DNA from: an uncultured Phycisphaerales bacterium
Lineage (GTDB): Bacteria; Planctomycetota; Phycisphaerae; Sedimentisphaerales; Anaerobacaceae
NCBI GenBank assembly: GCA_963718665.1
Contig: OY970359.1
Location: forward strand, 1,280,001-1,344,000
Length of the DNA stretch: 64,000 nucleotides
Reading direction: 5' to 3'
Shown: one piece after another, positions 1 to 64,000 of the stretch
How positions within the stretch are numbered: the first letter of the stretch is position 1
Layout: the number at the start of each line of letters is the position of its first letter
Program-made: the position numbers and the translations under genes
Notes under the pieces: generated by a model
What the model saw: only the letters and a program-made list of their open reading frames with translations
Databases searched by the model: none
Told to the model about the DNA's origin: nothing

Positions 1-323
1 TTTCTCTCTGGAGGCCAAGCTGGCACAACGGTCAATCTGGGGAGATTTGCTGTTCCGCATAGTTGAGTTATCTTAGCATGAAGCCTCTTGTCTTCCATTT
101 CCGGGAGAATCTCTGAGAGTCGCCCAAGTGTACCTTTAAAAACCCAATCGTTAGCTATCCATTTTCTATTTATGGCTTCATCAAGACGTTTCTTAAGAGT
201 GACACTACTCTTTAAATTTAGCTCTACAGCGAGTTTCTCAAGAGATAGTTCGGGCATAGCAGCACGCCAGTAAGCAGCTTTGGCGATATCGCCATCCGCT
301 ATTGCAGTAGTTTTACGCGGCAT
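1..323 (-). CDS. Putative HTH transcriptional regulator, SorC/DeoR-like N-terminus; runs off the window's left edge
   Basis: Not in the ORF track; translated by hand. ATG at 323 follows an AGGAGG RBS and the frame is open to base 1: MPRKTTAIADGDIAKAAYWRAAMPELSLEKLAVELNLKSSVTLKKRLDEAINRKWI..., resembling the SorC-family HTH pattern. Confidence 0.55.
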   Translation of the reverse strand, partial: MPRKTTAIADGDIAKAAYWRAAMPELSLEKLAVELNLKSSVTLKKRLDEAINRKWIANDWVFKGTLGRLSEILPEMEDKRLHAKITQLCGTANLPRLTVVPAWPPER

Positions 324-1134
324 TTTAGTAACCTCCTAAAATATATGAATGTCACACATTATATTATCGAAGGGCACTTTTGGGAATTTTTCGTAACCAT
401 TGCCCACGGAATTTTAAAGCATGTCATTATTATAAGCTACAATGACAAACAAAGCAACTTTTTATTTCTTAATATTACCCAAAAATAGTAGCCCATCTTT
501 GCTTCTATTAAATTCTTTATATATACATTTTTTATGATGACTTTTAGCATAGTTATATTACTACTATTTACTTTATTATAATTACTTATTAAATTAATGT
601 AAAAAACTCGATTTTTTCCTTGCATAATTTAACACGCCGTGCTATCCTAAAAACGTCAGGTCACTTGGGTATAAAGTCGCCTGGACTGTTCGCGTGCGGT
701 GAAAGGATGGTGATTGTTATGGATATTGTTTATAGCGCACTTTTTTCCCCAGATCTGCCGCCGCCGCATGCAATTGCAGCCATAATCCACGCCGGCCTCA
801 CCAAAATAGATGTTCGCCGTGAGTGGTTTCATCACAAAAAATCTCTTGAGCAATCTCGTTGCGGGATGTCTAAAGAAAGTTCCATAAGTAAATGCTCGGC
901 GATGTTGCGAATAGGTGAAATAAATTTTAATTATCTCATGGAAAACTGGCCAGCAAATTGACCGTACGCCTGGCGGGGGTGATGTGGGGTTTTGTGATCT
1001 CGTATCATCCCTTCCGGTTATCACCGTTGTGGCATTTTAATAGTTGAAAAAATGGGGCAGATTGATGCCGGTAACAATTTAGCACATGTTTACAAGCAAC
1101 AACACAAAAGGATCGAAAGTGAGGCGATGAGATA

Positions 1135-1338
1135 ATGGAAACTAAAAGACATCTTACGGATTTCGAAAAAAAAATAATATGGGAGACAATATATCATGAA
1201 ATTAATCCTGATGATAGAGACCCTTGGGAAGTAATCTGCTCTGGGCCGTATTTTGGAAATATTGAGAAGTACCTTCTAACAATGGCGAAGTGGCATAACA
1301 TCAATTTACATAAGAACAAAGCATCTAAGTCGCTGTAG
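1135..1338 (+). CDS. Small hypothetical protein (67 aa)
   Basis: ATG with GAGG upstream and protein-like composition; no recognised motif. Confidence 0.4.
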   Translation: METKRHLTDFEKKIIWETIYHEINPDDRDPWEVICSGPYFGNIEKYLLTMAKWHNINLHKNKASKSL

Positions 1339-1457
1339 CTCGCGGTTAAAATGGCGAAGGATTTGTTTATAAAAGTTTGTAATTAAAAATTATTTTCTGA
1401 GTCCCCGGCAGAAAACCAAAGGAGCTAACCCCGAGGACAGGCGGGCGGATAAAGAAC

Positions 1458-1524
1458 ACCCCGCTGAGATAGCCACCGTGGGATAACAGAAGCTGCATCC
1501 CACGTGGTAAACATCTCACGGGGT
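1458..1524. mobile_element. MITE/REP-like palindromic element, copy 1
   Basis: Termini ACCCCG(C)TGAGAT and ATCTCACGGGGT enclose an inner stem CGTGGGAT/ATCCCACG. The ends resemble those of the element at 58135-58195. Confidence 0.65.
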
Positions 1525-1529
1525 AAAGT

Positions 1530-3347
1530 TTAATTTCGCGAATTCACCGTAACATTTTTCAGCGTTACGGGATTATTGGTGTGAAGGATTTTTTCGAGGG
1601 TGGGCAGGAGGTAGTCATTGACGACAACGTCCCAGCTCATATTTTGGGCGATGCGACGGCCATTTTCAATCATCGCAGCGACTTCGGCGTTGGACTTGGG
1701 CAGGAGCATCAGGATTTCGTCGGCGACTTCGCGGCTTTCGGCAACTTCAACCCGGTCGCGGGCAGCTCTATTAATCGCAAGAAGGTCTTTGATTTGCGGG
1801 AATTGGCCGTCGATGGAGGTGTAATCAGCAATGATGACATTTCGAGTGCCGTCTTTGGGAGACGGGTTTGTTCCGACAATGGCATTTCTGACGAAGCCGG
1901 CGCAGCCGGAGACGTTTGTGAAGACGCAGAGGCCGCCGAAGGTGAGGGGTTCGACGAGAGCGATGCCGAATGGCTCGTAGATGCTTTGGCCGAATTCGAC
2001 GTCGGTTCCCCTGTGGATATCGATAGTGTCCATATCTTCGGGCATTTTGTTGCCGCAGAGTTTTCTGCTGAAGCCGAACTGGTTGACGAAGACGATTTTT
2101 ACGTTTTTGCTTTTGGCGTTAAATTCCTGAATAGCGGTGTAGAAGATTGCTTCGCCGCCGGAGAGGTCGGGCCAGCCCTCGCGGTGCGCGACGGGCCAGT
2201 TGTAGCGTGCTTCCATATCGAAGATGTCGCAGCTTCGTCTTTGGCAGACCTCGGTGGTGAGCATATACATCACGGCGGTTTTGCCTTCACGTGTGAATGC
2301 CTCATCGAGGTGTTCGAGGACGCGGAGGTCTCGCCAGAGTCCTTTACTGCGAACCAGGCGGGTAACGTGCGTGAAGACGAAGTCGGGCGTGTGGCCGAGG
2401 AGGTTGAAGCAATATTGCTGGAGTTTGCGTTTGGAGCTGAGTTTTTCCTCGACGGTGGTTTTGTAGGCGTGAATGCCGTTATAAACGACGCTGATATTTT
2501 CGGATTCAAATTCGGGCGCGAGGAACCTCAGCTCATCGGCAACAAGGTCGCCGACGGCGAAAATGGCATCGCAGTGTTTGGAGGCATCGACGAGCGGGTG
2601 TTTGAAGTACCTGTCCTGCGGGCCGAAAACGTCCTCGACGTAGAGTTTCTGCTGGTGCGCTTTTTTGATGACGTTATAAAACATTGTGTCGTGGCCGGGG
2701 TGGTCCTCGACGATTTTTCGCATTGTGGCAACTTCGTGGGCGTAGAAGACGGTTTTGTAATTGCAGGTCTGGTCGAGGATGGCGGCCATCGCGGTTGGCA
2801 TACCCATATACTCGTGGGCGACGACGACGGTTTTGTCTGTTGCGGCGCCGATGACTTTGAGTACAGCCAGGGCGGCGGGGGCGAGACGGACATACTGTTC
2901 GAAGTCCCAGAGGTGTTCGTAGCGGTCGCTTTTGATGTCAAACTCTTCGAACAATCGGGCTTTAAATTCGTTGACGGGGCCGGGGTCGGCATTGCGAACA
3001 TCGAGGAGGACGACTTCAGGCGAGGATTTGATTGCTGTCTGGGAATCGACGAAGGTTCGTCTGCCGTATATTATGCCGACGTTATAGAAAGATTCGATTC
3101 TGGAGAAGGCGGAGGCATAGCCGGTCTGAGTGAGGCCGTCGAACGAAGAGTAAAGTACTTCGCCCGTAGGTCCGAGCCGGTCGAGAACAGAGCCCTCGGT
3201 GGTGAAGAGCGGACCAACAATAATAGAGCGTTCAACGACGTCGAGGTATGACTGGCAGGTGAAGAAACCTTCCAGCACGGCGCCGATGCCGCCCATTTTA
3301 TTCGCTGCTTCGTGCGTAACGTGAACAAGAATCGGCCTGATACCCAT
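1530..3347 (-). CDS. Glycogen synthase-like glycosyltransferase (GT3-like)
   Basis: HEAANKMGGI matches the GT3 EVANKVGGI motif; YEPFGIALVE is the E-X7-E motif; 605 aa. Confidence 0.75.
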   Translation of the reverse strand: MGIRPILVHVTHEAANKMGGIGAVLEGFFTCQSYLDVVERSIIVGPLFTTEGSVLDRLGPTGEVLYSSFDGLTQTGYASAFSRIESFYNVGIIYGRRTFVDSQTAIKSSPEVVLLDVRNADPGPVNEFKARLFEEFDIKSDRYEHLWDFEQYVRLAPAALAVLKVIGAATDKTVVVAHEYMGMPTAMAAILDQTCNYKTVFYAHEVATMRKIVEDHPGHDTMFYNVIKKAHQQKLYVEDVFGPQDRYFKHPLVDASKHCDAIFAVGDLVADELRFLAPEFESENISVVYNGIHAYKTTVEEKLSSKRKLQQYCFNLLGHTPDFVFTHVTRLVRSKGLWRDLRVLEHLDEAFTREGKTAVMYMLTTEVCQRRSCDIFDMEARYNWPVAHREGWPDLSGGEAIFYTAIQEFNAKSKNVKIVFVNQFGFSRKLCGNKMPEDMDTIDIHRGTDVEFGQSIYEPFGIALVEPLTFGGLCVFTNVSGCAGFVRNAIVGTNPSPKDGTRNVIIADYTSIDGQFPQIKDLLAINRAARDRVEVAESREVADEILMLLPKSNAEVAAMIENGRRIAQNMSWDVVVNDYLLPTLEKILHTNNPVTLKNVTVNSRN

Positions 3348-3537
3348 ATAAGTTCCCTTCCCAAAGATGTGATTCTACGAAGAGCAGGACCATTTCCTCT
3401 CTCTGGTTAAAGTATAGGTAACGGAAATCTCAGGGACAAATTGGCGGCGATTTTTTATTAAGCGCAGGGAGAAAACGCGACGGCCCGGCAATAGCGGGGT
3501 TTTTATTGGACTTTCACCTCAGATTGAGTGGGTTTTG

Positions 3538-4068
3538 TCAGCGCAGCCGACTTCGGAGGTTTTTTATAAGCCCGGAGAGAACCTGCTGCGGGATGTCGGC
3601 GATTTCGGGTTCGGGGATTTCGCTAAGGGCGATTCTTTCGAGGATACGGACGGCATTTTGGCCATTGGGGATAATTGTTAAAGCTGTTTCTCCAGCCAAG
3701 TCAAGCTCGCCGTCCGCCATCTGGCGGATGTAGCTGATAATGCAGGTTGTAAGCTCGGCGTCGCTGAGGTCGTTTGGTTTTGAAGGGGCTGAGGAGTGAT
3801 TTTTGGGAGCGGCGCCTTCTTCGGGGACATTGGTTTCTTTGAGGATTTCCCGCTGGAGTCGTGCTTCTTCGGCGAGCATTTTACGATGTTTAACCTCGTC
3901 GTCGGTGTCGAGAGGGGCGAGTCGAAGCTCGTCGTCGGGCTGAGCGGGTTTGCTCGCGGGGACGTAAACTTTGTTGTGGCAGGCGGGGCATTTGCCCCAT
4001 TTTCCGCCAGCGTTATCAGGGGCTTCTATTTTTTTGCCGCAATGTTCGCAGTGAAAAGATATTCCCAT
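3538..4068 (-). CDS. Hypothetical protein with N-terminal zinc ribbon
   Basis: CEHC...CPAC near the N-terminus; GAGG RBS; 4 bp downstream of queF. Confidence 0.75.
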   Translation of the reverse strand: MGISFHCEHCGKKIEAPDNAGGKWGKCPACHNKVYVPASKPAQPDDELRLAPLDTDDEVKHRKMLAEEARLQREILKETNVPEEGAAPKNHSSAPSKPNDLSDAELTTCIISYIRQMADGELDLAGETALTIIPNGQNAVRILERIALSEIPEPEIADIPQQVLSGLIKNLRSRLR

Positions 4069-4072
4069 TTTG

Positions 4073-4447
4073 TTACCTCTGGCCAGGATTGATTTTTTTG
4101 TTCTTATTATATTCTGCCGTCACGTCGGTAGTAATGCCGCCGCGGGGGGTGAATTTGGAAGTTACCTTCATCCACCTCGGCTTACAGACAACAATTAAAT
4201 CGTCGAGGATTTGGTTTGTCAACGCCTCATAAAAGATGCCCTTGTTGCGGTAGCTTTGCATATAAAACTTGAGGGATTTGAGCTCGATGCAGGTTTTATC
4301 GGGGCAATACTCGATTGTGATTTCGCCGAAGTCGGGCTGGGCGGTTTTCGGGCAGACGCTGGTGAATTCAGGGCAGCGGATGGTAATACAATAGTCACGC
4401 TTCGGGGAAGGGTTATCGAACAGTTCCAGTTGCGGTTTATCGTTCAT
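4073..4447 (-). CDS. queF: NADPH-dependent preQ0 reductase (type I)
   Basis: [23 protein letters not shown] and PRGGI motifs. Confidence 0.95.
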
Positions 4448-4518
4448 TTCTTGGTTCTCGCAAAAGCTTTTTAATTAGTATAATATAATAACGTTCCCAA
4501 TTCAATAAGGAGCTTAAA

Positions 4519-5268
4519 ATGGCAGAAGATAAAGCGGTAGTGCTGTTAAGCGGGGGGCTGGATTCAGCTACGACGCTGGCGATAGCGAAACAGTCCGGGT
4601 TTTCATTATACGCCCTGACGTTTCGGTACGGTCAGCGTCACCAGTGCGAAGTTGAGGGGGCCAGGCGAGTCGCCAGGTCGATAGGAGTGGTTGAGCACAA
4701 GGTCATCCCGATAGATATGAAGAGCATAGGCGGGTCGGCGCTGACGGACCTGACGATTGAAGTGCCCAAAGACCGGAAGGGTCTCGGCCAGTCGGGTGAT
4801 GAGATACCGCTGACATACGTTCCGGCGCGGAATACGATATTTTTGAGCTATGCGCTGGCGTGGGCGGAAGTTCTAAAGGCATTCGATATTTTTCTTGGCG
4901 TCAACGCGACGGACTTCAGCGGGTATCCCGATTGCAGGCATGATTATATACAGGCGTTCGAAGTAATGGCGAACTTGGCGACAGCTGCGGGGATACAAAA
5001 AAAGGGGAAGTTTACGATTCACACACCGATTATCAATATGACCAAGGGGCAAACGATACTGGCGGGAATGAAACTGGGTGTGGATTACTCGCTGACGCAC
5101 AGTTGCTATGACCCGGACAGAGAAGGCAGAAGCTGCGGCAGGTGCGATTCGTGCCGGATTCGGCTGAAGGGCTTCCACGACGCGGGACTTGAAGACCCGA
5201 TTGATTATGTTCGCGGCGTCGTTATCGCAAAAAAAAACGATTTAGCGCGGGGCAGTGCGTGCGTTTGA
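4519..5268 (+). CDS. queC: 7-cyano-7-deazaguanine synthase
   Basis: SGGLDS, YVPARN, GYPDCR and CGRCDSC motifs; AAGGAG RBS. Confidence 0.95.
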
Positions 5269-5923
5269 AATGGTAGTAAACGAAATTTTTCATTCGATTC
5301 AGGGAGAGGGGCTGCTGGCGGGAACGCCGAGCGTATTTATTCGTCTGGCGGGATGTCCTGTTCAGTGCAAATGGTGCGATACACAATACGCCTGGGACGC
5401 TAATGAGGGCGAAGAACTCCCCATACCGGAAATAATCAACAGAATCGTTCATTGGCCCTGCCGGTTCGTGGTGATAACGGGCGGCGAGCCGATGGTGAAT
5501 CCGCAGTTGCCCGACCTTACCAGGGCGTTAAAAGAACGAAACAAACATATCACGATTGAGACGGCTGGCATCAAATTTATTGCGGGTTTGGCCTGCGACC
5601 TGATGAGCGTAAGCCCGAAGCTGTCAAATTCAGGAGCAAAAAAGGGGCCTGACCCCTTTTCCCCCGTAAGACAATTAATCAGACGCTATCCGTATCAGCT
5701 TAAATTCGTTGTTGATTCACCCGATGACCTGCCCGAAATTCAGCAGGCCGTGGAGCAAATCGGCGGGGTATCAACCGAGAAAGTAATGCTTATGCCCCAG
5801 GCGAAGAGGAAGGATGAGCTAATCAGCAAATCGCCTATGGTCGCGGAATTGTGCAGAGAAACGGGCTATATGTTTTGCCAGCGGCTGCATATTCTTCTTT
5901 ACGACGGCGCAAAGGGGAAATGA
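5255..5923 (+). CDS. queE: 7-carboxy-7-deazaguanine synthase (radical SAM); start may be the ATG at 5270
   Basis: [10 protein letters not shown], CxxxCxxC (CPVQCKWC), ITGGEP and SVSPK motifs. Confidence 0.92.
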
Positions 5924-5933
5924 AGAACAGGAA

Positions 5934-5965
5934 ATTGCGGATTGCAGATTTTGGATTGCGGATTT
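5934..5965. repeat. Degenerate heptamer tandem repeat
   Basis: ATTGCGG ATTGCAG ATTTTGG ATTGCGG ATTT, just after the queE stop. Confidence 0.8.
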
Positions 5966-5997
5966 GACGGTAAAGGACGGGCGGCTGGAAATGGCGA

Positions 5998-6026
5998 TTG
6001 ACTTTTAGCCATCAATCGTCAATAAT
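5998..6026 (+). promoter_or_regulatory. Putative sigma70 promoter of tRNA-Leu
   Basis: TTGACT, 17 bp spacer, AATAAT; ends 14 bp before the tRNA. Confidence 0.55.
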
Positions 6027-6040
6027 CAATTGGTTAGCTC

Positions 6041-6124
6041 GCCCGGGTGGCGGAACTGGCAGACGCGCCAGCTTGAGGGGCTGGTGGGCTTCGGCTCATG
6101 CAGGTTCGACTCCTGTCCCGGGCA
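6041..6124 (+). tRNA. tRNA-Leu (anticodon GAG); CCA not encoded
   Basis: Acceptor stem GCCCGGG/CCCGGGC; anticodon arm CCAGC-TTGAGGG-GCTGG; long variable arm; T-loop GGTTCGACTCC. Confidence 0.97.
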
Positions 6125-6176
6125 TTCATCAATTTTTGATTTTCTATTTTCGGCTTGATATTTCAAAAAACGACTC

Positions 6177-6203
6177 CCCTTCGACAACAATGCTCAGGGC
6201 AGG
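6177..6203. repeat. REP-like element CCCTTCGAC...GCTCAGGGCAGG
   Basis: Resembles a widespread intergenic repeat type (recognised from memory); lies between the convergent tRNA and LysM genes. Confidence 0.5.
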
Positions 6204-6220
6204 TTGACCCCTTTTTAGCA

Positions 6221-6682
6221 CTATTGGGGGATGAGGAGTTTGCTGCCGGGGATGAGGCGGTTGGGGTTAGGGAGGTTGTCGCTATTGGCAGCGACGATTT
6301 TACGCCATTGACGGGCGGAGCCATAGTATTTGGCGGAGATAGAAGAAAGAGTATCGCCTTTCTGGACAACATGGATTCGCTGGGGTTGTTCGGTGTTCGT
6401 ATCTCGTATCTCGTATTTCGTATTTCGTATTTCGGAATCAGGCGGCACTTGTGAAATTGCGGACGACGATGCGATTGGCGGGGTTTGGGGTGAGGGGTTC
6501 GAAGAAAGCGGCTCTCCTTCGCCCTGGCCGGGGAGCGACTGGTCATTTTTTTTCTCTAAATCGGAGGCGACCTGAAGGGCACGGGCCTTTGCGCTGAGGT
6601 TAGGCAGGGTGGCAAGCCAAAGGATGACGCCTGCAGCCAGTATTACACCGATTGCCAGACCTATTTTAAAGTCCTTTTGCAT
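6221..6682 (-). CDS. Membrane-anchored LysM domain protein
   Basis: N-terminal TM segment; C-terminal LysM HVVQKGDTLSSISAKYYG...LIPGSKLLIP. Confidence 0.9.
   Translation of the reverse strand: MQKDFKIGLAIGVILAAGVILWLATLPNLSAKARALQVASDLEKKNDQSLPGQGEGEPLSSNPSPQTPPIASSSAISQVPPDSEIRNTKYEIRDTNTEQPQRIHVVQKGDTLSSISAKYYGSARQWRKIVAANSDNLPNPNRLIPGSKLLIPQ
6396..6437. repeat. Heptamer repeat (YTCGTAT)x5 plus one degenerate copy, within the LysM linker
   Basis: TTCGTAT CTCGTAT CTCGTAT TTCGTAT TTCGTAT TTCGGAA. Confidence 0.9.
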
Positions 6683-6695
6683 ATCACCGACACAG

Positions 6696-6735
6696 AAAAT
6701 AAACGGGAGGAAAAGGGCAGTCCCTTTTTCTCCCG
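6696..6735 (-). terminator. Intrinsic terminator after secDF
   Basis: Minus-strand stem CGGGAGAAAAAGGG/CCCTTTTCCTCCCG followed by TTTATTTT. Confidence 0.7.
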
Positions 6736-6751
6736 GGAGTTAACCAAACAA

Positions 6752-7903
6752 TCAGTTCTGCTGTTGTTTAGGGACGGGTTTTTTGACTGCCATTTGTCCC
6801 CTTATTAGTAATATCGGCGCAGATATCGCAATTGATGAATATGTTCCTTCAATGACACCGAAGAGCATAGCGAAGTTGAAGCCCCTGAGTCCGCTGCCGC
6901 CAAAGACATACATAACAAAGACCACTAAAAACACGGTTGTGCTGGTCAGGATTGTCCTGGAAAGAGTGGCATTGATGCTGTCGTTGATAAGCTGTGCAGT
7001 CAGGGTTCCTTTCCTGCGGTTTTCACGGATACGGTCGTAAATGATAATGGTATCGTTAATTGAATAGCCAAGCAGGGTAAGGAATGCGCCGACCATAGTC
7101 ATATCAATCTTGAAATCGCTGATAAGCAGCTTTGGCCCCCAAGCGGTGGCGGCAATAAATGCGCAGCACATCAATGCGCCCATCGTAGCGGTAGTATCGT
7201 GCGCCAGGGTAACTACGCCGCCCAGACCGTATCGCACATCACCAAATCGAAGCCCCAGGTAAATCAGCATCGCAATCAGGGACAAAATCGCGGCAACCAG
7301 GGCAGCGGTCTTGGCCTCTTTTCCGATGGATGGGTTTATCTGTGTTACGTGCGGCAGGGACGAGGCGATTTGCATCGCATCGACAACCTTGGCTTTTTCG
7401 CCATCGACGAACTGTATCCAGAGGTCGGAGTCCTGCTGGCCGGCGGCGATTTCAGGTTCCGCGGCGATATAAACGAAGGATTTGACCGGCAGGTTGGGGT
7501 CCATTTTTTTAAGGTTCGAATCGAGGACCCGGTAGGCATACCAGTTGACACCCCTCATATCCGGTTTGAATTTGAGGTCTTCGAACCTCTGACTGATTTC
7601 GGCGGCCGGGGCGCTGGTTGCAAGCTCGCACCTTACGGCGACGCCGCCGACGAAATCAACGAGGTCGGGGGAGTATTCGAGCATCGATTCGGTTATTTTT
7701 TCCGTGGAGGTAACCTTGGGCTGGAGATTTTTACGTATTTCGAGCTGGTCTCCGAAGGCAGCGAGAATGGCGTTTGAAACTATTTCGTCAAACTGCGGGT
7801 CGGAGATATTGGCGTCGGGGAAGGCCGATTTGAGAACGTCGGCGACCGTGTTTTTATTTAACTGGCTTGTGCTGACGGCAAAGGCCTGACCCGACTTTTC
7901 GGC
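6752..7903 (-). CDS. secF: C-terminal (SecF) part of a fused SecDF, separated by a frameshift near 7900
   Basis: GYSINDTIIIYDRIREN, TLSRTILTS and GTYSSIAIS motifs; lacks SecF TM1, which is in the upstream ORF. Confidence 0.85.
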   Translation of the reverse strand, partial: AEKSGQAFAVSTSQLNKNTVADVLKSAFPDANISDPQFDEIVSNAILAAFGDQLEIRKNLQPKVTSTEKITESMLEYSPDLVDFVGGVAVRCELATSAPAAEISQRFEDLKFKPDMRGVNWYAYRVLDSNLKKMDPNLPVKSFVYIAAEPEIAAGQQDSDLWIQFVDGEKAKVVDAMQIASSLPHVTQINPSIGKEAKTAALVAAILSLIAMLIYLGLRFGDVRYGLGGVVTLAHDTTATMGALMCCAFIAATAWGPKLLISDFKIDMTMVGAFLTLLGYSINDTIIIYDRIRENRRKGTLTAQLINDSINATLSRTILTSTTVFLVVFVMYVFGGSGLRGFNFAMLFGVIEGTYSSIAISAPILLIRGQMAVKKPVPKQQQN

Positions 7904-10431
7904 GCAACAACAAGATGCGGCATTTCGGCCTGCTGGGCGCTGGCGGCCTTTTTGACAGCCGCGGCAACCGATTCGACAGTCCACTGGCCTGTTGAGAAGG
8001 CGACGACCGCCTTTGTTTTATTTGTCTCGGTTGTGGTAATTTCATATTGCCTGCCTGTGTCGCCGACGCTGTAAACGGTAGCGGCGACAATGGCCTTGTC
8101 ATTAAGCTTTTCGCCTTCTTTATGGATTCTGTCTTCGACCTGCTGCCTGTTGAGCTTTGCGCCTTCGACGAGGTTGATTTGGACACTGGTTCCGCCCGTG
8201 AATTCGATGTCATATTTGCTGTTTTTAGAATCGTCCCTGGCAAAGAAGAGTGTTACGCCGCCGATTGTTAAAATGGCGGAAATGGTGAGGAACACCGGGA
8301 GGGCTTTCATCCAGTCGATATTTGGTTTGCGCACGAGGTGCAGGAACACAAGGTGGTCCTTGATGATTTTCTTTTTCAGGAGCCAGTCGAAAATTACGCG
8401 AGTTACGAACAGCGAGGTGAACAAGCTCGATGAAAGACCGAGGATAAGGGTAATGGCAAAGCCCTTGATTTCCTCAGAGGCAACCCAGTAGAGGATTGCA
8501 GCGGTCATAATCGTTGTTACGTTGGAGTCGAAAATAGCGCTAAACGCCCTTTCGTAGCCGTTTTTGATGGCTATCGCCAGCGAAGAACCTTTGTTCTGCT
8601 CCTCACGAATTCTTTCGAAGATAAGGACGTTGGCATCGACGGCCATACCGATGGTTAGGATGACGCCTGCGATGCCGGGCAGAGTAAAGGTTGCGCTGAT
8701 ACCTGCCATAATAGCAAGCAGGAACAGGATGTTAAGGAGAAGCGCGATATCGGCGATGCAGCCGCCGATGGTATAGTAAACGAGCATAAAGAGGATTACG
8801 CACACCAGACCTACTACTCCGGATTTCAACCCCTTCTGGAGGTTATCAGCACCGATGGAGGGGCCGATGGTTTTGACGGAGATGGGCTGCTCGATGAGAC
8901 GGGCAGGCAGTGAGCCGGCGTTGAGCTTTGTGACCAAATCCTCAACCTGGGTCTGCGTGAAGGTGCCCATAATCTGACCGTTAGTATAAATCCTGGAGTT
9001 GATGTTAGGCGCGGAGATTGCCACATTATCGAGGACAATGCAGAGCGGCCTGTCGATATTTTTCCCTGTTACGGTAGAGAAGAGTTTTCCGCCGCGTTCA
9101 TCAAGCTCGAAATCGACGGCTCTTCTTCCCTGCTGGTCCTGGCCGGGGGAGGCCTTGACAAGTTTCCAGTCCCTCTGGCCGGCGTGGAGCATAACCTCGT
9201 CTTTATTTTTTCTGTTGCTGGCAAGGACATAGGTTTTGTCGCCGAACTGTGCGATGACTTCCTTCCTGCCCGACTTCCACTCGGCTGGATTTTCGATTTC
9301 GAGCCAGACATACTGGTCGTCGAGAGGATATTTAGGTCCTTTTGTTTTGAGGGTTTCGACGTATGCGTTCATCTGGGCGGAATCGACTTCGGGGTGGTCG
9401 AGGGTCGGGAGAATTCTAAATTCGAGAATACCAGCGCCTTTGAGCATTCGCTGGAGGTCGCTGGGGTCGTCGAGTCGGCCCCTGAAGGGGAAATAGGCGC
9501 TGTAAGTTTTTGCGACCTTGTCAATCTTGTCGGTTAATTCAGGGAATTCCTTTTTGAGAATCTCAACCGCCCTTTTGCTTTTGGCGGAACCGGGCGAGCC
9601 GGTTTCGAGTGCGGAAGTAACCTGGTCATTAGACAAATTCAGCTTATGGAGTGTCTGTTTGGCCTCCTCATATTGACTGTTGACGCCGGTTTTAGGGGTA
9701 GTAAGGCGGTCAGCCACGTCGGCCCATTTGGCACAGATTTCGGTGTAGCGAGTAAGCAGGTCAAGATTGCCGTCGGAGCCGAGGTAATCGAGGATGGCCT
9801 GTTTTCTTTTGTCACCCTTGAGTTTGACCCATTCAATAACCTGAATTTTAATATCGTCGAGCTTAAGGCCCGCGAGCTTAATTAAGCTTTCGGGCGTAGC
9901 CATCTGGTTTGCGAGGTCATCTCTTTGCTGCTGGAGGGCTTTCCGCTCATCGAAGACCTTTGCGAAGTCGTTGAGGATTTGTGCCCTGTCGTTGGAATCG
10001 CGGGCGAATTTTTCGAAGTCCTTTGCTCGCAGCTCCGCGGGTTTGGCAACGGAGCGTATAATGGCGGTCTGGGTAACATTTCCCGTCAAAAGATCGCTGA
10101 GGGCGGTTTCGTATTGCGTTCTTTTTTCCCTGGCCTCCGCGCTGGCGAGCGGCATCTGGATTTCAAATCTTGTGCTGCCCTGTGGTCTCCAGACGAGGTT
10201 TTGTATATTGGCGGGGTCAATACGGCGTCTCAGAACGGTGATTACCCTTTCTGAGAGGCCTCTTTTCTCGTCGGAGCTGAGGCCTTTTGCGTCGATTTCG
10301 TAAATCAAGCTTGTTCCGCCGCCGAGGTCGATGCCCGGCTTGAGTGTTTTGCTCGGCGGGTAGAGTGTCCAGACCGCGAGGATGATCAAAGCAACAATTA
10401 ATACGATTTTCCACGTTAAATTCTTACCCAT
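7858..10431 (-). CDS. secD: SecD plus the start of SecF (fused SecDF with frameshift)
   Basis: GIDLGGG, LNAGSLPA, IGPSIG and GMAVDANVLIFERIREE motifs, followed by the SecF-type DIEFTGG. Confidence 0.92.
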   Translation of the reverse strand: MGKNLTWKIVLIVALIILAVWTLYPPSKTLKPGIDLGGGTSLIYEIDAKGLSSDEKRGLSERVITVLRRRIDPANIQNLVWRPQGSTRFEIQMPLASAEAREKRTQYETALSDLLTGNVTQTAIIRSVAKPAELRAKDFEKFARDSNDRAQILNDFAKVFDERKALQQQRDDLANQMATPESLIKLAGLKLDDIKIQVIEWVKLKGDKRKQAILDYLGSDGNLDLLTRYTEICAKWADVADRLTTPKTGVNSQYEEAKQTLHKLNLSNDQVTSALETGSPGSAKSKRAVEILKKEFPELTDKIDKVAKTYSAYFPFRGRLDDPSDLQRMLKGAGILEFRILPTLDHPEVDSAQMNAYVETLKTKGPKYPLDDQYVWLEIENPAEWKSGRKEVIAQFGDKTYVLASNRKNKDEVMLHAGQRDWKLVKASPGQDQQGRRAVDFELDERGGKLFSTVTGKNIDRPLCIVLDNVAISAPNINSRIYTNGQIMGTFTQTQVEDLVTKLNAGSLPARLIEQPISVKTIGPSIGADNLQKGLKSGVVGLVCVILFMLVYYTIGGCIADIALLLNILFLLAIMAGISATFTLPGIAGVILTIGMAVDANVLIFERIREEQNKGSSLAIAIKNGYERAFSAIFDSNVTTIMTAAILYWVASEEIKGFAITLILGLSSSLFTSLFVTRVIFDWLLKKKIIKDHLVFLHLVRKPNIDWMKALPVFLTISAILTIGGVTLFFARDDSKNSKYDIEFTGGTSVQINLVEGAKLNRQQVEDRIHKEGEKLNDKAIVAATVYSVGDTGRQYEITTTETNKTKAVVAFSTGQWTVESVAAAVKKAASAQQAEMPHLVVAPKSRVRPLPSAQAS

Positions 10432-10456
10432 ATCAAATCCTTGTTATATCCGGCTT

Positions 10457-10879
10457 TTATTGTCCTTCGTTCGAAAGGTTTTTCCCGATGGCGGAAGCCG
10501 CCACTTTGATTTTGGTATTGTTCGACTCATCGACCTTGAGGGTGACTTCGTCGCCTTTGACGTCAACGACGATGCCGATGATGCCGCCTATGGTCCTGAC
10601 TTTATCGTTCTTTTTGAGGGATTGAATCATCTGCTGCTGCTGTCGCTGGCGTTTTTTTGGCTCACGGAACATAATAAAGTACAAAATCACAAAAATGCCG
10701 ACGATGAAAATAAGCTGCATAATCGATGAGGAGTTCCCAGTCGATGCGGGCCGCGAGGTATTGGGGTCGTGAGGGGCGACAGTCCCGGCTGTGGTCTGAT
10801 TCTGGGTCACCGGTTCAGCGGAGACCTCCGACTGGCCTTTGGTTTCGACCGCCTGTGCCATTATCCACAAATTTTCCAT
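10457..10879 (-). CDS. yajC: Preprotein translocase subunit YajC
   Basis: ILYFIMFREPKK and LKKNDKVRTIGGIIG motifs; directly upstream of secD. Confidence 0.93.
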   Translation of the reverse strand: MENLWIMAQAVETKGQSEVSAEPVTQNQTTAGTVAPHDPNTSRPASTGNSSSIMQLIFIVGIFVILYFIMFREPKKRQRQQQQMIQSLKKNDKVRTIGGIIGIVVDVKGDEVTLKVDESNNTKIKVAASAIGKNLSNEGQ

Positions 10880-10988
10880 ATTTGTTATCCTTGCAAAGAT
10901 TTACGCTAACCAATAAGGTAAACGGGGAATCATAACGCATCAGCGGAAAATAATCAACATCGAAGATTTGGCCTGAAGGCGAAAGTTT

Positions 10989-11016
10989 TTGACAGTTTTG
11001 GTTAAGGTGGTATAAT
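10989..11016 (+). promoter_or_regulatory. Consensus sigma70 promoter for TPR-lspA
   Basis: TTGACA, 16 bp spacer, TATAAT, with an extended -10 TG. Confidence 0.75.
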
Positions 11017-11095
11017 TTAAGGGTTTACAGCGTGGTATGACGATATATCCTGGTAAGTCATTGTTTTTCGAGTTTGATTATACGGGGAAAACAGG

Positions 11096-12073
11096 ATGTC
11101 CAAAAGAAGGGACGTTCAAAGCGTAATACTGGCAACGATAGCCGGCCTGGCGTTATTGCCGGCCTGGGGTTGCGCAAACCGACAACAGGCGGTGGCATTA
11201 TACGTTGACGCGGTTGAACTGCGTGAGCTGAACGACAACGATAAGGCGATTGACAAGCTCAACCAGGCAGCAAAGGCCGACGAGCGGTTCTCGCTGGCGC
11301 ATTCGCTATTGGGGGAGATTTACGAGCAGAAGCAGGAATATCAGAAGAGCGCGGCGGCGTATGGCACTGCGACCCGGCTGAACCCGTGGTCATTCAGGGA
11401 TTATTTCAGCTTGGGGCGGGTTTACCAGACGATGAAAGAGTTTACGCAGGCGGTGAAGGCGTACCGCAGGGCGTGCGAGCTTAAGCCCAACAATTTTGAG
11501 GCAAATCTCAAAACCGCCCAGTGCCTTTACGAGGTAAACGACTACAACCAGGCGATTGTGTACGGCAAGAGAGCGGAACGTATAGACCCGAACGCCGAGG
11601 AGCTTCACCAGCTTTTAGGCAATATATACGATTCGCAGAAGAATTATGAGCAGGCGGTGCGGTCGTACAAGCGTGCGATGGAGATGGACAGCAACGACCC
11701 CGGGGTAATGATGTCTCTGGCGATAGCGTATCTGCGGACCAAGCGCATTGAGCCGGCGAAAGAATTGTTCACGGCGGTGACGCAGATGCAGCCGGCGAAT
11801 AGTCCGGCGTATCAGTATATCGGTTACTGCTATCTGCAATTGAACGACGTAAACCAGGCAATCGATAATTACAGGCAGGCGATAAAAATCAACAACCATG
11901 ACTGGGAGGCGTACCGCGGACTTGGTGTGGCATATATGACCAAGGCGAAGGCGGAAAACGACGCGGAGCTGAAGGCACAGGCGGTGGAGCTGTGGCGGCA
12001 GTCATTGAGTATCAAGCCGGACCAGCCGAGGCAAGACCGGCTTATCAAACTGATAGAGAAATACTCGAAGTAA
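11096..12073 (+). CDS. TPR-repeat protein, probable lipoprotein
   Basis: Signal peptide ending AWGC (lipobox-like); multiple TPR repeats. Confidence 0.85.
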   Translation: MSKRRDVQSVILATIAGLALLPAWGCANRQQAVALYVDAVELRELNDNDKAIDKLNQAAKADERFSLAHSLLGEIYEQKQEYQKSAAAYGTATRLNPWSFRDYFSLGRVYQTMKEFTQAVKAYRRACELKPNNFEANLKTAQCLYEVNDYNQAIVYGKRAERIDPNAEELHQLLGNIYDSQKNYEQAVRSYKRAMEMDSNDPGVMMSLAIAYLRTKRIEPAKELFTAVTQMQPANSPAYQYIGYCYLQLNDVNQAIDNYRQAIKINNHDWEAYRGLGVAYMTKAKAENDAELKAQAVELWRQSLSIKPDQPRQDRLIKLIEKYSK

Positions 12074-12076
12074 CAG

Positions 12077-12148
12077 CAGAGGACGGAAACCAGATGACAA
12101 ATGACAGAGAACCGAAGATACCGTCTTCCGTCCTCGGTCCTCCGTTTC
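12077..12148. repeat. Inverted pair of heptamer tracts spanning the lspA start
   Basis: CAGAGGA CGGAAAC CAGATGA CAAATGA ... CCGTCTT CCGTCCT CGGTCCT; GAGGACGGAA is complementary to TTCCGTCCTC. Confidence 0.75.
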
Positions 12149-12651
12149 CCGGGATCCGTCATATTATCTTCTGGTCAATCTTCGGGGGCGGTCTGGCATT
12201 CGACCTCTGGACTAAAAAAGCGGTGTTTGCCTGGCTTGGAAATGTGCAGGGGCAGGGCATAGCAATAATAGACGGTTTCCTGCAGCTGCAATTAGCCATC
12301 AACCCGGGGGCGGCATTCGGAATAGCAGGCGGACACCGGGCGATGCTGGTGTCGGTATCGGCGGTTGCGCTGATAATGATTATAGCGGTATTTATGTTCG
12401 CGCTGAAGGAAGGGAAAATTGTTGTTGTCGCGCTGGCCTTGTTCGCAGCCGGGATATCGGGGAATCTTTACGACCGGGCGTTCAACGAGGGATTTGTGCG
12501 GGATTTTATTGATGTTGTGTATTGGCGCGGGAGGCACTGGCCTGCGTTTAACGTGGCGGATTCAATGCTTTGCACGGCTGTGGGGCTGTTGATTATCTCA
12601 AGCTTACTCAGCCCGAAATCTTGTCAAACACCTGCTCATCCACAAAAATAG
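12094..12651 (+). CDS. lspA: Lipoprotein signal peptidase II
   Basis: DLWTK, NPGAAFG, GNLYDR, VRDFI and FNVADS motifs; start placed at the first ATG after the TPR stop. Confidence 0.93.
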   Translation: MTNDREPKIPSSVLGPPFPGIRHIIFWSIFGGGLAFDLWTKKAVFAWLGNVQGQGIAIIDGFLQLQLAINPGAAFGIAGGHRAMLVSVSAVALIMIIAVFMFALKEGKIVVVALALFAAGISGNLYDRAFNEGFVRDFIDVVYWRGRHWPAFNVADSMLCTAVGLLIISSLLSPKSCQTPAHPQK

Positions 12652-13003
12652 GCGCACCGGAGGCGGCGCCGAGGGCAATCGCATCGGACGGGCGGGAATC
12701 AACCTCGACAATTTTGCCGTTCAAGCTGAGGACTATCCTTGAGTAGAAGGTGTGGTTGCGGATGTCGTTGATAATTATTCTTTCGACGCGGGCGCCAAGG
12801 GATGTAATTATGTTGTCGAGCAGGTCGTGGGTCATAGGCCTGGGGGGCTGAATGCCTTTTAGCCGGCGGTCGATGGCAAAAATTTCGACGATGCCGATGA
12901 CAATGGGGAAACTACGCTGGCCATAGCGTTCCTTGAGAACGATTATCTGCTGGTCGGATGACTCGTTTATGATTATTTTCGAAAGTTCGACTTCGATTTC
13001 CAT
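12608..13003 (-). CDS. Bifunctional nuclease family protein (DUF151)
   Basis: PIVIG, PRPMTHDL and DSRPSDAIAL motifs. Confidence 0.9.
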   Translation of the reverse strand: MEIEVELSKIIINESSDQQIIVLKERYGQRSFPIVIGIVEIFAIDRRLKGIQPPRPMTHDLLDNIITSLGARVERIIINDIRNHTFYSRIVLSLNGKIVEVDSRPSDAIALGAASGAPIFVDEQVFDKISG

Positions 13004-13014
13004 CCTGCCCCCCT

Positions 13015-16000
13015 TTAATCATTCAATTCGGCCAGGTGTTTTTCGATGGCCTTCAACTGCTCGGTATATTCAGCGAGTTTTTCTTTTGTCTGGGCGACGA
13101 CTTCCGGTTTTGCCCTCGCTATGAAGTTTTCGTTGGCAAGTTTGGCTTCGACGCCTTTTTTCACGCCTTCGATTTGCTCTTTCTGTTTGGTCAGGCGTTT
13201 TCGCTCGGCTTCGATATCTATCGCGTCGTGGACGTAAATCTGCATCTGGCTTGATATTGACGCGGCGGCGTTTTTGGGCTTCGGTGCCGACTGCGACGCG
13301 CTGAATTCTTTGAGATTCGCAATCTGGCAGAGAAGGCCCGCGTCGGCGTTCAGGATTCCTGAAATATCGTTTGGCGCGTTGACGGAGACGACGAGTTTCG
13401 AGGAAGGAGGAATGTTGCATTTGCTTCTTATGTCACGGACGGAGCGGACAACTGTCTGGATATTGTCAATTTGCTGCTCAATCTGCTCATTTATCAGGGC
13501 GTCGATTCGCTTTGGCCAGTCGGCTACGACTAATGCTTTAGCGCCGTTTAATTCCGCGATTCCTTTAAGGCCTCGCGTCGGGGCGATTTCGTTTAGTTTC
13601 TGAAAGATGCCCTCGGTGATGAACGGCACAAAGGGGTGCAACAGTCGAAGCGTCTGGTCAAGAACGAAAGCAAGAACGTTCTGGGCAATCGGTTTTTGAG
13701 CAGAATCGAACCCGCCTAAAGGCGAGGCGGACATTCTCGGCTTTGCCCATTCGAGATACCAATCGCAGAAGTCGTTCCAGAAGAATTTGTAAATCGCGTT
13801 TAATGGTTCATTATATTTGAAGGCGTCAAGACCATCGGTAACTTCGGCGATAGTTCTCGCCAGACGCGATAGAACCCATTTGTCGGTTACCGCCAGTTTG
13901 GTTTTGTCGAAGAGAGCGTGGTCAGTGCCTTCGAGGTTCATCATCGCGAAACGCGAGGCGTTCCAGAGTTTGTTGCAGAAATTTCTGCCAACATCCAATT
14001 TGGGCGATGTGTTTTCGACCCTGCCATCGGGCAGCGTCATTTGCGCGACGGGCATTCGGATATCCTGCGTGTCGGTGGTCATACTGGCCAGGGTAAACCG
14101 CATCGCGTCTGCGCCGTGGCTGTTGATTGCGACTAAGGGGTCGATGCCGTTGCCTAAGCTTTTGGACATCTTTCGGCCTTCACCATCCTGTATCATCGCG
14201 TGGATATACACGTCTTTGAAAGGTATGTCGCCTGCGCAGTATTGGCCCATCATAACCATTCGTGACACCCAAAGTGTGATTATTTCCCTCGCTGTGCAAA
14301 GAACACTACCCGGATAAAACTTGTTCAGCATTTCGTTCTTATCGTCTTCCTTCTCATCTCCTGTCCAACCCAGTGTGCTGAATGGCCATAGCGCCGAACT
14401 GAACCACGTATCAAGAACGTCAGTATCGCGTTGCCAACCTTCATTTTTCAATCTTTTTTCAATATCTTCATTTTCAAGAGCAACGCAAGCATAAACAACT
14501 AAACCATCATCTGAGCTGGTAGATACGAAAACCACTTTTTTGTGGTATTCTTTACCATACTGTTTTTCAATATCACTTTCTAAACGTCCACCACCTTCAA
14601 CTATAGACCAGACCGGTATTTGGTGCCCCCACCAGAGTTGGCGGGAAATGGGCCAGTCGCGGAGGTTTTCGAGCCAGGTTTGATATGTTTTGGCGTAACG
14701 TTCGGGGATGAATTTCAGTCGGCCATCCAAAAGCGGCTTCAAAGCAAGACCCGCCAATGAATTGACAGGCACATCGGTTCCATCAATCATCCCTTTACCA
14801 ATTTTTTTCGCGAGATGTTCAATTGGTTTTTTGACCGCGATATACCACTGGTCGGAAAGATATGGCTCGATGGGGACGTGGCTTCGGTAGCTGTGGCCTA
14901 CTTCGTGGGCATAGGGCCTGACTTCTTCTAAAAGTTTTTCTTTCCTGAACCATTCGACGATTGCCTCGCGTGCTTCGAAGCGGTCCATACCGATGAGGTT
15001 TTCAACGTCGGGGTTTTTGACTTGCTCCCAGTCAGCCCAGCCGTGCTTATGGCTTATCGATGCATCAGGCGCCATCACATTAAGAAAAACATATTGTTCA
15101 GGGTCTCCAGTATAGTTATCTGGAACTACTGCTTCAGCAATCTCATCATAATGTCGTTCGCCAATCGCCCAGTCATCAAGGTCGTGGGCAGGGGTAACTT
15201 TCAGGAAGCCGGTTGAGAACTTGGCTTTTTCGTCTTCGCTGTTTGGGTTTGGCAAAACGACGTGCTCATCGGCGATTATGGGGATGATTCTGCCTACGAT
15301 TGGCAGCTTTATTTTTTTGCCAACGAGGGCTTTTGCTCGCGGGTCGTTTGGGTTCATCGCGACAGCGGTATCGCCCAGCATCGTTTCCGGCCGGGTCGTT
15401 GCCACCGTTACAAACTTAATGAGTTTACCCTCAACAACAATCGGCTCATCGAGCGGATACTGCAAATACCAAAAATACCCCTGGATTGTCTCATGCTCGA
15501 CTTCATCATCTGCAAGCACGGTTTGCGTGGCCGGGTCCCAATTGACGAGACGTTTGCCTCTATATATTAAGCCATCTTTGAAGAGATTGAAGAACGTTGC
15601 CCTGACGGCTTTGGCACAGGTTTCGTCCATTGTGAATCTTGTCCGCTGCCAGTCGCAGGAGCAGCCCATTGCCTTTAGCTGGTCGATGATTCTTCGTTCA
15701 TATTCATCCTTCCAGGCCTGAACACGGGCGACGAATTCGTCGCGTTTGAAATCGGTGCGTTTTTTGCCCTCTTCGGCGAGGATTCTTTTTTCGACGACGG
15801 TTTGCGTCGCGATGCCGGCGTGGTCTGTGCCGGGCATCCAGAGGGTATTGAGGCCCAGCATCCTGTGATAGCGGATGAGGATATCCTGAAGGGTGTTATT
15901 CAGCGCGTGGCCTAGGTGCAGCGCGGCGGTAACATTGGGCGGGGGTATGACGATGGTGTAGGGTTTTCGCTTTGCGGAATCCGGCTCGGCGTGGAAATAA

Positions 16001-16077
16001 TTGCCCGTTGCCCAGATTTGCTCTGCCTGCTGTTCGGTGTTTTTAGGTTCGTAAACCTTGCTCAATTCTTCAGCCAT
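13015..16077 (-). CDS. valS: Valine--tRNA ligase
   Basis: PPPNVT-HLGH, ATTRPET, ISRQLWWGH, DTWFSS and KMSKS motifs; C-terminal coiled coil. Confidence 0.98.
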   Translation of the reverse strand: MAEELSKVYEPKNTEQQAEQIWATGNYFHAEPDSAKRKPYTIVIPPPNVTAALHLGHALNNTLQDILIRYHRMLGLNTLWMPGTDHAGIATQTVVEKRILAEEGKKRTDFKRDEFVARVQAWKDEYERRIIDQLKAMGCSCDWQRTRFTMDETCAKAVRATFFNLFKDGLIYRGKRLVNWDPATQTVLADDEVEHETIQGYFWYLQYPLDEPIVVEGKLIKFVTVATTRPETMLGDTAVAMNPNDPRAKALVGKKIKLPIVGRIIPIIADEHVVLPNPNSEDEKAKFSTGFLKVTPAHDLDDWAIGERHYDEIAEAVVPDNYTGDPEQYVFLNVMAPDASISHKHGWADWEQVKNPDVENLIGMDRFEAREAIVEWFRKEKLLEEVRPYAHEVGHSYRSHVPIEPYLSDQWYIAVKKPIEHLAKKIGKGMIDGTDVPVNSLAGLALKPLLDGRLKFIPERYAKTYQTWLENLRDWPISRQLWWGHQIPVWSIVEGGGRLESDIEKQYGKEYHKKVVFVSTSSDDGLVVYACVALENEDIEKRLKNEGWQRDTDVLDTWFSSALWPFSTLGWTGDEKEDDKNEMLNKFYPGSVLCTAREIITLWVSRMVMMGQYCAGDIPFKDVYIHAMIQDGEGRKMSKSLGNGIDPLVAINSHGADAMRFTLASMTTDTQDIRMPVAQMTLPDGRVENTSPKLDVGRNFCNKLWNASRFAMMNLEGTDHALFDKTKLAVTDKWVLSRLARTIAEVTDGLDAFKYNEPLNAIYKFFWNDFCDWYLEWAKPRMSASPLGGFDSAQKPIAQNVLAFVLDQTLRLLHPFVPFITEGIFQKLNEIAPTRGLKGIAELNGAKALVVADWPKRIDALINEQIEQQIDNIQTVVRSVRDIRSKCNIPPSSKLVVSVNAPNDISGILNADAGLLCQIANLKEFSASQSAPKPKNAAASISSQMQIYVHDAIDIEAERKRLTKQKEQIEGVKKGVEAKLANENFIARAKPEVVAQTKEKLAEYTEQLKAIEKHLAELND

Positions 16078-16104
16078 ATAGCGCCCAAAAGATGCCCGTG
16101 AAAT

Positions 16105-16137
16105 AAAAAATTCCGGCAGGCGCTTACCTGCCGGAAT
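16105..16137 (-). terminator. Intrinsic terminator after rho
   Basis: Perfect 11-bp stem ATTCCGGCAGG/CCTGCCGGAAT followed by a T-run on the minus strand. Confidence 0.8.
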
Positions 16138-16178
16138 CTAATTTTAATCAAACAACCTTGTAATGTAAAGCAAAGCTG

Positions 16179-17669
16179 TTAATCGATGTTCATAGTCATA
16201 AGGAATTCGGCGTTTGTTCTGCACTTTGTCAGCCGGCTTTTGAGCAGCTCGACGGCCTCGACGTGGTTCATTTCGCTGAGCACACGTCTGAGACGATAAG
16301 TCAGTTCCAGTTCCTTGGGAGCAAGCAGCAATTCTTCTCTTCGGGTTCCGCTTCTGCTGATATCGATAGCGGGATAAACACGGCGGTCAACGAGCTTCCT
16401 GTCCAAGTGCAGTTCCATATTGCCGGTGGCCTTGAATTCCTCGAAGATGACTTCGTCCATTTTGGAGCCGGTGTCGATGAGGGCGGTTGCAAATATGGTG
16501 AGTGAGCCGCCCTCCTCGACTTTTCGTGCTGCGCCGAAGAATTTTTTGGGCATCTGCATTGCGCTTGCGTCAACGCCGCCGGTGAGGATTTTGCCCGAGT
16601 GGGGCATTTCGGAGTTGTAGGCGCGTGCAAGACGCGTGATTGAGTCGAGGAGAATGACCACATCGTGGCCGTATTCGACCATACGTTTGGCTTTTTCGAT
16701 GACGATTTCGGCGACCTGGCAATGGCGTGCCGCCGGCTCATCGAAGGTCGAGCTTATGACCTCGACATCGGGGGCGGTTTTGCGTTCCATTTCGGTTACT
16801 TCTTCCGGCCGCTCGTCAATCAAAAGCACAATCAATTTGATTTGGGGGTTATTGGTTGATATGGCATTGGCCATTTTCTGGAGCAGGACGGTTTTGCCTG
16901 TTCTTGGCGGTGCGACGATGAGGCCTCGCTGTCCCTTGCCGACAGGCGTGACCATATCGATAATTCGCATATTAAGCTCATCCGGGGTTGTTTCGAGAAT
17001 CAGCCGTTCGAGAGGATGCAAAGGCGTGAGGTCGCTGAAGACGGTTTTTTCGGCAAGCCGGTCCGGGTCTTCGAAGTTGATGGCCTCGACGCGAAGCAGG
17101 GCGAAGTATTTTTCGGAATCCTTTGGCGGACGAATCTGCCCTGAGACGGTGTTGCCTGTTCGCAGGCCGAAGCGTCGTATCTGGGAAGGCGAGACGTAAA
17201 TATCATCTGGACTCGACAGGTAGTTGTAGTCGGGGTTACGCAGGAAGCCGTAGCCGTCGGGGAGGACTTCAAGGACGCCCTCGCCGTACATAAGGCCGTT
17301 CTGGCGGATGCGTTCCTTGAGGATTCGGAAGATAAGCTCCTGCTTCTTGAGGGCGGTATAGTCGGTGATGCCGTCCTTCTTGGCCATTTCGTGCAACTCG
17401 GAGACGCTGAGCCGCTGGAGGTCCGTCAGGTAGAGTTGTCCTTTCTTTACCCGTTCGTATTTTTCGTGAGTCGATTCCTCTTCGGTCTTCTTTGTCTCTG
17501 TCCCGTTGGTCTCATCGACGACCTGGACGGCGGCCTGCGGCTCGTTATTGACCACGGGCTGCGCCTGAGGTTCGACCTGTTCTGCCTGTACCTGTTCGGA
17601 CTGCTCGATGACCTCTGCCTCGTCCTGACCCCGTTTTTTCCTTTTGCCCTTTGGGCTGCCCTTACTCAT
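16179..17669 (-). CDS. rho: Transcription termination factor Rho
   Basis: [32 protein letters not shown] and GNMELHL motifs; N-terminal extension. Confidence 0.98.
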
Positions 17670-18002
17670 ATTAGCTCCTAATCATCTGCCAAAAACCACG
17701 TTACAAGCGACGTTATCCCGCTTTTAACCCTGCGGGTTCGTTAATTCTGAATTTATACCGCCTCAATTGTTCTATCCTGCGTCCTATCAGCACATTTTAT
17801 CCGGGGAGGCGTTTCGGGTAATGCTCGATATTTCACGGATGCCCGGCAGCCGGTTTTTGACCATGATGTCGATACATAGCTGATTTTTCAGACCCCAGCA
17901 CAGAACTTTACTGCGCTGAGCGTGGCTGAATTGGTATTTAAGGCGTTATGTCAGTATCCCCAAACCGGGCACGCTAATCCAAAGTATCGCGCTAAACCGC
18001 AC

Positions 18003-18620
18003 TTACCCTTTATCCATAATGGTTGAGAAAATATTAGCGATTTGTTTGGACAAGCCCGATAAGTCGGAATTGTTATCGACGATATTATCGGCGATACGTT
18101 TCTTTTTGTCCAGAGAAATCTGAAGATTTTCACGAATTTTTAGCTGGTCGGCCTCAAAAACACCCGTTTTTTTGGCCCTTTCAAGGCGTGTAGGGGGTGC
18201 GCAATCGACAAAAATGATGTGGTCGCAACGCTTTTCCCAGCCAACTTCGACCAAAAGAGGTATATCGAGGGCGATTGCCCTAACGGCGGACCGGGAATCA
18301 CACTGTGCTATCAACTCTTCGACGCGAGCCATAACGAGGGGGTGCAGTATGCCCGTGAGGGTGACCAGTTTTGCGGGGTCGCCGAAGACCCTGTTTGCCA
18401 GGGCGGACCGGCTGATTTTGCCTTTGTCATCGAGAATCTCTTTGCCGAATACGCGGACGATTTTTTTGAGAACGTCTTTTTCATCGAGGATTTGATGACA
18501 TATTGAGTCGGCATCGATAACAGCGCACCCAAGTTTTGCCAGCTCGGCCGCTACGGTGCTCTTGCCGGAATACATTCCGCCCAGGATGCCAATCACAGGT
18601 TTTTTTCCGCGTTTGTCCAC
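18003..18620 (-). CDS. coaE: Dephospho-CoA kinase
   Basis: IGILGGMYSGKS, DAD, ILHPLV and DIPLL motifs. Confidence 0.92.
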   Translation of the reverse strand: MDKRGKKPVIGILGGMYSGKSTVAAELAKLGCAVIDADSICHQILDEKDVLKKIVRVFGKEILDDKGKISRSALANRVFGDPAKLVTLTGILHPLVMARVEELIAQCDSRSAVRAIALDIPLLVEVGWEKRCDHIIFVDCAPPTRLERAKKTGVFEADQLKIRENLQISLDKKKRIADNIVDNNSDLSGLSKQIANIFSTIMDKG

Positions 18621-18698
18621 AGAAACCGTAATTTATAATTTATCCGCGGAATAGTCAAGTGATTTTGAACAGGCGAAAAATTTTTCGATAAAAATTCC

Positions 18699-18727
18699 TT
18701 GTCGCGTCGAAGTCGTTATAGTATAGT
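18699..18727 (+). promoter_or_regulatory. Putative sigma70 promoter of the HU/IHF gene
   Basis: TTGTCG, 17 bp spacer, TATAGT. Confidence 0.45.
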
Positions 18728-18892
18728 TACTTGCAGTTACTCGGCTTATTTGCCGCGACAACGTTTAAAGAGGATTTGCAGAGGCAAACAATGGTACCCG
18801 AATGGTCAGAAGGCGGGTTAGGGTCAGGCAGTGGTTTTCCGGTGACAAGGGATTTAATTTGCCGCATGCTGTTCGTTGAAGCGAGGTAACAT

Positions 18893-19204
<312 letters not shown>

Positions 19205-19206
19205 AT

Positions 19207-19234
19207 CTCGATACTCGACGCTCGATACTCGATT
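19207..19234. repeat. Heptamer repeat (CTCGANN)x4
   Basis: CTCGATA CTCGACG CTCGATA CTCGATT, right after the HU stop. Confidence 0.85.
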
Positions 19235-19306
19235 GGCAAGAACCGAGCGGCGAATAATAAATTTGAAAAGCGTACTTGCGTTATAGTTGTTAAAGTGGGG
19301 CGGTAT

Positions 19307-19552
19307 ATGTCAGAGGGAACGGTGAAATGGTTTAACTCAAGGAAGGGTTATGGCTTTATCGCGGCGGCGGACGGTAAAGACGTTTTCGTTCATTACTCAA
19401 GCATAAGCAGCGAGGGGTACAAGACACTCAAAGAAGGCGACCTGATTACCTTCGATATCGTGCAGGGAGAAAAGGGGCCGAGGGCAGAGAACGTAGTTCC
19501 TCTTTCAGCCGACACAGCCAAAGCCAAAGACGAGAAGCCGAAGAAATCCTGA
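19307..19552 (+). CDS. Cold-shock domain protein
   Basis: GTVKWFN, KGYGFI (RNP1) and DVFVHYS (RNP2). Confidence 0.95.
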   Translation: MSEGTVKWFNSRKGYGFIAAADGKDVFVHYSSISSEGYKTLKEGDLITFDIVQGEKGPRAENVVPLSADTAKAKDEKPKKS

Positions 19553-19557
19553 GGTAA

Positions 19558-19592
19558 CAGAGGTCAGAAGACGGAGGGCGGAGGACAGATAT
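19558..19592. repeat. Degenerate heptamer repeat
   Basis: CAGAGGT CAGAAGA CGGAGGG CGGAGGA CAGATAT. Confidence 0.75.
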
Positions 19593-19712
19593 CTCCAGTT
19601 CATTTTTCACGCTGGAATAACGTTGGTTTTTTCTTGCAACTTCCCATAATATCTGCTATTTCAATAGTAAGGCGGTGAATGGAACGGCAAAGAAAGAAGG
19701 CAATTTCCGGCT

Positions 19713-20348
19713 ATGTTATCCGCAGGGCTTGAATCAGGTCTCGATTGCAATGTTCTTGTCCTGAACAAGAACTATATGGCCATCCGCATAATCGGCGCGA
19801 GAAGGGCATTTTCCCTGCTTTGTCGCCGGCTGGCGGAGGTGGTGTCATACGAGGAGGGCTCATACGCCAATTACGATTTTCAGAGCTGGTGCGAGGTCAG
19901 TGAACTAAAGCGCAATTTCGAGCCGGATAATTATGACTGGGTATCGACAGTCAGTATATATGTGGCGGTGCCGAGGATAATCCGGCTGCTGTTTTATGAC
20001 CGCCTGCCGAGAAGCGAGGTAAAATTCAACCGCAGGAACATCTTCGCCCGCGACAGAAACCGCTGCCAGTATTGCGGCAAAAAACAACCCATCAGCGAAC
20101 TTTCACTCGACCACGTCCTTCCGCGCAGCGCGGGCGGCAAGGCAACCTGGACGAATATCGTCTGCGCCTGCACTAACTGCAACGTGAAAAAAGGCGGCAG
20201 AACACCCCAGCAGGCGAGAATGGCACTGATACAAAAACCCGTCAAGCCCAGGCACAGCCCGCTTATTCACATTCACTTAGGCCACCAGCGTTACAGCAGC
20301 TGGAAACAGTTCTTAGACAACGCTTACTGGTCTGTTGAGCTGAAGTAG
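19713..20348 (+). CDS. HNH endonuclease
   Basis: RDRNRCQYCG...DHVLPRSAGG...WTNIVCACTNCNVKKG. Confidence 0.9.
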   Translation: MLSAGLESGLDCNVLVLNKNYMAIRIIGARRAFSLLCRRLAEVVSYEEGSYANYDFQSWCEVSELKRNFEPDNYDWVSTVSIYVAVPRIIRLLFYDRLPRSEVKFNRRNIFARDRNRCQYCGKKQPISELSLDHVLPRSAGGKATWTNIVCACTNCNVKKGGRTPQQARMALIQKPVKPRHSPLIHIHLGHQRYSSWKQFLDNAYWSVELK

Positions 20349-20533
20349 ATTTTCAGCGGTCTGCCGCTTCTATACCTTCGCGATATTCCTATAGACAGGC
20401 CAGGTCGAGGTTTTTGGCGGCGGGTCGGCAAACGGGAATTGTCAAAGGCAAGGTCTTGTTTTTCCGGGGTATTTTTGGCGATTTTTGGGGTATTCAGGTC
20501 TCATCCGTAATATAATCCTGCGAGATTTTTTTC

Positions 20534-20563
20534 TTGACTTTCTCTACACTTGTAGAGTATTAT
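20534..20563 (+). promoter_or_regulatory. Promoter with a BlaI/MecI/CopY-type operator in the spacer
   Basis: TTGACT, 18 bp spacer, TATTAT; palindrome CTCTACA-CT-TGTAGAG at 20542-20557 contains TACA-N2-TGTA. Confidence 0.8.
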
Positions 20564-20594
20564 TGCACTTATAAAAACAATTAAGGGGCAAACT

Positions 20595-20984
20595 ATGACA
20601 AAAAGTCAATCGGAGCTAACAGCCGGAGAATGGGCGATTATACAGGCCGTGTGGGACAACGAGCCGTGTGCCGCGCCGACAATCCAGGAAGAGCTTGAGA
20701 AGAAAACCGGCTGGAGTTACAGCACAGTAAAGACAATGATGGACCGGATGGTCACCAAGGGACTGCTGCGGACGCAGAGAATCCGCAATCTCATCCTGTA
20801 CAGTTCTGTTATCACGAAAAAAGAGGCGCAGAGGGGCGAGATTATGCGTGCGGTCAAAAGGGCATTCGGTGGAGCGATGACGCCTATGATGCAATTTCTG
20901 TTAGACAGTAAAAATTTGACGGAAGAAGAGCTAAACCAGCTCGAAGCGATGATAAAAAGCAAGAAGGAAAAGGCAAAGAAGTAA
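20595..20984 (+). CDS. BlaI/MecI/CopY family repressor
   Basis: LTAGEWAIIQAVW, WSYSTVKTMMDRMVTKG and FGG...L...EL..L pattern. Confidence 0.93.
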   Translation: MTKSQSELTAGEWAIIQAVWDNEPCAAPTIQEELEKKTGWSYSTVKTMMDRMVTKGLLRTQRIRNLILYSSVITKKEAQRGEIMRAVKRAFGGAMTPMMQFLLDSKNLTEEELNQLEAMIKSKKEKAKK

Positions 20985-21023
20985 GCCGCGAGAGAGAAGA
21001 CCGCGTAACGGGACAAAGCACTT

Positions 21024-23261
21024 ATGAGCAACGTGCTTGAGCTAATAAATTCAGCGGGAAAAGGATTTGTGGAGTTTGCGTGGCCGATGCTGTGGCAGTC
21101 GGGCATGCTGGTGGTAATATTGCTGGCGTCGGATTATATACTGCGAAGAAAAGTTGGCGCGGTATTCCGCTATGGGCTGTGGATGCTGGTGATAGTGAAG
21201 CTGGTTTTGCCGACGTCGCTGTCAAGCCCTGTGAGTATCGGACAATTTATGATTGTGCCAGTGGGCTTAGTCAAAATCGCCGGCCCTGGAAAGCCGCAGG
21301 CAGGGAACATTTCGGGTATCCGGCTTTCTCCAGACGCGACTGCCGAATCGCGGCTAAATGCACTTTTGGCAGAGCAGCTTGCTCTGCTGAAACGGCCTGT
21401 TTCATCCCTTACCCAATCAAATCAATCTTCGGGAATGCTGACCTGGCAAGGGGGAGTATTGCTGCTGTGGGTGATTGTTGTTGGCGCGATGCTTTTATTG
21501 CTGATGCAGCGGGTGATGTTTGTCCTCGGTTTAGTGCGGCAGTCAAAGGAAGCCAACGACGAAATGAGGGATACGCTTGAGGGCTGTCGCAAAATAATGA
21601 ACATCGGCGGGTATGTGGGCCTGAAGGAATCGCCGAACGCGGCAAGTCCGGCAGTATGCGGGCTTTTCAGGCCGGTTATACTTTTGCCTGGGTGGCTTAA
21701 CGCAAATCTCGATGCAGGGCAGTTTAAAATTATTTTAATGCACGAGCTGGCGCATATAAGGCGCAGGGATTTATGGGTAAACCTTGTCCAGACGCTGCTG
21801 CAGATTGTTTATTTCTACAACCCGTTTATATGGCTGGCCAACTGGATGATAAGGCGCGTTCGCGAGCAGGCGGTTGACGAGGCGGTGCAGGTATCGCTTG
21901 GGGAAAAGTCGCCTCAATACCCGGAGATGCTATTGAATATTGCGAGATTTGCTTTCGGGCAGCCGGTGCTAAATATGCGTTCGATAGGCGTTGTCGAATC
22001 GAGGAGCGCGCTTACGGGACGCATTAAAAAGATGTTGAACGGGCCGGTGCCTAAAACTGCGAAGCTGAATCTTCCCGGGGTGATTGTTGTTATTTTAATC
22101 GGGCTGCTGACGCTGCCGATGGCAAAAAGTATGGCAGAAGGGTCAAATCGAAATGTCGTGACATGTAAAACAAAATCCAAATCGATATGCCTGGTGGCGG
22201 ACAGCAATCAATACTCGCTGAAGGATGCTTTCAAGAATGATTTTCGCATAGGCACGGCGTTGAGTTGTTATCAGCTTTCCGGTAAGGACGCGAATGACCT
22301 TTCGGTGGTGTCGTCGCAATTCAACTCAATTACGCCGGAACATTTTTTGAAATGGGCATACGTACATCCTGAGCCGGGGAAATATAATTTTGATATGGCA
22401 GACAATTACGTGGCGTTGGGCGAAAAAAATAAAATGTTCATTGTGGGTCACGTTCTTATCGCCCCGGACCAGATTCCTGACTGGGTGTTTCAGGATGACA
22501 ACGGCAAAACGGTCAGCCAAGAAGTTCTTCTCAAACGTATGCGGGAGCATATATTGACGGTTGTCAGCCGGTACAAGGGCCGAATAAACGGCTGGGACGT
22601 GGTCAACGAGGCCATCGGAAATGACGGCCAGATACTCGAAACAAAATGGTGCAAAATCATCGGCAAGGATTATATCCAGAAGGCCTTCGAATATGCCCAC
22701 GAAGCGGACCCTAACGCTGAGCTGTATTACAACGACTATAATGTGTGGTCCAAAAAAGATATAGACAGTATCGTTCGGTTAGTCGGCACACTTAAAGCGA
22801 AAGGCATCCGCATCGACGGCATAGGGATGCAGGCGCACTGGGGGCTTTACAGCCCGTCGCCAGACGCGATAGAAAACAGCATCGTCGCCCTTTCCCAATC
22901 GGGGGTCAAGGTAATGATTTCAGAAATAGACGTTTCGGTATTGCCTTGTTACGACATCAGCAAAGACGGCGATATTAAAAATGACCCCGCGTTACAGAAG
23001 AAGTTTAACCCATATCCCGATACGCTGCCCGCCGAGGTGCAGGAAAAACTTGCAGAGCGTTACGGGGAATTGTTCGCGGTTTTTCACAAGCACGCCGACA
23101 AAATCAGCCGGGTGACGCTCTGGGGGGTTCAGGACGGTCAATCGTGGCTGAACCGCTGGCCTGTCGAGGGGCGAGCGGATTATCCTTTGCTTTTTGACCG
23201 CAATCTAAAATCCAAGCCAGCTTATTACGCGGTAATCAAGACAGCACAGAACAACCAGTAA
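21024..23261 (+). CDS. BlaR1-type M56 metallopeptidase fused to a C-terminal GH10 (xylanase-like) domain
   Basis: M56 part: SPAVCGLFRPVILLP, HELAH, NPFIW, REQAVD, RIKKML plus TM. GH10 part (from ~22215): WDVVNE, YYNDYN, GIGMQAH, ISEID, TLWG, PLLFD. Confidence 0.92.
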   Translation: MSNVLELINSAGKGFVEFAWPMLWQSGMLVVILLASDYILRRKVGAVFRYGLWMLVIVKLVLPTSLSSPVSIGQFMIVPVGLVKIAGPGKPQAGNISGIRLSPDATAESRLNALLAEQLALLKRPVSSLTQSNQSSGMLTWQGGVLLLWVIVVGAMLLLLMQRVMFVLGLVRQSKEANDEMRDTLEGCRKIMNIGGYVGLKESPNAASPAVCGLFRPVILLPGWLNANLDAGQFKIILMHELAHIRRRDLWVNLVQTLLQIVYFYNPFIWLANWMIRRVREQAVDEAVQVSLGEKSPQYPEMLLNIARFAFGQPVLNMRSIGVVESRSALTGRIKKMLNGPVPKTAKLNLPGVIVVILIGLLTLPMAKSMAEGSNRNVVTCKTKSKSICLVADSNQYSLKDAFKNDFRIGTALSCYQLSGKDANDLSVVSSQFNSITPEHFLKWAYVHPEPGKYNFDMADNYVALGEKNKMFIVGHVLIAPDQIPDWVFQDDNGKTVSQEVLLKRMREHILTVVSRYKGRINGWDVVNEAIGNDGQILETKWCKIIGKDYIQKAFEYAHEADPNAELYYNDYNVWSKKDIDSIVRLVGTLKAKGIRIDGIGMQAHWGLYSPSPDAIENSIVALSQSGVKVMISEIDVSVLPCYDISKDGDIKNDPALQKKFNPYPDTLPAEVQEKLAERYGELFAVFHKHADKISRVTLWGVQDGQSWLNRWPVEGRADYPLLFDRNLKSKPAYYAVIKTAQNNQ

Positions 23262-23340
23262 ATATTCCAATGGCCTGCAAATCTAACCATTTTCTCTATT
23301 GCGCCGCTTCTTTGAAATTCCGGGCTAATTTGTTTGCGGG

Positions 23341-23369
23341 TTGGTTTTTTTTTGTCGCGCGGCTATAAT
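23341..23369 (+). promoter_or_regulatory. Putative promoter of dxr-rseP
   Basis: TTGGTT, 17 bp spacer, TATAAT. Confidence 0.5.
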
Positions 23370-23398
23370 GGCACCTTAATTTATGAGGCGCCTTTTTT

Positions 23399-24637
23399 GT
23401 GCATAACAGACGTATAGCCATATTGGGTTCGACGGGGTCGATAGGAACGACGGCCCTGCGGGTTATCGACGGGCTGAACGATTTGCCCAGAGATAAATCG
23501 CCGCGGTTTGATGTTGTTGCGCTTAGCGGGCACAGCAATATAAAGCTGCTGGCGGAACAGGTACGGCAATACAGACCAAAATACGCGGTAGTCAGCGATA
23601 TTGATTACGTCGAGCAATTTCGCCGGCAGGTCAAAGGTCTGGACGTTAAAATCCTCGCAGGCCCGGAAGGACTGACCGAAATCGCGGAGCTTGAGCAGGT
23701 TGATACGGTTCTTGCGGCTGTTGTGGGGGTAGCGGGCCTACAGGCGGTCCTGGCGGCGGTACGCAAAGGCAAAAGGGTCGCGATAGCGAATAAAGAGCCG
23801 TTAGTTATAGCGGGGCAGTTGATTACGACGGAGGCGAAAAAATACGGCGCGGAGCTGCTGCCTGTCGATAGCGAACACTCGGCGATATTCCAATCGCTTT
23901 CCGCGGGCAGGCACGAGGAGGTAGCCAAGATAATCCTGACGACATCGGGCGGGCCATTCAGAAAGGCGAACCCGGCGGGGATACCGGACGCGACTATTGA
24001 GCAGGTTTTAGCGCACCCGGTTTGGCGTATGGGGCCGAAGATTACGGTGGATTCGGCGACGATGATGAACAAGGCACTAGAGATAATTGAGGCACGATGG
24101 CTTTTTGACGTGCCAGCGGAAAAAATAGAAGTTCTGGTTCATCCTGAGTCGATAGTTCATTCGATGGTGGAGTACGTGGACGGGTCAGTGATAGCGCAAC
24201 TTGGATGCCCGGATATGTCTTTGCCGATTCAATATGCGCTGACGTATCCCGCGCGAGTGCCCGGGGCGGCCAAGAAGCTCGACCTTAGCCGGCTGAAGAC
24301 GCTGACGTTCGAGAAGCCAAACCCAGAGGTGTTTCCGGCGATTCAGATGGGTTTTGAGGCCGCGAAAAAGGGCGGGACGGCAGCAGCGGTATTTAACGCG
24401 GCGAATGAGGCGGCGGTAGAGCAATTTCTCGCGGGTAATATAAAATTTGGTAATATCGTGGAGCTTGTCCGGCGATGCCTGGACAATTGTGACGCAAAAA
24501 CTGACGCGTCGCTCGAAGAATTGTTAGAGGCAGATGCCTGGGCAAAGAAAGAGGTAACTGAATGTCTGAAAAGCCAGAGGACAGGGAGCAAAAAACAGAG
24601 AACACAAAACACTCACCGCAAACAGCTTCACGGCTGA
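23399..24637 (+). CDS. dxr: 1-deoxy-D-xylulose-5-phosphate reductoisomerase
   Basis: LGSTGSIG, ANKE, LPVDSEH, MGPKITVDSAT and NAANE motifs. Confidence 0.97.
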   Translation: MHNRRIAILGSTGSIGTTALRVIDGLNDLPRDKSPRFDVVALSGHSNIKLLAEQVRQYRPKYAVVSDIDYVEQFRRQVKGLDVKILAGPEGLTEIAELEQVDTVLAAVVGVAGLQAVLAAVRKGKRVAIANKEPLVIAGQLITTEAKKYGAELLPVDSEHSAIFQSLSAGRHEEVAKIILTTSGGPFRKANPAGIPDATIEQVLAHPVWRMGPKITVDSATMMNKALEIIEARWLFDVPAEKIEVLVHPESIVHSMVEYVDGSVIAQLGCPDMSLPIQYALTYPARVPGAAKKLDLSRLKTLTFEKPNPEVFPAIQMGFEAAKKGGTAAAVFNAANEAAVEQFLAGNIKFGNIVELVRRCLDNCDAKTDASLEELLEADAWAKKEVTECLKSQRTGSKKQRTQNTHRKQLHG

Positions 24638-26751
24638 TTCTGCTGGTTGCGGTGGTGATTGCGGTCTGTGTTTTTATTATCCGCAATTTCGATGTTTCAA
24701 GAAATATAATATTAGTGCTGCTGGGTTTCGGGGCGGTCATTTTAATTCATGAGCTTGGGCATTTTACCGTCGCGAAACTGTGTGGGATAAAGGTCGAGGC
24801 GTTTTCGATAGGCATGCCGCCGATTTTGTTCGGGATAAAGAAGGCGGACCGCGGCTGGAAAATAAGACTTTTGCCTGAGCTGCTTAAAAGCGAAGGGGAA
24901 AATTCAGAGGAGGGGCTTTTAAGTTTCACAGTGGGCAAAAAGATTCTGCCCGGCGAGACCGAATACCGTGTGGGACTGATTCCGCTTGGCGGATTTGTCA
25001 AGATGTTAGGCCAGGAAGACGTGGGGCCTGTGAAGACAAACGACGACCCGAGGTCGTTTTCGAATAAGCCGGCGTTGTCCCGCGCGGCGGTGCTGGCGGC
25101 TGGAGTTATATTCAACGCGATAAGCGCGGTGATTGTGTTCATGATAGTATTTATGATAGGTATCGGGCTTACGGCACCGGTAGTGGGCAACTTAGTGCAC
25201 GGGTCGCCCGCAGAGAAGGCGGGGCTAAAGCCAGGGGATGAAATAATCGAGGTCGGCGGCACGAGCGGCCGGCTGGATTTCAGCGACATTATGATGGCGG
25301 CGGTGCTTTCAGGAAAAAAGGAATCGATACCGCTAAAGGTCCGGCGAGCCGACGGGGCAATCGAGAATGTTTCGATAACAGCGGAGCAATTGCCCGGGGG
25401 GCAATCCCGCGGATTCGGAATACAAAAACCATTGACGCTGAAATTGGCGAAATTGCCGCCGCAGGACGCCAATCTTTTGTTTACGACAACGGGTTTGAAG
25501 CCGGGCGACATTGTAAAGGCAGTCGATGGAATCGATGTCAATTACACCTGGCAGGTTGAGCCAATAATCGAGGGGGCATTTGAGCCGAATATCGAGATTC
25601 TGGCACAGAGACGCGATTCGTCGGGACGGGAAAATATCGTCGAGGGCCGGGTGTCGCTGAGTTTTGCTCCTGCGAAGGATTTTGTCTGTGAATCCGAAGC
25701 CAATCTCGCCAATATCTGCACAATGGTTCCGCGGCTGAGAATAGCGGCTGTATCTGAAGAAACAAAGTCATTGAGGAAATGGCTGACTAAACTTTTCGGC
25801 GGGAAAGACACTAAACCCGGATTAAAATCCGGTGACATATTAGCGGCGGTAGCGGAAGTTGAAAACCCGACATTTTTTGAGCTGCGGGAAGTAACAAAAC
25901 AATATGAAAACAAGCCGCTGCCTGTAACAGTGCTTAGGACTAATGCCAACGGTTTTGAAAGCCGCCTGATCGTATCTGTGATTCCGCGATGGGACACTGA
26001 TGCCAACCGTGTTGTAATCGGCATAATACCCGAGCTTGACGCCAAACATCCCATAATCGCCAAGACAATCGCGACGGAACGACATCCGAACGCGGCGGCG
26101 ATACCCAGAGGGGCAACGATAACGGCTATTGACGGCGTTGAGGTTAAGAATTTTTATGATATTGCACGCCAGTTGAAACGTAATTCAGGTCAACATGTTA
26201 CGGTTGACTGGCGGCTTGATACCCAGAAAGCAGGTAACGCCGTTGTTGATGTGGGCGAGAAATGGGACGTTGTCAGCGCGAGCGCGTTCACGGAGCAGTC
26301 GCTACCATTCGCGGAAATGGAACGGCTATACAAAGCGAACGGGCCTGTTGACGCGATAGGGATGGGATATAAACGCACGAAGACGTTTATCATCCAGACG
26401 TATGTTACATTGCATCGGCTGATAGGCGGGCTTGTAAGCCCCAAACAGCTTATGGGGCCGGTGGGTATTCTGACATTCAGCTACAGAATTGTCGCGGCGC
26501 AGCCATTTGTTTATTATGTTTATTTCCTGGGGCTTATAAGCGCGTCAATAGCGGTGCTGAATTTTCTGCCGCTGCCGCCATTCGACGGCGGTTTGACGGT
26601 GCTTTTGCTGATTGAGAAAATCAAAGGTTCGGCGATAAGCGTGCGGACACAGGAAATCATCGCATACGCGGGCTGGGGAATGGTCGGCACACTTTTTCTG
26701 TATGTGACGTTCAACGATATAGGGCGTCTTATTTGGGGATTCTTTAGCTGA
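24562..26751 (+). CDS. rseP: RseP-like site-2 protease (M50) with multiple PDZ domains
   Basis: HELGH, IPLGGFVKM, PDZ-like repeats and NFLPLPPFDGG; follows dxr. Confidence 0.9.
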   Translation: MSEKPEDREQKTENTKHSPQTASRLILLVAVVIAVCVFIIRNFDVSRNIILVLLGFGAVILIHELGHFTVAKLCGIKVEAFSIGMPPILFGIKKADRGWKIRLLPELLKSEGENSEEGLLSFTVGKKILPGETEYRVGLIPLGGFVKMLGQEDVGPVKTNDDPRSFSNKPALSRAAVLAAGVIFNAISAVIVFMIVFMIGIGLTAPVVGNLVHGSPAEKAGLKPGDEIIEVGGTSGRLDFSDIMMAAVLSGKKESIPLKVRRADGAIENVSITAEQLPGGQSRGFGIQKPLTLKLAKLPPQDANLLFTTTGLKPGDIVKAVDGIDVNYTWQVEPIIEGAFEPNIEILAQRRDSSGRENIVEGRVSLSFAPAKDFVCESEANLANICTMVPRLRIAAVSEETKSLRKWLTKLFGGKDTKPGLKSGDILAAVAEVENPTFFELREVTKQYENKPLPVTVLRTNANGFESRLIVSVIPRWDTDANRVVIGIIPELDAKHPIIAKTIATERHPNAAAIPRGATITAIDGVEVKNFYDIARQLKRNSGQHVTVDWRLDTQKAGNAVVDVGEKWDVVSASAFTEQSLPFAEMERLYKANGPVDAIGMGYKRTKTFIIQTYVTLHRLIGGLVSPKQLMGPVGILTFSYRIVAAQPFVYYVYFLGLISASIAVLNFLPLPPFDGGLTVLLLIEKIKGSAISVRTQEIIAYAGWGMVGTLFLYVTFNDIGRLIWGFFS
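24575..24612. repeat. Degenerate heptamer tract in the dxr/rseP overlap
   Basis: CAGAGGA CAGGGAG CAAAAAA CAGAGAA CACAAAA. Confidence 0.6.
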
Positions 26752-26797
26752 CGATAATAATAAAGGACTCATTTATAAATCAGAAAGGATTCTGGAA

Positions 26798-28156
26798 GTG
26801 ACAATGACGATTGATAAACCCGCAGCGACGGGAAAACTTTCATCGGAGGCATATCACGACAACCTGCAGGCGGCATTGATAAAATTTGACCCGGAAGTTC
26901 ACAAGCTGATAACAAAAGAATATGAGCGATTGCAGGGGACAATACAGCTTTTGGCGGCGGAGAACCAGTGCTCGCGGGCTGCGCTTGCCGCACTTGGGTC
27001 AATACTGCAAAATAAGACCTGCGAAGGATTTCCGGAGGCCCGGCTTCACGGCGGCAGCTGCGTAATGGATGAGGTTGAGAAGTTAGCGATTGAACGCGCT
27101 AAAAAGGCGTTCGGCGCAGAATACGCGAACGTCCAGCCGCATTCAGGAACAACTGCAAACCAAATTGTCATAACCGCCCTGCTTAAACCAGGCGATAAAA
27201 TACTGAGTATGGCGACAAGCCACGGCGGGCATTATTCGCACGGCTTTATCGATTCGATTACAGCAAGATTTTTCGAGATTGAAAGCTATCACGTTGACAG
27301 GGACACGTTTCTTCTCGACTACGATGAAATACGCAAGCAGGCAAAACGATTCGGGCCGAAGCTGATTATATGCGGAGCAAGCGCATATCCCAGGGCAATC
27401 GATTTTGCCCGGTTCAGGCAAATCACCGACGAGGTCGGGGCGTTACTGCTGGCGGATATTTCACATTTGTCGGCGCTGGTGATGGGAGGCGTTCACGCAT
27501 CGCCAATCGATTACGCTCATCTGACAACCACGAGCACCTATAAGCCCGGCGGGCCGAGGGGCGGGCTGATTTTGTCGGGCAAGGATTACGACCACAGGAT
27601 TAAAACGGCGAGCGGAGAAATTACGTTGTGGCAGTTGATAGAAAAGACGACGTTCCCCGGCGTTCAAGGAACGCCTTATTTCAGCAATATCGCGGCCAAG
27701 GCGGTATTTTTCAAAGAGGCCTTGTCGGAAGAGTATAAGACGAGGCAGGCCAGGGTCGTTGAAAACTCAAAACGGCTGGCGGGCATATTGCTGCGGAAAG
27801 GATATGACGTTTTGACGGGCGGGACCGACAATCATTTGATGCTTGTCGATGTTGCCAAGAAATCGCAGAACCTGACGGGTCTTGCCGCCCAGCAGTGCCT
27901 CGAACAATGCGGGATAGTCGTCGATAAGATGCTTTTGCCTTATGATAACAATCCTAACGGCGTGAGCGGGATACGCTTAGGCACGCCGATAATTACGAAA
28001 AACGGTATGGGCACAGCTGAAATCGACAAGATAGCCGAGCTTGTCGACACGGTGCTAAGTAATCTGAAATCGTCAGGCCAGGCAATTGACCAGTCAGTTG
28101 CGGACCGCGTCAGGAGACAAGCAAAAGAGCTTGCCGCTGAATTTTCTATCCGCTGA
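26798..28156 (+). CDS. Divergent serine hydroxymethyltransferase-like PLP enzyme
   Basis: ANVQPHSG, GGH, STYK (PLP Lys), GPRGG, GGTDNH and GIRLGT motifs; several canonical active-site residues are replaced. Confidence 0.85.
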   Translation: MTMTIDKPAATGKLSSEAYHDNLQAALIKFDPEVHKLITKEYERLQGTIQLLAAENQCSRAALAALGSILQNKTCEGFPEARLHGGSCVMDEVEKLAIERAKKAFGAEYANVQPHSGTTANQIVITALLKPGDKILSMATSHGGHYSHGFIDSITARFFEIESYHVDRDTFLLDYDEIRKQAKRFGPKLIICGASAYPRAIDFARFRQITDEVGALLLADISHLSALVMGGVHASPIDYAHLTTTSTYKPGGPRGGLILSGKDYDHRIKTASGEITLWQLIEKTTFPGVQGTPYFSNIAAKAVFFKEALSEEYKTRQARVVENSKRLAGILLRKGYDVLTGGTDNHLMLVDVAKKSQNLTGLAAQQCLEQCGIVVDKMLLPYDNNPNGVSGIRLGTPIITKNGMGTAEIDKIAELVDTVLSNLKSSGQAIDQSVADRVRRQAKELAAEFSIR

Positions 28157-28280
28157 GAAGCCCCCATAATTAACCGGTCGGTTAATCCCGGCGAAGCAGG
28201 TTTGGCATTTGCGTGCTTGATGAGGAGACGAATCGCTGGTATGTTATTCAGGCCATAATGCGCGTTTAGGCAAAGCCCGT

Positions 28281-29540
28281 ATGCTAAATAGAATCAAGAA
28301 ACAGTTAGTTGAAGGCAAGACCCTGCTGCTGTTCGGCTTTCTCAAGGGGCTGGTGCAGGTTGTTCCGCTGATAATTGCCAAGTTTTTCTCGGAGGATATG
28401 TTCGGCACATACTCTCTGGCAAAAATGGTGATATTCTTTTTTATAGCGCTGCTTATCACGACGCCGCAGACGCCATTCGTGGTTTTCGCCAGCAGAGAAC
28501 GGGTAGAAACAGGGAAAATCAACAAGTTCTTTTCGATACAGGCGGTGTTTTTCGTTTTCGGCATTGTGTTTTACGCAGTCATGGCAGTGATATTCAACAG
28601 CCCGATTCGCCGTTTTGCGGGAATATCGGCTCCTGATTTAATATGTATGTCGCTGGGCTTTGCGGGCATCGCGTTAAGCTCTTTTCTCAGCAATCTGTTC
28701 TTAGCCCTTGGGCAGAGGGTCAAAAACTCGCTGTCAGAACTGGCCTATGGGGTAATTATGTTAGCGATTATCATAGGGCTGGCCGCAACGGGAATGCTCA
28801 GCATTCAAACCATTTTTCTGACATATTTAGTATCATCAATAATCACGCTGCTTATTTTTGCCGGAACCATCCCCTGGGGCAATCTGCTGCCTTTTAATTT
28901 TTCAATTACCCACTTCAGGGAGATGTTTGACTTCACAAAATGGGTTTTTATCGGGGCGACGGCAATATATTTTATCGACTGGGGCGACAACGCCATCCTG
29001 AAGGTTTTCAACATATCCACGGCCGATATAGGCCAATACAGTTTCGGATACCAGATATTCAACGGGCTGGTTACCATGATATATGTCCTGAACAGCTACT
29101 TTTTACCATTTGTGTCTGAGAATGTGCATGACAGCGGCAGGATGCGAGATTATCTCTACAGCAAAAGGCCCAGGATTTTGCTCTTTGGCCTTGCTATATT
29201 AACGGCGGTCTTTTTCGCTTGTCCATACGCTTTCCAGATTATCTATAAAGGTTCGTATCATAGTTCGGTCAACATCCTGAGAATCCTGCTCATCGGCTGC
29301 GCGTTGATGCTTTACAATACTTTTTATATTCCATTATTTAACGCGCTGCAACTATATAAGTTCCTACAGACGACAAACGTCGTAATTATGGTGATAAAAG
29401 TGGCATTAAATATTCTGCTTGTGCTGAAGTATGGTTTCTACGGGGCGGCAGTCGGGACGGTGATTTCGTATTTTTGTATAACGGCCATATACGAGGGCTA
29501 TTACCAAATCAAAATAAAACGGCTGATAAATGAAAAATAG
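28281..29540 (+). CDS. Wzx/MOP-family oligosaccharide flippase
   Basis: About 12 TM segments; FGTYSLA, DIGQYS and YGFYGAAVGT patterns. Confidence 0.8.
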   Translation: MLNRIKKQLVEGKTLLLFGFLKGLVQVVPLIIAKFFSEDMFGTYSLAKMVIFFFIALLITTPQTPFVVFASRERVETGKINKFFSIQAVFFVFGIVFYAVMAVIFNSPIRRFAGISAPDLICMSLGFAGIALSSFLSNLFLALGQRVKNSLSELAYGVIMLAIIIGLAATGMLSIQTIFLTYLVSSIITLLIFAGTIPWGNLLPFNFSITHFREMFDFTKWVFIGATAIYFIDWGDNAILKVFNISTADIGQYSFGYQIFNGLVTMIYVLNSYFLPFVSENVHDSGRMRDYLYSKRPRILLFGLAILTAVFFACPYAFQIIYKGSYHSSVNILRILLIGCALMLYNTFYIPLFNALQLYKFLQTTNVVIMVIKVALNILLVLKYGFYGAAVGTVISYFCITAIYEGYYQIKIKRLINEK

Positions 29541-29577
29541 CAGCCCTGTTGGAATTACCGGTTCGACACGAGAAAGA

Positions 29578-30963
29578 TCATCCTCTCAGTTCGATATGTT
29601 CTTTCCAGCCATCCGGCGGAATGAAATCTTTTCCATACAATCTTGCCGTTTCAGCAAATGAATACGTTTTGCCGTTTGTGCACACTTTTAGTTCTTCCGC
29701 GGGATGGCGAACGAGCGGATAGTTGTAATCGGACTCCAAACCGCATCGCAGCAGAGCGATTTTCCGCCAGTCGAAATGCATAAGCGCCGCATGCGCCATA
29801 TCAGCAAACAATGACGAGCTGGCAAATGTAACGGCTCCAAGATTTATCGGTTCGGGAGCCAGCGGCCCGTTATGCTGACCGGCTATAATGCCGTCAGTGA
29901 GCGAATAGACGCATCTTGCCGGAGTCGATGACATTGAGCCATCAATTTTGCCGTACATCGCGATCCGATTCAAGTCGAGTACCATTCGCCATACGGTATC
30001 ATTGCCGTACCAGCTTCCCTCCAGCGATTTATGCACATGCGGAGATATGATCCACTGTAATCCGATTAATCCGTTTACACAAAACTGCCAGAACGGCCGA
30101 TCTGGCTTGTTAATGCGAGAATTGCTTATATCAAGAAACGATTCCGCAAGACGCTTGAGAAAAAAACTGCCCTCATAGCAATCACCGCCTTGCGCAGAGC
30201 CGCCGATTCGGTGGTGCGGCAAGTAACCTTTGTTTCCATTGATTCCGACAAGATTTTTAACCGCTGCCGTTATACCGGCTTTCCTGTGAGCTTTCAATTT
30301 AGGCAAATTGATGATAACGTCGGCCTCAAACGGTTCTTTTGCAAGTAAATACTGATGGCGGCCGGGCCGGTGCGTCGAAGCAAGCGCCTTTGGGTCGTAG
30401 TTGGTATTTCTGAAGGTTCCTGCCGATTCAGTGATAGGCTCCATCAGGCTATCGTGTCCCAAATCAAACATAACGAAGTTTTCCAACCCGCGTCTGTTAG
30501 AATCGACTTTACCATATTTATCTACGACATCTCTTCTGAAATCAATAATCTCTACCGGACAAGAGTTGTTTATATCGTTTGTTTTCAGCCAGTCCAAACT
30601 GGGCAGTTCTTCAAACACTGTGGATTGTATTGGAGCATCTGCGATAATTACCCGCGATGGCTTTGCGGTAAACACTTCTTTCAGCACCGCCTTAATAAAA
30701 AAAGGATGGGTGACCATACAATCCATCCCGCAATTACTTTGATTGTAGTGAAGTACCCAGTTTGGTTTTAAAAGCACACTCATCCCCGGCTCTATAATAT
30801 CTGCCAGCGGGATGTCAGGGTTTTTGCAGCCCAAGCCGCCCTGGCTCATTGCTTCTTTCAGGAGTCGTGAAAGCAATGCCGCATCATGATAAGGCGAACT
30901 TGTTCCAAAGGCATCCTTATCGATGAGAGCTAATCCAACACGGGTTTCATCCATTGCAACCAT
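29578..30963 (-). CDS. DUF362-family protein
   Basis: VLLKPNWV, THP, INLPKLKAH...GITAAVKNLVG and DGIIAG..NGP motifs; start reassigned to an ATG with GAAGGG upstream. Confidence 0.8.
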   Translation of the reverse strand: MVAMDETRVGLALIDKDAFGTSSPYHDAALLSRLLKEAMSQGGLGCKNPDIPLADIIEPGMSVLLKPNWVLHYNQSNCGMDCMVTHPFFIKAVLKEVFTAKPSRVIIADAPIQSTVFEELPSLDWLKTNDINNSCPVEIIDFRRDVVDKYGKVDSNRRGLENFVMFDLGHDSLMEPITESAGTFRNTNYDPKALASTHRPGRHQYLLAKEPFEADVIINLPKLKAHRKAGITAAVKNLVGINGNKGYLPHHRIGGSAQGGDCYEGSFFLKRLAESFLDISNSRINKPDRPFWQFCVNGLIGLQWIISPHVHKSLEGSWYGNDTVWRMVLDLNRIAMYGKIDGSMSSTPARCVYSLTDGIIAGQHNGPLAPEPINLGAVTFASSSLFADMAHAALMHFDWRKIALLRCGLESDYNYPLVRHPAEELKVCTNGKTYSFAETARLYGKDFIPPDGWKEHIELRG

Positions 30964-31150
30964 ACTACCCTTCAAAAGGCACTTTCGTTTTTGTGAAAGA
31001 ACACCCAACTAATATCATACCGTATTTCTGCATTTTTAAATTTCTATTTTTTTTATATCAGCACTATGACCGGGACCTAACATTGTTATGGATTACTATA
31101 CTGGGATTTCCCATATAACATTGTATATCCTTCTAAAATAACCGCGCAGG

Positions 31151-32506
31151 TCATAGTTCACTGATGGTGTATAAATATTTCCCGCTTTTGGTGGGCGGGA
31201 TATCATCGACGTATTCAAATTCTACTTTGCAATCCTGCCCCATTACTTTTCTGATTGAATCGACCAGAGCCGGTATAGTTTCCGCAAATTTCTGATTATC
31301 AAGAAGGACCGCTTTTATGAGGATATAATCATAACTTTTTTGAATAACCTGAAATTTTTTTACGATACCCTTGTTGTAAACAACCCCAACGAAATGGATG
31401 AAAAACTCTCCCGGCACAACTTTCCCATCCCTGGTTTTAAAAACTTCGATATGCCTTCCAACGACGGTTTCGATGAGAGGCGCACCTCTGCCGCAGGAAC
31501 ATTTTGTGGTTTTCGCAGGAATCGCCATATCACCGATGCCATACCTTATGAACGGCATAGATAAATTGTCGAGTGTGGTGACATAAACATTGCCCATTCG
31601 CCCCGGCGGGCAGGGTCTTAAACTTTCATCGAGGATTTCCATTTTAGTATTCAGAGGGAAAGTATGCAGTCCCTTTTTTTTCAGGCACTCGCAGGCAATC
31701 ATGCCGACCTCACGGGAACCATAATGATTCAACGCGGGACAGCCGAAAACTTCCTCGATAAGATTTCTGACGTCCGGGGTAAGCGTCTCGGCCGAGCAAA
31801 TAATAACTTCCGGCCGAAATATCTTAATGCCCGCACCTTTGATATAGCGGGCGAAATCATATATGGAGCTGGTATAGGCATTGACCGATTTGGGCCTGAT
31901 TAAATTCCATCGGCTGACATAATCTTTCAAATTCTTTTCAGACATCAGGAAGCTGTTGAGCATCTCAACATTGAAAAGCAGATTATTAATCCTTGATGAA
32001 AGCTTCTCTGAATCCTTAATTATGTCGCGTTCGGAACCCCAAAGTTTTAATTCTGGTTCGCCGACGTCTTTGCCCGCCATAAAATTGAAGTAATAGCCGC
32101 AGGCGAGGGACCAGTCCTTATAATTGCGGTCCTGGATGAAACGGACCGGCTCGCCGGTGGAGCCGCCGGATGAGTTATGAAACCAGGATCGCTTTTGATA
32201 ATCTTTCGAATACATATTTTCGCCCTGGCTTCGTATTATATCCTTGGTCAGAACGGGGATACGCTGGAAGTTTTCGAGGCAAACTTTTCCGTTTTTGATT
32301 ACCGCTGCATCTTCGAGTATTTTGTGATAGTAAGGCACATTCGCGTGTGCGTGCATTAAAAGCCCGCCCAACTTTTCGTCCTGCATCCGGGCGAGCATCT
32401 CGGGCCTTTCGTACTCTATCTTTTTGAGATATTCGAAATGCTCGAACATCTTGCGTCCCAGGACAACCGCGGCCACCCGCAAAACAGCTTTTCTCCAGTT
32501 AAGCAT
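31151..32506 (-). CDS. PaaK/CapK-like adenylate-forming enzyme
   Basis: SSGGSTGEP, YGSRE, MPFIRYGIGD, GR and SGK motifs. Confidence 0.88.
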   Translation of the reverse strand: MLNWRKAVLRVAAVVLGRKMFEHFEYLKKIEYERPEMLARMQDEKLGGLLMHAHANVPYYHKILEDAAVIKNGKVCLENFQRIPVLTKDIIRSQGENMYSKDYQKRSWFHNSSGGSTGEPVRFIQDRNYKDWSLACGYYFNFMAGKDVGEPELKLWGSERDIIKDSEKLSSRINNLLFNVEMLNSFLMSEKNLKDYVSRWNLIRPKSVNAYTSSIYDFARYIKGAGIKIFRPEVIICSAETLTPDVRNLIEEVFGCPALNHYGSREVGMIACECLKKKGLHTFPLNTKMEILDESLRPCPPGRMGNVYVTTLDNLSMPFIRYGIGDMAIPAKTTKCSCGRGAPLIETVVGRHIEVFKTRDGKVVPGEFFIHFVGVVYNKGIVKKFQVIQKSYDYILIKAVLLDNQKFAETIPALVDSIRKVMGQDCKVEFEYVDDIPPTKSGKYLYTISEL

Positions 32507-32538
32507 AATATAACTCTCCGCAATACCGTCCCTGGTTA

Positions 32539-33666
32539 TTAACGGTCATTGTGAACAATTTGCGCAAATAGCTCTTTATATCTTTGGACAATTTTTTCGA
32601 TGTTATGATTTTCATTGACGTATCTCCAGCCGTTGACGCCATATTGTCGGGCAATTTCAGGTTCGAGTAATCTTTTTAGCATTTCCTTGAATTTATGCGA
32701 GTCACCATTGGCGCACAGGCCACAGTTGAATTTATCGAGGAAGCCGTCAGGATTGACGTTCAGCGACAAAATCGGCGTTGCGCATTTGCAGGCCTGAATA
32801 AAGGTGTTGGCAAAACCTTCGGCGCTGCTTGTGCTGACGAATATCTTGGCTCGCCGGAAAAAGTCGTCTATTTCATGAAAAGGCACACTCTCAATAAATT
32901 CGAGGTTGGTGACCGATTTTGCCCTGGCGACCAATTCGCCGTATTTATTGTCACCCTTTGTCTGCTGGCAAATCATCACGAACTTTTCAGAAGGAGTTTC
33001 CTGGGCCAGTTTTATAAAAAGATACGGCTGTTTGAAATCAACGCTGCGTCCTACCCAAATGATGGAATCGCGATTATGGGCTGATGGTTCAGGAATTCGA
33101 TGCCCGTTGGGAATCGGAATCGATGATACGCCGGTGGTTTTTCTTAAAGGTTCGCTGTCGCTTTCTTTTTGCACGGAGACAAGTTTCGCCCGTCTAATCG
33201 CCCACAAAAACACCCTGCCACGCAGCCAGTTTTGGTGAAGATATGTTCCGTCACAGTCGATATCATGCGACGTCCGGAGAAAAAATTGTCGTCCGTGTGT
33301 CCTGCAAAAAAGCGCAACCAATCCGGCAATCGATGATGCACCCTTCTTGAAGTAGATATCCGAATTTACCCGTTTCATTGTTTTCCACATGCTTAAAAAC
33401 GCCGCAACGGGGTTTTGCAAATCCAAGGTTTTGTATATCACAACGCCATCGAACCGCTCAATTTCGCGCTGACCATAATCGCCTGTAATCATACTGACGC
33501 TGAATTTCTTGTCCTTGGCCAGTTCAGTGGAAAGCATATAAATATCGACCTCGGCGCCGCCCTGAGTGCCTTTTCCCACCCTGCTGAACAGCGGGTAGGC
33601 CTCCAGCGCAATAAAACAAATGCTTATAGGCCGACCGGCGGAGCTGTTTATCGAAGTGCTGACCAT
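32539..33666 (-). CDS. Glycosyltransferase family 4
   Basis: GGAE, IPNG, WVGR and EGFANTFIQA motifs. Confidence 0.9.
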   Translation of the reverse strand: MVSTSINSSAGRPISICFIALEAYPLFSRVGKGTQGGAEVDIYMLSTELAKDKKFSVSMITGDYGQREIERFDGVVIYKTLDLQNPVAAFLSMWKTMKRVNSDIYFKKGASSIAGLVALFCRTHGRQFFLRTSHDIDCDGTYLHQNWLRGRVFLWAIRRAKLVSVQKESDSEPLRKTTGVSSIPIPNGHRIPEPSAHNRDSIIWVGRSVDFKQPYLFIKLAQETPSEKFVMICQQTKGDNKYGELVARAKSVTNLEFIESVPFHEIDDFFRRAKIFVSTSSAEGFANTFIQACKCATPILSLNVNPDGFLDKFNCGLCANGDSHKFKEMLKRLLEPEIARQYGVNGWRYVNENHNIEKIVQRYKELFAQIVHNDR

Positions 33667-33700
33667 AAAATATCCCGGAAATATCGTCGATTCGGCATTT

Positions 33701-35524
33701 TCAGACCATCCATTTTTTGAACCACATATTGAACATCATAATGCTCCAGAAAATACGATAGTAATCGCCCTGTCCCTGCTGGTGTCTGTTCCAGTATATT
33801 TTCAGTGTGTCTTTGTCATAGTAGTCGAGCAGGTCGAAACCGAAAATCTCATTGTACGCGAAATCTTTCAACTCATTTCTAAAATAATGAATCAGGGGAA
33901 CGCTAAACCCCTGTTTTCTTCGATGCAGTATCTCATAGGGAAGGACCTCACTGAAGGCCTTTTTAAGGATATATTTCTTTTGGCCCATTTTGATTTTTAA
34001 CCTGGGCGGAATCCGTGCCGCGAACTCTGCCAGCGTATGGTCAAGAAAAGGCACGCGGGCCTCGAGGGTAACCGCCATCGATGCGCGATCTTCCTTCACA
34101 AGCAGGTCGTCTGGCAGATACTCGTTCAAATCGTAGTTCATCGCGTTGTTAATGTCATCGGGATAAACAAAATGCTTTTCAAGATATTTGTAAGCGGCAA
34201 GTTTGGAAGATGGCTCGTCTTTTGTCCTAAACATATAACTGAACAATCGCAGATACAAGGTGGTGCGGTCTTCCTTTTCGCCGAGAAAGCCGCGAAGCTT
34301 GTTGAATTTTTCCTTTCTGAACAGGAGATTTGCCAAAACTGTCGAATAATCCAAAAAGCGTTTTACCGGCATCGGCAGATTGTTAAGGGTTCTCAACAGG
34401 ACATAATCGTTATAATGCCCATATCCGCCGAAAAGCTCGTCTCCGCCTGTGCCGGACAGCGAAACCGTAACGTGTTGTCTTGCCACCCTCGACACGAGAC
34501 AGGTCGGAATCATCGAAGGGTCGCCGAATGGGTCGTCATAATAATACGGCAATTCGGTTATCAGCTCCCTGACGTTATTGGCGTTGAAATCTATTTCGAA
34601 ATGATTTGTCCCAAACTTGTCGGACACTATCTTGGCATAATGAGATTCGTTGAAATCCGACCGGTCGAACCTTATCGAAAAGGTATTAAGGTTCTTGACG
34701 TATTTACTCATAATTGAGACGAGAATAGAGCTGTCCAGACCTCCTGACAAAAATGCGCCGAGGGGGACATCTGATATCAACTGCATTTTGACCGCCCTGT
34801 CGAGCCGCTCAACGATTTGTTTTTCTATCTCCGTTTCATCACAGTCAAGCTGGTTGGCAAATGAAAGCGTCCAGTAATGGCGGTTCTCTTTTATTTTTCT
34901 CGCGGAGAGGTCGTAAACCAAAAAACAGCCCGGTTCCAGCTTTTTCACTCCCTCCAGAATCGACCTGTCAAAAGGTGTGTTGCCAAACAGCATATAATAA
35001 TCCATCGCATGCTGATTTATCCTTTTTTCGATATCGCTCCTGAGGAAAACCTTAAGTTCAGAACCAAAGATGAATTTTTTGTCATCGCAATAGTAAAACA
35101 AGGGCTTGATGCCGAAACGGTCCCTGGCCAGAAAGAACAGTTTTTGTTTTTTGTCGAAGATACAGAATGCGAACTGGCCATTGAGACGTTCGAGCATATC
35201 AGTGCCCCACTGTTCGTAGCCGTGAACGAGCACTTCGGTATCAGTATGAGATATGAAAACATGGCCCTGCTTTTCGAGCGATTCCTTGATTTCGGGAAAG
35301 TTGAATATCTCGCCGTTGAAGGTTACGCAGACGGAGCCATCCTCATTATACATTGGCTGGCGACCTTTTTCGGAGAGGTCGATAATTTTAAGCCGTTTGT
35401 GCCCGATAGATATGCCGTCTTTGACGTGGAATCCTTCCTGCTCCGGGCCGCGATGTTGAAGCAACTCGGCGAGCGACCTGACTTTTTTTTCGTCTTCCCA
35501 GTTGAAGCCGAGAATTCCGCACAT
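33701..35524 (-). CDS. asnB: AsnB-like glutamine amidotransferase
   Basis: MCGI, HRGP, FNGEIFN, LSGGLDSS, DELFGGY and EARVPFLD motifs. Confidence 0.92.
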   Translation of the reverse strand: MCGILGFNWEDEKKVRSLAELLQHRGPEQEGFHVKDGISIGHKRLKIIDLSEKGRQPMYNEDGSVCVTFNGEIFNFPEIKESLEKQGHVFISHTDTEVLVHGYEQWGTDMLERLNGQFAFCIFDKKQKLFFLARDRFGIKPLFYYCDDKKFIFGSELKVFLRSDIEKRINQHAMDYYMLFGNTPFDRSILEGVKKLEPGCFLVYDLSARKIKENRHYWTLSFANQLDCDETEIEKQIVERLDRAVKMQLISDVPLGAFLSGGLDSSILVSIMSKYVKNLNTFSIRFDRSDFNESHYAKIVSDKFGTNHFEIDFNANNVRELITELPYYYDDPFGDPSMIPTCLVSRVARQHVTVSLSGTGGDELFGGYGHYNDYVLLRTLNNLPMPVKRFLDYSTVLANLLFRKEKFNKLRGFLGEKEDRTTLYLRLFSYMFRTKDEPSSKLAAYKYLEKHFVYPDDINNAMNYDLNEYLPDDLLVKEDRASMAVTLEARVPFLDHTLAEFAARIPPRLKIKMGQKKYILKKAFSEVLPYEILHRRKQGFSVPLIHYFRNELKDFAYNEIFGFDLLDYYDKDTLKIYWNRHQQGQGDYYRIFWSIMMFNMWFKKWMV

Positions 35525-36300
35525 TACGCTACTCTTTCAAAGACAAACTCATTGCAACCCGTAAAACCCTGGGTTTTTATAAATTTTTTCAGCTTAAACC
35601 CTCGCTGCTCAAAAAAAGCCGTTACCTCATCGACCGACGCGTATTCGTAGGGGTAGCCGCCCACCCAGTCCACGATGTCGTAGTAGTAGCTCATACCTCG
35701 TTCTTTACTGAAAGGATTTCGCCTTGATGTGAGCATCACAGCAGGGACCTTAACAATCAGGACCAGCCAGATGAGGATTTTTTTGATAATCGCGGGGCTT
35801 TTGACGTAGGTGAACTTTATCATCTTCCAGATGGGCGATGTGAAATGCTTATTGTAGATTGCTATCGCGAGGATGCCTTTGGGGGCGACAAGCCGAGCGG
35901 CCGCCTCGAAGGCCTTGTGCATATTCCCGGTATGGTGAAGGACTCCCCAGCTATATACGACGTCAGCGGGTTCAAGATTCAGGTTGTCGTTAAGAATCGA
36001 GTTGACGGAGAAATCAATTGAATCCGCCCTGATAGCCGGTTCCCACTGGCGGACGCGTTCGAGCACATCTTTGGCGGTAGCGACGCATTGCGGGTCGTAA
36101 TCGAAGCCGACGACTTTTTTGGCGCCCAGCGCGCCTGCGGCGATTGAGAAAAGTCCGCTGCCGCAGCCGATATCAAGGACGGTTTTTCCGGTCAGGCCGC
36201 CAACCAGCTCCCTGACTGACTTTTTGGCGTCGAGATAGGCCTCATTAGTCAGTTGTTTAGAAAAATTTCGCCAGTTTTCTCCGAAGGCGAATCTTTCCAT
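35524..36300 (-). CDS. Class I SAM methyltransferase
   Basis: [16 protein letters not shown] and DWVGGYPYE motifs. Confidence 0.9.
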
Positions 36301-36344
36301 TTTTTTCTCCTATGGCGGGCCTAGATATGGGACGGCTTCGCCGG

Positions 36345-37454
36345 TCATCTTTTTTGGGCCAGTCGAGCAAAGACGGACTTATACTCGCCGGCGATTCTGG
36401 TTATGTCGTGGTGCTTTTCGGAATATTTTCGGGCATTGGAGCCGAATTCGACATAGCGGTCGCCATCAAGCAAAAACCGCATATTATATGTTAGCCGAGC
36501 GGCGTCGCCATTACAACACAAACCGCATTTGTGCGTATCCAAAAAACCGTCCGGATTAACATTGTAAGACAGTATCGCCGCGCCGCAGTTGCAGGCCTGG
36601 ATAAAGGTATTAGGGAAACCCTCGGAGTCGCTGGTGTTGACGAGAATTTTGGCCCGCTGGAAATAATCGTTTATCCTGTCAAACGGCACGTGCCTGATAA
36701 ACTGTAAATTCCGGATTTTGCCGGCCTGCTCAATAAGGTCCTTGTAATGCTGGTCATTATTCAGCGTCTGGCAAATAATCGTGAAATGCTCATTAGGAAG
36801 GGTTTTTGCCAGTTCAAGGAATCGTTCAGGGTTTTTGACTGGGTCATCGCGGCCGACCCAGATAATCGTATCCCGCTTCTGCTGTCGCATCACAGGCAGC
36901 CGATGTCCGTTGGGAATTACCTGCGAAGATATGCCCATAGTTCGAGTCAGATTTTCGTTGTCGATTTTATTCTGGGCGAAGACCAGTTTGGCCTGTCGCA
37001 ACGACCATTTGAACAATCTGCCCAGAATCGGGTGCTGCCTGACGTAAGTCCCGTTGCTTTCGAGCAAGCTGGCGAGGCGATACACAAAAGCCCTTCGGCG
37101 TAATTTGCAGAATGCCGCGACTACCGGCACGCCTGGCGAGGCACATTTGAGTACATAAATATCGGCATCGGCCTGCTTCAGTGCATTCCAGGTCCGTATC
37201 AGGCCGGTAAGTATATTGGCGCGGAAATCGAGCGACTTGAGAACGGTAACGTTTTCGATAATCTCAACGTCTTTCTGGCCGTAGTCGGCCACGATGAAGC
37301 TAACTTCAAAATTATTATCGCGGGCAAGTTCAGTCGCCAGATAATACAAATCGACTTCAGCTCCGCCGAAGTAGGTGCCTATCGCGGGGTTGAAAATCGG
37401 ATACGCCTTTGGGGCAACAAAACAAATCTTTATTTTTTTTGATTCCGTTGTCAT
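36345..37454 (-). CDS. Glycosyltransferase family 4 (paralog of 32539-33666)
   Basis: GGAEVD, IPNGHR and EGFPNTFIQA motifs. Confidence 0.9.
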   Translation of the reverse strand: MTTESKKIKICFVAPKAYPIFNPAIGTYFGGAEVDLYYLATELARDNNFEVSFIVADYGQKDVEIIENVTVLKSLDFRANILTGLIRTWNALKQADADIYVLKCASPGVPVVAAFCKLRRRAFVYRLASLLESNGTYVRQHPILGRLFKWSLRQAKLVFAQNKIDNENLTRTMGISSQVIPNGHRLPVMRQQKRDTIIWVGRDDPVKNPERFLELAKTLPNEHFTIICQTLNNDQHYKDLIEQAGKIRNLQFIRHVPFDRINDYFQRAKILVNTSDSEGFPNTFIQACNCGAAILSYNVNPDGFLDTHKCGLCCNGDAARLTYNMRFLLDGDRYVEFGSNARKYSEKHHDITRIAGEYKSVFARLAQKR

Positions 37455-38047
37455 TTAGCTGTCACTAAATACGCCCATGGAATGCCCAGCCAAGAGTTAA
37501 GGTTGACAATTGAAATTTCTTTGAAGCCGGCCTCGGTTAGTTTGGTTTCAACCTGTTTTTTGTTGTAATTATACTTGTTTACGCCTCGCAGGAATTTGGC
37601 GGCAGTGATATACAAAAATCCGAATCCATGCCTTGAAACAATGGTGGTAACAAGCTCGCCATCCTGCTTTATCGCAATTCTGGCCTGCTTGAAGAAAGTA
37701 CTCAACTGTTCCGGATTCAGATATTCAGTCATCCAGGTCGAAAAAACCGTATCGAAACTGTGCGCCTCGACTAATTGCGCAAGTTGCGTTGCGTCTCCCT
37801 GATGAACTTTTATCGGCAATCGACAAAGATGGGGATTGCGGTCGATGCCGACAACCTCGTTGTCTTTCAGCAGCAAACTTGTGTATCGCCCGGTGCCTAG
37901 GCCTATGTCTAATATCTTTTTGCCTTTAATCTGTGAAATTATCGGGACCAGTTTTTTGTCGGAGGGAATCCGCACGAGATAATCCATAAGACATCTCTTC
38001 TCGTAGGACTCAGGCGTCTGCGCTTTGTATCTGTCGTAGTTGGCCAT
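37451..38047 (-). CDS. Class I SAM methyltransferase
   Basis: ILDIGLGTG motif I. Confidence 0.85.
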   Translation of the reverse strand: MANYDRYKAQTPESYEKRCLMDYLVRIPSDKKLVPIISQIKGKKILDIGLGTGRYTSLLLKDNEVVGIDRNPHLCRLPIKVHQGDATQLAQLVEAHSFDTVFSTWMTEYLNPEQLSTFFKQARIAIKQDGELVTTIVSRHGFGFLYITAAKFLRGVNKYNYNKKQVETKLTEAGFKEISIVNLNSWLGIPWAYLVTAK

Positions 38048-38048
38048 A

Positions 38049-39869
38049 TTATGACGATAACGCTTGTTTAGATTGCCAATAGTTGAATACGAAAATCAGC
38101 CAAAGCTCTCTGGCGTTATCTCGCCTTCGGTTTATGTGCTCATTAAATAATTGTTGTGTTCGTTCGTAATCCACCGGCCCGCCTTGGTAATATCTGCGGC
38201 CGGTAATAAATTCCTTTATTAAATCACTGTTTCGAATCCAACTGCTCACGGGGACAGTAAAGCCCCTTTTGGTTCTGTGCACTATTTGCCGGGGCAGATA
38301 TTTATCGGCTATTCTTTTCAAAAACCATTTAGTCGTCAGGCATCTGATTTTGTATTTATCCGGAAGCGACAAGACCAGCGGAACAAGACGATAATCGAGA
38401 TACGGCACTCGCGCCTCCAAAGAAACCTGCATCGAGGCGAGGTCAACTTTTTTGAGTATGTCTTCGGCAAGATAGTTATGGATGTCGTTCAACTGCACCG
38501 AGAGCAAACTGTCTTCGCTGCCGCAGGGGATAAGCTGCTCATCCGGAACAAAACCATTGTTCAACAGGTCTTTCCTGCTCAACTCCGTGAAGGTCGCCAT
38601 CCAGTTCAGGTGTCGCCTGTTGCAGCCCGCGTCGAAATCACGCAGGAATCTTTTCATCTTAAAGCCGAGGGTAACTTTTTTGTCCGATGGCGGAATCATA
38701 TTCACAAGGAACCGGGACAATCCGGCAACGGGGACAGGAATGAATTTCGCCAGTTTATACGCCCTGTAGGTATCATAGCCGCCGAATACTTCGTCGCCGG
38801 CGTCGCCCGACAATGATACCGTAACTTTTTGCCTGGTAATCTTCGAGAGCAGGTACGTCGGGAAGACCGATGAGTCGCCAAACGGCTCATCCATCGCGCC
38901 GATTATCTGCTGAATAATGCCCTCGTTGACATTCATATATTCGTAGTGATGAGCCGTTTTGATGTGCTCGGCGACAACCTTCGAAAACTCCAGCTCATCG
39001 TATGATTCATCTTTGAAGCCGATTGAGAAGGTGTCGAAATCCTTTTTGTTTTTGGCGATGATGGCGGAGATGAGCGATGAATCGAGGCCGCCCGAAAGGA
39101 AACTTCCCACGGGCACATCGGCAATCAACCTCTTCAATACGGCATCGCTGAGAATTTCCTCGACCATTTCCAGCCGGTCGTTAATAGCAATATCCTGACG
39201 TTTAGCTATTTCGGCTTCGAGGTCGTAATGTTTTGAAATGGTCAGCTTTTTGGTATTCAGGTCGAAGAGGATGCTGTGGGCGGGCCTGAGTTTTCGGCAG
39301 TTTTTGTAAATAGTCAAGTCGCTGCCGATATATTTCTGGTAGAAGAAGAAATTCACGCCCGCCGGGTCGGTTTCAAGGGCGATGTGGTATTTTCTGATTG
39401 CTTTTAGTTCCGAAGCGAAGATAAAACGCCGGTCGTCGAAATAATAATAAACCGGCTTTATGCCGAACCTGTCGCGAGAGATAAACAGCGTTTGTTTGTC
39501 CCTGTCGTAAATGCAAAAGGCCCACATGCCGTTGAATTTTTCGACGCACTTGTCGCCCCAGCGGTGATACGCAGCCAGGATAACCTCCGTATCCGTCCCG
39601 GACGTGAATCCGTAACCAAAAGATTCGAGTTCTTTTCGTATTTCCTGGAAGTTGTAAATTTCGCCGTTGAAGACAATCGCCAGGTTCTTAAAATACATCG
39701 GCTGATGGCCTTTGGGGGACAAGTCAAGGATCGACAGGCGCGTATGCCCCAGCGAGACATTGTCATCGAGATATGTCCCGCGGTCATCGGGACCGCGGTG
39801 TCGCATCGCCCCGGTCATCGCCTCGATTGCGGCGTTATCTTTCCAGTTAAAGCCGGCTATTCCGCACAC
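38049..39869 (-). CDS. asnB: AsnB-like glutamine amidotransferase (second copy)
   Basis: MCGI, HRGPD, NGEIYN, LSGGLDSS and EARVPYLD motifs. Confidence 0.92.
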   Translation of the reverse strand: MCGIAGFNWKDNAAIEAMTGAMRHRGPDDRGTYLDDNVSLGHTRLSILDLSPKGHQPMYFKNLAIVFNGEIYNFQEIRKELESFGYGFTSGTDTEVILAAYHRWGDKCVEKFNGMWAFCIYDRDKQTLFISRDRFGIKPVYYYFDDRRFIFASELKAIRKYHIALETDPAGVNFFFYQKYIGSDLTIYKNCRKLRPAHSILFDLNTKKLTISKHYDLEAEIAKRQDIAINDRLEMVEEILSDAVLKRLIADVPVGSFLSGGLDSSLISAIIAKNKKDFDTFSIGFKDESYDELEFSKVVAEHIKTAHHYEYMNVNEGIIQQIIGAMDEPFGDSSVFPTYLLSKITRQKVTVSLSGDAGDEVFGGYDTYRAYKLAKFIPVPVAGLSRFLVNMIPPSDKKVTLGFKMKRFLRDFDAGCNRRHLNWMATFTELSRKDLLNNGFVPDEQLIPCGSEDSLLSVQLNDIHNYLAEDILKKVDLASMQVSLEARVPYLDYRLVPLVLSLPDKYKIRCLTTKWFLKRIADKYLPRQIVHRTKRGFTVPVSSWIRNSDLIKEFITGRRYYQGGPVDYERTQQLFNEHINRRRDNARELWLIFVFNYWQSKQALSS

Positions 39870-40798
39870 TATTTTTTGCTCCTGTTGACTGTTTGGGAGT
39901 AAACTTCTGCCAGCGTTTTGCTTTCAAAGCCCGTTTTCGTCATATACCGCAAAATCGAATTCAGCCGACATAAATACATCTTTTGACCGAGCTTTGTTCT
40001 CACGAAGGGTGTTTTGCCGGGCAGGACTTCCATTGAGTGGAACATCAGGTTGAGCACCGGCGAGGGATAGTTTCTCGCGAATTCCGAGACGAGTGATTTC
40101 ATCTCGAAGGCGGTCATATGCGTAGGCCGAAGCCAGCGGTAAAATATCCACCTGCCGGGCAAAAACGGCAATCTCTTTCCCGAAACAGTAATAGGCACTT
40201 CCAAAATCGTGCTGTTGCCCGCTGAATAATAATCCGTTTGGGAAATAAAATACGGCTGCTTCGGCGACCGCGAATGGTCGGGGCCGCCGTAACTTCGCCA
40301 GTCCGTATCAGGCGTTACCGAGCTATCGACTTTGTAGCCCAGCTTTTCCAACGCCTTTATCGTATCCAAATCAGCGCCGTACCGGGCTGCCCTGTAGGAA
40401 ACCGGCCTGACGCCCAATTTCTTTTCAATCAGCCCGGTCAGATTTTTTATCTTCGCAGATTCGATTTCTGCATCATAAGCGAAACAGGGGAATTCATCAC
40501 TGGCAATTCCGGAAATATCCTCGTGCTTTCTTTGCGGCTCGATATATTCGCTGTGCAGATGTGTCCCTATCTCAGCGCCGCGAACGATTTCATCTTTCAG
40601 CGTCCGGCAGCATTGGTCGTTTTCAACCACCTCAGGCGAAACAAAATAAACCGGTCTGATGCCGAACTTATCCCAGATTGGCCTGAGGATTGAGGGAATC
40701 CCGAAGGTTACGGATTCAAACGTCAGCGGCCGCGAACGCTTCCAGTGGATATCGCAATCCGGCTCAGTATCGATTGTTATACAAAAAATTCCTGCCAT
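39869..40798 (-). CDS. Polysaccharide deacetylase-like protein (WalW-like)
   Basis: ITIDTE, EIGTHLH, YRAARY, DSSV and LMFHS motifs. Confidence 0.8.
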   Translation of the reverse strand: MAGIFCITIDTEPDCDIHWKRSRPLTFESVTFGIPSILRPIWDKFGIRPVYFVSPEVVENDQCCRTLKDEIVRGAEIGTHLHSEYIEPQRKHEDISGIASDEFPCFAYDAEIESAKIKNLTGLIEKKLGVRPVSYRAARYGADLDTIKALEKLGYKVDSSVTPDTDWRSYGGPDHSRSPKQPYFISQTDYYSAGNSTILEVPITVSGKRLPFLPGRWIFYRWLRPTHMTAFEMKSLVSEFARNYPSPVLNLMFHSMEVLPGKTPFVRTKLGQKMYLCRLNSILRYMTKTGFESKTLAEVYSQTVNRSKK

Positions 40799-40810
40799 TT
40801 TTCTCGCCGA

Positions 40811-41947
40811 CTATTTTTTATTGAGAACCCGCTGGTAAAGTTCTATATACCCCTGCGCAACTCTGTCCCAGCCGAATTTTACCGCCTGACTCCTGGCGGC
40901 GGCGCACATCATTTTATACTGCTGTCGATTATCAGCCAGCTTGATTATGGCCTCGGCAAGCGATTCCGCGGAGTCGGTTCCAACAACAATACCGTTGTCC
41001 GAAATCAACTCTTCAACCCCTTCGCACTTCGTAGTTATTATCGGCAGGCCCGACGCCATAGCTTCAAGCATCGCGTTACTCATTCCTTCCTGCATACTGG
41101 CGCTGACGAACATATCGTGCTGCCGATAAACATCGGGCATCTTCTCGGTTTCGATTCTGCCTGTCAGGTTGATAACATTAGTCAGTTTTTTTTGCTCAAC
41201 GATGTTTTTCAATTCGTCAAGCAGTCCGCCGCCGCCAGATATTGTCAGGCGAACATTTTTACCTTGTTTGTTTAATATCTCGACTGCCTCGACGAGCATT
41301 TCGAATCTTTTTGTTACCGACAGCCGACCGACCGTGAGGAGTTTCAACTCGCCGGACAATTCCTTGTTCGCGACGGGATGAAATTTATCCAGGTCGATAC
41401 CGTTTGGAATGATATCTATATTTGCCGAAGGTAAAAACCTCAGCGACCTGTTTTTCAGGCCATCGCTGCACGCCACAAGCGCAGCGGCTTTTTGCCATAT
41501 TCTTTTCAGCAGAGGCCCCAGCAATTTATATTCGAGCTGCAATCGTGCGTGCCCTCCGGGGACATCCGAGCCGCGAAGCGAGATTATATACGGCAGACGA
41601 TTAGCTGTCCTGTAACAAAGCCAGCCGGTCGGCAGACCGAAAAACGCATGAACGAGGTCGTAGCGGTTTTCCTTGAGCAAGCGCTGATAAGGCGGAGTGG
41701 CTTTGAGGACCCATTCGACGACCTCAATCTTGCGCCAATAGTGCAGATTTTTTTTGTGCACGCCGACAGTATAAAGCGTAACATTTTCCGACAGTTTTTG
41801 AACCGCAAAACCGGGTTTCGGCGCTGACGCGAGCACATCCACCTGTAAATCGCTTTTTCCGGCATACTGCCTGAGTATTGCCAGGTGGGCCTGCCCCGCG
41901 CCGCCGCCGATGGGCGGAAATTCGTAATTAATCATCAGGATATTCAT
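40811..41947 (-). CDS. Glycosyltransferase family 4
   Basis: YEFPPIGGG, IPNGID, VGRL and EGMSNAMLEAMASG motifs. Confidence 0.92.
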   Translation of the reverse strand: MNILMINYEFPPIGGGAGQAHLAILRQYAGKSDLQVDVLASAPKPGFAVQKLSENVTLYTVGVHKKNLHYWRKIEVVEWVLKATPPYQRLLKENRYDLVHAFFGLPTGWLCYRTANRLPYIISLRGSDVPGGHARLQLEYKLLGPLLKRIWQKAAALVACSDGLKNRSLRFLPSANIDIIPNGIDLDKFHPVANKELSGELKLLTVGRLSVTKRFEMLVEAVEILNKQGKNVRLTISGGGGLLDELKNIVEQKKLTNVINLTGRIETEKMPDVYRQHDMFVSASMQEGMSNAMLEAMASGLPIITTKCEGVEELISDNGIVVGTDSAESLAEAIIKLADNRQQYKMMCAAARSQAVKFGWDRVAQGYIELYQRVLNKK

Positions 41948-42740
41948 CTTGCAGTCGGTTTCCCGTCGCTGTTTTCTCGATAATGACCGTCATAAACATA
42001 CCCAGCAGGTTATTAGCCGGCGAAAGCAGGTATTCTAACGCCCTGACCACGGGATACGCAAACCCCGGCAATAACTGTCGCAGGGTAAGCCCGCCGCTTA
42101 TCAGGTATCGCATCGGCGTGTGATTGCGGAGCGACACAACTTTAAGCCGGGGGAATTCACGCTCAAAAATTGTTCTGTCGCGGACAAAAATAATCCACGG
42201 TATAGCGCCGTTGGCCTGCGAAAGCGGGCCGGCCTTCGAGAGCTCCCAGCTGCCTTTAGGGTCAAACCCTTCGTGATGAAAGTTTGTGTAAACAAACCTT
42301 GCCCAGGGCGTATCGGCCGGCTCAATCATAACAATCCTGCCACCGGGTCTGAGGCATCTTTCGGCTTCGGCGAAAAACTTTCTCGGCTCGCCGATATGGT
42401 GCAGAACGTCAAACATAAAAAACGCGTCCACGCCTACATCTTCAAAAGGCATATCCGTCGCCGAAAAAACCTTGTCAACGTCAACACCATTGAGAATATC
42501 GGACGTTATGACGTTTGGAATTACCTCTTTGACGAATCCGCCTCCGCTTCCCAGTTCCACGAGCACCTTATTTTCCGGCTGCTGCACCGCTTTTTTGAAT
42601 TGCCGATAAAAGTCAATGTAGAGATTTCTAAGGAACGGCTTGCTGCGCAAAATCCTGCCGTGCAAAAGCGTAGTTGCCGGGTCATCGAGGTCCTTTATAT
42701 TCTTTATTTCTGGCAGTTTAAGCCAATCTAAAATCTCCAT
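41928..42740 (-). CDS. Class I SAM methyltransferase
   Basis: VELGSGGG, DVLHH and LRPGGR motifs; start could be 42752. Confidence 0.87.
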   Translation of the reverse strand: MEILDWLKLPEIKNIKDLDDPATTLLHGRILRSKPFLRNLYIDFYRQFKKAVQQPENKVLVELGSGGGFVKEVIPNVITSDILNGVDVDKVFSATDMPFEDVGVDAFFMFDVLHHIGEPRKFFAEAERCLRPGGRIVMIEPADTPWARFVYTNFHHEGFDPKGSWELSKAGPLSQANGAIPWIIFVRDRTIFEREFPRLKVVSLRNHTPMRYLISGGLTLRQLLPGFAYPVVRALEYLLSPANNLLGMFMTVIIEKTATGNRLQDEYPDD

Positions 42741-42771
42741 ACTATCTTCCAAAAAGGTATCGGTACTCTTT

Positions 42772-43570
42772 TTACTGCGTGCTTTCTTTGACGGCTGGAA
42801 AAATACCCGGTTGATAAGAGAACCTTACATTGTGTTTTCCCTGTGTCAGCCGCACTGATTTGAACGTTCCAAACAAAATTTCGATTTCCGCAGGTTGCCC
42901 ATCCACCCACGCCTTCCAGTCGGGGTCCCAGTTATCTATAAAACTAATATACCCCGCCCTCGGCGCATCAATCTCCCACCGCAGTTCATCCCCATTGTAT
43001 GATATCAGCCGACCCGTTTGCTTGTATCGCAGTGCATCCTGAAGAAACGACCCGATACTTGAATGTTCAATCGACTCCGAAAAGAATATCTTCTGTCCGT
43101 CCTGGACGCCCAATAGAACGTTCCTTGCCTGCACCTGGTCGACTGTTTCTTTCAGGAAGCTTATATACCGGGCGAAATACCAGTTTTCAACAATGCCAAC
43201 GTTAAATCTCGGGCTAAGAGTAATTGTATTGGTAATGTCCGTCCGCGGATAATTGAAGGACATCTCATCAATTTTGGCAACATCAAGCTTAACCCTTCGC
43301 GGTGTCGTCTTTATCTTTATATCGCGGAACCACATGTTCGCTCCCGTATGCCACATTTCGATTGCCGCGACCAATATCAGCAACACAGTAACAGCCGCCA
43401 GTCGGCCACGGCCAAAATGAATCTTCGCACTGACAACCATAATCAATAAGATGGCGACAAACGCTGCTGCGCCATAAAAAATAAACCACACCTCGTTTGC
43501 TTTAAAGTCCTTGAAATAAAGCAGCCACATCTGGTCCCGAATACCCTCCAGATGCAGGAAAAGTTGCGCC
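42772..43570 (-). CDS. C-terminal part of a YfhO-like GT-C protein, after a frameshift
   Basis: DNWDPDWKAWVDG...LTQGKHNVRFSYQP is typical of a YfhO C-terminus; no credible start of its own. Confidence 0.7.
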
Positions 43571-44959
43571 GAGCACAACCGCGTAAACAGCCGCAAGAAA
43601 GACCAGTTTCGATGCCACGCGGCGCAATCCGCCGCCCGCGCTATTCCTGAGCATTCCGGCAAAATGTGAAAACGCTATCGACAACAGCCATGCAATTATG
43701 GGCACAAGTATGATGTTCAGCCGGCCCCAGACCCGCAAACTTGAAAAACCGGGCATATATTTCCACAGTAACGTAAACAGGTACGAACTGCGGCCGTAAC
43801 TGATGTAAGTTATCGTCGCAATCCATGCGAGAAGGAAAAATTTGATTGCTGCGCCGCCGGTTGAGGCGCATTGGGACCCTGTGTGATTTTGGCTTGTATT
43901 TTGAGCGTTTCCGTCTCTTGAGAACAGATACATCAAAATAATCAGTAAGGCCGTTATGCTGAAGAAATACCACCCTTCGGTGCTGGCAGCCGGGGGATAT
44001 ACGAGCGAGCCGATTGTGTCCTTGAAGTTGAAAACGTGGCTTGTCGAATATTGAAAATCCTTGCCAGCACGGTCGATAGTTTGCGACATCAGTCGTTTGA
44101 TGCCAATTAAATGAGGTGCGCACATCAGCAGCGTTGCGAATCCCGCCGCCAACATCGCCGCAAATGCCCGCTTAAGATAAACCGGCCGTTCCCCAAATAA
44201 CCTTGTCCGCAGAGGCGTAATCAAAAAGGCGAGCAAATACGGCAAAACAAGAAAAATGGTATAGTAAACAAAATACGGGTAGCCCGCGGTACACAAAAAT
44301 ATGCCGAACAGGGCCAGTAAGCCGGCTGATTTTGCCGCCTCCTTTACCGAATCACTGAACATTACTCGGGTCAAGGCATATAGTATCCACGGGTACCACG
44401 CCATAGAATGCACGGCGTTGGGAAATCTTATAATCTCAGTTACCTTGAAGCTCACGGACATTACAAGGACCGCGAAAGCCACTGCTTTAATATCCTTGTT
44501 GATTAGCTTAAGCCACATAAACAGTCCCAGCGAGAATATTGAAATGCCGAGGACCGTAAAAAGCTGGTGGTCGACAGGAGTATAACCACCGAATGCTTTA
44601 TACCACAACACCAGCAGGGCGTTGAACGGGTAAAACACCTGAGCAAACGGATTGGTATAAAACGGGAAACCGGCCGCCTCCGACGGCGACCAGAGCGGAA
44701 AATGAAAGTTAGCCAGGCAATCAAGTAAATAAATCTTATATTTGTAATAAAGCAATATGAAATCGTTACTTATGGTTATGTAGTCGCCGTTCACAATAAA
44801 AATCCGTCTGAACAAATACAACATAGGCCAGCAGAAAACCAGCAACGGCAGCGCAAGTCGCTTCGCTACCCACAAAATGGGCCGGAACCACTCCCGGCCG
44901 TCGCTACCGGCAGGCATTTGTCCTCGTTGTCGCTGCCGACCGACTTTCGATTTAGCCAT
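43502..44959 (-). CDS. N-terminal part of a YfhO-like GT-C membrane glycosyltransferase
   Basis: ND followed by FPLWSP...GFPF...FYP; many TM segments; PGFSSLRVWGR. Confidence 0.75.
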   Translation of the reverse strand: MAKSKVGRQRQRGQMPAGSDGREWFRPILWVAKRLALPLLVFCWPMLYLFRRIFIVNGDYITISNDFILLYYKYKIYLLDCLANFHFPLWSPSEAAGFPFYTNPFAQVFYPFNALLVLWYKAFGGYTPVDHQLFTVLGISIFSLGLFMWLKLINKDIKAVAFAVLVMSVSFKVTEIIRFPNAVHSMAWYPWILYALTRVMFSDSVKEAAKSAGLLALFGIFLCTAGYPYFVYYTIFLVLPYLLAFLITPLRTRLFGERPVYLKRAFAAMLAAGFATLLMCAPHLIGIKRLMSQTIDRAGKDFQYSTSHVFNFKDTIGSLVYPPAASTEGWYFFSITALLIILMYLFSRDGNAQNTSQNHTGSQCASTGGAAIKFFLLAWIATITYISYGRSSYLFTLLWKYMPGFSSLRVWGRLNIILVPIIAWLLSIAFSHFAGMLRNSAGGGLRRVASKLVFLAAVYAVVLGATFPASGGYSGPDVAALFQGL

Positions 44960-46526
44960 CGTTGTTACCCGTGTTAAGTTTCCGTTTTCTGGCGTTAAAA
45001 GCGTCTTCGAGCAAATGTTCCAGCGTTGGAAGCGGTTTTACGACCACTGCAATCTGAAACGCGAAGATGCTTTTTGAAATTTTTATCAAAACGCGATTAA
45101 CAAACAGCAGGAACCTTGCCAGCGGTCCTTCGCCAACAGCAAGCGGAAACGGGGCTGGAAGTCCGTGTTTGCTTACAACTTCATAGCCGTTTAGCTGTAA
45201 GGTCCTGACAAGCGAGGAAAAAGTAAACAGACGCGTATGGTCCATATCGAGAACACCGCGTCTTCCGTAATGAAAACCGGCAAAAAGCAAGCTGGCTCGC
45301 AGGGGCAGGAATGCGACGTTTCCGGTAGTTATCACTATTTCGGGACAATCACGCGAATACCTCTTTCGCAATTTCGCCAGTAATTTTTCCGGCGACTTGA
45401 GATGCTCGATTATATCCAGCGCCAGTATGTAATCGACTTTACCGACGTCGTCGCCAAAATCGTATTCGTCGATATTCGCCTCAACGCACTTCCATGAGTA
45501 TTGTCTGGCCGCCGGCTGAACCTGACGGTCAATGGACACCGTTTTGGCCGCTTTTTTTGTCAGGGCTTCCGCCATAAACCCGGGGCCGCAGCCGACGTCG
45601 ATGACCGTGGAACCCCGACGGACCTGGTCGTATGCAAACTGGTGAGAGCTCGGAAAACCGAACTTCGCCTTGTATTTGCAGTTTGTGTCCGGCTCATAAT
45701 CGAATTTCGGATGGTAGTAAATACCCAGCCGGGTGACGCGCGACAATATCGAGGAGTGTAAAACCCGCATCGCGTATCGCAGGCCATGGGCGCCGGCAAT
45801 TTCATTACCGTAAAAAGTCGGCACCGCGACCTCAACGATGTGTTTGCCGGTATCCAAAAACTGGATGATTATGTCTGTGTCAAAATCAAAGTCGTTTGAG
45901 TTATGCTCAAAAGGAACCGACGCAATCGCTTTTGTGCTGTAAACGCGGTGCCCGCTGTGAAATTCCGACAGCTGTGACCCCAGTACCCGATTCTGTATAA
46001 GGGTAAGAACTTGATTGCCTATCCACTTATGACGGGGCATTCCTTCTTTGAGAGCTACCGACCTGCAAATCATTCGCGAGCCAAGGACGGCGTCGGCGCC
46101 GGTTTCGAGTATCGGCTTTAACATTTCCGGCAGGCATTCCGGCGAATACCTGTTGTCGCCGTGCAGCAGAACAATAGCGTCAAAACCTCGCTCGATTGCG
46201 TATCGGAATCCTATTTTCTGATTGCCGCCGTAGCCCTGATATTTGGGATTAAACAGGACAGTCACTTTACGATGCGGGTGCAGCTTCGAATAATTCTCCG
46301 CAGCGTAGAAAGTGCGGTCCGGGGACTGATTATCGATTACCATGACCTCGGTGTCGAACCGCTCGTTGTCCCATACGTCCGCGGGAATGCGGCCTAAAAC
46401 CGATTCTATAGAGTCCTCGGCCTTATAGCAGACGATAAAAATCAGGACTTTTTTGCCTTTGGCCCGACTGATGCCGTTATTATTATTTGTAGCTATCGCT
46501 TCCAACCGAGTTTGACTCCTTGCCAA
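44952..46526 (-). CDS. GT2 plus methyltransferase fusion
   Basis: N-terminal GT2 (GYGGNQK, LHGD, GSR, FHSG); C-terminal IDVGCGPG and DIIEHL. Confidence 0.88.
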   Translation of the reverse strand: MARSQTRLEAIATNNNNGISRAKGKKVLIFIVCYKAEDSIESVLGRIPADVWDNERFDTEVMVIDNQSPDRTFYAAENYSKLHPHRKVTVLFNPKYQGYGGNQKIGFRYAIERGFDAIVLLHGDNRYSPECLPEMLKPILETGADAVLGSRMICRSVALKEGMPRHKWIGNQVLTLIQNRVLGSQLSEFHSGHRVYSTKAIASVPFEHNSNDFDFDTDIIIQFLDTGKHIVEVAVPTFYGNEIAGAHGLRYAMRVLHSSILSRVTRLGIYYHPKFDYEPDTNCKYKAKFGFPSSHQFAYDQVRRGSTVIDVGCGPGFMAEALTKKAAKTVSIDRQVQPAARQYSWKCVEANIDEYDFGDDVGKVDYILALDIIEHLKSPEKLLAKLRKRYSRDCPEIVITTGNVAFLPLRASLLFAGFHYGRRGVLDMDHTRLFTFSSLVRTLQLNGYEVVSKHGLPAPFPLAVGEGPLARFLLFVNRVLIKISKSIFAFQIAVVVKPLPTLEHLLEDAFNARKRKLNTGNNDG

Positions 46527-47928
46527 GCCATTTGATTTTTTTGAACGCTATCCAGCTCATTTTCAGCAAAAGCCACCCGTGCCTGAACCTGCTGATGTTG
46601 GTTTCGCCGTATGTTCTTGCGCAATATCTTACCGGCACCTCAGCAACCTTCAGGTTTTGCTTTACGGCTCCAAATATGAGGTCGAAATCGCCAAACGGGT
46701 CAAAGTCGCCGAAATACGAGCGGTTGGCTGCGATGATCTCGTAATCGCTTTTGCGAATCATTTTTGTTCCGCAAAGCGTGTCCCTGAACCGCTGGCCTAA
46801 AAGCCAAGAGAACAACGCCCCGAAGAATTTATTGGCAAGCAGGTTCAAAAACCGCATCGCCTCTTTTTCCATCGGATATACAAGGCGCGACCCGTTGATG
46901 TATTCACCCTTGCCGTCGCGTAGAGCGGCAAAAAACTTCGGCAAGTCCTCGGGCGGAGCGGTAAGGTCGGCGTCCTGGATTACAAGCACGTCGCCTGCCG
47001 CGGCGGCAAAACCTTTCCTGACAGCATCCCCTTTGCCTCGGCCTGTGCCCTGATGTATCAGCCGGATTTTGCGTTCCGGGTGTTTTTTAATCTGGGTCTC
47101 TATCTCATCGACTGTGCCATCGAAGCTGTTGCCATCAACAAAGATTATCTCGGTTTCACGCCCCATATCGGGTATGCGTTTTGCGGCGTCCTCGATATTG
47201 CCACGCTCATTTCTGCAGGGCACTATCACCGACACCGACAAATCTGAATCCGATTTTGGTTGCGCGGAACGCCTCGCTATGACCAGATTGACCATGTTGA
47301 ACATTCGAAAAACTGGCAGCAGCGAAAGGATGTAATTACACAATGCACTAATCAGCCAGATATTCTTTGGGAGCAGGACGAACGAGTCGGTGCGGATGAC
47401 GTCGAAATTGCCGAGATTAAGCAGGTTAGCGATATCCTGAGGAGGCAGCCAGTTCTGATGTTCGCGAGGTTTGCGAATGCCCAGCGAGGAGCCCAGCCGC
47501 AATACCCATTCCCAGAGATAATTGTAATATGTTACCACAATCCTGGTGTTGTCATCTGTGAGCGGACGAATCCGTTCCAGCACCTGCTGAATATCTTTCC
47601 ACTCGCCTAACGAATTGCATATCAGGACATAATCGAATTTTTCGTTGAGCTGGAATTCGTGCGGGTCTGCGGCGATAAAATTCAGATGCGGGAACCGTTT
47701 TTTGGCGAGCGAGATCGCCTCTTTGCTGGCATCAACGCCCACGCCATACGCCGGCTTCACCGCCGCCAGAAGGTCGCCGCACTCGCAACCGATGTGCAGA
47801 ACTCTGCTGTTTGGCCGGACGACGAATTTGTATATCCTGTCGAGCCAGCCATAGTAATAGCTGTTGCGCCTTCGCCATTTTAGAAGCGATTCCTCAGAAC
47901 CGGAATTTTTGTCTGCCCATTCGCTCAT
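46483..47928 (-). CDS. Methyltransferase-like plus GT2 fusion
   Basis: N-terminal degenerate motif I (VLHIGCECG); C-terminal VIVPCRNE, QDADL, GSR and DTLCGTK. Confidence 0.88.
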   Translation of the reverse strand: MSEWADKNSGSEESLLKWRRRNSYYYGWLDRIYKFVVRPNSRVLHIGCECGDLLAAVKPAYGVGVDASKEAISLAKKRFPHLNFIAADPHEFQLNEKFDYVLICNSLGEWKDIQQVLERIRPLTDDNTRIVVTYYNYLWEWVLRLGSSLGIRKPREHQNWLPPQDIANLLNLGNFDVIRTDSFVLLPKNIWLISALCNYILSLLPVFRMFNMVNLVIARRSAQPKSDSDLSVSVIVPCRNERGNIEDAAKRIPDMGRETEIIFVDGNSFDGTVDEIETQIKKHPERKIRLIHQGTGRGKGDAVRKGFAAAAGDVLVIQDADLTAPPEDLPKFFAALRDGKGEYINGSRLVYPMEKEAMRFLNLLANKFFGALFSWLLGQRFRDTLCGTKMIRKSDYEIIAANRSYFGDFDPFGDFDLIFGAVKQNLKVAEVPVRYCARTYGETNISRFRHGWLLLKMSWIAFKKIKWLGKESNSVGSDSYK

Positions 47929-47984
47929 AGATACACCATATTTGATATTGCGATTCTAAATGCCGAAATCGGCTGCTTCAAACG

Positions 47985-49772
47985 CTATTTACTCTCATTG
48001 CGAAGACGAAAGACGTTTACATACCCTTTTTGCGAGCCGATTTGCGTGACAAACTCGTAAGCTCCCACGCTTTGGGGCTTCTCTAAAAACGCGATATTCT
48101 TATTAAGTCCGAGCTGCTGATAACCGGTATGCTGGCCTCTGCTGTAACCCTCTCGAGTCGCCCAAACAACATAAGTTATCCCCTGCTGACGGAGTTTTTC
48201 CACAAGCTCTTCAGGACTGTCCGCTTTGGAAAACCCCATAACATTGGGGGCGTTTTTACCAGCGAATAATTGCGTAGGGCCGTTATTATAGACGGCAAGT
48301 TTTTCACCCGGCTTGCCGTTGGCCGCAAACCATTCGCCAAGCTGTTTGAACTCCATTTCCCGTTTGCCGTCACCAACAAGCCGGACCAGGATAAACTGGT
48401 TTGACGCGATAACCAGGCAAAGCATCGAAGCCACGCACAGATGGCGTGATACCTGTATGGGATGCTCAACGAGCGCCCTCGACGCGATAATTATCCCCGC
48501 AACAAGCATTGTGACATAGGGCATAGACGCCGAAGTCGGGCTGATAGATACCGCTTCGCCGAAGCTGGGTATAAGATTTATAAACCATAAGCTCGCGGCT
48601 ACGGTAACGCCGATTTTCAGCACTAACGTCGCCTGCCAGGGCAGTCGGGCCTTACCAGCCAGGAAGCCGCCGATACTTTGCAGCCCAAACCACGCCACCA
48701 ACAGCGCAATCCAGAAAATAGTCGAGTGAAATCGCGTCAGGGGATACGGGTAATAAGCATGCAGTATGAAATAAGGCACGAAAAACAAAAGCAGCATCAG
48801 CATTTCCCAGCGACGCCGGATGATTGAAAATATACAACCTGAGACAAGGCCCACGATACAAGTCAACTCGCCTAATTTTGAGAACGTATCTATGAACTCA
48901 TTGCTGGCGCCGGGATAAGGAATAAAAAGCGGCTGGAACGCCACCTGCCACAACAACTGTATATGCAGCAATAGCCCCGTCCTGCCGCTGACCGGCTCGA
49001 CGAAACCCTTGGCGTATTCCTTGGAGAAAAAGACGTTAAAATAGTGCGTCCCGCCCCCCTGCCAGGTTACGGCAGTCAGAATCAGCCATATCACAAGCGG
49101 CAAAGACGCCAGAAACGAATACGCAACCGCCCAAATTACATCTCTGCGGTCCTTTCTATGAATGATGTCCGCGACAAACGCGCCTAAAATCAGGGCGGCG
49201 CCTTCATATCGAACCATCGTTGTTACCGAGGCAGCCAGGTATGCCCAGCGCGACCTGCAAAAAATCAGATAAAGCGTCAGCAGGATGAAAAATAGAAAAG
49301 ACGTTTCTATTATCGGCTCAGTCATGTAATAAATCGTCCAGGGATTTATCGACGCAATCAGGGCAAACCATACGGCGGACCTGCCGATAATCCTTCTGCC
49401 GATAAGCCAGAGCAAAACCACCGTGAAGGGATGTAAAATCGCGTTGAGCAGATGTCCCGCCGTCAGCTCAGGCGACGGGCCCCACGACACAAACACAAGC
49501 AGGTTTTGCAGAATACCCACAACCGGCGCCAGCTTGAAGCTCGATGGCATTTGCAAAGACAATATCTCTTTACCCACCCGGAAGAAATCGGGAAAATCGG
49601 AAATGGGGACAACCGTGTGCCCGAAATACAAAACCGAATGATAGACCCCGAACGCGAACAGAACCGCACCGGTCAGGATATCCAGCCGCTTTTCGGCTGC
49701 GGTCGTTATCAGGGTATTCCGGCCATTGCCCTGAACAGTGTTACCGGGTTTTTTATCTCTTTTCTTTGTCAC
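47985..49772 (-). CDS. Multi-TM protein, probable GT-C (PMT/ArnT-like)
   Basis: Asp after TM1 (ISDF), TEP..E and RYEG; many TM segments and a soluble C-terminal domain. Confidence 0.65.
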   Translation of the reverse strand: MTKKRDKKPGNTVQGNGRNTLITTAAEKRLDILTGAVLFAFGVYHSVLYFGHTVVPISDFPDFFRVGKEILSLQMPSSFKLAPVVGILQNLLVFVSWGPSPELTAGHLLNAILHPFTVVLLWLIGRRIIGRSAVWFALIASINPWTIYYMTEPIIETSFLFFILLTLYLIFCRSRWAYLAASVTTMVRYEGAALILGAFVADIIHRKDRRDVIWAVAYSFLASLPLVIWLILTAVTWQGGGTHYFNVFFSKEYAKGFVEPVSGRTGLLLHIQLLWQVAFQPLFIPYPGASNEFIDTFSKLGELTCIVGLVSGCIFSIIRRRWEMLMLLLFFVPYFILHAYYPYPLTRFHSTIFWIALLVAWFGLQSIGGFLAGKARLPWQATLVLKIGVTVAASLWFINLIPSFGEAVSISPTSASMPYVTMLVAGIIIASRALVEHPIQVSRHLCVASMLCLVIASNQFILVRLVGDGKREMEFKQLGEWFAANGKPGEKLAVYNNGPTQLFAGKNAPNVMGFSKADSPEELVEKLRQQGITYVVWATREGYSRGQHTGYQQLGLNKNIAFLEKPQSVGAYEFVTQIGSQKGYVNVFRLRNESK

Positions 49773-49813
49773 GGTTTTCCTGCGGGGTTTTATCGTCCGA
49801 TAGCGGATGCTGA

Positions 49814-51649
49814 TTAAGATTTCAGTTTGAAAACGATTTCGTCGCCGAATCTTTGATCTATCACGTAGTATTCTCTTATGAACTTTCTGAATTTGCCCAT
49901 AACCTCGAATCTGCGTGCCTCATCATCGCCGAACCGCTCGCGTGTCATCTGGCCCCATTGCTTTTCAAACTCAGCCACAACCTGCGGGTCGGGCGGCAAA
50001 AACTGCGGCTGTCCCTGGGGTGAATAACCCACAATTGGCCATAGTTCGAATTTGAACCTGTCCAGAGGCAAATGCTGTTTGCGGCTGTCCACGATATATT
50101 TAGGCATCTCTTTGCCAAACGCACTGAGAAGACCATCGACCACCTGCTCAAGCTGCTGAGGGGACCTTGTGTGCATTTCACTTTCAAAGGCAACCGGCGA
50201 GCTGCTGAACCTCTGCGCCGACAGGTAAATTCCCGGAACCCAGCCCCAGACGTATATTTTGTCTGCGGGTGTGGTTCGGCTGCGTATGTATTCGCCCGCC
50301 TGTTCCCAGGACATCTTTGCCCCAAAACTGCGCCGCTGCGATATTTCATCCCATCGCTGAACGTAACCGTTTCGCTTCTGCGGGTATTTCATCCCTGAAT
50401 ACGGGCTTCTCGGCAGGCCGAAAAATATATGCCAGGACATAACCACCATCAGGGCAAAGCCAGCGATGCCGGTGATGACCCATTTGGTTTTGAACACGGC
50501 TTTTGTGAGTTTGTCACGATATACGGCTATCAAATAACCACCCGTCATCGCGCCTGATGCCGTAAGCGGAAGATAATACTGTTCGTATGACGCCGGGCTT
50601 ATCCAGACAAACGCCATATCGAGCGCCCACCAAACAGCGAGTAAAAGCAGGAAACGGTCGTAACCTGCTTTGTTGGATGGTGATTGCGTCCCGTGAAGCA
50701 AACTATGAATCATTTTGCCGATTCCCGTGATGATAGCGCCAAGCGCCAACGAAACAGGCAGGCACAGGGCAAGGTAATATCGCAAGACCTTTGGCCACTG
50801 GTCAGCGAACGGCAATACGCTTCTTATGGTTGATACATAATTTCCGGCCTGCGGGGCCACGGCAGACGCTTTGGGTATCAGACCGGCAATTGCATCCCAT
50901 ACAAAATAAAACGGCAGCGCTATCTGGACGTGCCAGCCGATTATCCAAATAAATAATGGCGCCATTGACGCCGCCGCCCCTCCGAGCAGCAGCAAAATAT
51001 CGACGCCAGCCTGCTTCCAGGTCCTGTGCTTAAAAATGGGCTGAACAATCACAAACAGGCCCATCGCCCCGACTACCGAGACGCCGGTTTCTTTAAAAAG
51101 ATGCGCCCAGGCGGCAACTGCGCCCGCCAGAAAACCAAGCCACCATTTCCCGCCCGTTTGCTGCAAAATAAGCAAGCTTACAGCCGCGACCATACAAGCA
51201 ATCATATATTGCTCTTTGACGTTGCCGAATTTGGCGATCAGAGGCGCAGACGTATAAATACAAGCGACGATTACCCCGACAGCCACCGGCAATTTGCCGA
51301 AAATTTTTCTCATCGAGACAAACATCAGGATAAATGCGCCCGCCAGCATAATGGTCTGAATCAGCTTGGGCCCGAATTCGCTGAAACCGAAGAGGCGCAC
51401 TCCCACGATATTGACCAGCAATGTTCCGAGACCTGCGCTTGGTTTTTCATCAACGCCGATTTTTGCGCCATTGAGAATATGCTGCGCAGAATAAACATTG
51501 GCGGCGCTGTCGTAGGGGTCGGGGAAGTTGAACTCAAAATATCGCCCAAGCACAAATGGAATACCCGCCAGAATCACAACCAGAATAATTGAAAATTTAG
51601 AACTTAGAATTGAGAATTCTGAGTTTGGAATTTTACTGTTTTTCTTCAT
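49814..51649 (-). CDS. Multi-TM protein, probable GT-C (PMT/ArnT-like)
   Basis: YDS after TM1, DEKP, KEQY, FKE, EQYYLP and IYVWG segments. Confidence 0.7.
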   Translation of the reverse strand: MKKNSKIPNSEFSILSSKFSIILVVILAGIPFVLGRYFEFNFPDPYDSAANVYSAQHILNGAKIGVDEKPSAGLGTLLVNIVGVRLFGFSEFGPKLIQTIMLAGAFILMFVSMRKIFGKLPVAVGVIVACIYTSAPLIAKFGNVKEQYMIACMVAAVSLLILQQTGGKWWLGFLAGAVAAWAHLFKETGVSVVGAMGLFVIVQPIFKHRTWKQAGVDILLLLGGAAASMAPLFIWIIGWHVQIALPFYFVWDAIAGLIPKASAVAPQAGNYVSTIRSVLPFADQWPKVLRYYLALCLPVSLALGAIITGIGKMIHSLLHGTQSPSNKAGYDRFLLLLAVWWALDMAFVWISPASYEQYYLPLTASGAMTGGYLIAVYRDKLTKAVFKTKWVITGIAGFALMVVMSWHIFFGLPRSPYSGMKYPQKRNGYVQRWDEISQRRSFGAKMSWEQAGEYIRSRTTPADKIYVWGWVPGIYLSAQRFSSSPVAFESEMHTRSPQQLEQVVDGLLSAFGKEMPKYIVDSRKQHLPLDRFKFELWPIVGYSPQGQPQFLPPDPQVVAEFEKQWGQMTRERFGDDEARRFEVMGKFRKFIREYYVIDQRFGDEIVFKLKS

Positions 51650-51672
51650 TCTTCGTTCTCAGTTCTTAATTC
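51587..51672. repeat. Inverted pair of heptamer tracts across a gene junction
   Basis: AATTGAA AATTTAG AACTTAG AATTGAG AATTCTG ... TTCTTCA TTCTTCG TTCTCAG TTCTTAA. Confidence 0.8.
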
Positions 51673-52627
51673 ATTCGAGGATTTCGCGAATCACGTATGT
51701 AGGCCGATTTTGCGATTCGTGGTACGTCCTCACCAGCAATTCAGCAAGAAGGCCCATCAGGATAAACTGAATGGTGGACATAATGAGAACAGCCGTCAAA
51801 ATCAGCAGCGGATTTCTGTTCAGCGGAAGCTCCTGGGCGGCGAGGAATTTCTGATAAAGCATAATCAAGCCCATAAGCACCGCTCCCAATGCGCTGGCCA
51901 AGCCAAGTCCGCCGAAGATATAAATGGGTTTGGTGGAAAATGAGCCGAGAAATTTAACGGTAATAAGGTCAAGCATTACTTTCCAGGTTCGCCCCAGTCC
52001 GTATTTGGCGACGCCTGCGGTCCGAGGCCTGTGATTGACAACCATTTCGCAGATTTTCGCCCCACTCCAGCTTGCCAGCACGGGTATGAACCTGTGCATT
52101 TCGCCGTATAATCTCGTTTCAGCCAGTATCTCACGTCGATACGCCTTGAGCGTGCAGCCGAAATCGTGCAGTTCCACTCCGGTAATTTTCGCGATAAGCC
52201 CATTGGCCACTCTCGATGGTATCAGGCGAGTAATTGCATTGTCGTGTCTCTTTTTCCGCCAGCCGCTGACAACATCAAACCCTTTATGCAGCTGCTCAAT
52301 CATTTGCGGAATATCAGCGGGGTCGTTTTGCAGGTCGCAGTCGATGGCTACGACTATCCGGCCCTGCGAATGGGCAAAGCCGGCACTGAGGGCGGCCGTC
52401 TGGCCAAAGTTCCTGCGGAAACGGATAACCCTGACCCTGCCGTCGGCCTTGTGCAGTTCGGTCAATATCCCGAAACTGGCGTCAGTGCTGCCGTCGTCTA
52501 TGAAAATCAGCTCATACTGGTACTTATTGCCAAGGGCCTGCGTAAGCTGGTTATATAATGCCCTGATGTTATCCTGCTCGTTCAGCAACGGGATTACTAC
52601 GGATACCTCGACTGATTGTCCGCTCAT
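51671..52627 (-). CDS. Polyprenyl-phosphate glycosyltransferase (GT2, ArnC/GtrB-like)
   Basis: DDGSTD, RNFGQ, DCDLQND and HRFIP motifs; two C-terminal TM segments. Confidence 0.9.
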   Translation of the reverse strand: MSGQSVEVSVVIPLLNEQDNIRALYNQLTQALGNKYQYELIFIDDGSTDASFGILTELHKADGRVRVIRFRRNFGQTAALSAGFAHSQGRIVVAIDCDLQNDPADIPQMIEQLHKGFDVVSGWRKKRHDNAITRLIPSRVANGLIAKITGVELHDFGCTLKAYRREILAETRLYGEMHRFIPVLASWSGAKICEMVVNHRPRTAGVAKYGLGRTWKVMLDLITVKFLGSFSTKPIYIFGGLGLASALGAVLMGLIMLYQKFLAAQELPLNRNPLLILTAVLIMSTIQFILMGLLAELLVRTYHESQNRPTYVIREILE

Positions 52628-52729
52628 AATCTTCTCCGAACAAAATTTTAGTTTCGTAAATCCCTGTTATATTAACAGTTATGCAAACACCTGTAAAGTA
52701 ACGGCTCGGCATCCGGACGAGGCAAATGT

Positions 52730-52758
52730 TTGACTTTTTGGCTATTAAGCCCTATCAT
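52730..52758 (+). promoter_or_regulatory. Putative promoter of the gpmI operon
   Basis: TTGACT, 17 bp spacer, TATCAT. Confidence 0.6.
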
Positions 52759-52803
52759 GTTGGACTGCTTTAATAATAGTTCCGTGATGAAAGGTCTTAT
52801 TTT

Positions 52804-54375
52804 ATGGCAAAGAAAGTGGTTTTGGAACGCAAGCCGTTCGTGCTGATTATCCGTGACGGCTGGGGATACAACCCCGACCGCAATGAGGACGCTTATAACT
52901 CCGTAAAATGCGCGAAGGTCCCCACCGATACTATGCTGATGAGCGAATACCCCAACACCCTGATTCATACGTACGGCGAATACGTTGGTTTGCCCGACGG
53001 CACAATGGGCAACAGCGAAGTCGGGCACCAAAATATCGGGGCGGGCAGAATAGTTCCGCAGGAATCCGTTCGGCTGAGCCACGCCATCCGTGACGGGTCG
53101 TTTTTCAAAAACGAACAATTCGCAAATTGCGTTAAATTCATAAAAGAACACAAAGGAAAAATGCACGTTATGGGCCTGTGCAGCAATATAGGCGTGCATT
53201 CACTTCTTGACCATTTATACGGCCTGCTCGAGCTTGCCAAGAGAAATGACCTTAAAGACGTCTTCATTCACGCGTTTACAGATGGCCGTGATTCACCGCC
53301 CAACAGCGGCGCCGGCTACATTGCCCAGATAGAGAAAAAGGCAGCGGAAATAGGCGTGGGCAAAATCGCTTCAGTGATGGGCAGGTTCTACGCGATGGAC
53401 CGGGACAGCCGATGGGACCGCGTTCAGAAGGCATACGAATGCCTGCGGGTAGGCAAAGGACTCAGGGCGAAAAGTGCCTCTGAAGCCATAGCCAATAGTT
53501 ACGCAAAACAGGTAACCGACGAATTCATCGAGCCGACGGCGATAGTCAATCAGGATAACGAACCGATAGGGACGATAGCCGACGGCGATGGCGTGGTGTT
53601 CTTCAACTTCCGCGGCGACAGGACCCGCGAAATCACAAGGGCGTTCGTCATGCCCGACTTCAAAGAATTTCCGCGAAACATAAAGCCCGATATCTATTAC
53701 GTATGTATGACCGAATATGACACGAATATTCCGGCGCCGGTGGCGTTCCCGAAGCCGCCCAAAATGAAAAATATCCTCGCCGCTTACTGGGGCTCGCTGG
53801 GACTTAAACAGTTCCGTTGTGCGGAAACCGAAAAATATGCGCATGTAACGTTCTTCTTCAACGACTACACCGAAAAACCATTCCCGGGCGAGGACAGGCA
53901 GATTGTCCCGTCGCCAAGGGTGCGGACGTACGATTTGAAGCCGGAGATGAGCGCGCATGAGGTCGCCGATGTTGTTCTTCAACGATTAGACACAAACCAG
54001 TATGACGTAATGGTAATCAATTTTGCGAATCCCGATATGGTCGGCCATACGGGCATACTCGAAGCGGCGATTAAGGCAGCCGAAACCGTCGATGCCTGCG
54101 TCGGAAAAATTTTGGACAAGGTAAAACAAATGGGCGGAGCGGCGATAATTACCGCGGACCACGGTAACTTCGAAAAAATGATAGACGGCACACCCGATAA
54201 GCCGCACACCGCGCATACCGTCGGCGATGTGCCGTTGATTGTTTTTGATGAGCGATATAAGGGCAGAAAGCTTCGCTCCGGCGGTATTCTTGCCGATATC
54301 GGTCCGACGCTGCTTGATATGATGGGCTTGCCTAAGCCGGAAGAAATGACCGGAAGAAGTTTGCTTGAAAAATAG
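52804..54375 (+). CDS. gpmI: 2,3-bisphosphoglycerate-independent phosphoglycerate mutase
   Basis: MGNSEVGH, DGRD, AETEKYAHVT, NPDMVGH and TADHGN motifs. Confidence 0.97.
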   Translation: MAKKVVLERKPFVLIIRDGWGYNPDRNEDAYNSVKCAKVPTDTMLMSEYPNTLIHTYGEYVGLPDGTMGNSEVGHQNIGAGRIVPQESVRLSHAIRDGSFFKNEQFANCVKFIKEHKGKMHVMGLCSNIGVHSLLDHLYGLLELAKRNDLKDVFIHAFTDGRDSPPNSGAGYIAQIEKKAAEIGVGKIASVMGRFYAMDRDSRWDRVQKAYECLRVGKGLRAKSASEAIANSYAKQVTDEFIEPTAIVNQDNEPIGTIADGDGVVFFNFRGDRTREITRAFVMPDFKEFPRNIKPDIYYVCMTEYDTNIPAPVAFPKPPKMKNILAAYWGSLGLKQFRCAETEKYAHVTFFFNDYTEKPFPGEDRQIVPSPRVRTYDLKPEMSAHEVADVVLQRLDTNQYDVMVINFANPDMVGHTGILEAAIKAAETVDACVGKILDKVKQMGGAAIITADHGNFEKMIDGTPDKPHTAHTVGDVPLIVFDERYKGRKLRSGGILADIGPTLLDMMGLPKPEEMTGRSLLEK

Positions 54376-54431
54376 CGGATAGCGTGCAGAACGGGCGGAA
54401 ACTCTATTCGCTATACGCTAAACGCTATACT
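54372..54431. repeat. Inverted heptamer tracts between gpmI and mutL
   Basis: ATAGCGG ATAGCGT ... CTATTCG CTATACG CTAAACG CTATACT. Confidence 0.8.
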
Positions 54432-54446
54432 GTGGGTGGGAGAAAA

Positions 54447-56225
54447 ATGGGCCGGATAGTCGTTCTTGACCAGAATATGGTGAATATGATAGCCGCCGGC
54501 GAGGTAATCGAGAGGCCCGCCAGCGTGGTCAAGGAATTGGTCGAGAACAGTATTGACGCCGGCGCGACAAAAATCACCATCGCCGTGGAGGATGGCGGCA
54601 GAAAGTTAATCTCGGTAACAGACAACGGCAGCGGTATGGACGCCGAAGACCTTGCCAGCGCATTCGAGCCGCACGCCACAAGCAAAATTAAAACAAGCGA
54701 CGACCTGCGGGCAATATCGACGCTTGGTTTTCGCGGAGAGGCCCTTGCCAGTATCGCCTCAATTGCCCAAGTGAAAGCCGTCAGCCGGACAGCGGACGAA
54801 CTTTCGGGCAATTGCCTCGAAATCGACTGCGGCGACAAAGCGGGATTGACGCCCTGCAGCGCAGACGCAGGAACAACCATTCAGGTCCGCGACATTTTTT
54901 ACAAACTGCCCGCCAGGCGCAAATTCCTCAAAAGCGCAAATACCGAAATGACCCACATCGTCGAGCAGTTCATCAGGATTGCTTTGGCTAATACCGCTAT
55001 TGAGCTTGTCCTGACGCACAACGCCAAAGAGCAATATCGGCTCTCCGCCGAACAGGGTCTTAGAGCGAGAATTGCAGAATTATTTTCGCAGGAGGTCGCG
55101 GACAACCTTCTCGAAACCGAAAGCGACGAAAAGGGTTTGCACATAGCCGCCCTTTTAGGCAAACCCGCAATCGCAGCCACAAGCAACCGGCTGCAATACA
55201 TATTCATCAACGGCAGATTCATACGCGACAAATTCACCTCGCACGCAATCAAAGAGGCGTATCGCGGAGCAATCGATCCAAGCAGGTTCCCCGCCGCGTT
55301 TATATTTATTCGGATGCCTTACGAGGATTACGACGTCAACGTTCACCCGACAAAAATCGAGGTGCGATTCTATAACGCAAATCTCGTTCATTCGCAGATT
55401 CTCGCCTGCCTTCGTGAAAAACTCCTGGCTACCGACCTCGATACTCTCGCCAGCGTCCCGCAGCAGTCCGCCCCGCCTATGCGACGCGACGGACGAATCG
55501 CCGAGGCAATGGAAGAGTTTTTTAAACGTCATCGCCCCTCAGGCCAGCGACAAATGGATTTCAATTCGTCTTGCGTTGTGCGTGATGCGTCGCGCGAGCA
55601 AAATACGCAATACGCAATACGCAATACGCACGACAGCTTATTGAACACAGAAACGAGCAGACGATACCTTCAAATACACGACACGTTCATTATTGCGGAA
55701 AACGACGACGGTTTTGTCATAATCGACCAGCACGCACTGCACGAACGGATTATGTACGAGCAGTTGAAAAGACGCGTGCGAAACAGCCCGCTCGAATCGC
55801 AAAAACTCTTAGTGCCTGAAAGTCTTCAACTGAGTAAAGAACAGTCAGACACGCTCGAAAACAATTCGCAGCTTTTTGAAAAACTGGGAATTGAGCTTGT
55901 TCCCTTCGGACCGAAGACCATCGCAATCCAGGCGTTTCCAGTGCTTTTGGCAAAAGCCGAGCCGGCGGATTTTCTCCGGGATGTAATGGATATGCTTGTC
56001 GAAAAGGCCTCGACGCTCGACGCGGAAAGCTTATTTGATGAGGTTTTGCACATGGCTGCGTGCAAGGCGGCAATAAAAGCGGGACAAAAATTAACCGACG
56101 GTGAGATTGAACAGCTTATCGCTGACAAGGAAACGGTCGAAAATTCCAGCCATTGTCCCCACGGCAGACCGACCGTCATTAAATTTACCGTGGCCGAACT
56201 CGAAAAACAGTTCAAGCGAACGTAA
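54447..56225 (+). CDS. mutL: DNA mismatch repair endonuclease MutL
   Basis: IAAGEVIERP, GFRGEAL, DVNVHP, DQHALHER, ACK and CPHGRP motifs; ATG at 54447 with GGAG RBS. Confidence 0.97.
   Translation: MGRIVVLDQNMVNMIAAGEVIERPASVVKELVENSIDAGATKITIAVEDGGRKLISVTDNGSGMDAEDLASAFEPHATSKIKTSDDLRAISTLGFRGEALASIASIAQVKAVSRTADELSGNCLEIDCGDKAGLTPCSADAGTTIQVRDIFYKLPARRKFLKSANTEMTHIVEQFIRIALANTAIELVLTHNAKEQYRLSAEQGLRARIAELFSQEVADNLLETESDEKGLHIAALLGKPAIAATSNRLQYIFINGRFIRDKFTSHAIKEAYRGAIDPSRFPAAFIFIRMPYEDYDVNVHPTKIEVRFYNANLVHSQILACLREKLLATDLDTLASVPQQSAPPMRRDGRIAEAMEEFFKRHRPSGQRQMDFNSSCVVRDASREQNTQYAIRNTHDSLLNTETSRRYLQIHDTFIIAENDDGFVIIDQHALHERIMYEQLKRRVRNSPLESQKLLVPESLQLSKEQSDTLENNSQLFEKLGIELVPFGPKTIAIQAFPVLLAKAEPADFLRDVMDMLVEKASTLDAESLFDEVLHMAACKAAIKAGQKLTDGEIEQLIADKETVENSSHCPHGRPTVIKFTVAELEKQFKRT
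55565..55634. repeat. Heptamer tracts in the mutL linker, including perfect (AATACGC)x4
   Basis: TGCGTTG TGCGTGA TGCGTCG followed by AATACGC x4 at 55602-55629. Confidence 0.9.
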
Positions 56226-56227
56226 GT

Positions 56228-57106
56228 ATGAAAATTATATCAGCGATATTATTAATTGCTGTTTTTTGCGGCACCATTGCTGAACCGCCGCACAGAATCG
56301 TGTCGCTATCGCCAAATCTGACTGAGATTGTTTTTGCTCTTGGACTTGGCGACAGGGTCGTCGGTGTTTCTAATAATTGTGACTGGCCTGCTGAGGTGAA
56401 GCAAAAGCCGAAGATGGGAACATTCTGGCAGCCGAATACCGAGGTGGTTATCACCGCAAAACCAGATTTAGTCGTATGTGAGTCATTCCTTCAGCAAAAA
56501 GAGGTGGCGGAAACGCTGAAAAGGGCAGGATTGAATGTCCTTTCCTTGCGTGTCGAGTCAATCGAGGAGTTTTACAATGCTATCTTAAGCATCGGCCAAG
56601 CCACCGGCTGCCCCGATAAAGCCGAACCGCTTGCCGCGAAAATAAAAAATGAACTTGACCAAATCCGGACCAAGGCATCCTCTGCAAAAAAGGTCAAAGT
56701 TCTCTGGGCAGTGCAGACCGAGCCGATGCGGGTCGTGGGCATAAAAACATTCGTAAATGAAATAATAGATTTGGCAGGAGGCCAAAACGTCATCTCGCCA
56801 ACCGGCGACCAGTATCCATCCGTCGGAACAGAGACAATCCTGACCAGCGGCGCGGAAGTGATAATCCAATCAGCTATGGGGACGGAGGATATTACAAAAC
56901 AGCAGGAAACAGCCGAGAAATTCTGGAGCAGATACGCTAATCTGCCCGCGGTGAAAGATAAAAAGGTTTACGTCTTAGAGGCCGACACGGTGCTTCGGCT
57001 GGGACCTCGCCTGCCGGAAGGCGCAATGGCCGTGGCAAAATTGCTGCATCCGGAATTGTTCTCGCAGCCGAAAGACCCGAATCAGGGAGACCAAACGCAC
57101 AAATGA
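56228..57106 (+). CDS. BtuF-like ABC substrate-binding protein (cobalamin/iron complex)
   Basis: RIVSLSPNLTEIVFALG, KPDLV and LPAVK...RLGPR motifs. Confidence 0.85.
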   Translation: MKIISAILLIAVFCGTIAEPPHRIVSLSPNLTEIVFALGLGDRVVGVSNNCDWPAEVKQKPKMGTFWQPNTEVVITAKPDLVVCESFLQQKEVAETLKRAGLNVLSLRVESIEEFYNAILSIGQATGCPDKAEPLAAKIKNELDQIRTKASSAKKVKVLWAVQTEPMRVVGIKTFVNEIIDLAGGQNVISPTGDQYPSVGTETILTSGAEVIIQSAMGTEDITKQQETAEKFWSRYANLPAVKDKKVYVLEADTVLRLGPRLPEGAMAVAKLLHPELFSQPKDPNQGDQTHK

Positions 57107-58134
57107 CTGACCTGCTGACCCCAAGATGTTTGATTGTCAAAATCATTCTGTGCTTAGCGGCACTGGCGGTAGTGATGTTTGTATGCTCGCTTGTGGGAAC
57201 GCAAAAAATATCGCTGTCCGCGGTATTCGCCGGGCCGGGTGACACGCCGGGCCAGAATACCGATTACGATATTTTTGTCCGCGTTCGAATCCCGCGGATA
57301 ATTCTCGCTGCGCTTGTCGGCGCGGCATTAGCTGCCAGTGGAGTCGTTTTGCAGGCAATCCTGCGAAATCCTCTCGCGGAACCATACATCCTCGGCATAT
57401 CGAGTGGCGCGGCGCTCGGCGTAATGACCGCAGCGATTGCCGGGGTAAGCAGGGCAATCCTGGGCGGCTCGCCGATGGCCGCGACGGCGTTTTTATTCGC
57501 CATAGGCACGGTCTGGCTGGTCTGGTTCACGGGACATCTGGCAGGCGGTTCAACGGTAACCAGTTTGCTTCTGGCGGGCGTAGTCATCAACGCTTTCTTC
57601 TCCGCGGTGATAATGCTGATGACGTCCCTGATAGATAGCGAGCAGCTTCGCTCCACGATTATGTGGCTTATGGGCAGTATAGGCGAAAAGGACTTTTCCA
57701 CGCTGCTGGCGAGCGCCATATTCATAATCGCCGGCGTCGCTGCATTATTTACAATCAGTCAAAAGCTAAACGTGCTGGCATTCGGCGCAGGTGAGGCGCG
57801 GTCACTCGGCGTCAATCCCCGCAAGATTACTTTAATCGCATTTGCCCTGGCGTCTTTCATAACCGCCGTCGCCGTGGGATTAAGCGGGCTTGTTGGTTTT
57901 GTCGGATTAGTCGTTCCTCATTCGGTTCGCCTTGTATTCGGCCCTGACCATCGTCAATTATTGCCAACAAGCGCGCTGCTCGGCGCGGCATTTGTTGTCA
58001 TCTGCGATACAATCGCCCGCACAATAATCGCCCCTGCTCAGTTGCCGGTAGGCGTGATAACCGCAATCATCGGCGGGCCTGTATTTCTAATCCTGCTTTC
58101 CAGATACAACAAGAAAGTGGGGACTTTGCGATGA
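57103..58134 (+). CDS. FecCD/BtuC family ABC permease
   Basis: RIPR, RNPLAEP..LGISSGA, GFVGLVVPH and PVGVITA motifs. Confidence 0.92.
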   Translation: MTDLLTPRCLIVKIILCLAALAVVMFVCSLVGTQKISLSAVFAGPGDTPGQNTDYDIFVRVRIPRIILAALVGAALAASGVVLQAILRNPLAEPYILGISSGAALGVMTAAIAGVSRAILGGSPMAATAFLFAIGTVWLVWFTGHLAGGSTVTSLLLAGVVINAFFSAVIMLMTSLIDSEQLRSTIMWLMGSIGEKDFSTLLASAIFIIAGVAALFTISQKLNVLAFGAGEARSLGVNPRKITLIAFALASFITAVAVGLSGLVGFVGLVVPHSVRLVFGPDHRQLLPTSALLGAAFVVICDTIARTIIAPAQLPVGVITAIIGGPVFLILLSRYNKKVGTLR

Positions 58135-58994
58135 ACCCCGTTAGAAATAATAATTCCCCAAATACCTTACACTCCCCGGCAATTTCTAACGGGGTGAGCA
58201 TTTGCATACAAGTCGAAAATCTTGGTTTTTCTTATGGGCCGCAAGCCCAGATACTAAAGAATCTCAGCTTTGAGATTCCCGCCGGCACATTTTTATCAAT
58301 TGCAGGCCCAAACGGCGCAGGCAAAACAACACTCCTCAATCTGCTATCGGGCCTGCTCAAACCCGCTTCCGGTTCAATCGAAATCGACTCGAAACCGATA
58401 AACTCGTATTCCGTCAGGCAACTCGCGAAAAAAATCGCTGTCGTGCGTCAGGAATTTGTTCCGGTCTTTGAATTTTCGGCGGCACAGATAGTTTCAATGG
58501 CCAGAACACCCTATTTGGGTGCGCTGGCGTTCGAGACCGACGCCGACAGAGAAGCGATAGCAGAGGCGCTCGAGATGACTGATACCACACGATTCTCCGA
58601 CAGGCCTCTTGGGCATCTCAGCGGCGGCGAACGCCAGCGAATCTTCATCGCACGGGCGCTGGCACAACAAACCCCGATACTGCTTCTCGATGAGCCAACG
58701 AGCTTTCTGGATATGAAACACCAGGTCGGGATTTATGATCTGCTGAAAAAAATGCAAATCGAGAAACAAAAGACGATTGTATCGGTTACGCACGATATTA
58801 ATTTGGCCGCACAATACAGTGACATGACTCTGCTGCTCTCCGCCGACGGCGACTATAACTTCGGCCCGACGCGGGAAATCCTCACAACCGAGCGAATCGA
58901 AAGCGTTTTCGGCGTCCCGACATTCTCCGCCCAAATAGGCCAAACCAGATTCTTTTTCCCGTTAGGCAGGTTCACAAAAAACCATTCGTCCTAA
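58131..58994 (+). CDS. ABC ATP-binding protein (BtuD/FepC-like)
   Basis: GPNGAGKT, LSGGERQR and LLLDEPT motifs; alternative GTG start at 58194. Confidence 0.93.
   Translation: MNPVRNNNSPNTLHSPAISNGVSICIQVENLGFSYGPQAQILKNLSFEIPAGTFLSIAGPNGAGKTTLLNLLSGLLKPASGSIEIDSKPINSYSVRQLAKKIAVVRQEFVPVFEFSAAQIVSMARTPYLGALAFETDADREAIAEALEMTDTTRFSDRPLGHLSGGERQRIFIARALAQQTPILLLDEPTSFLDMKHQVGIYDLLKKMQIEKQKTIVSVTHDINLAAQYSDMTLLLSADGDYNFGPTREILTTERIESVFGVPTFSAQIGQTRFFFPLGRFTKNHSS
58135..58195. mobile_element. MITE-like element, copy 2, in frame at the ATPase start
   Basis: Perfect 14-bp inverted repeats ACCCCGTTAGAAAT/ATTTCTAACGGGGT, flanked by GA on both sides. Confidence 0.75.
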
Positions 58995-59040
58995 TCCGGT
59001 TTCTAACCGCTTCGGACAATCGCAATATAAGAATCTGGCG

Positions 59041-60537
59041 TTACCTCGTTTTGTCCGAGCCACCGTAAATGAACCGGACTTCGCCGACGTTGGGAACAAT
59101 CGCCAAGGGAAATTTCGGTAAGGGTTTGAAACCGGCGGGCCAATATACAAAAAGTGCTTTGCCGACGAGATAATCACGGGGAACAATCCCTTCGGCGTAA
59201 CTTTCCCCGTTGTTGCCTTTGCCCGGACGAGCCCACCACCTGCCATCTTCGCTGCGAGGACTGTTGTCGCCCAGCATAAAGAACTGGTCCGCTTTGAGCG
59301 TAAGCGGGTTGCCCTCAGTTGCCCTGCCCCGCTCGTTATTGTTGGGGTTCCTGCCGGTATAGTGAATATCTCTGAACAACGCCAGGTGAGAAACAGCGAT
59401 TTCACCCGCGCCGAAAATTTTCGCCTCCGGCTCAATTCCCGTTTTTCTTTCCCCGACGTCATTAGGTCCGCGACCCAAGTCCTTAACCAGCTTTTCATCC
59501 CCGAACTCAAGAACCAGCTCGTGGTCAACGTTGGCAAACCTGAACATCTTCGGACTGCCAACTGCCAGCGAACCAGCCGCTTTGGTGGCCAGCACGTCCT
59601 CCTTGCCGTTCGCAAGCCGTGATATTGTCATCTGCCCCGAAAAATCAACTTTTCCCGTATATTGTATCCCATATTTACTCAATGACGCCCCGACCATCCC
59701 CTCAGGTCTGCTCGTATTGACCAAAAACCGAACCATAAGGTCGCTGCAATAGGGCATAAATTTATAGTCAAAAAGCTCATCGTAAGCATACGTGGCCCTG
59801 AAATCATTGCCTTGCGTCGTATCATAAACAAGCGAATATTCCTCGTTTGGGTCTCCGCTTAGCCGGAAAATCGTCGGGCTGGTGTCGTCCACTTTCCATT
59901 TCGTGCCGTCCGGGTTCCAGAACGGCTGCCGCCACTTGTGCCCGTTAAACATCGGCTCATCCTGCCTGGCCGGCTGGTAATCATTGTCGTAAACAGGCAT
60001 CCACAATTCTTCCTGCACCTTCGCCGGCTTCCTGCTTATTTGCCCGTTGATATACACGTCTCCGTCGATTATCTCGACCGTCTCGCCGGGGCGGCCGACC
60101 AGTCGCTTGATATAATTTTCCGTCGGGTCGAGCGGATTCTTGAACACCACCACGTCCCACTGCTTCGGCTCTTCGAACTGGTATATGCACTTCAGCACCA
60201 GTATCCTGTCCCCGCTCGAAGGAGCCATATCGCCCGCCGTTATCTGATAATAACCGCAGCTCGGGCAGCGAGAATACTCCTGCCTGGTCTGCCCCCTGAG
60301 CCGTGCCGGCGCGTAAATATTTTGTCCGTAGCAGTATTTATAGCCGCACTGCGTGCATCGCATCGTGTAATGCGCTCCCAGCAGCGTACTAGCCATACTG
60401 CCCGTCGGGATACGGAACGCCTCCATAACGAACGCGCGAAATACAAACGCCAGAGCAAAAGCCGTTATAAGCCATTCAAGCGTGTTGGCTATCTCGGCCG
60501 CACGGCTCTTCGATTTTATTTCCATATCCTTCGCCAT
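59041..60537 (-). CDS. lepB: Signal peptidase I with Zn-ribbon and large insertion
   Basis: IPTGSM (Ser), YIKRLVG (Lys), GDNSPRSEDGR, CTQC...CPSC; start uncertain. Confidence 0.9.
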   Translation of the reverse strand: MAKDMEIKSKSRAAEIANTLEWLITAFALAFVFRAFVMEAFRIPTGSMASTLLGAHYTMRCTQCGYKYCYGQNIYAPARLRGQTRQEYSRCPSCGYYQITAGDMAPSSGDRILVLKCIYQFEEPKQWDVVVFKNPLDPTENYIKRLVGRPGETVEIIDGDVYINGQISRKPAKVQEELWMPVYDNDYQPARQDEPMFNGHKWRQPFWNPDGTKWKVDDTSPTIFRLSGDPNEEYSLVYDTTQGNDFRATYAYDELFDYKFMPYCSDLMVRFLVNTSRPEGMVGASLSKYGIQYTGKVDFSGQMTISRLANGKEDVLATKAAGSLAVGSPKMFRFANVDHELVLEFGDEKLVKDLGRGPNDVGERKTGIEPEAKIFGAGEIAVSHLALFRDIHYTGRNPNNNERGRATEGNPLTLKADQFFMLGDNSPRSEDGRWWARPGKGNNGESYAEGIVPRDYLVGKALFVYWPAGFKPLPKFPLAIVPNVGEVRFIYGGSDKTR

Positions 60538-60682
60538 AAATTTTCGGCAGATATCTCCATCGTCGGAAATCAAGGGGGTTATTATGCGGCTAATTCGATG
60601 GCAGGTCAACTATAACCACGCCGCTGTTTCGACAAATAATGGCAAATACATCCGCGGTCTAACCGCAGAGGCCATCCTGACA

Positions 60683-61459
60683 CTACTGATCCTGGTTAAC
60701 GGTCTCCTTTGCACGCTGCACCGGATTCGTGCTCCTGGCAGGACGTTCGGTCTGGGTCTGGGCCTGCTGCTGCGCACCGCCTGCCCTGGGCGTTCTACGT
60801 TCGCGTTGCTGTTGGTGCTCTTCCTTCGCTTCATTCTCAAGTTTGGTTACCAGTTTATTCAGGCGGTCCTGCCTTTTTTTCAACACCAGATCGATCGCCT
60901 CTACGGTGTTTGTGTCATTTGTTGCCGCTGCAACTTTTCGCAGAAATCTTAATTCCGCGACAACGACAGTATTCATCGCTTGTGCAAGATCCGCTTTTTT
61001 CTCCTGTTTTCCAAGCCACTGGGTATCTTCGCCGCGGGCATCCATATCGATACGGTCAATTTCCCGCTTGAACGCGTTAAAATCGTTTACGTCGAAAACA
61101 TTCGTATCCGCAGCCATAGCGGGAACGGGGGCAGCCATCGGTGTCTCCGCTGGTGCCGGTATGGGTTTGACCGGCGCATTCGCTGGCGCACGGTTGGGCG
61201 GTTCTGTTACATTATTTGTATCTTGTGTTGGTTTTTTCGTACCAACCGTCCCTTTCGGCGCGTTCTGATTGACGCCATTATCAACCTCCTGCGATATTTC
61301 CATCGTTCCGACTGTTTCAACCAAAGTCCCCTGTCCATACGCCATCCGTAAAGCGCCGGGGCCGACCAGACAAAGACATAAAATAAAACTCAGGAATATT
61401 ACTGATTTTTCATAACTTATCAGATTCACAATATCTGCCACTCTTTTCCAGCATCTCAT
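60683..61459 (-). CDS. Hypothetical exported protein
   Basis: N-terminal hydrophobic segment, Pro/Ala linker and helical C-terminus; AAAGG RBS. Confidence 0.65.
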   Translation of the reverse strand: MRCWKRVADIVNLISYEKSVIFLSFILCLCLVGPGALRMAYGQGTLVETVGTMEISQEVDNGVNQNAPKGTVGTKKPTQDTNNVTEPPNRAPANAPVKPIPAPAETPMAAPVPAMAADTNVFDVNDFNAFKREIDRIDMDARGEDTQWLGKQEKKADLAQAMNTVVVAELRFLRKVAAATNDTNTVEAIDLVLKKRQDRLNKLVTKLENEAKEEHQQQRERRTPRAGGAQQQAQTQTERPARSTNPVQRAKETVNQDQ

Positions 61460-61516
61460 ATTTCATACCTTTCGTTGAGCCCGCATCGGGGCAGTTAAAT
61501 ACGTCTTGTACTCGTT

Positions 61517-62464
61517 TTAAATTTCCTCGGTGCTTGTTACACCGATATGCTGCATTATTCTATCAAATTCTTCGAGTGAATGAAATTCGACAACAATCCT
61601 TCCGCATTTTCCGTTTTTGCGGGTTTCTATCGCCACGTTGGTTCCAAGCTCTTTGCTTAGCCGGCTTTCGAGGTCCTGAATATGCGCCGGCCTCGTCCTG
61701 ATTTCCATTTTCTGCGCATCATTTGCGGTCAGGTATTGTCTAACCAGCCGTTCTACTTCTCTTACGCTTAGCCGCCCTGCCATCGCGCGATTGGCAAGTT
61801 TTCGTCTCAATTCATCGGTCGGCAATGCCAGTATCGCCCGAGCATGCCCCATTGTGAGCTGACCATCGATGAGCATTTGTTTGATTTCGGTCGGTAAGTC
61901 CAGCAGCCGCAAGTAGTTAGCGATTACAGACCGGTCTTCGCCCAGCCGTTGAGCTGCTTCGGCCTGCGTCAGCGAGAACGTACTTAAGTATCTCTGATAG
62001 GCATTTGCCCGCTCAATAGGGTTCAGGTCCGCCCGATTAATATTCTCCACCAAGGCCAACTCAAGCATCTCATCATCTTTAACGGGCCTGATAATCGCAG
62101 GGACCGTCTGAAGCCCCGCTATTTTTGCCGCCCGCCAACGCCTCTCTCCCGCTATCAACTGATAACCAGAACCCATAGGCCTGACAATCACCGGCTGAAT
62201 CACGCCTTTTGCCTTGATTGACTGTGCTAACTCCGCCAATTCCTGTTCGTTCCAAAAAGAACGAACCTGATACGGATTTGCTTCGATTTCATCAATTTTT
62301 ATCTCTCGAAACGAACTGCGTAACTCCTTATTTGGCAAGATGTTAGCGTTTATTTCGATTATAGGAATTGGTAGGGGAGATTCTTCTGTGGTTGTAGTTA
62401 TGGGACCCAACAGCGATGCCAGCCCCCTGCCGAGATGTTTGGGTTTGTCTGTCTTCTCAGTCAT
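61517..62464 (-). CDS. parB: Chromosome partitioning protein ParB
   Basis: LGRGLASLL, IAGERRWRA, ALVEN.NR.DL, HTH and GHARA motifs; AAGGAG RBS. Confidence 0.95.
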   Translation of the reverse strand: MTEKTDKPKHLGRGLASLLGPITTTTEESPLPIPIIEINANILPNKELRSSFREIKIDEIEANPYQVRSFWNEQELAELAQSIKAKGVIQPVIVRPMGSGYQLIAGERRWRAAKIAGLQTVPAIIRPVKDDEMLELALVENINRADLNPIERANAYQRYLSTFSLTQAEAAQRLGEDRSVIANYLRLLDLPTEIKQMLIDGQLTMGHARAILALPTDELRRKLANRAMAGRLSVREVERLVRQYLTANDAQKMEIRTRPAHIQDLESRLSKELGTNVAIETRKNGKCGRIVVEFHSLEEFDRIMQHIGVTSTEEI

Positions 62465-62623
62465 TATTTCGCTCCTTCCGTAATCTTAATTTTCCTTGCG
62501 CCAACCTTGGCTCCAGGTTATTTCGTACATTATATTCTTATTGAGGTCTTCATAAAATATTTCGGTGTTTGTAGCGGAAACTCTCCAGTGATGCCAGAAA
62601 AAAATCGCTCGTTATACAAAAAA

Positions 62624-62639
62624 TGTTTCACGTGAAACA
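62624..62639. promoter_or_regulatory. parS site 1
   Basis: Perfect palindrome TGTTTCACGTGAAACA. Confidence 0.95.
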
Positions 62640-63037
62640 ATTGCAAGGGGGTAACATCACCTGCCCTAATGTAACCGCGTAACCATTGAAGCAGTTGATT
62701 TCTAACTTTTTGATTAATCGAGTGAGGTAAATATAAAGAAAGGGTTGGAATTTGCCAGCATCACCGGTAACGCCGCAACTGCACAAATCCATCAATAGCA
62801 ATATTTGCCCCTGTGCGCCCGCACAAGGTTTCGTATCCCCGGAGAATATCCAAGCCGCCCTTTTTAAATATCAAAGCAGCAAAATACGTGTCTATGGGGT
62901 TGGTGAAAAAATCAAGATTGCTTCAACAGCTCCTCTACCTTCCTTTAGCTTTGTCGTTGAGACACTAAGAACAATCGACTGTCCATTCTCCATAGGCATA
63001 GCAATAAGAGATACCATTCGCATCTTTTTAAGAGCAA

Positions 63038-63053
63038 TGTTTCACGTGAAACA
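63038..63053. promoter_or_regulatory. parS site 2
   Basis: Perfect palindrome TGTTTCACGTGAAACA. Confidence 0.95.
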
Positions 63054-63247
63054 CGCTCAAAACTCCTAATGCTTGCGAAATGATTTTTGGGATTGTTACC
63101 TTTGATTTAATTAGTTGTATTTACACCAATAGTACATTGTTGTTTATTCCGCCCTACAAAACAGCCCTTAACGGTATCGTTTTAGGTAATTTGGGAAATT
63201 AAAGGAGCTGTTAGGGTAAGTTTTTTGAATCGACTTCGATATTGAAC

Positions 63248-64000
63248 TTACATTGAGCGCCAGCCGACAGCGAATGGCTCTTTGGAGTCATCCTGGGTTT
63301 TACGAGAGGCCGATTGCTCTATCAGCACTTCAACGTGCCGCTGTTTCGGAATAAAATCTTCAACACATTTATTCGAAAACAGGGCCGTAACCGTCCTTTC
63401 GAACCCCAGAACAATGGCGCACAGCATAATCGCCTGGGTGATGCTGCGAGGAGCGGAAGGGGTACCGATAAAATACGCCGTCGTTGATGCGGCAAGCAAC
63501 AGAAGCACTATTGTTTCCATAATAGCTTCTAATAATCCTATTATTGGGTGGCGGACGTAAAAATAGCCGCCGCCGGGAAACGCTATCGACAGTATCGTGG
63601 CCCAGGACTTTTTCTTAAATTCCAGGGAACAGTTGGGGCAGGCGTAATAGTCCTTTATAAGCGGTTTTGCGCACCTTGGGCACAAATGCACTCTTTCCAT
63701 TGTCGGGCTTGATTCCCCCTTGAGCGGCATATCCTTTAGCAGTTCTCTTGCCTTCTTTCTGCCGTTTCTGCCGATGCAGCGGAACCTTTCTGTTTTGCCG
63801 CTCTTGTGTTTTGCGACAAGAGTCACCCATCTCAGTCGAATATGGCGACAATCCGCATATAATATTTGTGCAACAGACCCTCGGTGCCGCAGATTGTGTG
63901 TTGTTGGCACGTGAAGTATGCGCCTGTTGGTAATGGCAAACAAGGACCGTTTTAGCGGCTGAAGCAGAAGACCCGTAAGCAACTGCTCGACGAAAGTTGC
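63248..64000 (-). CDS. Hypothetical membrane protein with zinc ribbon; 5' end outside the window
   Basis: Frame open to the window's end; CPRC...CPNC followed by SIAFPGGGYFY and TM segments. Confidence 0.7.
   Translation of the reverse strand, partial: ATFVEQLLTGLLLQPLKRSLFAITNRRILHVPTTHNLRHRGSVAQILYADCRHIRLRWVTLVAKHKSGKTERFRCIGRNGRKKARELLKDMPLKGESSPTMERVHLCPRCAKPLIKDYYACPNCSLEFKKKSWATILSIAFPGGGYFYVRHPIIGLLEAIMETIVLLLLAASTTAYFIGTPSAPRSITQAIMLCAIVLGFERTVTALFSNKCVEDFIPKQRHVEVLIEQSASRKTQDDSKEPFAVGWRSM

Follow-up and report, generated by a model that had tools for sequence, protein, structure and literature searches.

In Staphylococcus aureus, the repressors BlaI and MecI are encoded beside the M56-family receptors BlaR1 and MecR1, and their operators are of the TACA-NN-TGTA type (PMC9834060). 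As described there, the receptors possess four transmembrane (TM) helices with an extracytoplasmic loop, EL1, an HExxH...E zinc site (H201/E202/H205/E242 in BlaR1) and a site after the last TM helix at which BlaR1 is cleaved by the signal peptidase SpsB, whereas the repressor BlaI is cleaved at N101-F102, with a Phe at P1' (PMC9834060). BlaI/M56 pairs are also described beyond staphylococcal resistance, namely PvmSR in Pseudomonas aeruginosa and BlaI_0696/1845 in Clostridium thermocellum (PMC8457756), both with small autoregulated regulons. As far as these accounts go, PvmS lacks a sensor domain, glycoside hydrolases are absent from the clostridial regulons (PMC8457756) and neither system has a glycoside hydrolase (GH) domain. 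A GH10 domain of very low activity is described as an extracytoplasmic polysaccharide sensor in RsgI6 of C. thermocellum, an anti-sigma factor that releases the alternative sigma factor sigma-I6, and this system is autoregulated and controls GH genes (PMC4711584). Finally, ECF sigma factors of planctomycetes and verrucomicrobia are regulators with a hypervariable C-terminal cargo (PMC7671368).

Here, we analysed a locus within the window, a stretch of 64,000 nucleotides from a sediment bacterium, and on re-checking the sequence found an operator, blaI and a single gene for a 745-aa M56–TM–GH10 protein (Table 1). This architecture had been read by the first-pass annotation and is confirmed by profile matches and independent contigs. 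Unlike RsgI6, which acts through a sigma factor, the system described here would signal through a zinc protease acting on a repressor, would face a Gram-negative periplasm and has a predicted regulon without xylanases; Pfam finds M56 and GH10 only, no RsgI_N domain, and the partner gene is blaI. The blaI promoter is the best of four promoter matches in the region 20300-23600, and its geometry is also seen at orthologous loci. The palindrome in its spacer is the sole perfect copy in the whole 2.61-Mb genome, an identical one lies upstream of blaI in 13 congeners and a matching one is present in 57 metagenomic loci. With a TACA-NN-TGTA palindrome over its own promoter, blaI thus has the putative operator expected of a BlaI/MecI/CopY gene. 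The downstream gene dxr carries a TATAAT box of its own, and we leave it outside the blaI–receptor system.

Table 1. Features of the locus, with positions counted from the first letter of the window.
Feature	Position	Strand	Details
Sigma-70-type promoter of blaI	20534..20563	+	TTGACT / 18-nt spacer / TATTAT; match 10/12
Predicted BlaI operator	20542..20557	.	CTCTACA-CT-TGTAGAG (CTCTACA-NN-TGTAGAG); inside promoter spacer
blaI, BlaI/MecI/CopY-family repressor	20595..20984	+	129 aa; Penicillinase_R, PF03965, E 4e-27
M56-GH10 fusion gene	21024..23261	+	745 aa; Peptidase_M56 + Glyco_hydro_10
M56 membrane zinc protease domain	21102..22028	+	residues 27-335; includes TM1-3 and the extracytoplasmic loop EL1; PF05569, E 3e-42
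HELAH zinc motif	21741..21755	+	residues 240-244 (H240, E241, H244); third ligand E281 at 21864-21866
TM4 and predicted signal-peptidase-I-type A-x-A site	22065..22136	+	TM4 residues 348-366, then P-M-A-K-S-M-A; sequence motif
GH10 (beta/alpha)8 barrel	22215..23240	+	residues 398-739; Glyco_hydro_10, E 2e-88, profile positions 1-310 of 311
GH10 acid/base E529; nucleophile E634	22608; 22923	+	both kept; alignment
GH10 cleft changes N45->H440; W85->A480; R145->L538	22341; 22461; 22635	+	IXT6 numbering
dxr	23399..24637	+	invariant downstream neighbour, locus marker

The BlaI protein scores 95.4 bits against Penicillinase_R (curated cut-off 22.6) and aligns with the structures 1SD4 and 1OKR. In the alignment to 1SD4, its Q100-F101 lines up with the staphylococcal cleavage site, so that F101 is the predicted P1' Phe, and the catalytic residues of the protease are kept in the receptor. 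The M56 domain (145 bits, cut-off 31) aligns with the BlaR1 cryo-EM chains 8EXS/8EXP (E 3e-6) and retains D285 and R333 alongside HELAH and E281, that is, HExxH, ExxxD and the downstream Arg. E281 and D285 are invariant in all 203 aligned M56 proteins, which were chosen by their HExxH motif, and dN/dS is 0.13-0.23 across residues 139-345. The match to the generic BlaR1 model NF000326 (blaR1_generic) reaches 121 bits against a cut-off of 400 and stops at residue 377, beyond which the protein carries a GH10 barrel where S. aureus BlaR1 has its SxxK penicillin-binding domain; the receptor is hence not a BlaR1/MecR1 beta-lactam sensor. Hydrophobic peaks lie at residues 22-40, 44-70, 143-161 and 348-366, and TM4 is preceded by five and followed by two K/R residues. 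This charge bias, the alignment to the BlaR1 structure and the signal-peptidase motif behind TM4 are consistent with a cytoplasmic zinc site and a periplasmic GH10, in agreement with the extracytoplasmic barrel assumed earlier.

A misassembly was rejected as the origin of the fusion, as it recurs across protein clusters, genomes and independent contigs. Both domains are found in 10 of 120 protein clusters among the matches listed (55-100% identity), all ten members of the fusion alignment A1 match both families, and four of 41 related genomes, including that of the window, encode the fusion. The junction is bridged by contigs from all four sequencing runs examined, two of which belong to other studies and gave contigs with many letter differences. 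A metagenome scan with M56 patterns added at least one fragmentary fusion among the 80 loci listed, and in a profile search of 1.84 billion representatives only P0009 and P0010 were two-domain among the 150 matches listed. Rarity of this kind (four of the 401 genomes sampled from the order) might indicate that the fusion arose fortuitously at a cargo-swapping hotspot and is short-lived, and that BlaI is merely autoregulatory, and a chance C-terminal capture has indeed been proposed for planctomycete ECF sigma factors (PMC7671368). Against this stand the most distant fusions, which are still recognisable at 55-57% identity, and the GH10 dN/dS of 0.11-0.13, indicative of purifying selection. Upstream of dxr, the C-terminal cargo of the blaI–M56 locus is exchanged between congeners, eight of which carry Ig-type or unassigned domains in place of GH10; this cargo swapping was overlooked by the first-pass annotation.

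The "full GH10 barrel" of that annotation holds for length and fold. Foldseek aligns the barrel with TM scores of 0.94-0.96 by target length, its best matches are all GH10 enzymes, namely xylanases, and both catalytic glutamates are present. The cleft, on the other hand, is not that of a canonical endo-xylanase, as three of the 11 active-site residues given as conserved for IXT6 (PMC13513542), which we mapped by motif and spacing rather than superposition, are replaced. Between two and five of these positions are altered in all ten M56-fused GH10s, whereas 100 of 109 ordinary relatives have none altered, and the residues lost from the cleft of the fusion are kept by 98-100% of ordinary GH10s. 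No source on the effect of mutating Trp84/85 was found in the open-licence literature. The barrel belongs to a Trp-less clade of 27 GH10 domains, in which all 11 domains fused to M56 and all 13 fused to ECF sigma factors are found; the latter differ in being attached to a sigma factor and not to a protease-repressor system. The nucleophile is invariant in these 24 regulator-fused domains, which would fit simple ligand binding as well as covalent capture. Loss of the Trp is not exclusive to regulators, since in a tandem GH10 (P0229, locus L146) within a xylan locus the second domain is also Trp-less. An AlphaFold model from a 102-sequence alignment folds both domains (pLDDT 80.6, model blocks mostly above 80) and places them poorly relative to each other (pTM 0.53, linker pLDDT below 50); with 10 sequences the pLDDT was 46 and the model unusable.

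A signal-peptidase motif after TM4 was likewise overlooked in the earlier reading. Small residues at P+2 and P+4, as in A-x-A, are present in 173 of 202 M56 relatives irrespective of their cargo, nine further relatives have a lipobox-like Cys at P+4, and free Trp-less GH10s in G011, L222 and G356 carry the same LPMA element as an N-terminal leader. Due to this motif and the shared leader, GH10 may function detached from the receptor. One might speculate that GH10 is cargo and not a sensor, with TM4 acting as an internal signal peptide that releases a periplasmic enzyme or binder, which would be another product of the BlaI regulon, while the M56 core would sense something else, such as the state of the envelope or membrane or its own cleavage, as BlaR relatives devoid of a sensor would have to. 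The free exchange of cargo at the locus, the retention of both catalytic glutamates in nine of 11 M56-fused domains and the existence of sensor-less BlaIR systems, as described in a preprint (bioRxiv 10.64898/2026.08.03.742534), would fit such a scenario, to which we nevertheless give only a minor share of probability. BlaR1 has an equivalent cut site and still a tethered sensor, for which protection by the ligand has been proposed (PMC9834060), and a cargo role leaves unexplained why the cleft has lost residues that ordinary GH10s keep.

The predicted regulon is the new element beyond the confirmed gene architecture. A purely autoregulatory operon, as perfect operator matches alone had implied, was dropped once near matches were annotated. 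Using a matrix trained on the 57 blaI self-operators from unrelated organisms, we found that the top eight sites in the 2.6-Mb genome include the promoters of a GH12, three GH5s and a probable GH gene; after the self site, the order is GH12, GH5, a prepilin-type gene, GH5/GH26, GH5, the inside of a GH5 and the probable GH. Two of the site-bearing GH5s are endomannanase/endoglucanase-like, one of them heading a GH26, and in sister genomes sites also precede an MFS-GH130 operon and the gene of a CBM4_9 protein, giving seven different glycan promoters with predicted sites. None of 150 column-permuted matrices reached three GH5 promoters in its top 15, and of 210 half-site permutations only the real motif gave a site with at most two mismatches when the starts of 15 GH5 genes were examined, in a test whose GH5 category was picked after the hits had been seen. 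We show here that predicted BlaI-type operators lie on or next to the promoters of blaI-M56GH10 and of glycan genes, which adds comparative evidence to the glycan-related BlaI regulon suggested before. In contrast to S. aureus, the predicted targets are glycoside hydrolases and not blaZ or mecA.

Secondary sites were compared between the lineage with the GH10 cargo and its congeners. The six genomes of the lineage have 6, 8, 7, 6, 4 and 3 secondary sites; 20 of these 34 are at glycan promoters and 14 elsewhere, with panB, a 1016-aa membrane protein (whose site is also found outside the GH10 lineage) and intracoding sites not counted as glycan targets. No secondary site is present in any of the eight congeners that share this blaI and operator but carry other cargo, and orthologous GH5 promoters score at most 3.7 bits outside the lineage and 16.6-22 bits inside it. 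At the orthologous MFS and probable-GH promoters, local changes make the palindrome in lineage members only. Predicted sites are missing from the promoters of GH5a in G017, GH12 in G007, the probable GH in G019 and G020 and MFS in G000 and G019, and G004, which has no blaI match, has a 14.5-bit site at a GH12. A tree of five of the six genomes shows how closely they are related, and the link between GH10 cargo and predicted regulon is, judging from these comparisons, one evolutionary event. If GH10 were a released cargo, the restriction of operator gains at glycan genes to the GH10 lineage would be left unaccounted for.

If the fusion were fortuitous, the sites could also belong to a paralogous BlaI or another regulator, or be inherited look-alikes. 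A second BlaI paralog with a near-identical recognition helix is indeed present in the same six genomes and in G011, the left arm of the GH12 site doubles as a -35 box, and three of the six genomes lack an intact receptor and have kept blaI and the sites, the receptor being deleted in G006 and G020 and broken in G017 by a one-base frameshift, perhaps an assembly error. However, all ten secondary sites scored fit the matrix of the window's BlaI 7-17 bits better than that of the paralog, which disfavours the paralog as their owner, and the paralog's matrix has no GH promoter among its top 14 sites. Together with the number of glycan promoters involved and the lineage-restricted palindromes, this makes a chance product quite improbable.

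The first-pass annotation had proposed assays with xylo-oligosaccharides. That these are the obvious ligand is not supported, because the predicted targets are of families GH5, GH12, GH26 and GH130 and the xylan locus of the genome has no operator (highest score 2.1 bits over 20 kb); a xylan regulon was rejected, as no site was found there. The receptor could still respond to the ancestral ligand of GH10, xylo-oligosaccharides, as a sign of plant cell walls and induce cellulases and mannanases. RsgI6-GH10 is reported to bind xylan and cellulose (PMC4711584), the window's GH10 retains E439, K443, H476, H605, W700 and W708, its closest structures are xylanases and one Trp-less domain is encoded within a xylan locus. 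With the glycone-side residues N45 and W85 replaced and the xylan locus devoid of a site, we regard this as very improbable indeed.

On balance, we lean towards a glycan-sensing variant of BlaR1 whose ligand is more probably a cello- or glucomanno-oligosaccharide than xylan. The predicted repressor sites precede cellulose- and mannan-degrading genes and a GH10 replaces the penicillin-binding sensor, so that what was a switch of the antibiotic type now appears to serve the sensing of plant polysaccharides. We propose that, in a system of one receptor and one repressor, the outer sensor was swapped for a remodelled GH10 barrel and the repressor recruited to genes for beta-glucan and beta-mannan degradation. 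By analogy with BlaR1, BlaI would repress the blaI-M56GH10 and glycan promoters until the altered cleft is filled by an oligosaccharide, for which a beta-1,4 cello- or glucomanno-oligosaccharide is the likeliest candidate. GH10 or EL1 might then shift, and/or the signal-peptidase site might be shielded, and the M56 protease would cut BlaI at Q100-F101, resulting in derepression of the regulon, including the receptor itself. By default, binding would be non-covalent, by a slow or dead enzyme as in RsgI6, for which the primary paper on the GH10 domain is said to be Bahari 2011.

In a minority version, a fragment of beta-1,4-glucan or mannan could be trapped as a long-lived glycosyl-Glu634 adduct on the crippled enzyme, and GH10 would relate to xylanases as the BlaR1 sensor does to class D beta-lactamases. 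The Trp-less clade might moreover serve as a portable sensor that can be joined to ECF sigma factors as well as to M56 proteases, and the GH10 swap into an autoregulatory BlaI/M56 cassette might have been followed by the gain of operators at no fewer than seven glycan promoters within one genus. That covalent capture, a portable sensor and a visible birth of a regulon all hold jointly is, in our judgement, unlikely.

The earlier statement that no characterised example is known needs to be narrowed, as RsgI6 is a precedent for a GH10 sensor (PMC4711584), whereas none was found on BlaR1, and a search of the open-licence literature gave no description of a fusion between M56 and GH10 or of a glycan regulon under BlaI. 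In Phycisphaerae, BlaI/M56 pairs are common and their outer domains extremely diverse, and a cargo of recognisable chemistry with a matching predicted regulon makes the sensor role of such cargos, and the modularity of BlaR1, testable. If the proposed reading is true, the BlaR1 mechanism would reach beyond antibiotic resistance to the foraging for polysaccharides by uncultured bacteria of sediment and peat, the congeners would form a series that documents the rise and decay of a regulon, and a plug-in route to oligosaccharide biosensors would be suggested.

The locus expected from the first-pass annotation, an operator, BlaI and a single open reading frame joining an M56 protease to GH10, is borne out by a palindromic promoter, a 129-aa BlaI and a 745-aa protein with both domains (see table). 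Misassembly was considered and rejected. Among the matches listed, 10 of 120 protein clusters carry the fusion (55-100% identity), as do 4 of 41 related genomes, the window's own counted; in a sample of 401 genomes from the order, a junction query returned the same four, and contigs cross the junction in all four sequencing runs compared. Runs X1 and X2 may represent the source sample, and X5 and X11 represent different strains sequenced in separate studies. The sources of the close relatives assign them to Sedimentisphaerales or Phycisphaerales. The M56-GH10 fusion is real and rare. At one position, 22519, the window encodes Q499, where 93% of GH10 relatives and the relative P0001 have R; as runs and relatives disagree with the window, its A may be either an error or a variant private to this genome.

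Features of the blaI-M56-GH10 locus, related loci and the highest-ranking operator sites of the own genome (plain numbers are window positions; L numbers are loci, G000 is the window's own genome and C1 its contig)
Feature	Location	Strand	Details
HNH-domain gene	19713-20348		upstream of blaI
blaI promoter	20534-20563	+	TTGACT-18-TATTAT; spacer is the palindrome CTCTACA-CT-TGTAGAG
BlaI	20595-20984	+	129 aa
M56-GH10 ORF	21024-23261	+	745 aa; Peptidase_M56 residues 27-335, complete GH10 398-739
Variant base	22519		A in window, G in all four runs compared
Truncated dxr start, GH10 fragment, free Trp-less GH10 with M56-like leader	L041:2263-3993; L222:5221-6573		beside dxr
HEAT plus S41 peptidase gene	L030:7042-8658; L039:3756-5273		between blaI locus and dxr
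blaI -35 box, TTGACT to TTGATT	L030:6361-6380; L031:1039-1070		both receptor-deleted genomes
GH10-ECF sigma factor	L145:1626-3536		membrane segment, Trp-less GH10
Second blaI-M56 pair	G000 C1:1448809-1452108 (L059)		tandem operators, Big_5 cargo
Rank 1, blaI self-operator			26.8 bits
Rank 2, GH12 promoter			21.6 bits; over -35 box
Rank 3, GH5 promoter			20.8 bits
Rank 4, prepilin-type gene			17.2 bits
Rank 5, GH5-GH26 operon			17.2 bits; divergent from acetylesterase
Rank 6, third GH5			16.6 bits
Rank 7, another GH5			16.0 bits; 72 bases inside the gene
Rank 8, probable glycoside hydrolase			15.6 bits; just after -10 box
Probable glycoside hydrolase gene	G000 C1:2223647-2225596 (L349:2648-4594)		secreted, 632 aa

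On the protease side, the M56 family pattern is kept at the zinc ligands H240, H244 and E281, at the base E241 and at D285 and R333, and the cryo-EM structures of BlaR1 can be aligned over residues 147-350. Hydrophobic peaks mark four TM segments, with five K/R before and two after TM4. From this alignment, TM pattern and charge bias, we infer that GH10 lies outside the cytoplasm, where the BlaR1 sensor sits. BlaI keeps Phe101 at the position matching the N101-F102 cut of S. aureus BlaI (PMC9834060). TM4 ends in P-M-A-K-S-M-A, and small residues occupy both signal-peptidase positions in 173 of 202 aligned M56 relatives. Such a cut site, like the existence of free GH10 proteins, would fit a GH10 that is released cargo and not a tethered sensor, which we consider rather unlikely. 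Since SpsB cuts BlaR1 itself at the corresponding site, which ligand is proposed to shield (PMC9834060), the motif is compatible with both a tethered sensor with turnover and released cargo. Nine of the 202 relatives carry a lipobox-like Cys directly after TM4 (e.g. P0053, P0064 and P0070-P0072), suggesting that their cargo is released as a lipoprotein.

The GH10 barrel described in the first-pass annotation is complete as a domain, but its cleft is remodelled. Among 136 GH10 domains compared, the Trp of the H-x-x-x-W motif (W85, numbering of the reference GH10 IXT6) is absent from 11 of 11 M56-fused, 13 of 13 ECF-sigma-fused and 3 of 112 other domains, and these 27 form one clade (FastTree 0.98; 98/88 in a 34-row IQ-TREE). 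Of the 11 active-site residues that PMC13513542 lists for IXT6, the window domain has three replaced (N45H, W85A, R145L); differences affect 2-5 positions in 10 of 10 fusions and none in 100 of 109 ordinary GH10s. The nucleophile is retained in all 24 regulator-fused domains, and the acid/base is missing in P0004 and P0010. Together, these features suggest a retained fold whose activity is reduced or redirected. Trp loss is not exclusive to regulators: of the three exceptions, two are free proteins and one is the second half of a tandem GH10 at a xylan locus, and the free Trp-less GH10s encoded in G011, L222 and G356 have a leader ending in an M56-type LPMA. The Trp-less GH10 also occurs, along with a membrane segment, in ECF sigma factors (L145; P0011-P0014, P0121, P0230-P0235, P0242, P0245) from at least two different ECF backgrounds, one labelled Verrucomicrobiota; these are a candidate second GH10-sensing system.

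To avoid circularity, the operator matrix was built from 57 self-operators from 80 metagenomic blaI loci listed (BlaI at least 64% identical, site within 3 mismatches; consensus CTYTACA-NN-TGTARAG). In the 2.61-Mb genome, perfect operators were found only before blaI, and most of the sites that the matrix ranks next lie at glycoside hydrolase genes (see table). No column-permuted matrix (0/150) placed three GH5 promoters in its top 15, and the real motif alone among 210 permutations had a site with at most two mismatches near any of 15 GH5 starts; the enrichment at GH5 starts has a hypergeometric p of ~4e-4, with the GH5 category picked after the first hits. Two of these GH5s match 1VJZ and 3W0K (bifunctional endomannanase/endoglucanase), one having been searched and the other being 70% identical to it, and the GH12 matches cellulases. 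The probable glycoside hydrolase, present in 18 of 24 congeners, belongs to an uncharacterised family (Atlas features PF28584/PF28585) and had no PDB match; its place in the predicted regulon suggests beta-glucan or mannan as substrate. The xylan locus (GH10, GH43, MFS and, by motif, a LacI-type regulator) has no operator, the best site in 20 kb scoring 2.1 bits, nor has the own genome's MFS-GH130-MFS-GH94 operon.

Across 24 congeners, secondary sites within one mismatch (reversed-pattern controls in brackets) concentrate in the six-member GH10 lineage: G000 6 (1), G007 8 (1), G017 7 (1), G019 6 (1), G006 4 (1) and G020 3 (3). Each of eight genomes with the same blaI and other cargo has none, and ten genomes without this blaI have four in total. 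The lineage has 34 such sites: 20 at glycan promoters, 6 before prepilin-type genes, 6 in coding sequence and 2 elsewhere; the seven glycan promoters belong to three GH5 genes, GH12, the probable glycoside hydrolase, an MFS-GH130 operon and a CBM4_9 protein. Outside the lineage, orthologous GH5 promoters reach no more than 3.7 bits; the MFS and probable-hydrolase promoters have flanks that can be aligned, but only lineage members have the palindrome. The BlaI regulon proposed earlier has thus gained comparative support for its operators, and repression itself is predicted by analogy with BlaR1. Operator-bearing prepilin-type N-methyl/DUF1559-like genes occur in five of the six lineage genomes (G000 C1:1517131; L379-L382, L384). 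A second BlaI, with tandem TTC(T/G)ACA-type operators, is present in the same six genomes and G011; in seven congeners, the open frame of its M56 partner measures anything between 779 and 1785 aa. All ten secondary sites scored fit the first BlaI's matrix 7-17 bits better than the paralog's, but with nearly identical recognition helices the two may cross-talk.

Of 24 congeners, 14 have a blaI-M56 pair with the same operator, and dxr follows it directly in every case where the contig extends that far. After TM4, eight congeners carry CARDB, CarboxypepD_reg or Big_5, or no assigned domain (G014); by these comparisons the locus exchanges its cargo. The region before dxr is an insertion hotspot; two congeners with different cargo have a HEAT plus S41 peptidase gene there. 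The remnants at L041 and L222 point to duplication and recombination around the dxr promoter and may be a record of the fusion forming or splitting. In the dxr+BlaI tree, the five includable lineage members group with 100% local support; G020 was placed by BlaI and HNH identity. Among the loci compared, the conserved HNH gene adjoins blaI only in this lineage. In G000, G007 and G019 the receptor is intact, and dN/dS among the three is 0.11-0.13 in GH10 and 0.13-0.23 in the M56 core, compared with 0.08 in dxr and 0.04 in the HNH gene. A single-base frameshift interrupts GH10 near its end in G017, and G006 and G020 keep blaI with the receptor almost wholly deleted; their altered -35 box would lower repressor levels. 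Thus half of the lineage lacks an intact receptor, yet keeps blaI and 3-7 sites: either the loss is recent, or the second M56 does the cleaving, or the receptor is dispensable. Given one origin and close kin, the association of cargo and regulon is a single data point at the receptor level; despite this single origin, seven promoters gained sites. The gains are patchy across the lineage, and G004, without a blaI match, has a 14.5-bit site before GH12.

On balance, we lean towards a glycan-sensing switch. BlaI would repress its own operon and a small beta-glucan/beta-mannan gene set until an oligosaccharide enters the periplasm and fills the GH10 cleft; by analogy with BlaR1, the M56 protease would then cut BlaI, inducing the regulon, receptor included. 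Given the predicted targets, a cello- or glucomanno-oligosaccharide is the probable ligand. The glycosyl-enzyme of a working GH10 is short-lived, so covalent activation would require deglycosylation to be crippled, and the changes in the cleft would allow this. The BlaR1 ligand displaces loop EL1 and pulls the sensor towards the membrane (PMC9834060). The window system would work like BlaI/BlaR1, and a membership test places it outside the beta-lactam-sensing BlaR1 family. RsgI6 of C. thermocellum sets a precedent for sensing glycans with a GH10 of low activity (PMC4711584). The BlaI regulons of that species, in the accessible text of PMC8457756, are small and not glycan-related, and PvmSR, as far as its preprint text goes, has no sensor domain where the window receptor has GH10 (bioRxiv 10.64898/2026.08.03.742534).

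In the open-licence literature searched, we found no description of an M56-GH10 fusion or of a glycan regulon under BlaI control. The M56-GH10 system is a genuine and, on this search, new form of BlaI/BlaR1 switch; comparative evidence for its predicted glycan regulon is good, its sensing step is putative, and the operators before prepilin-type genes tie these unexplained planctomycete genes to that predicted regulon.
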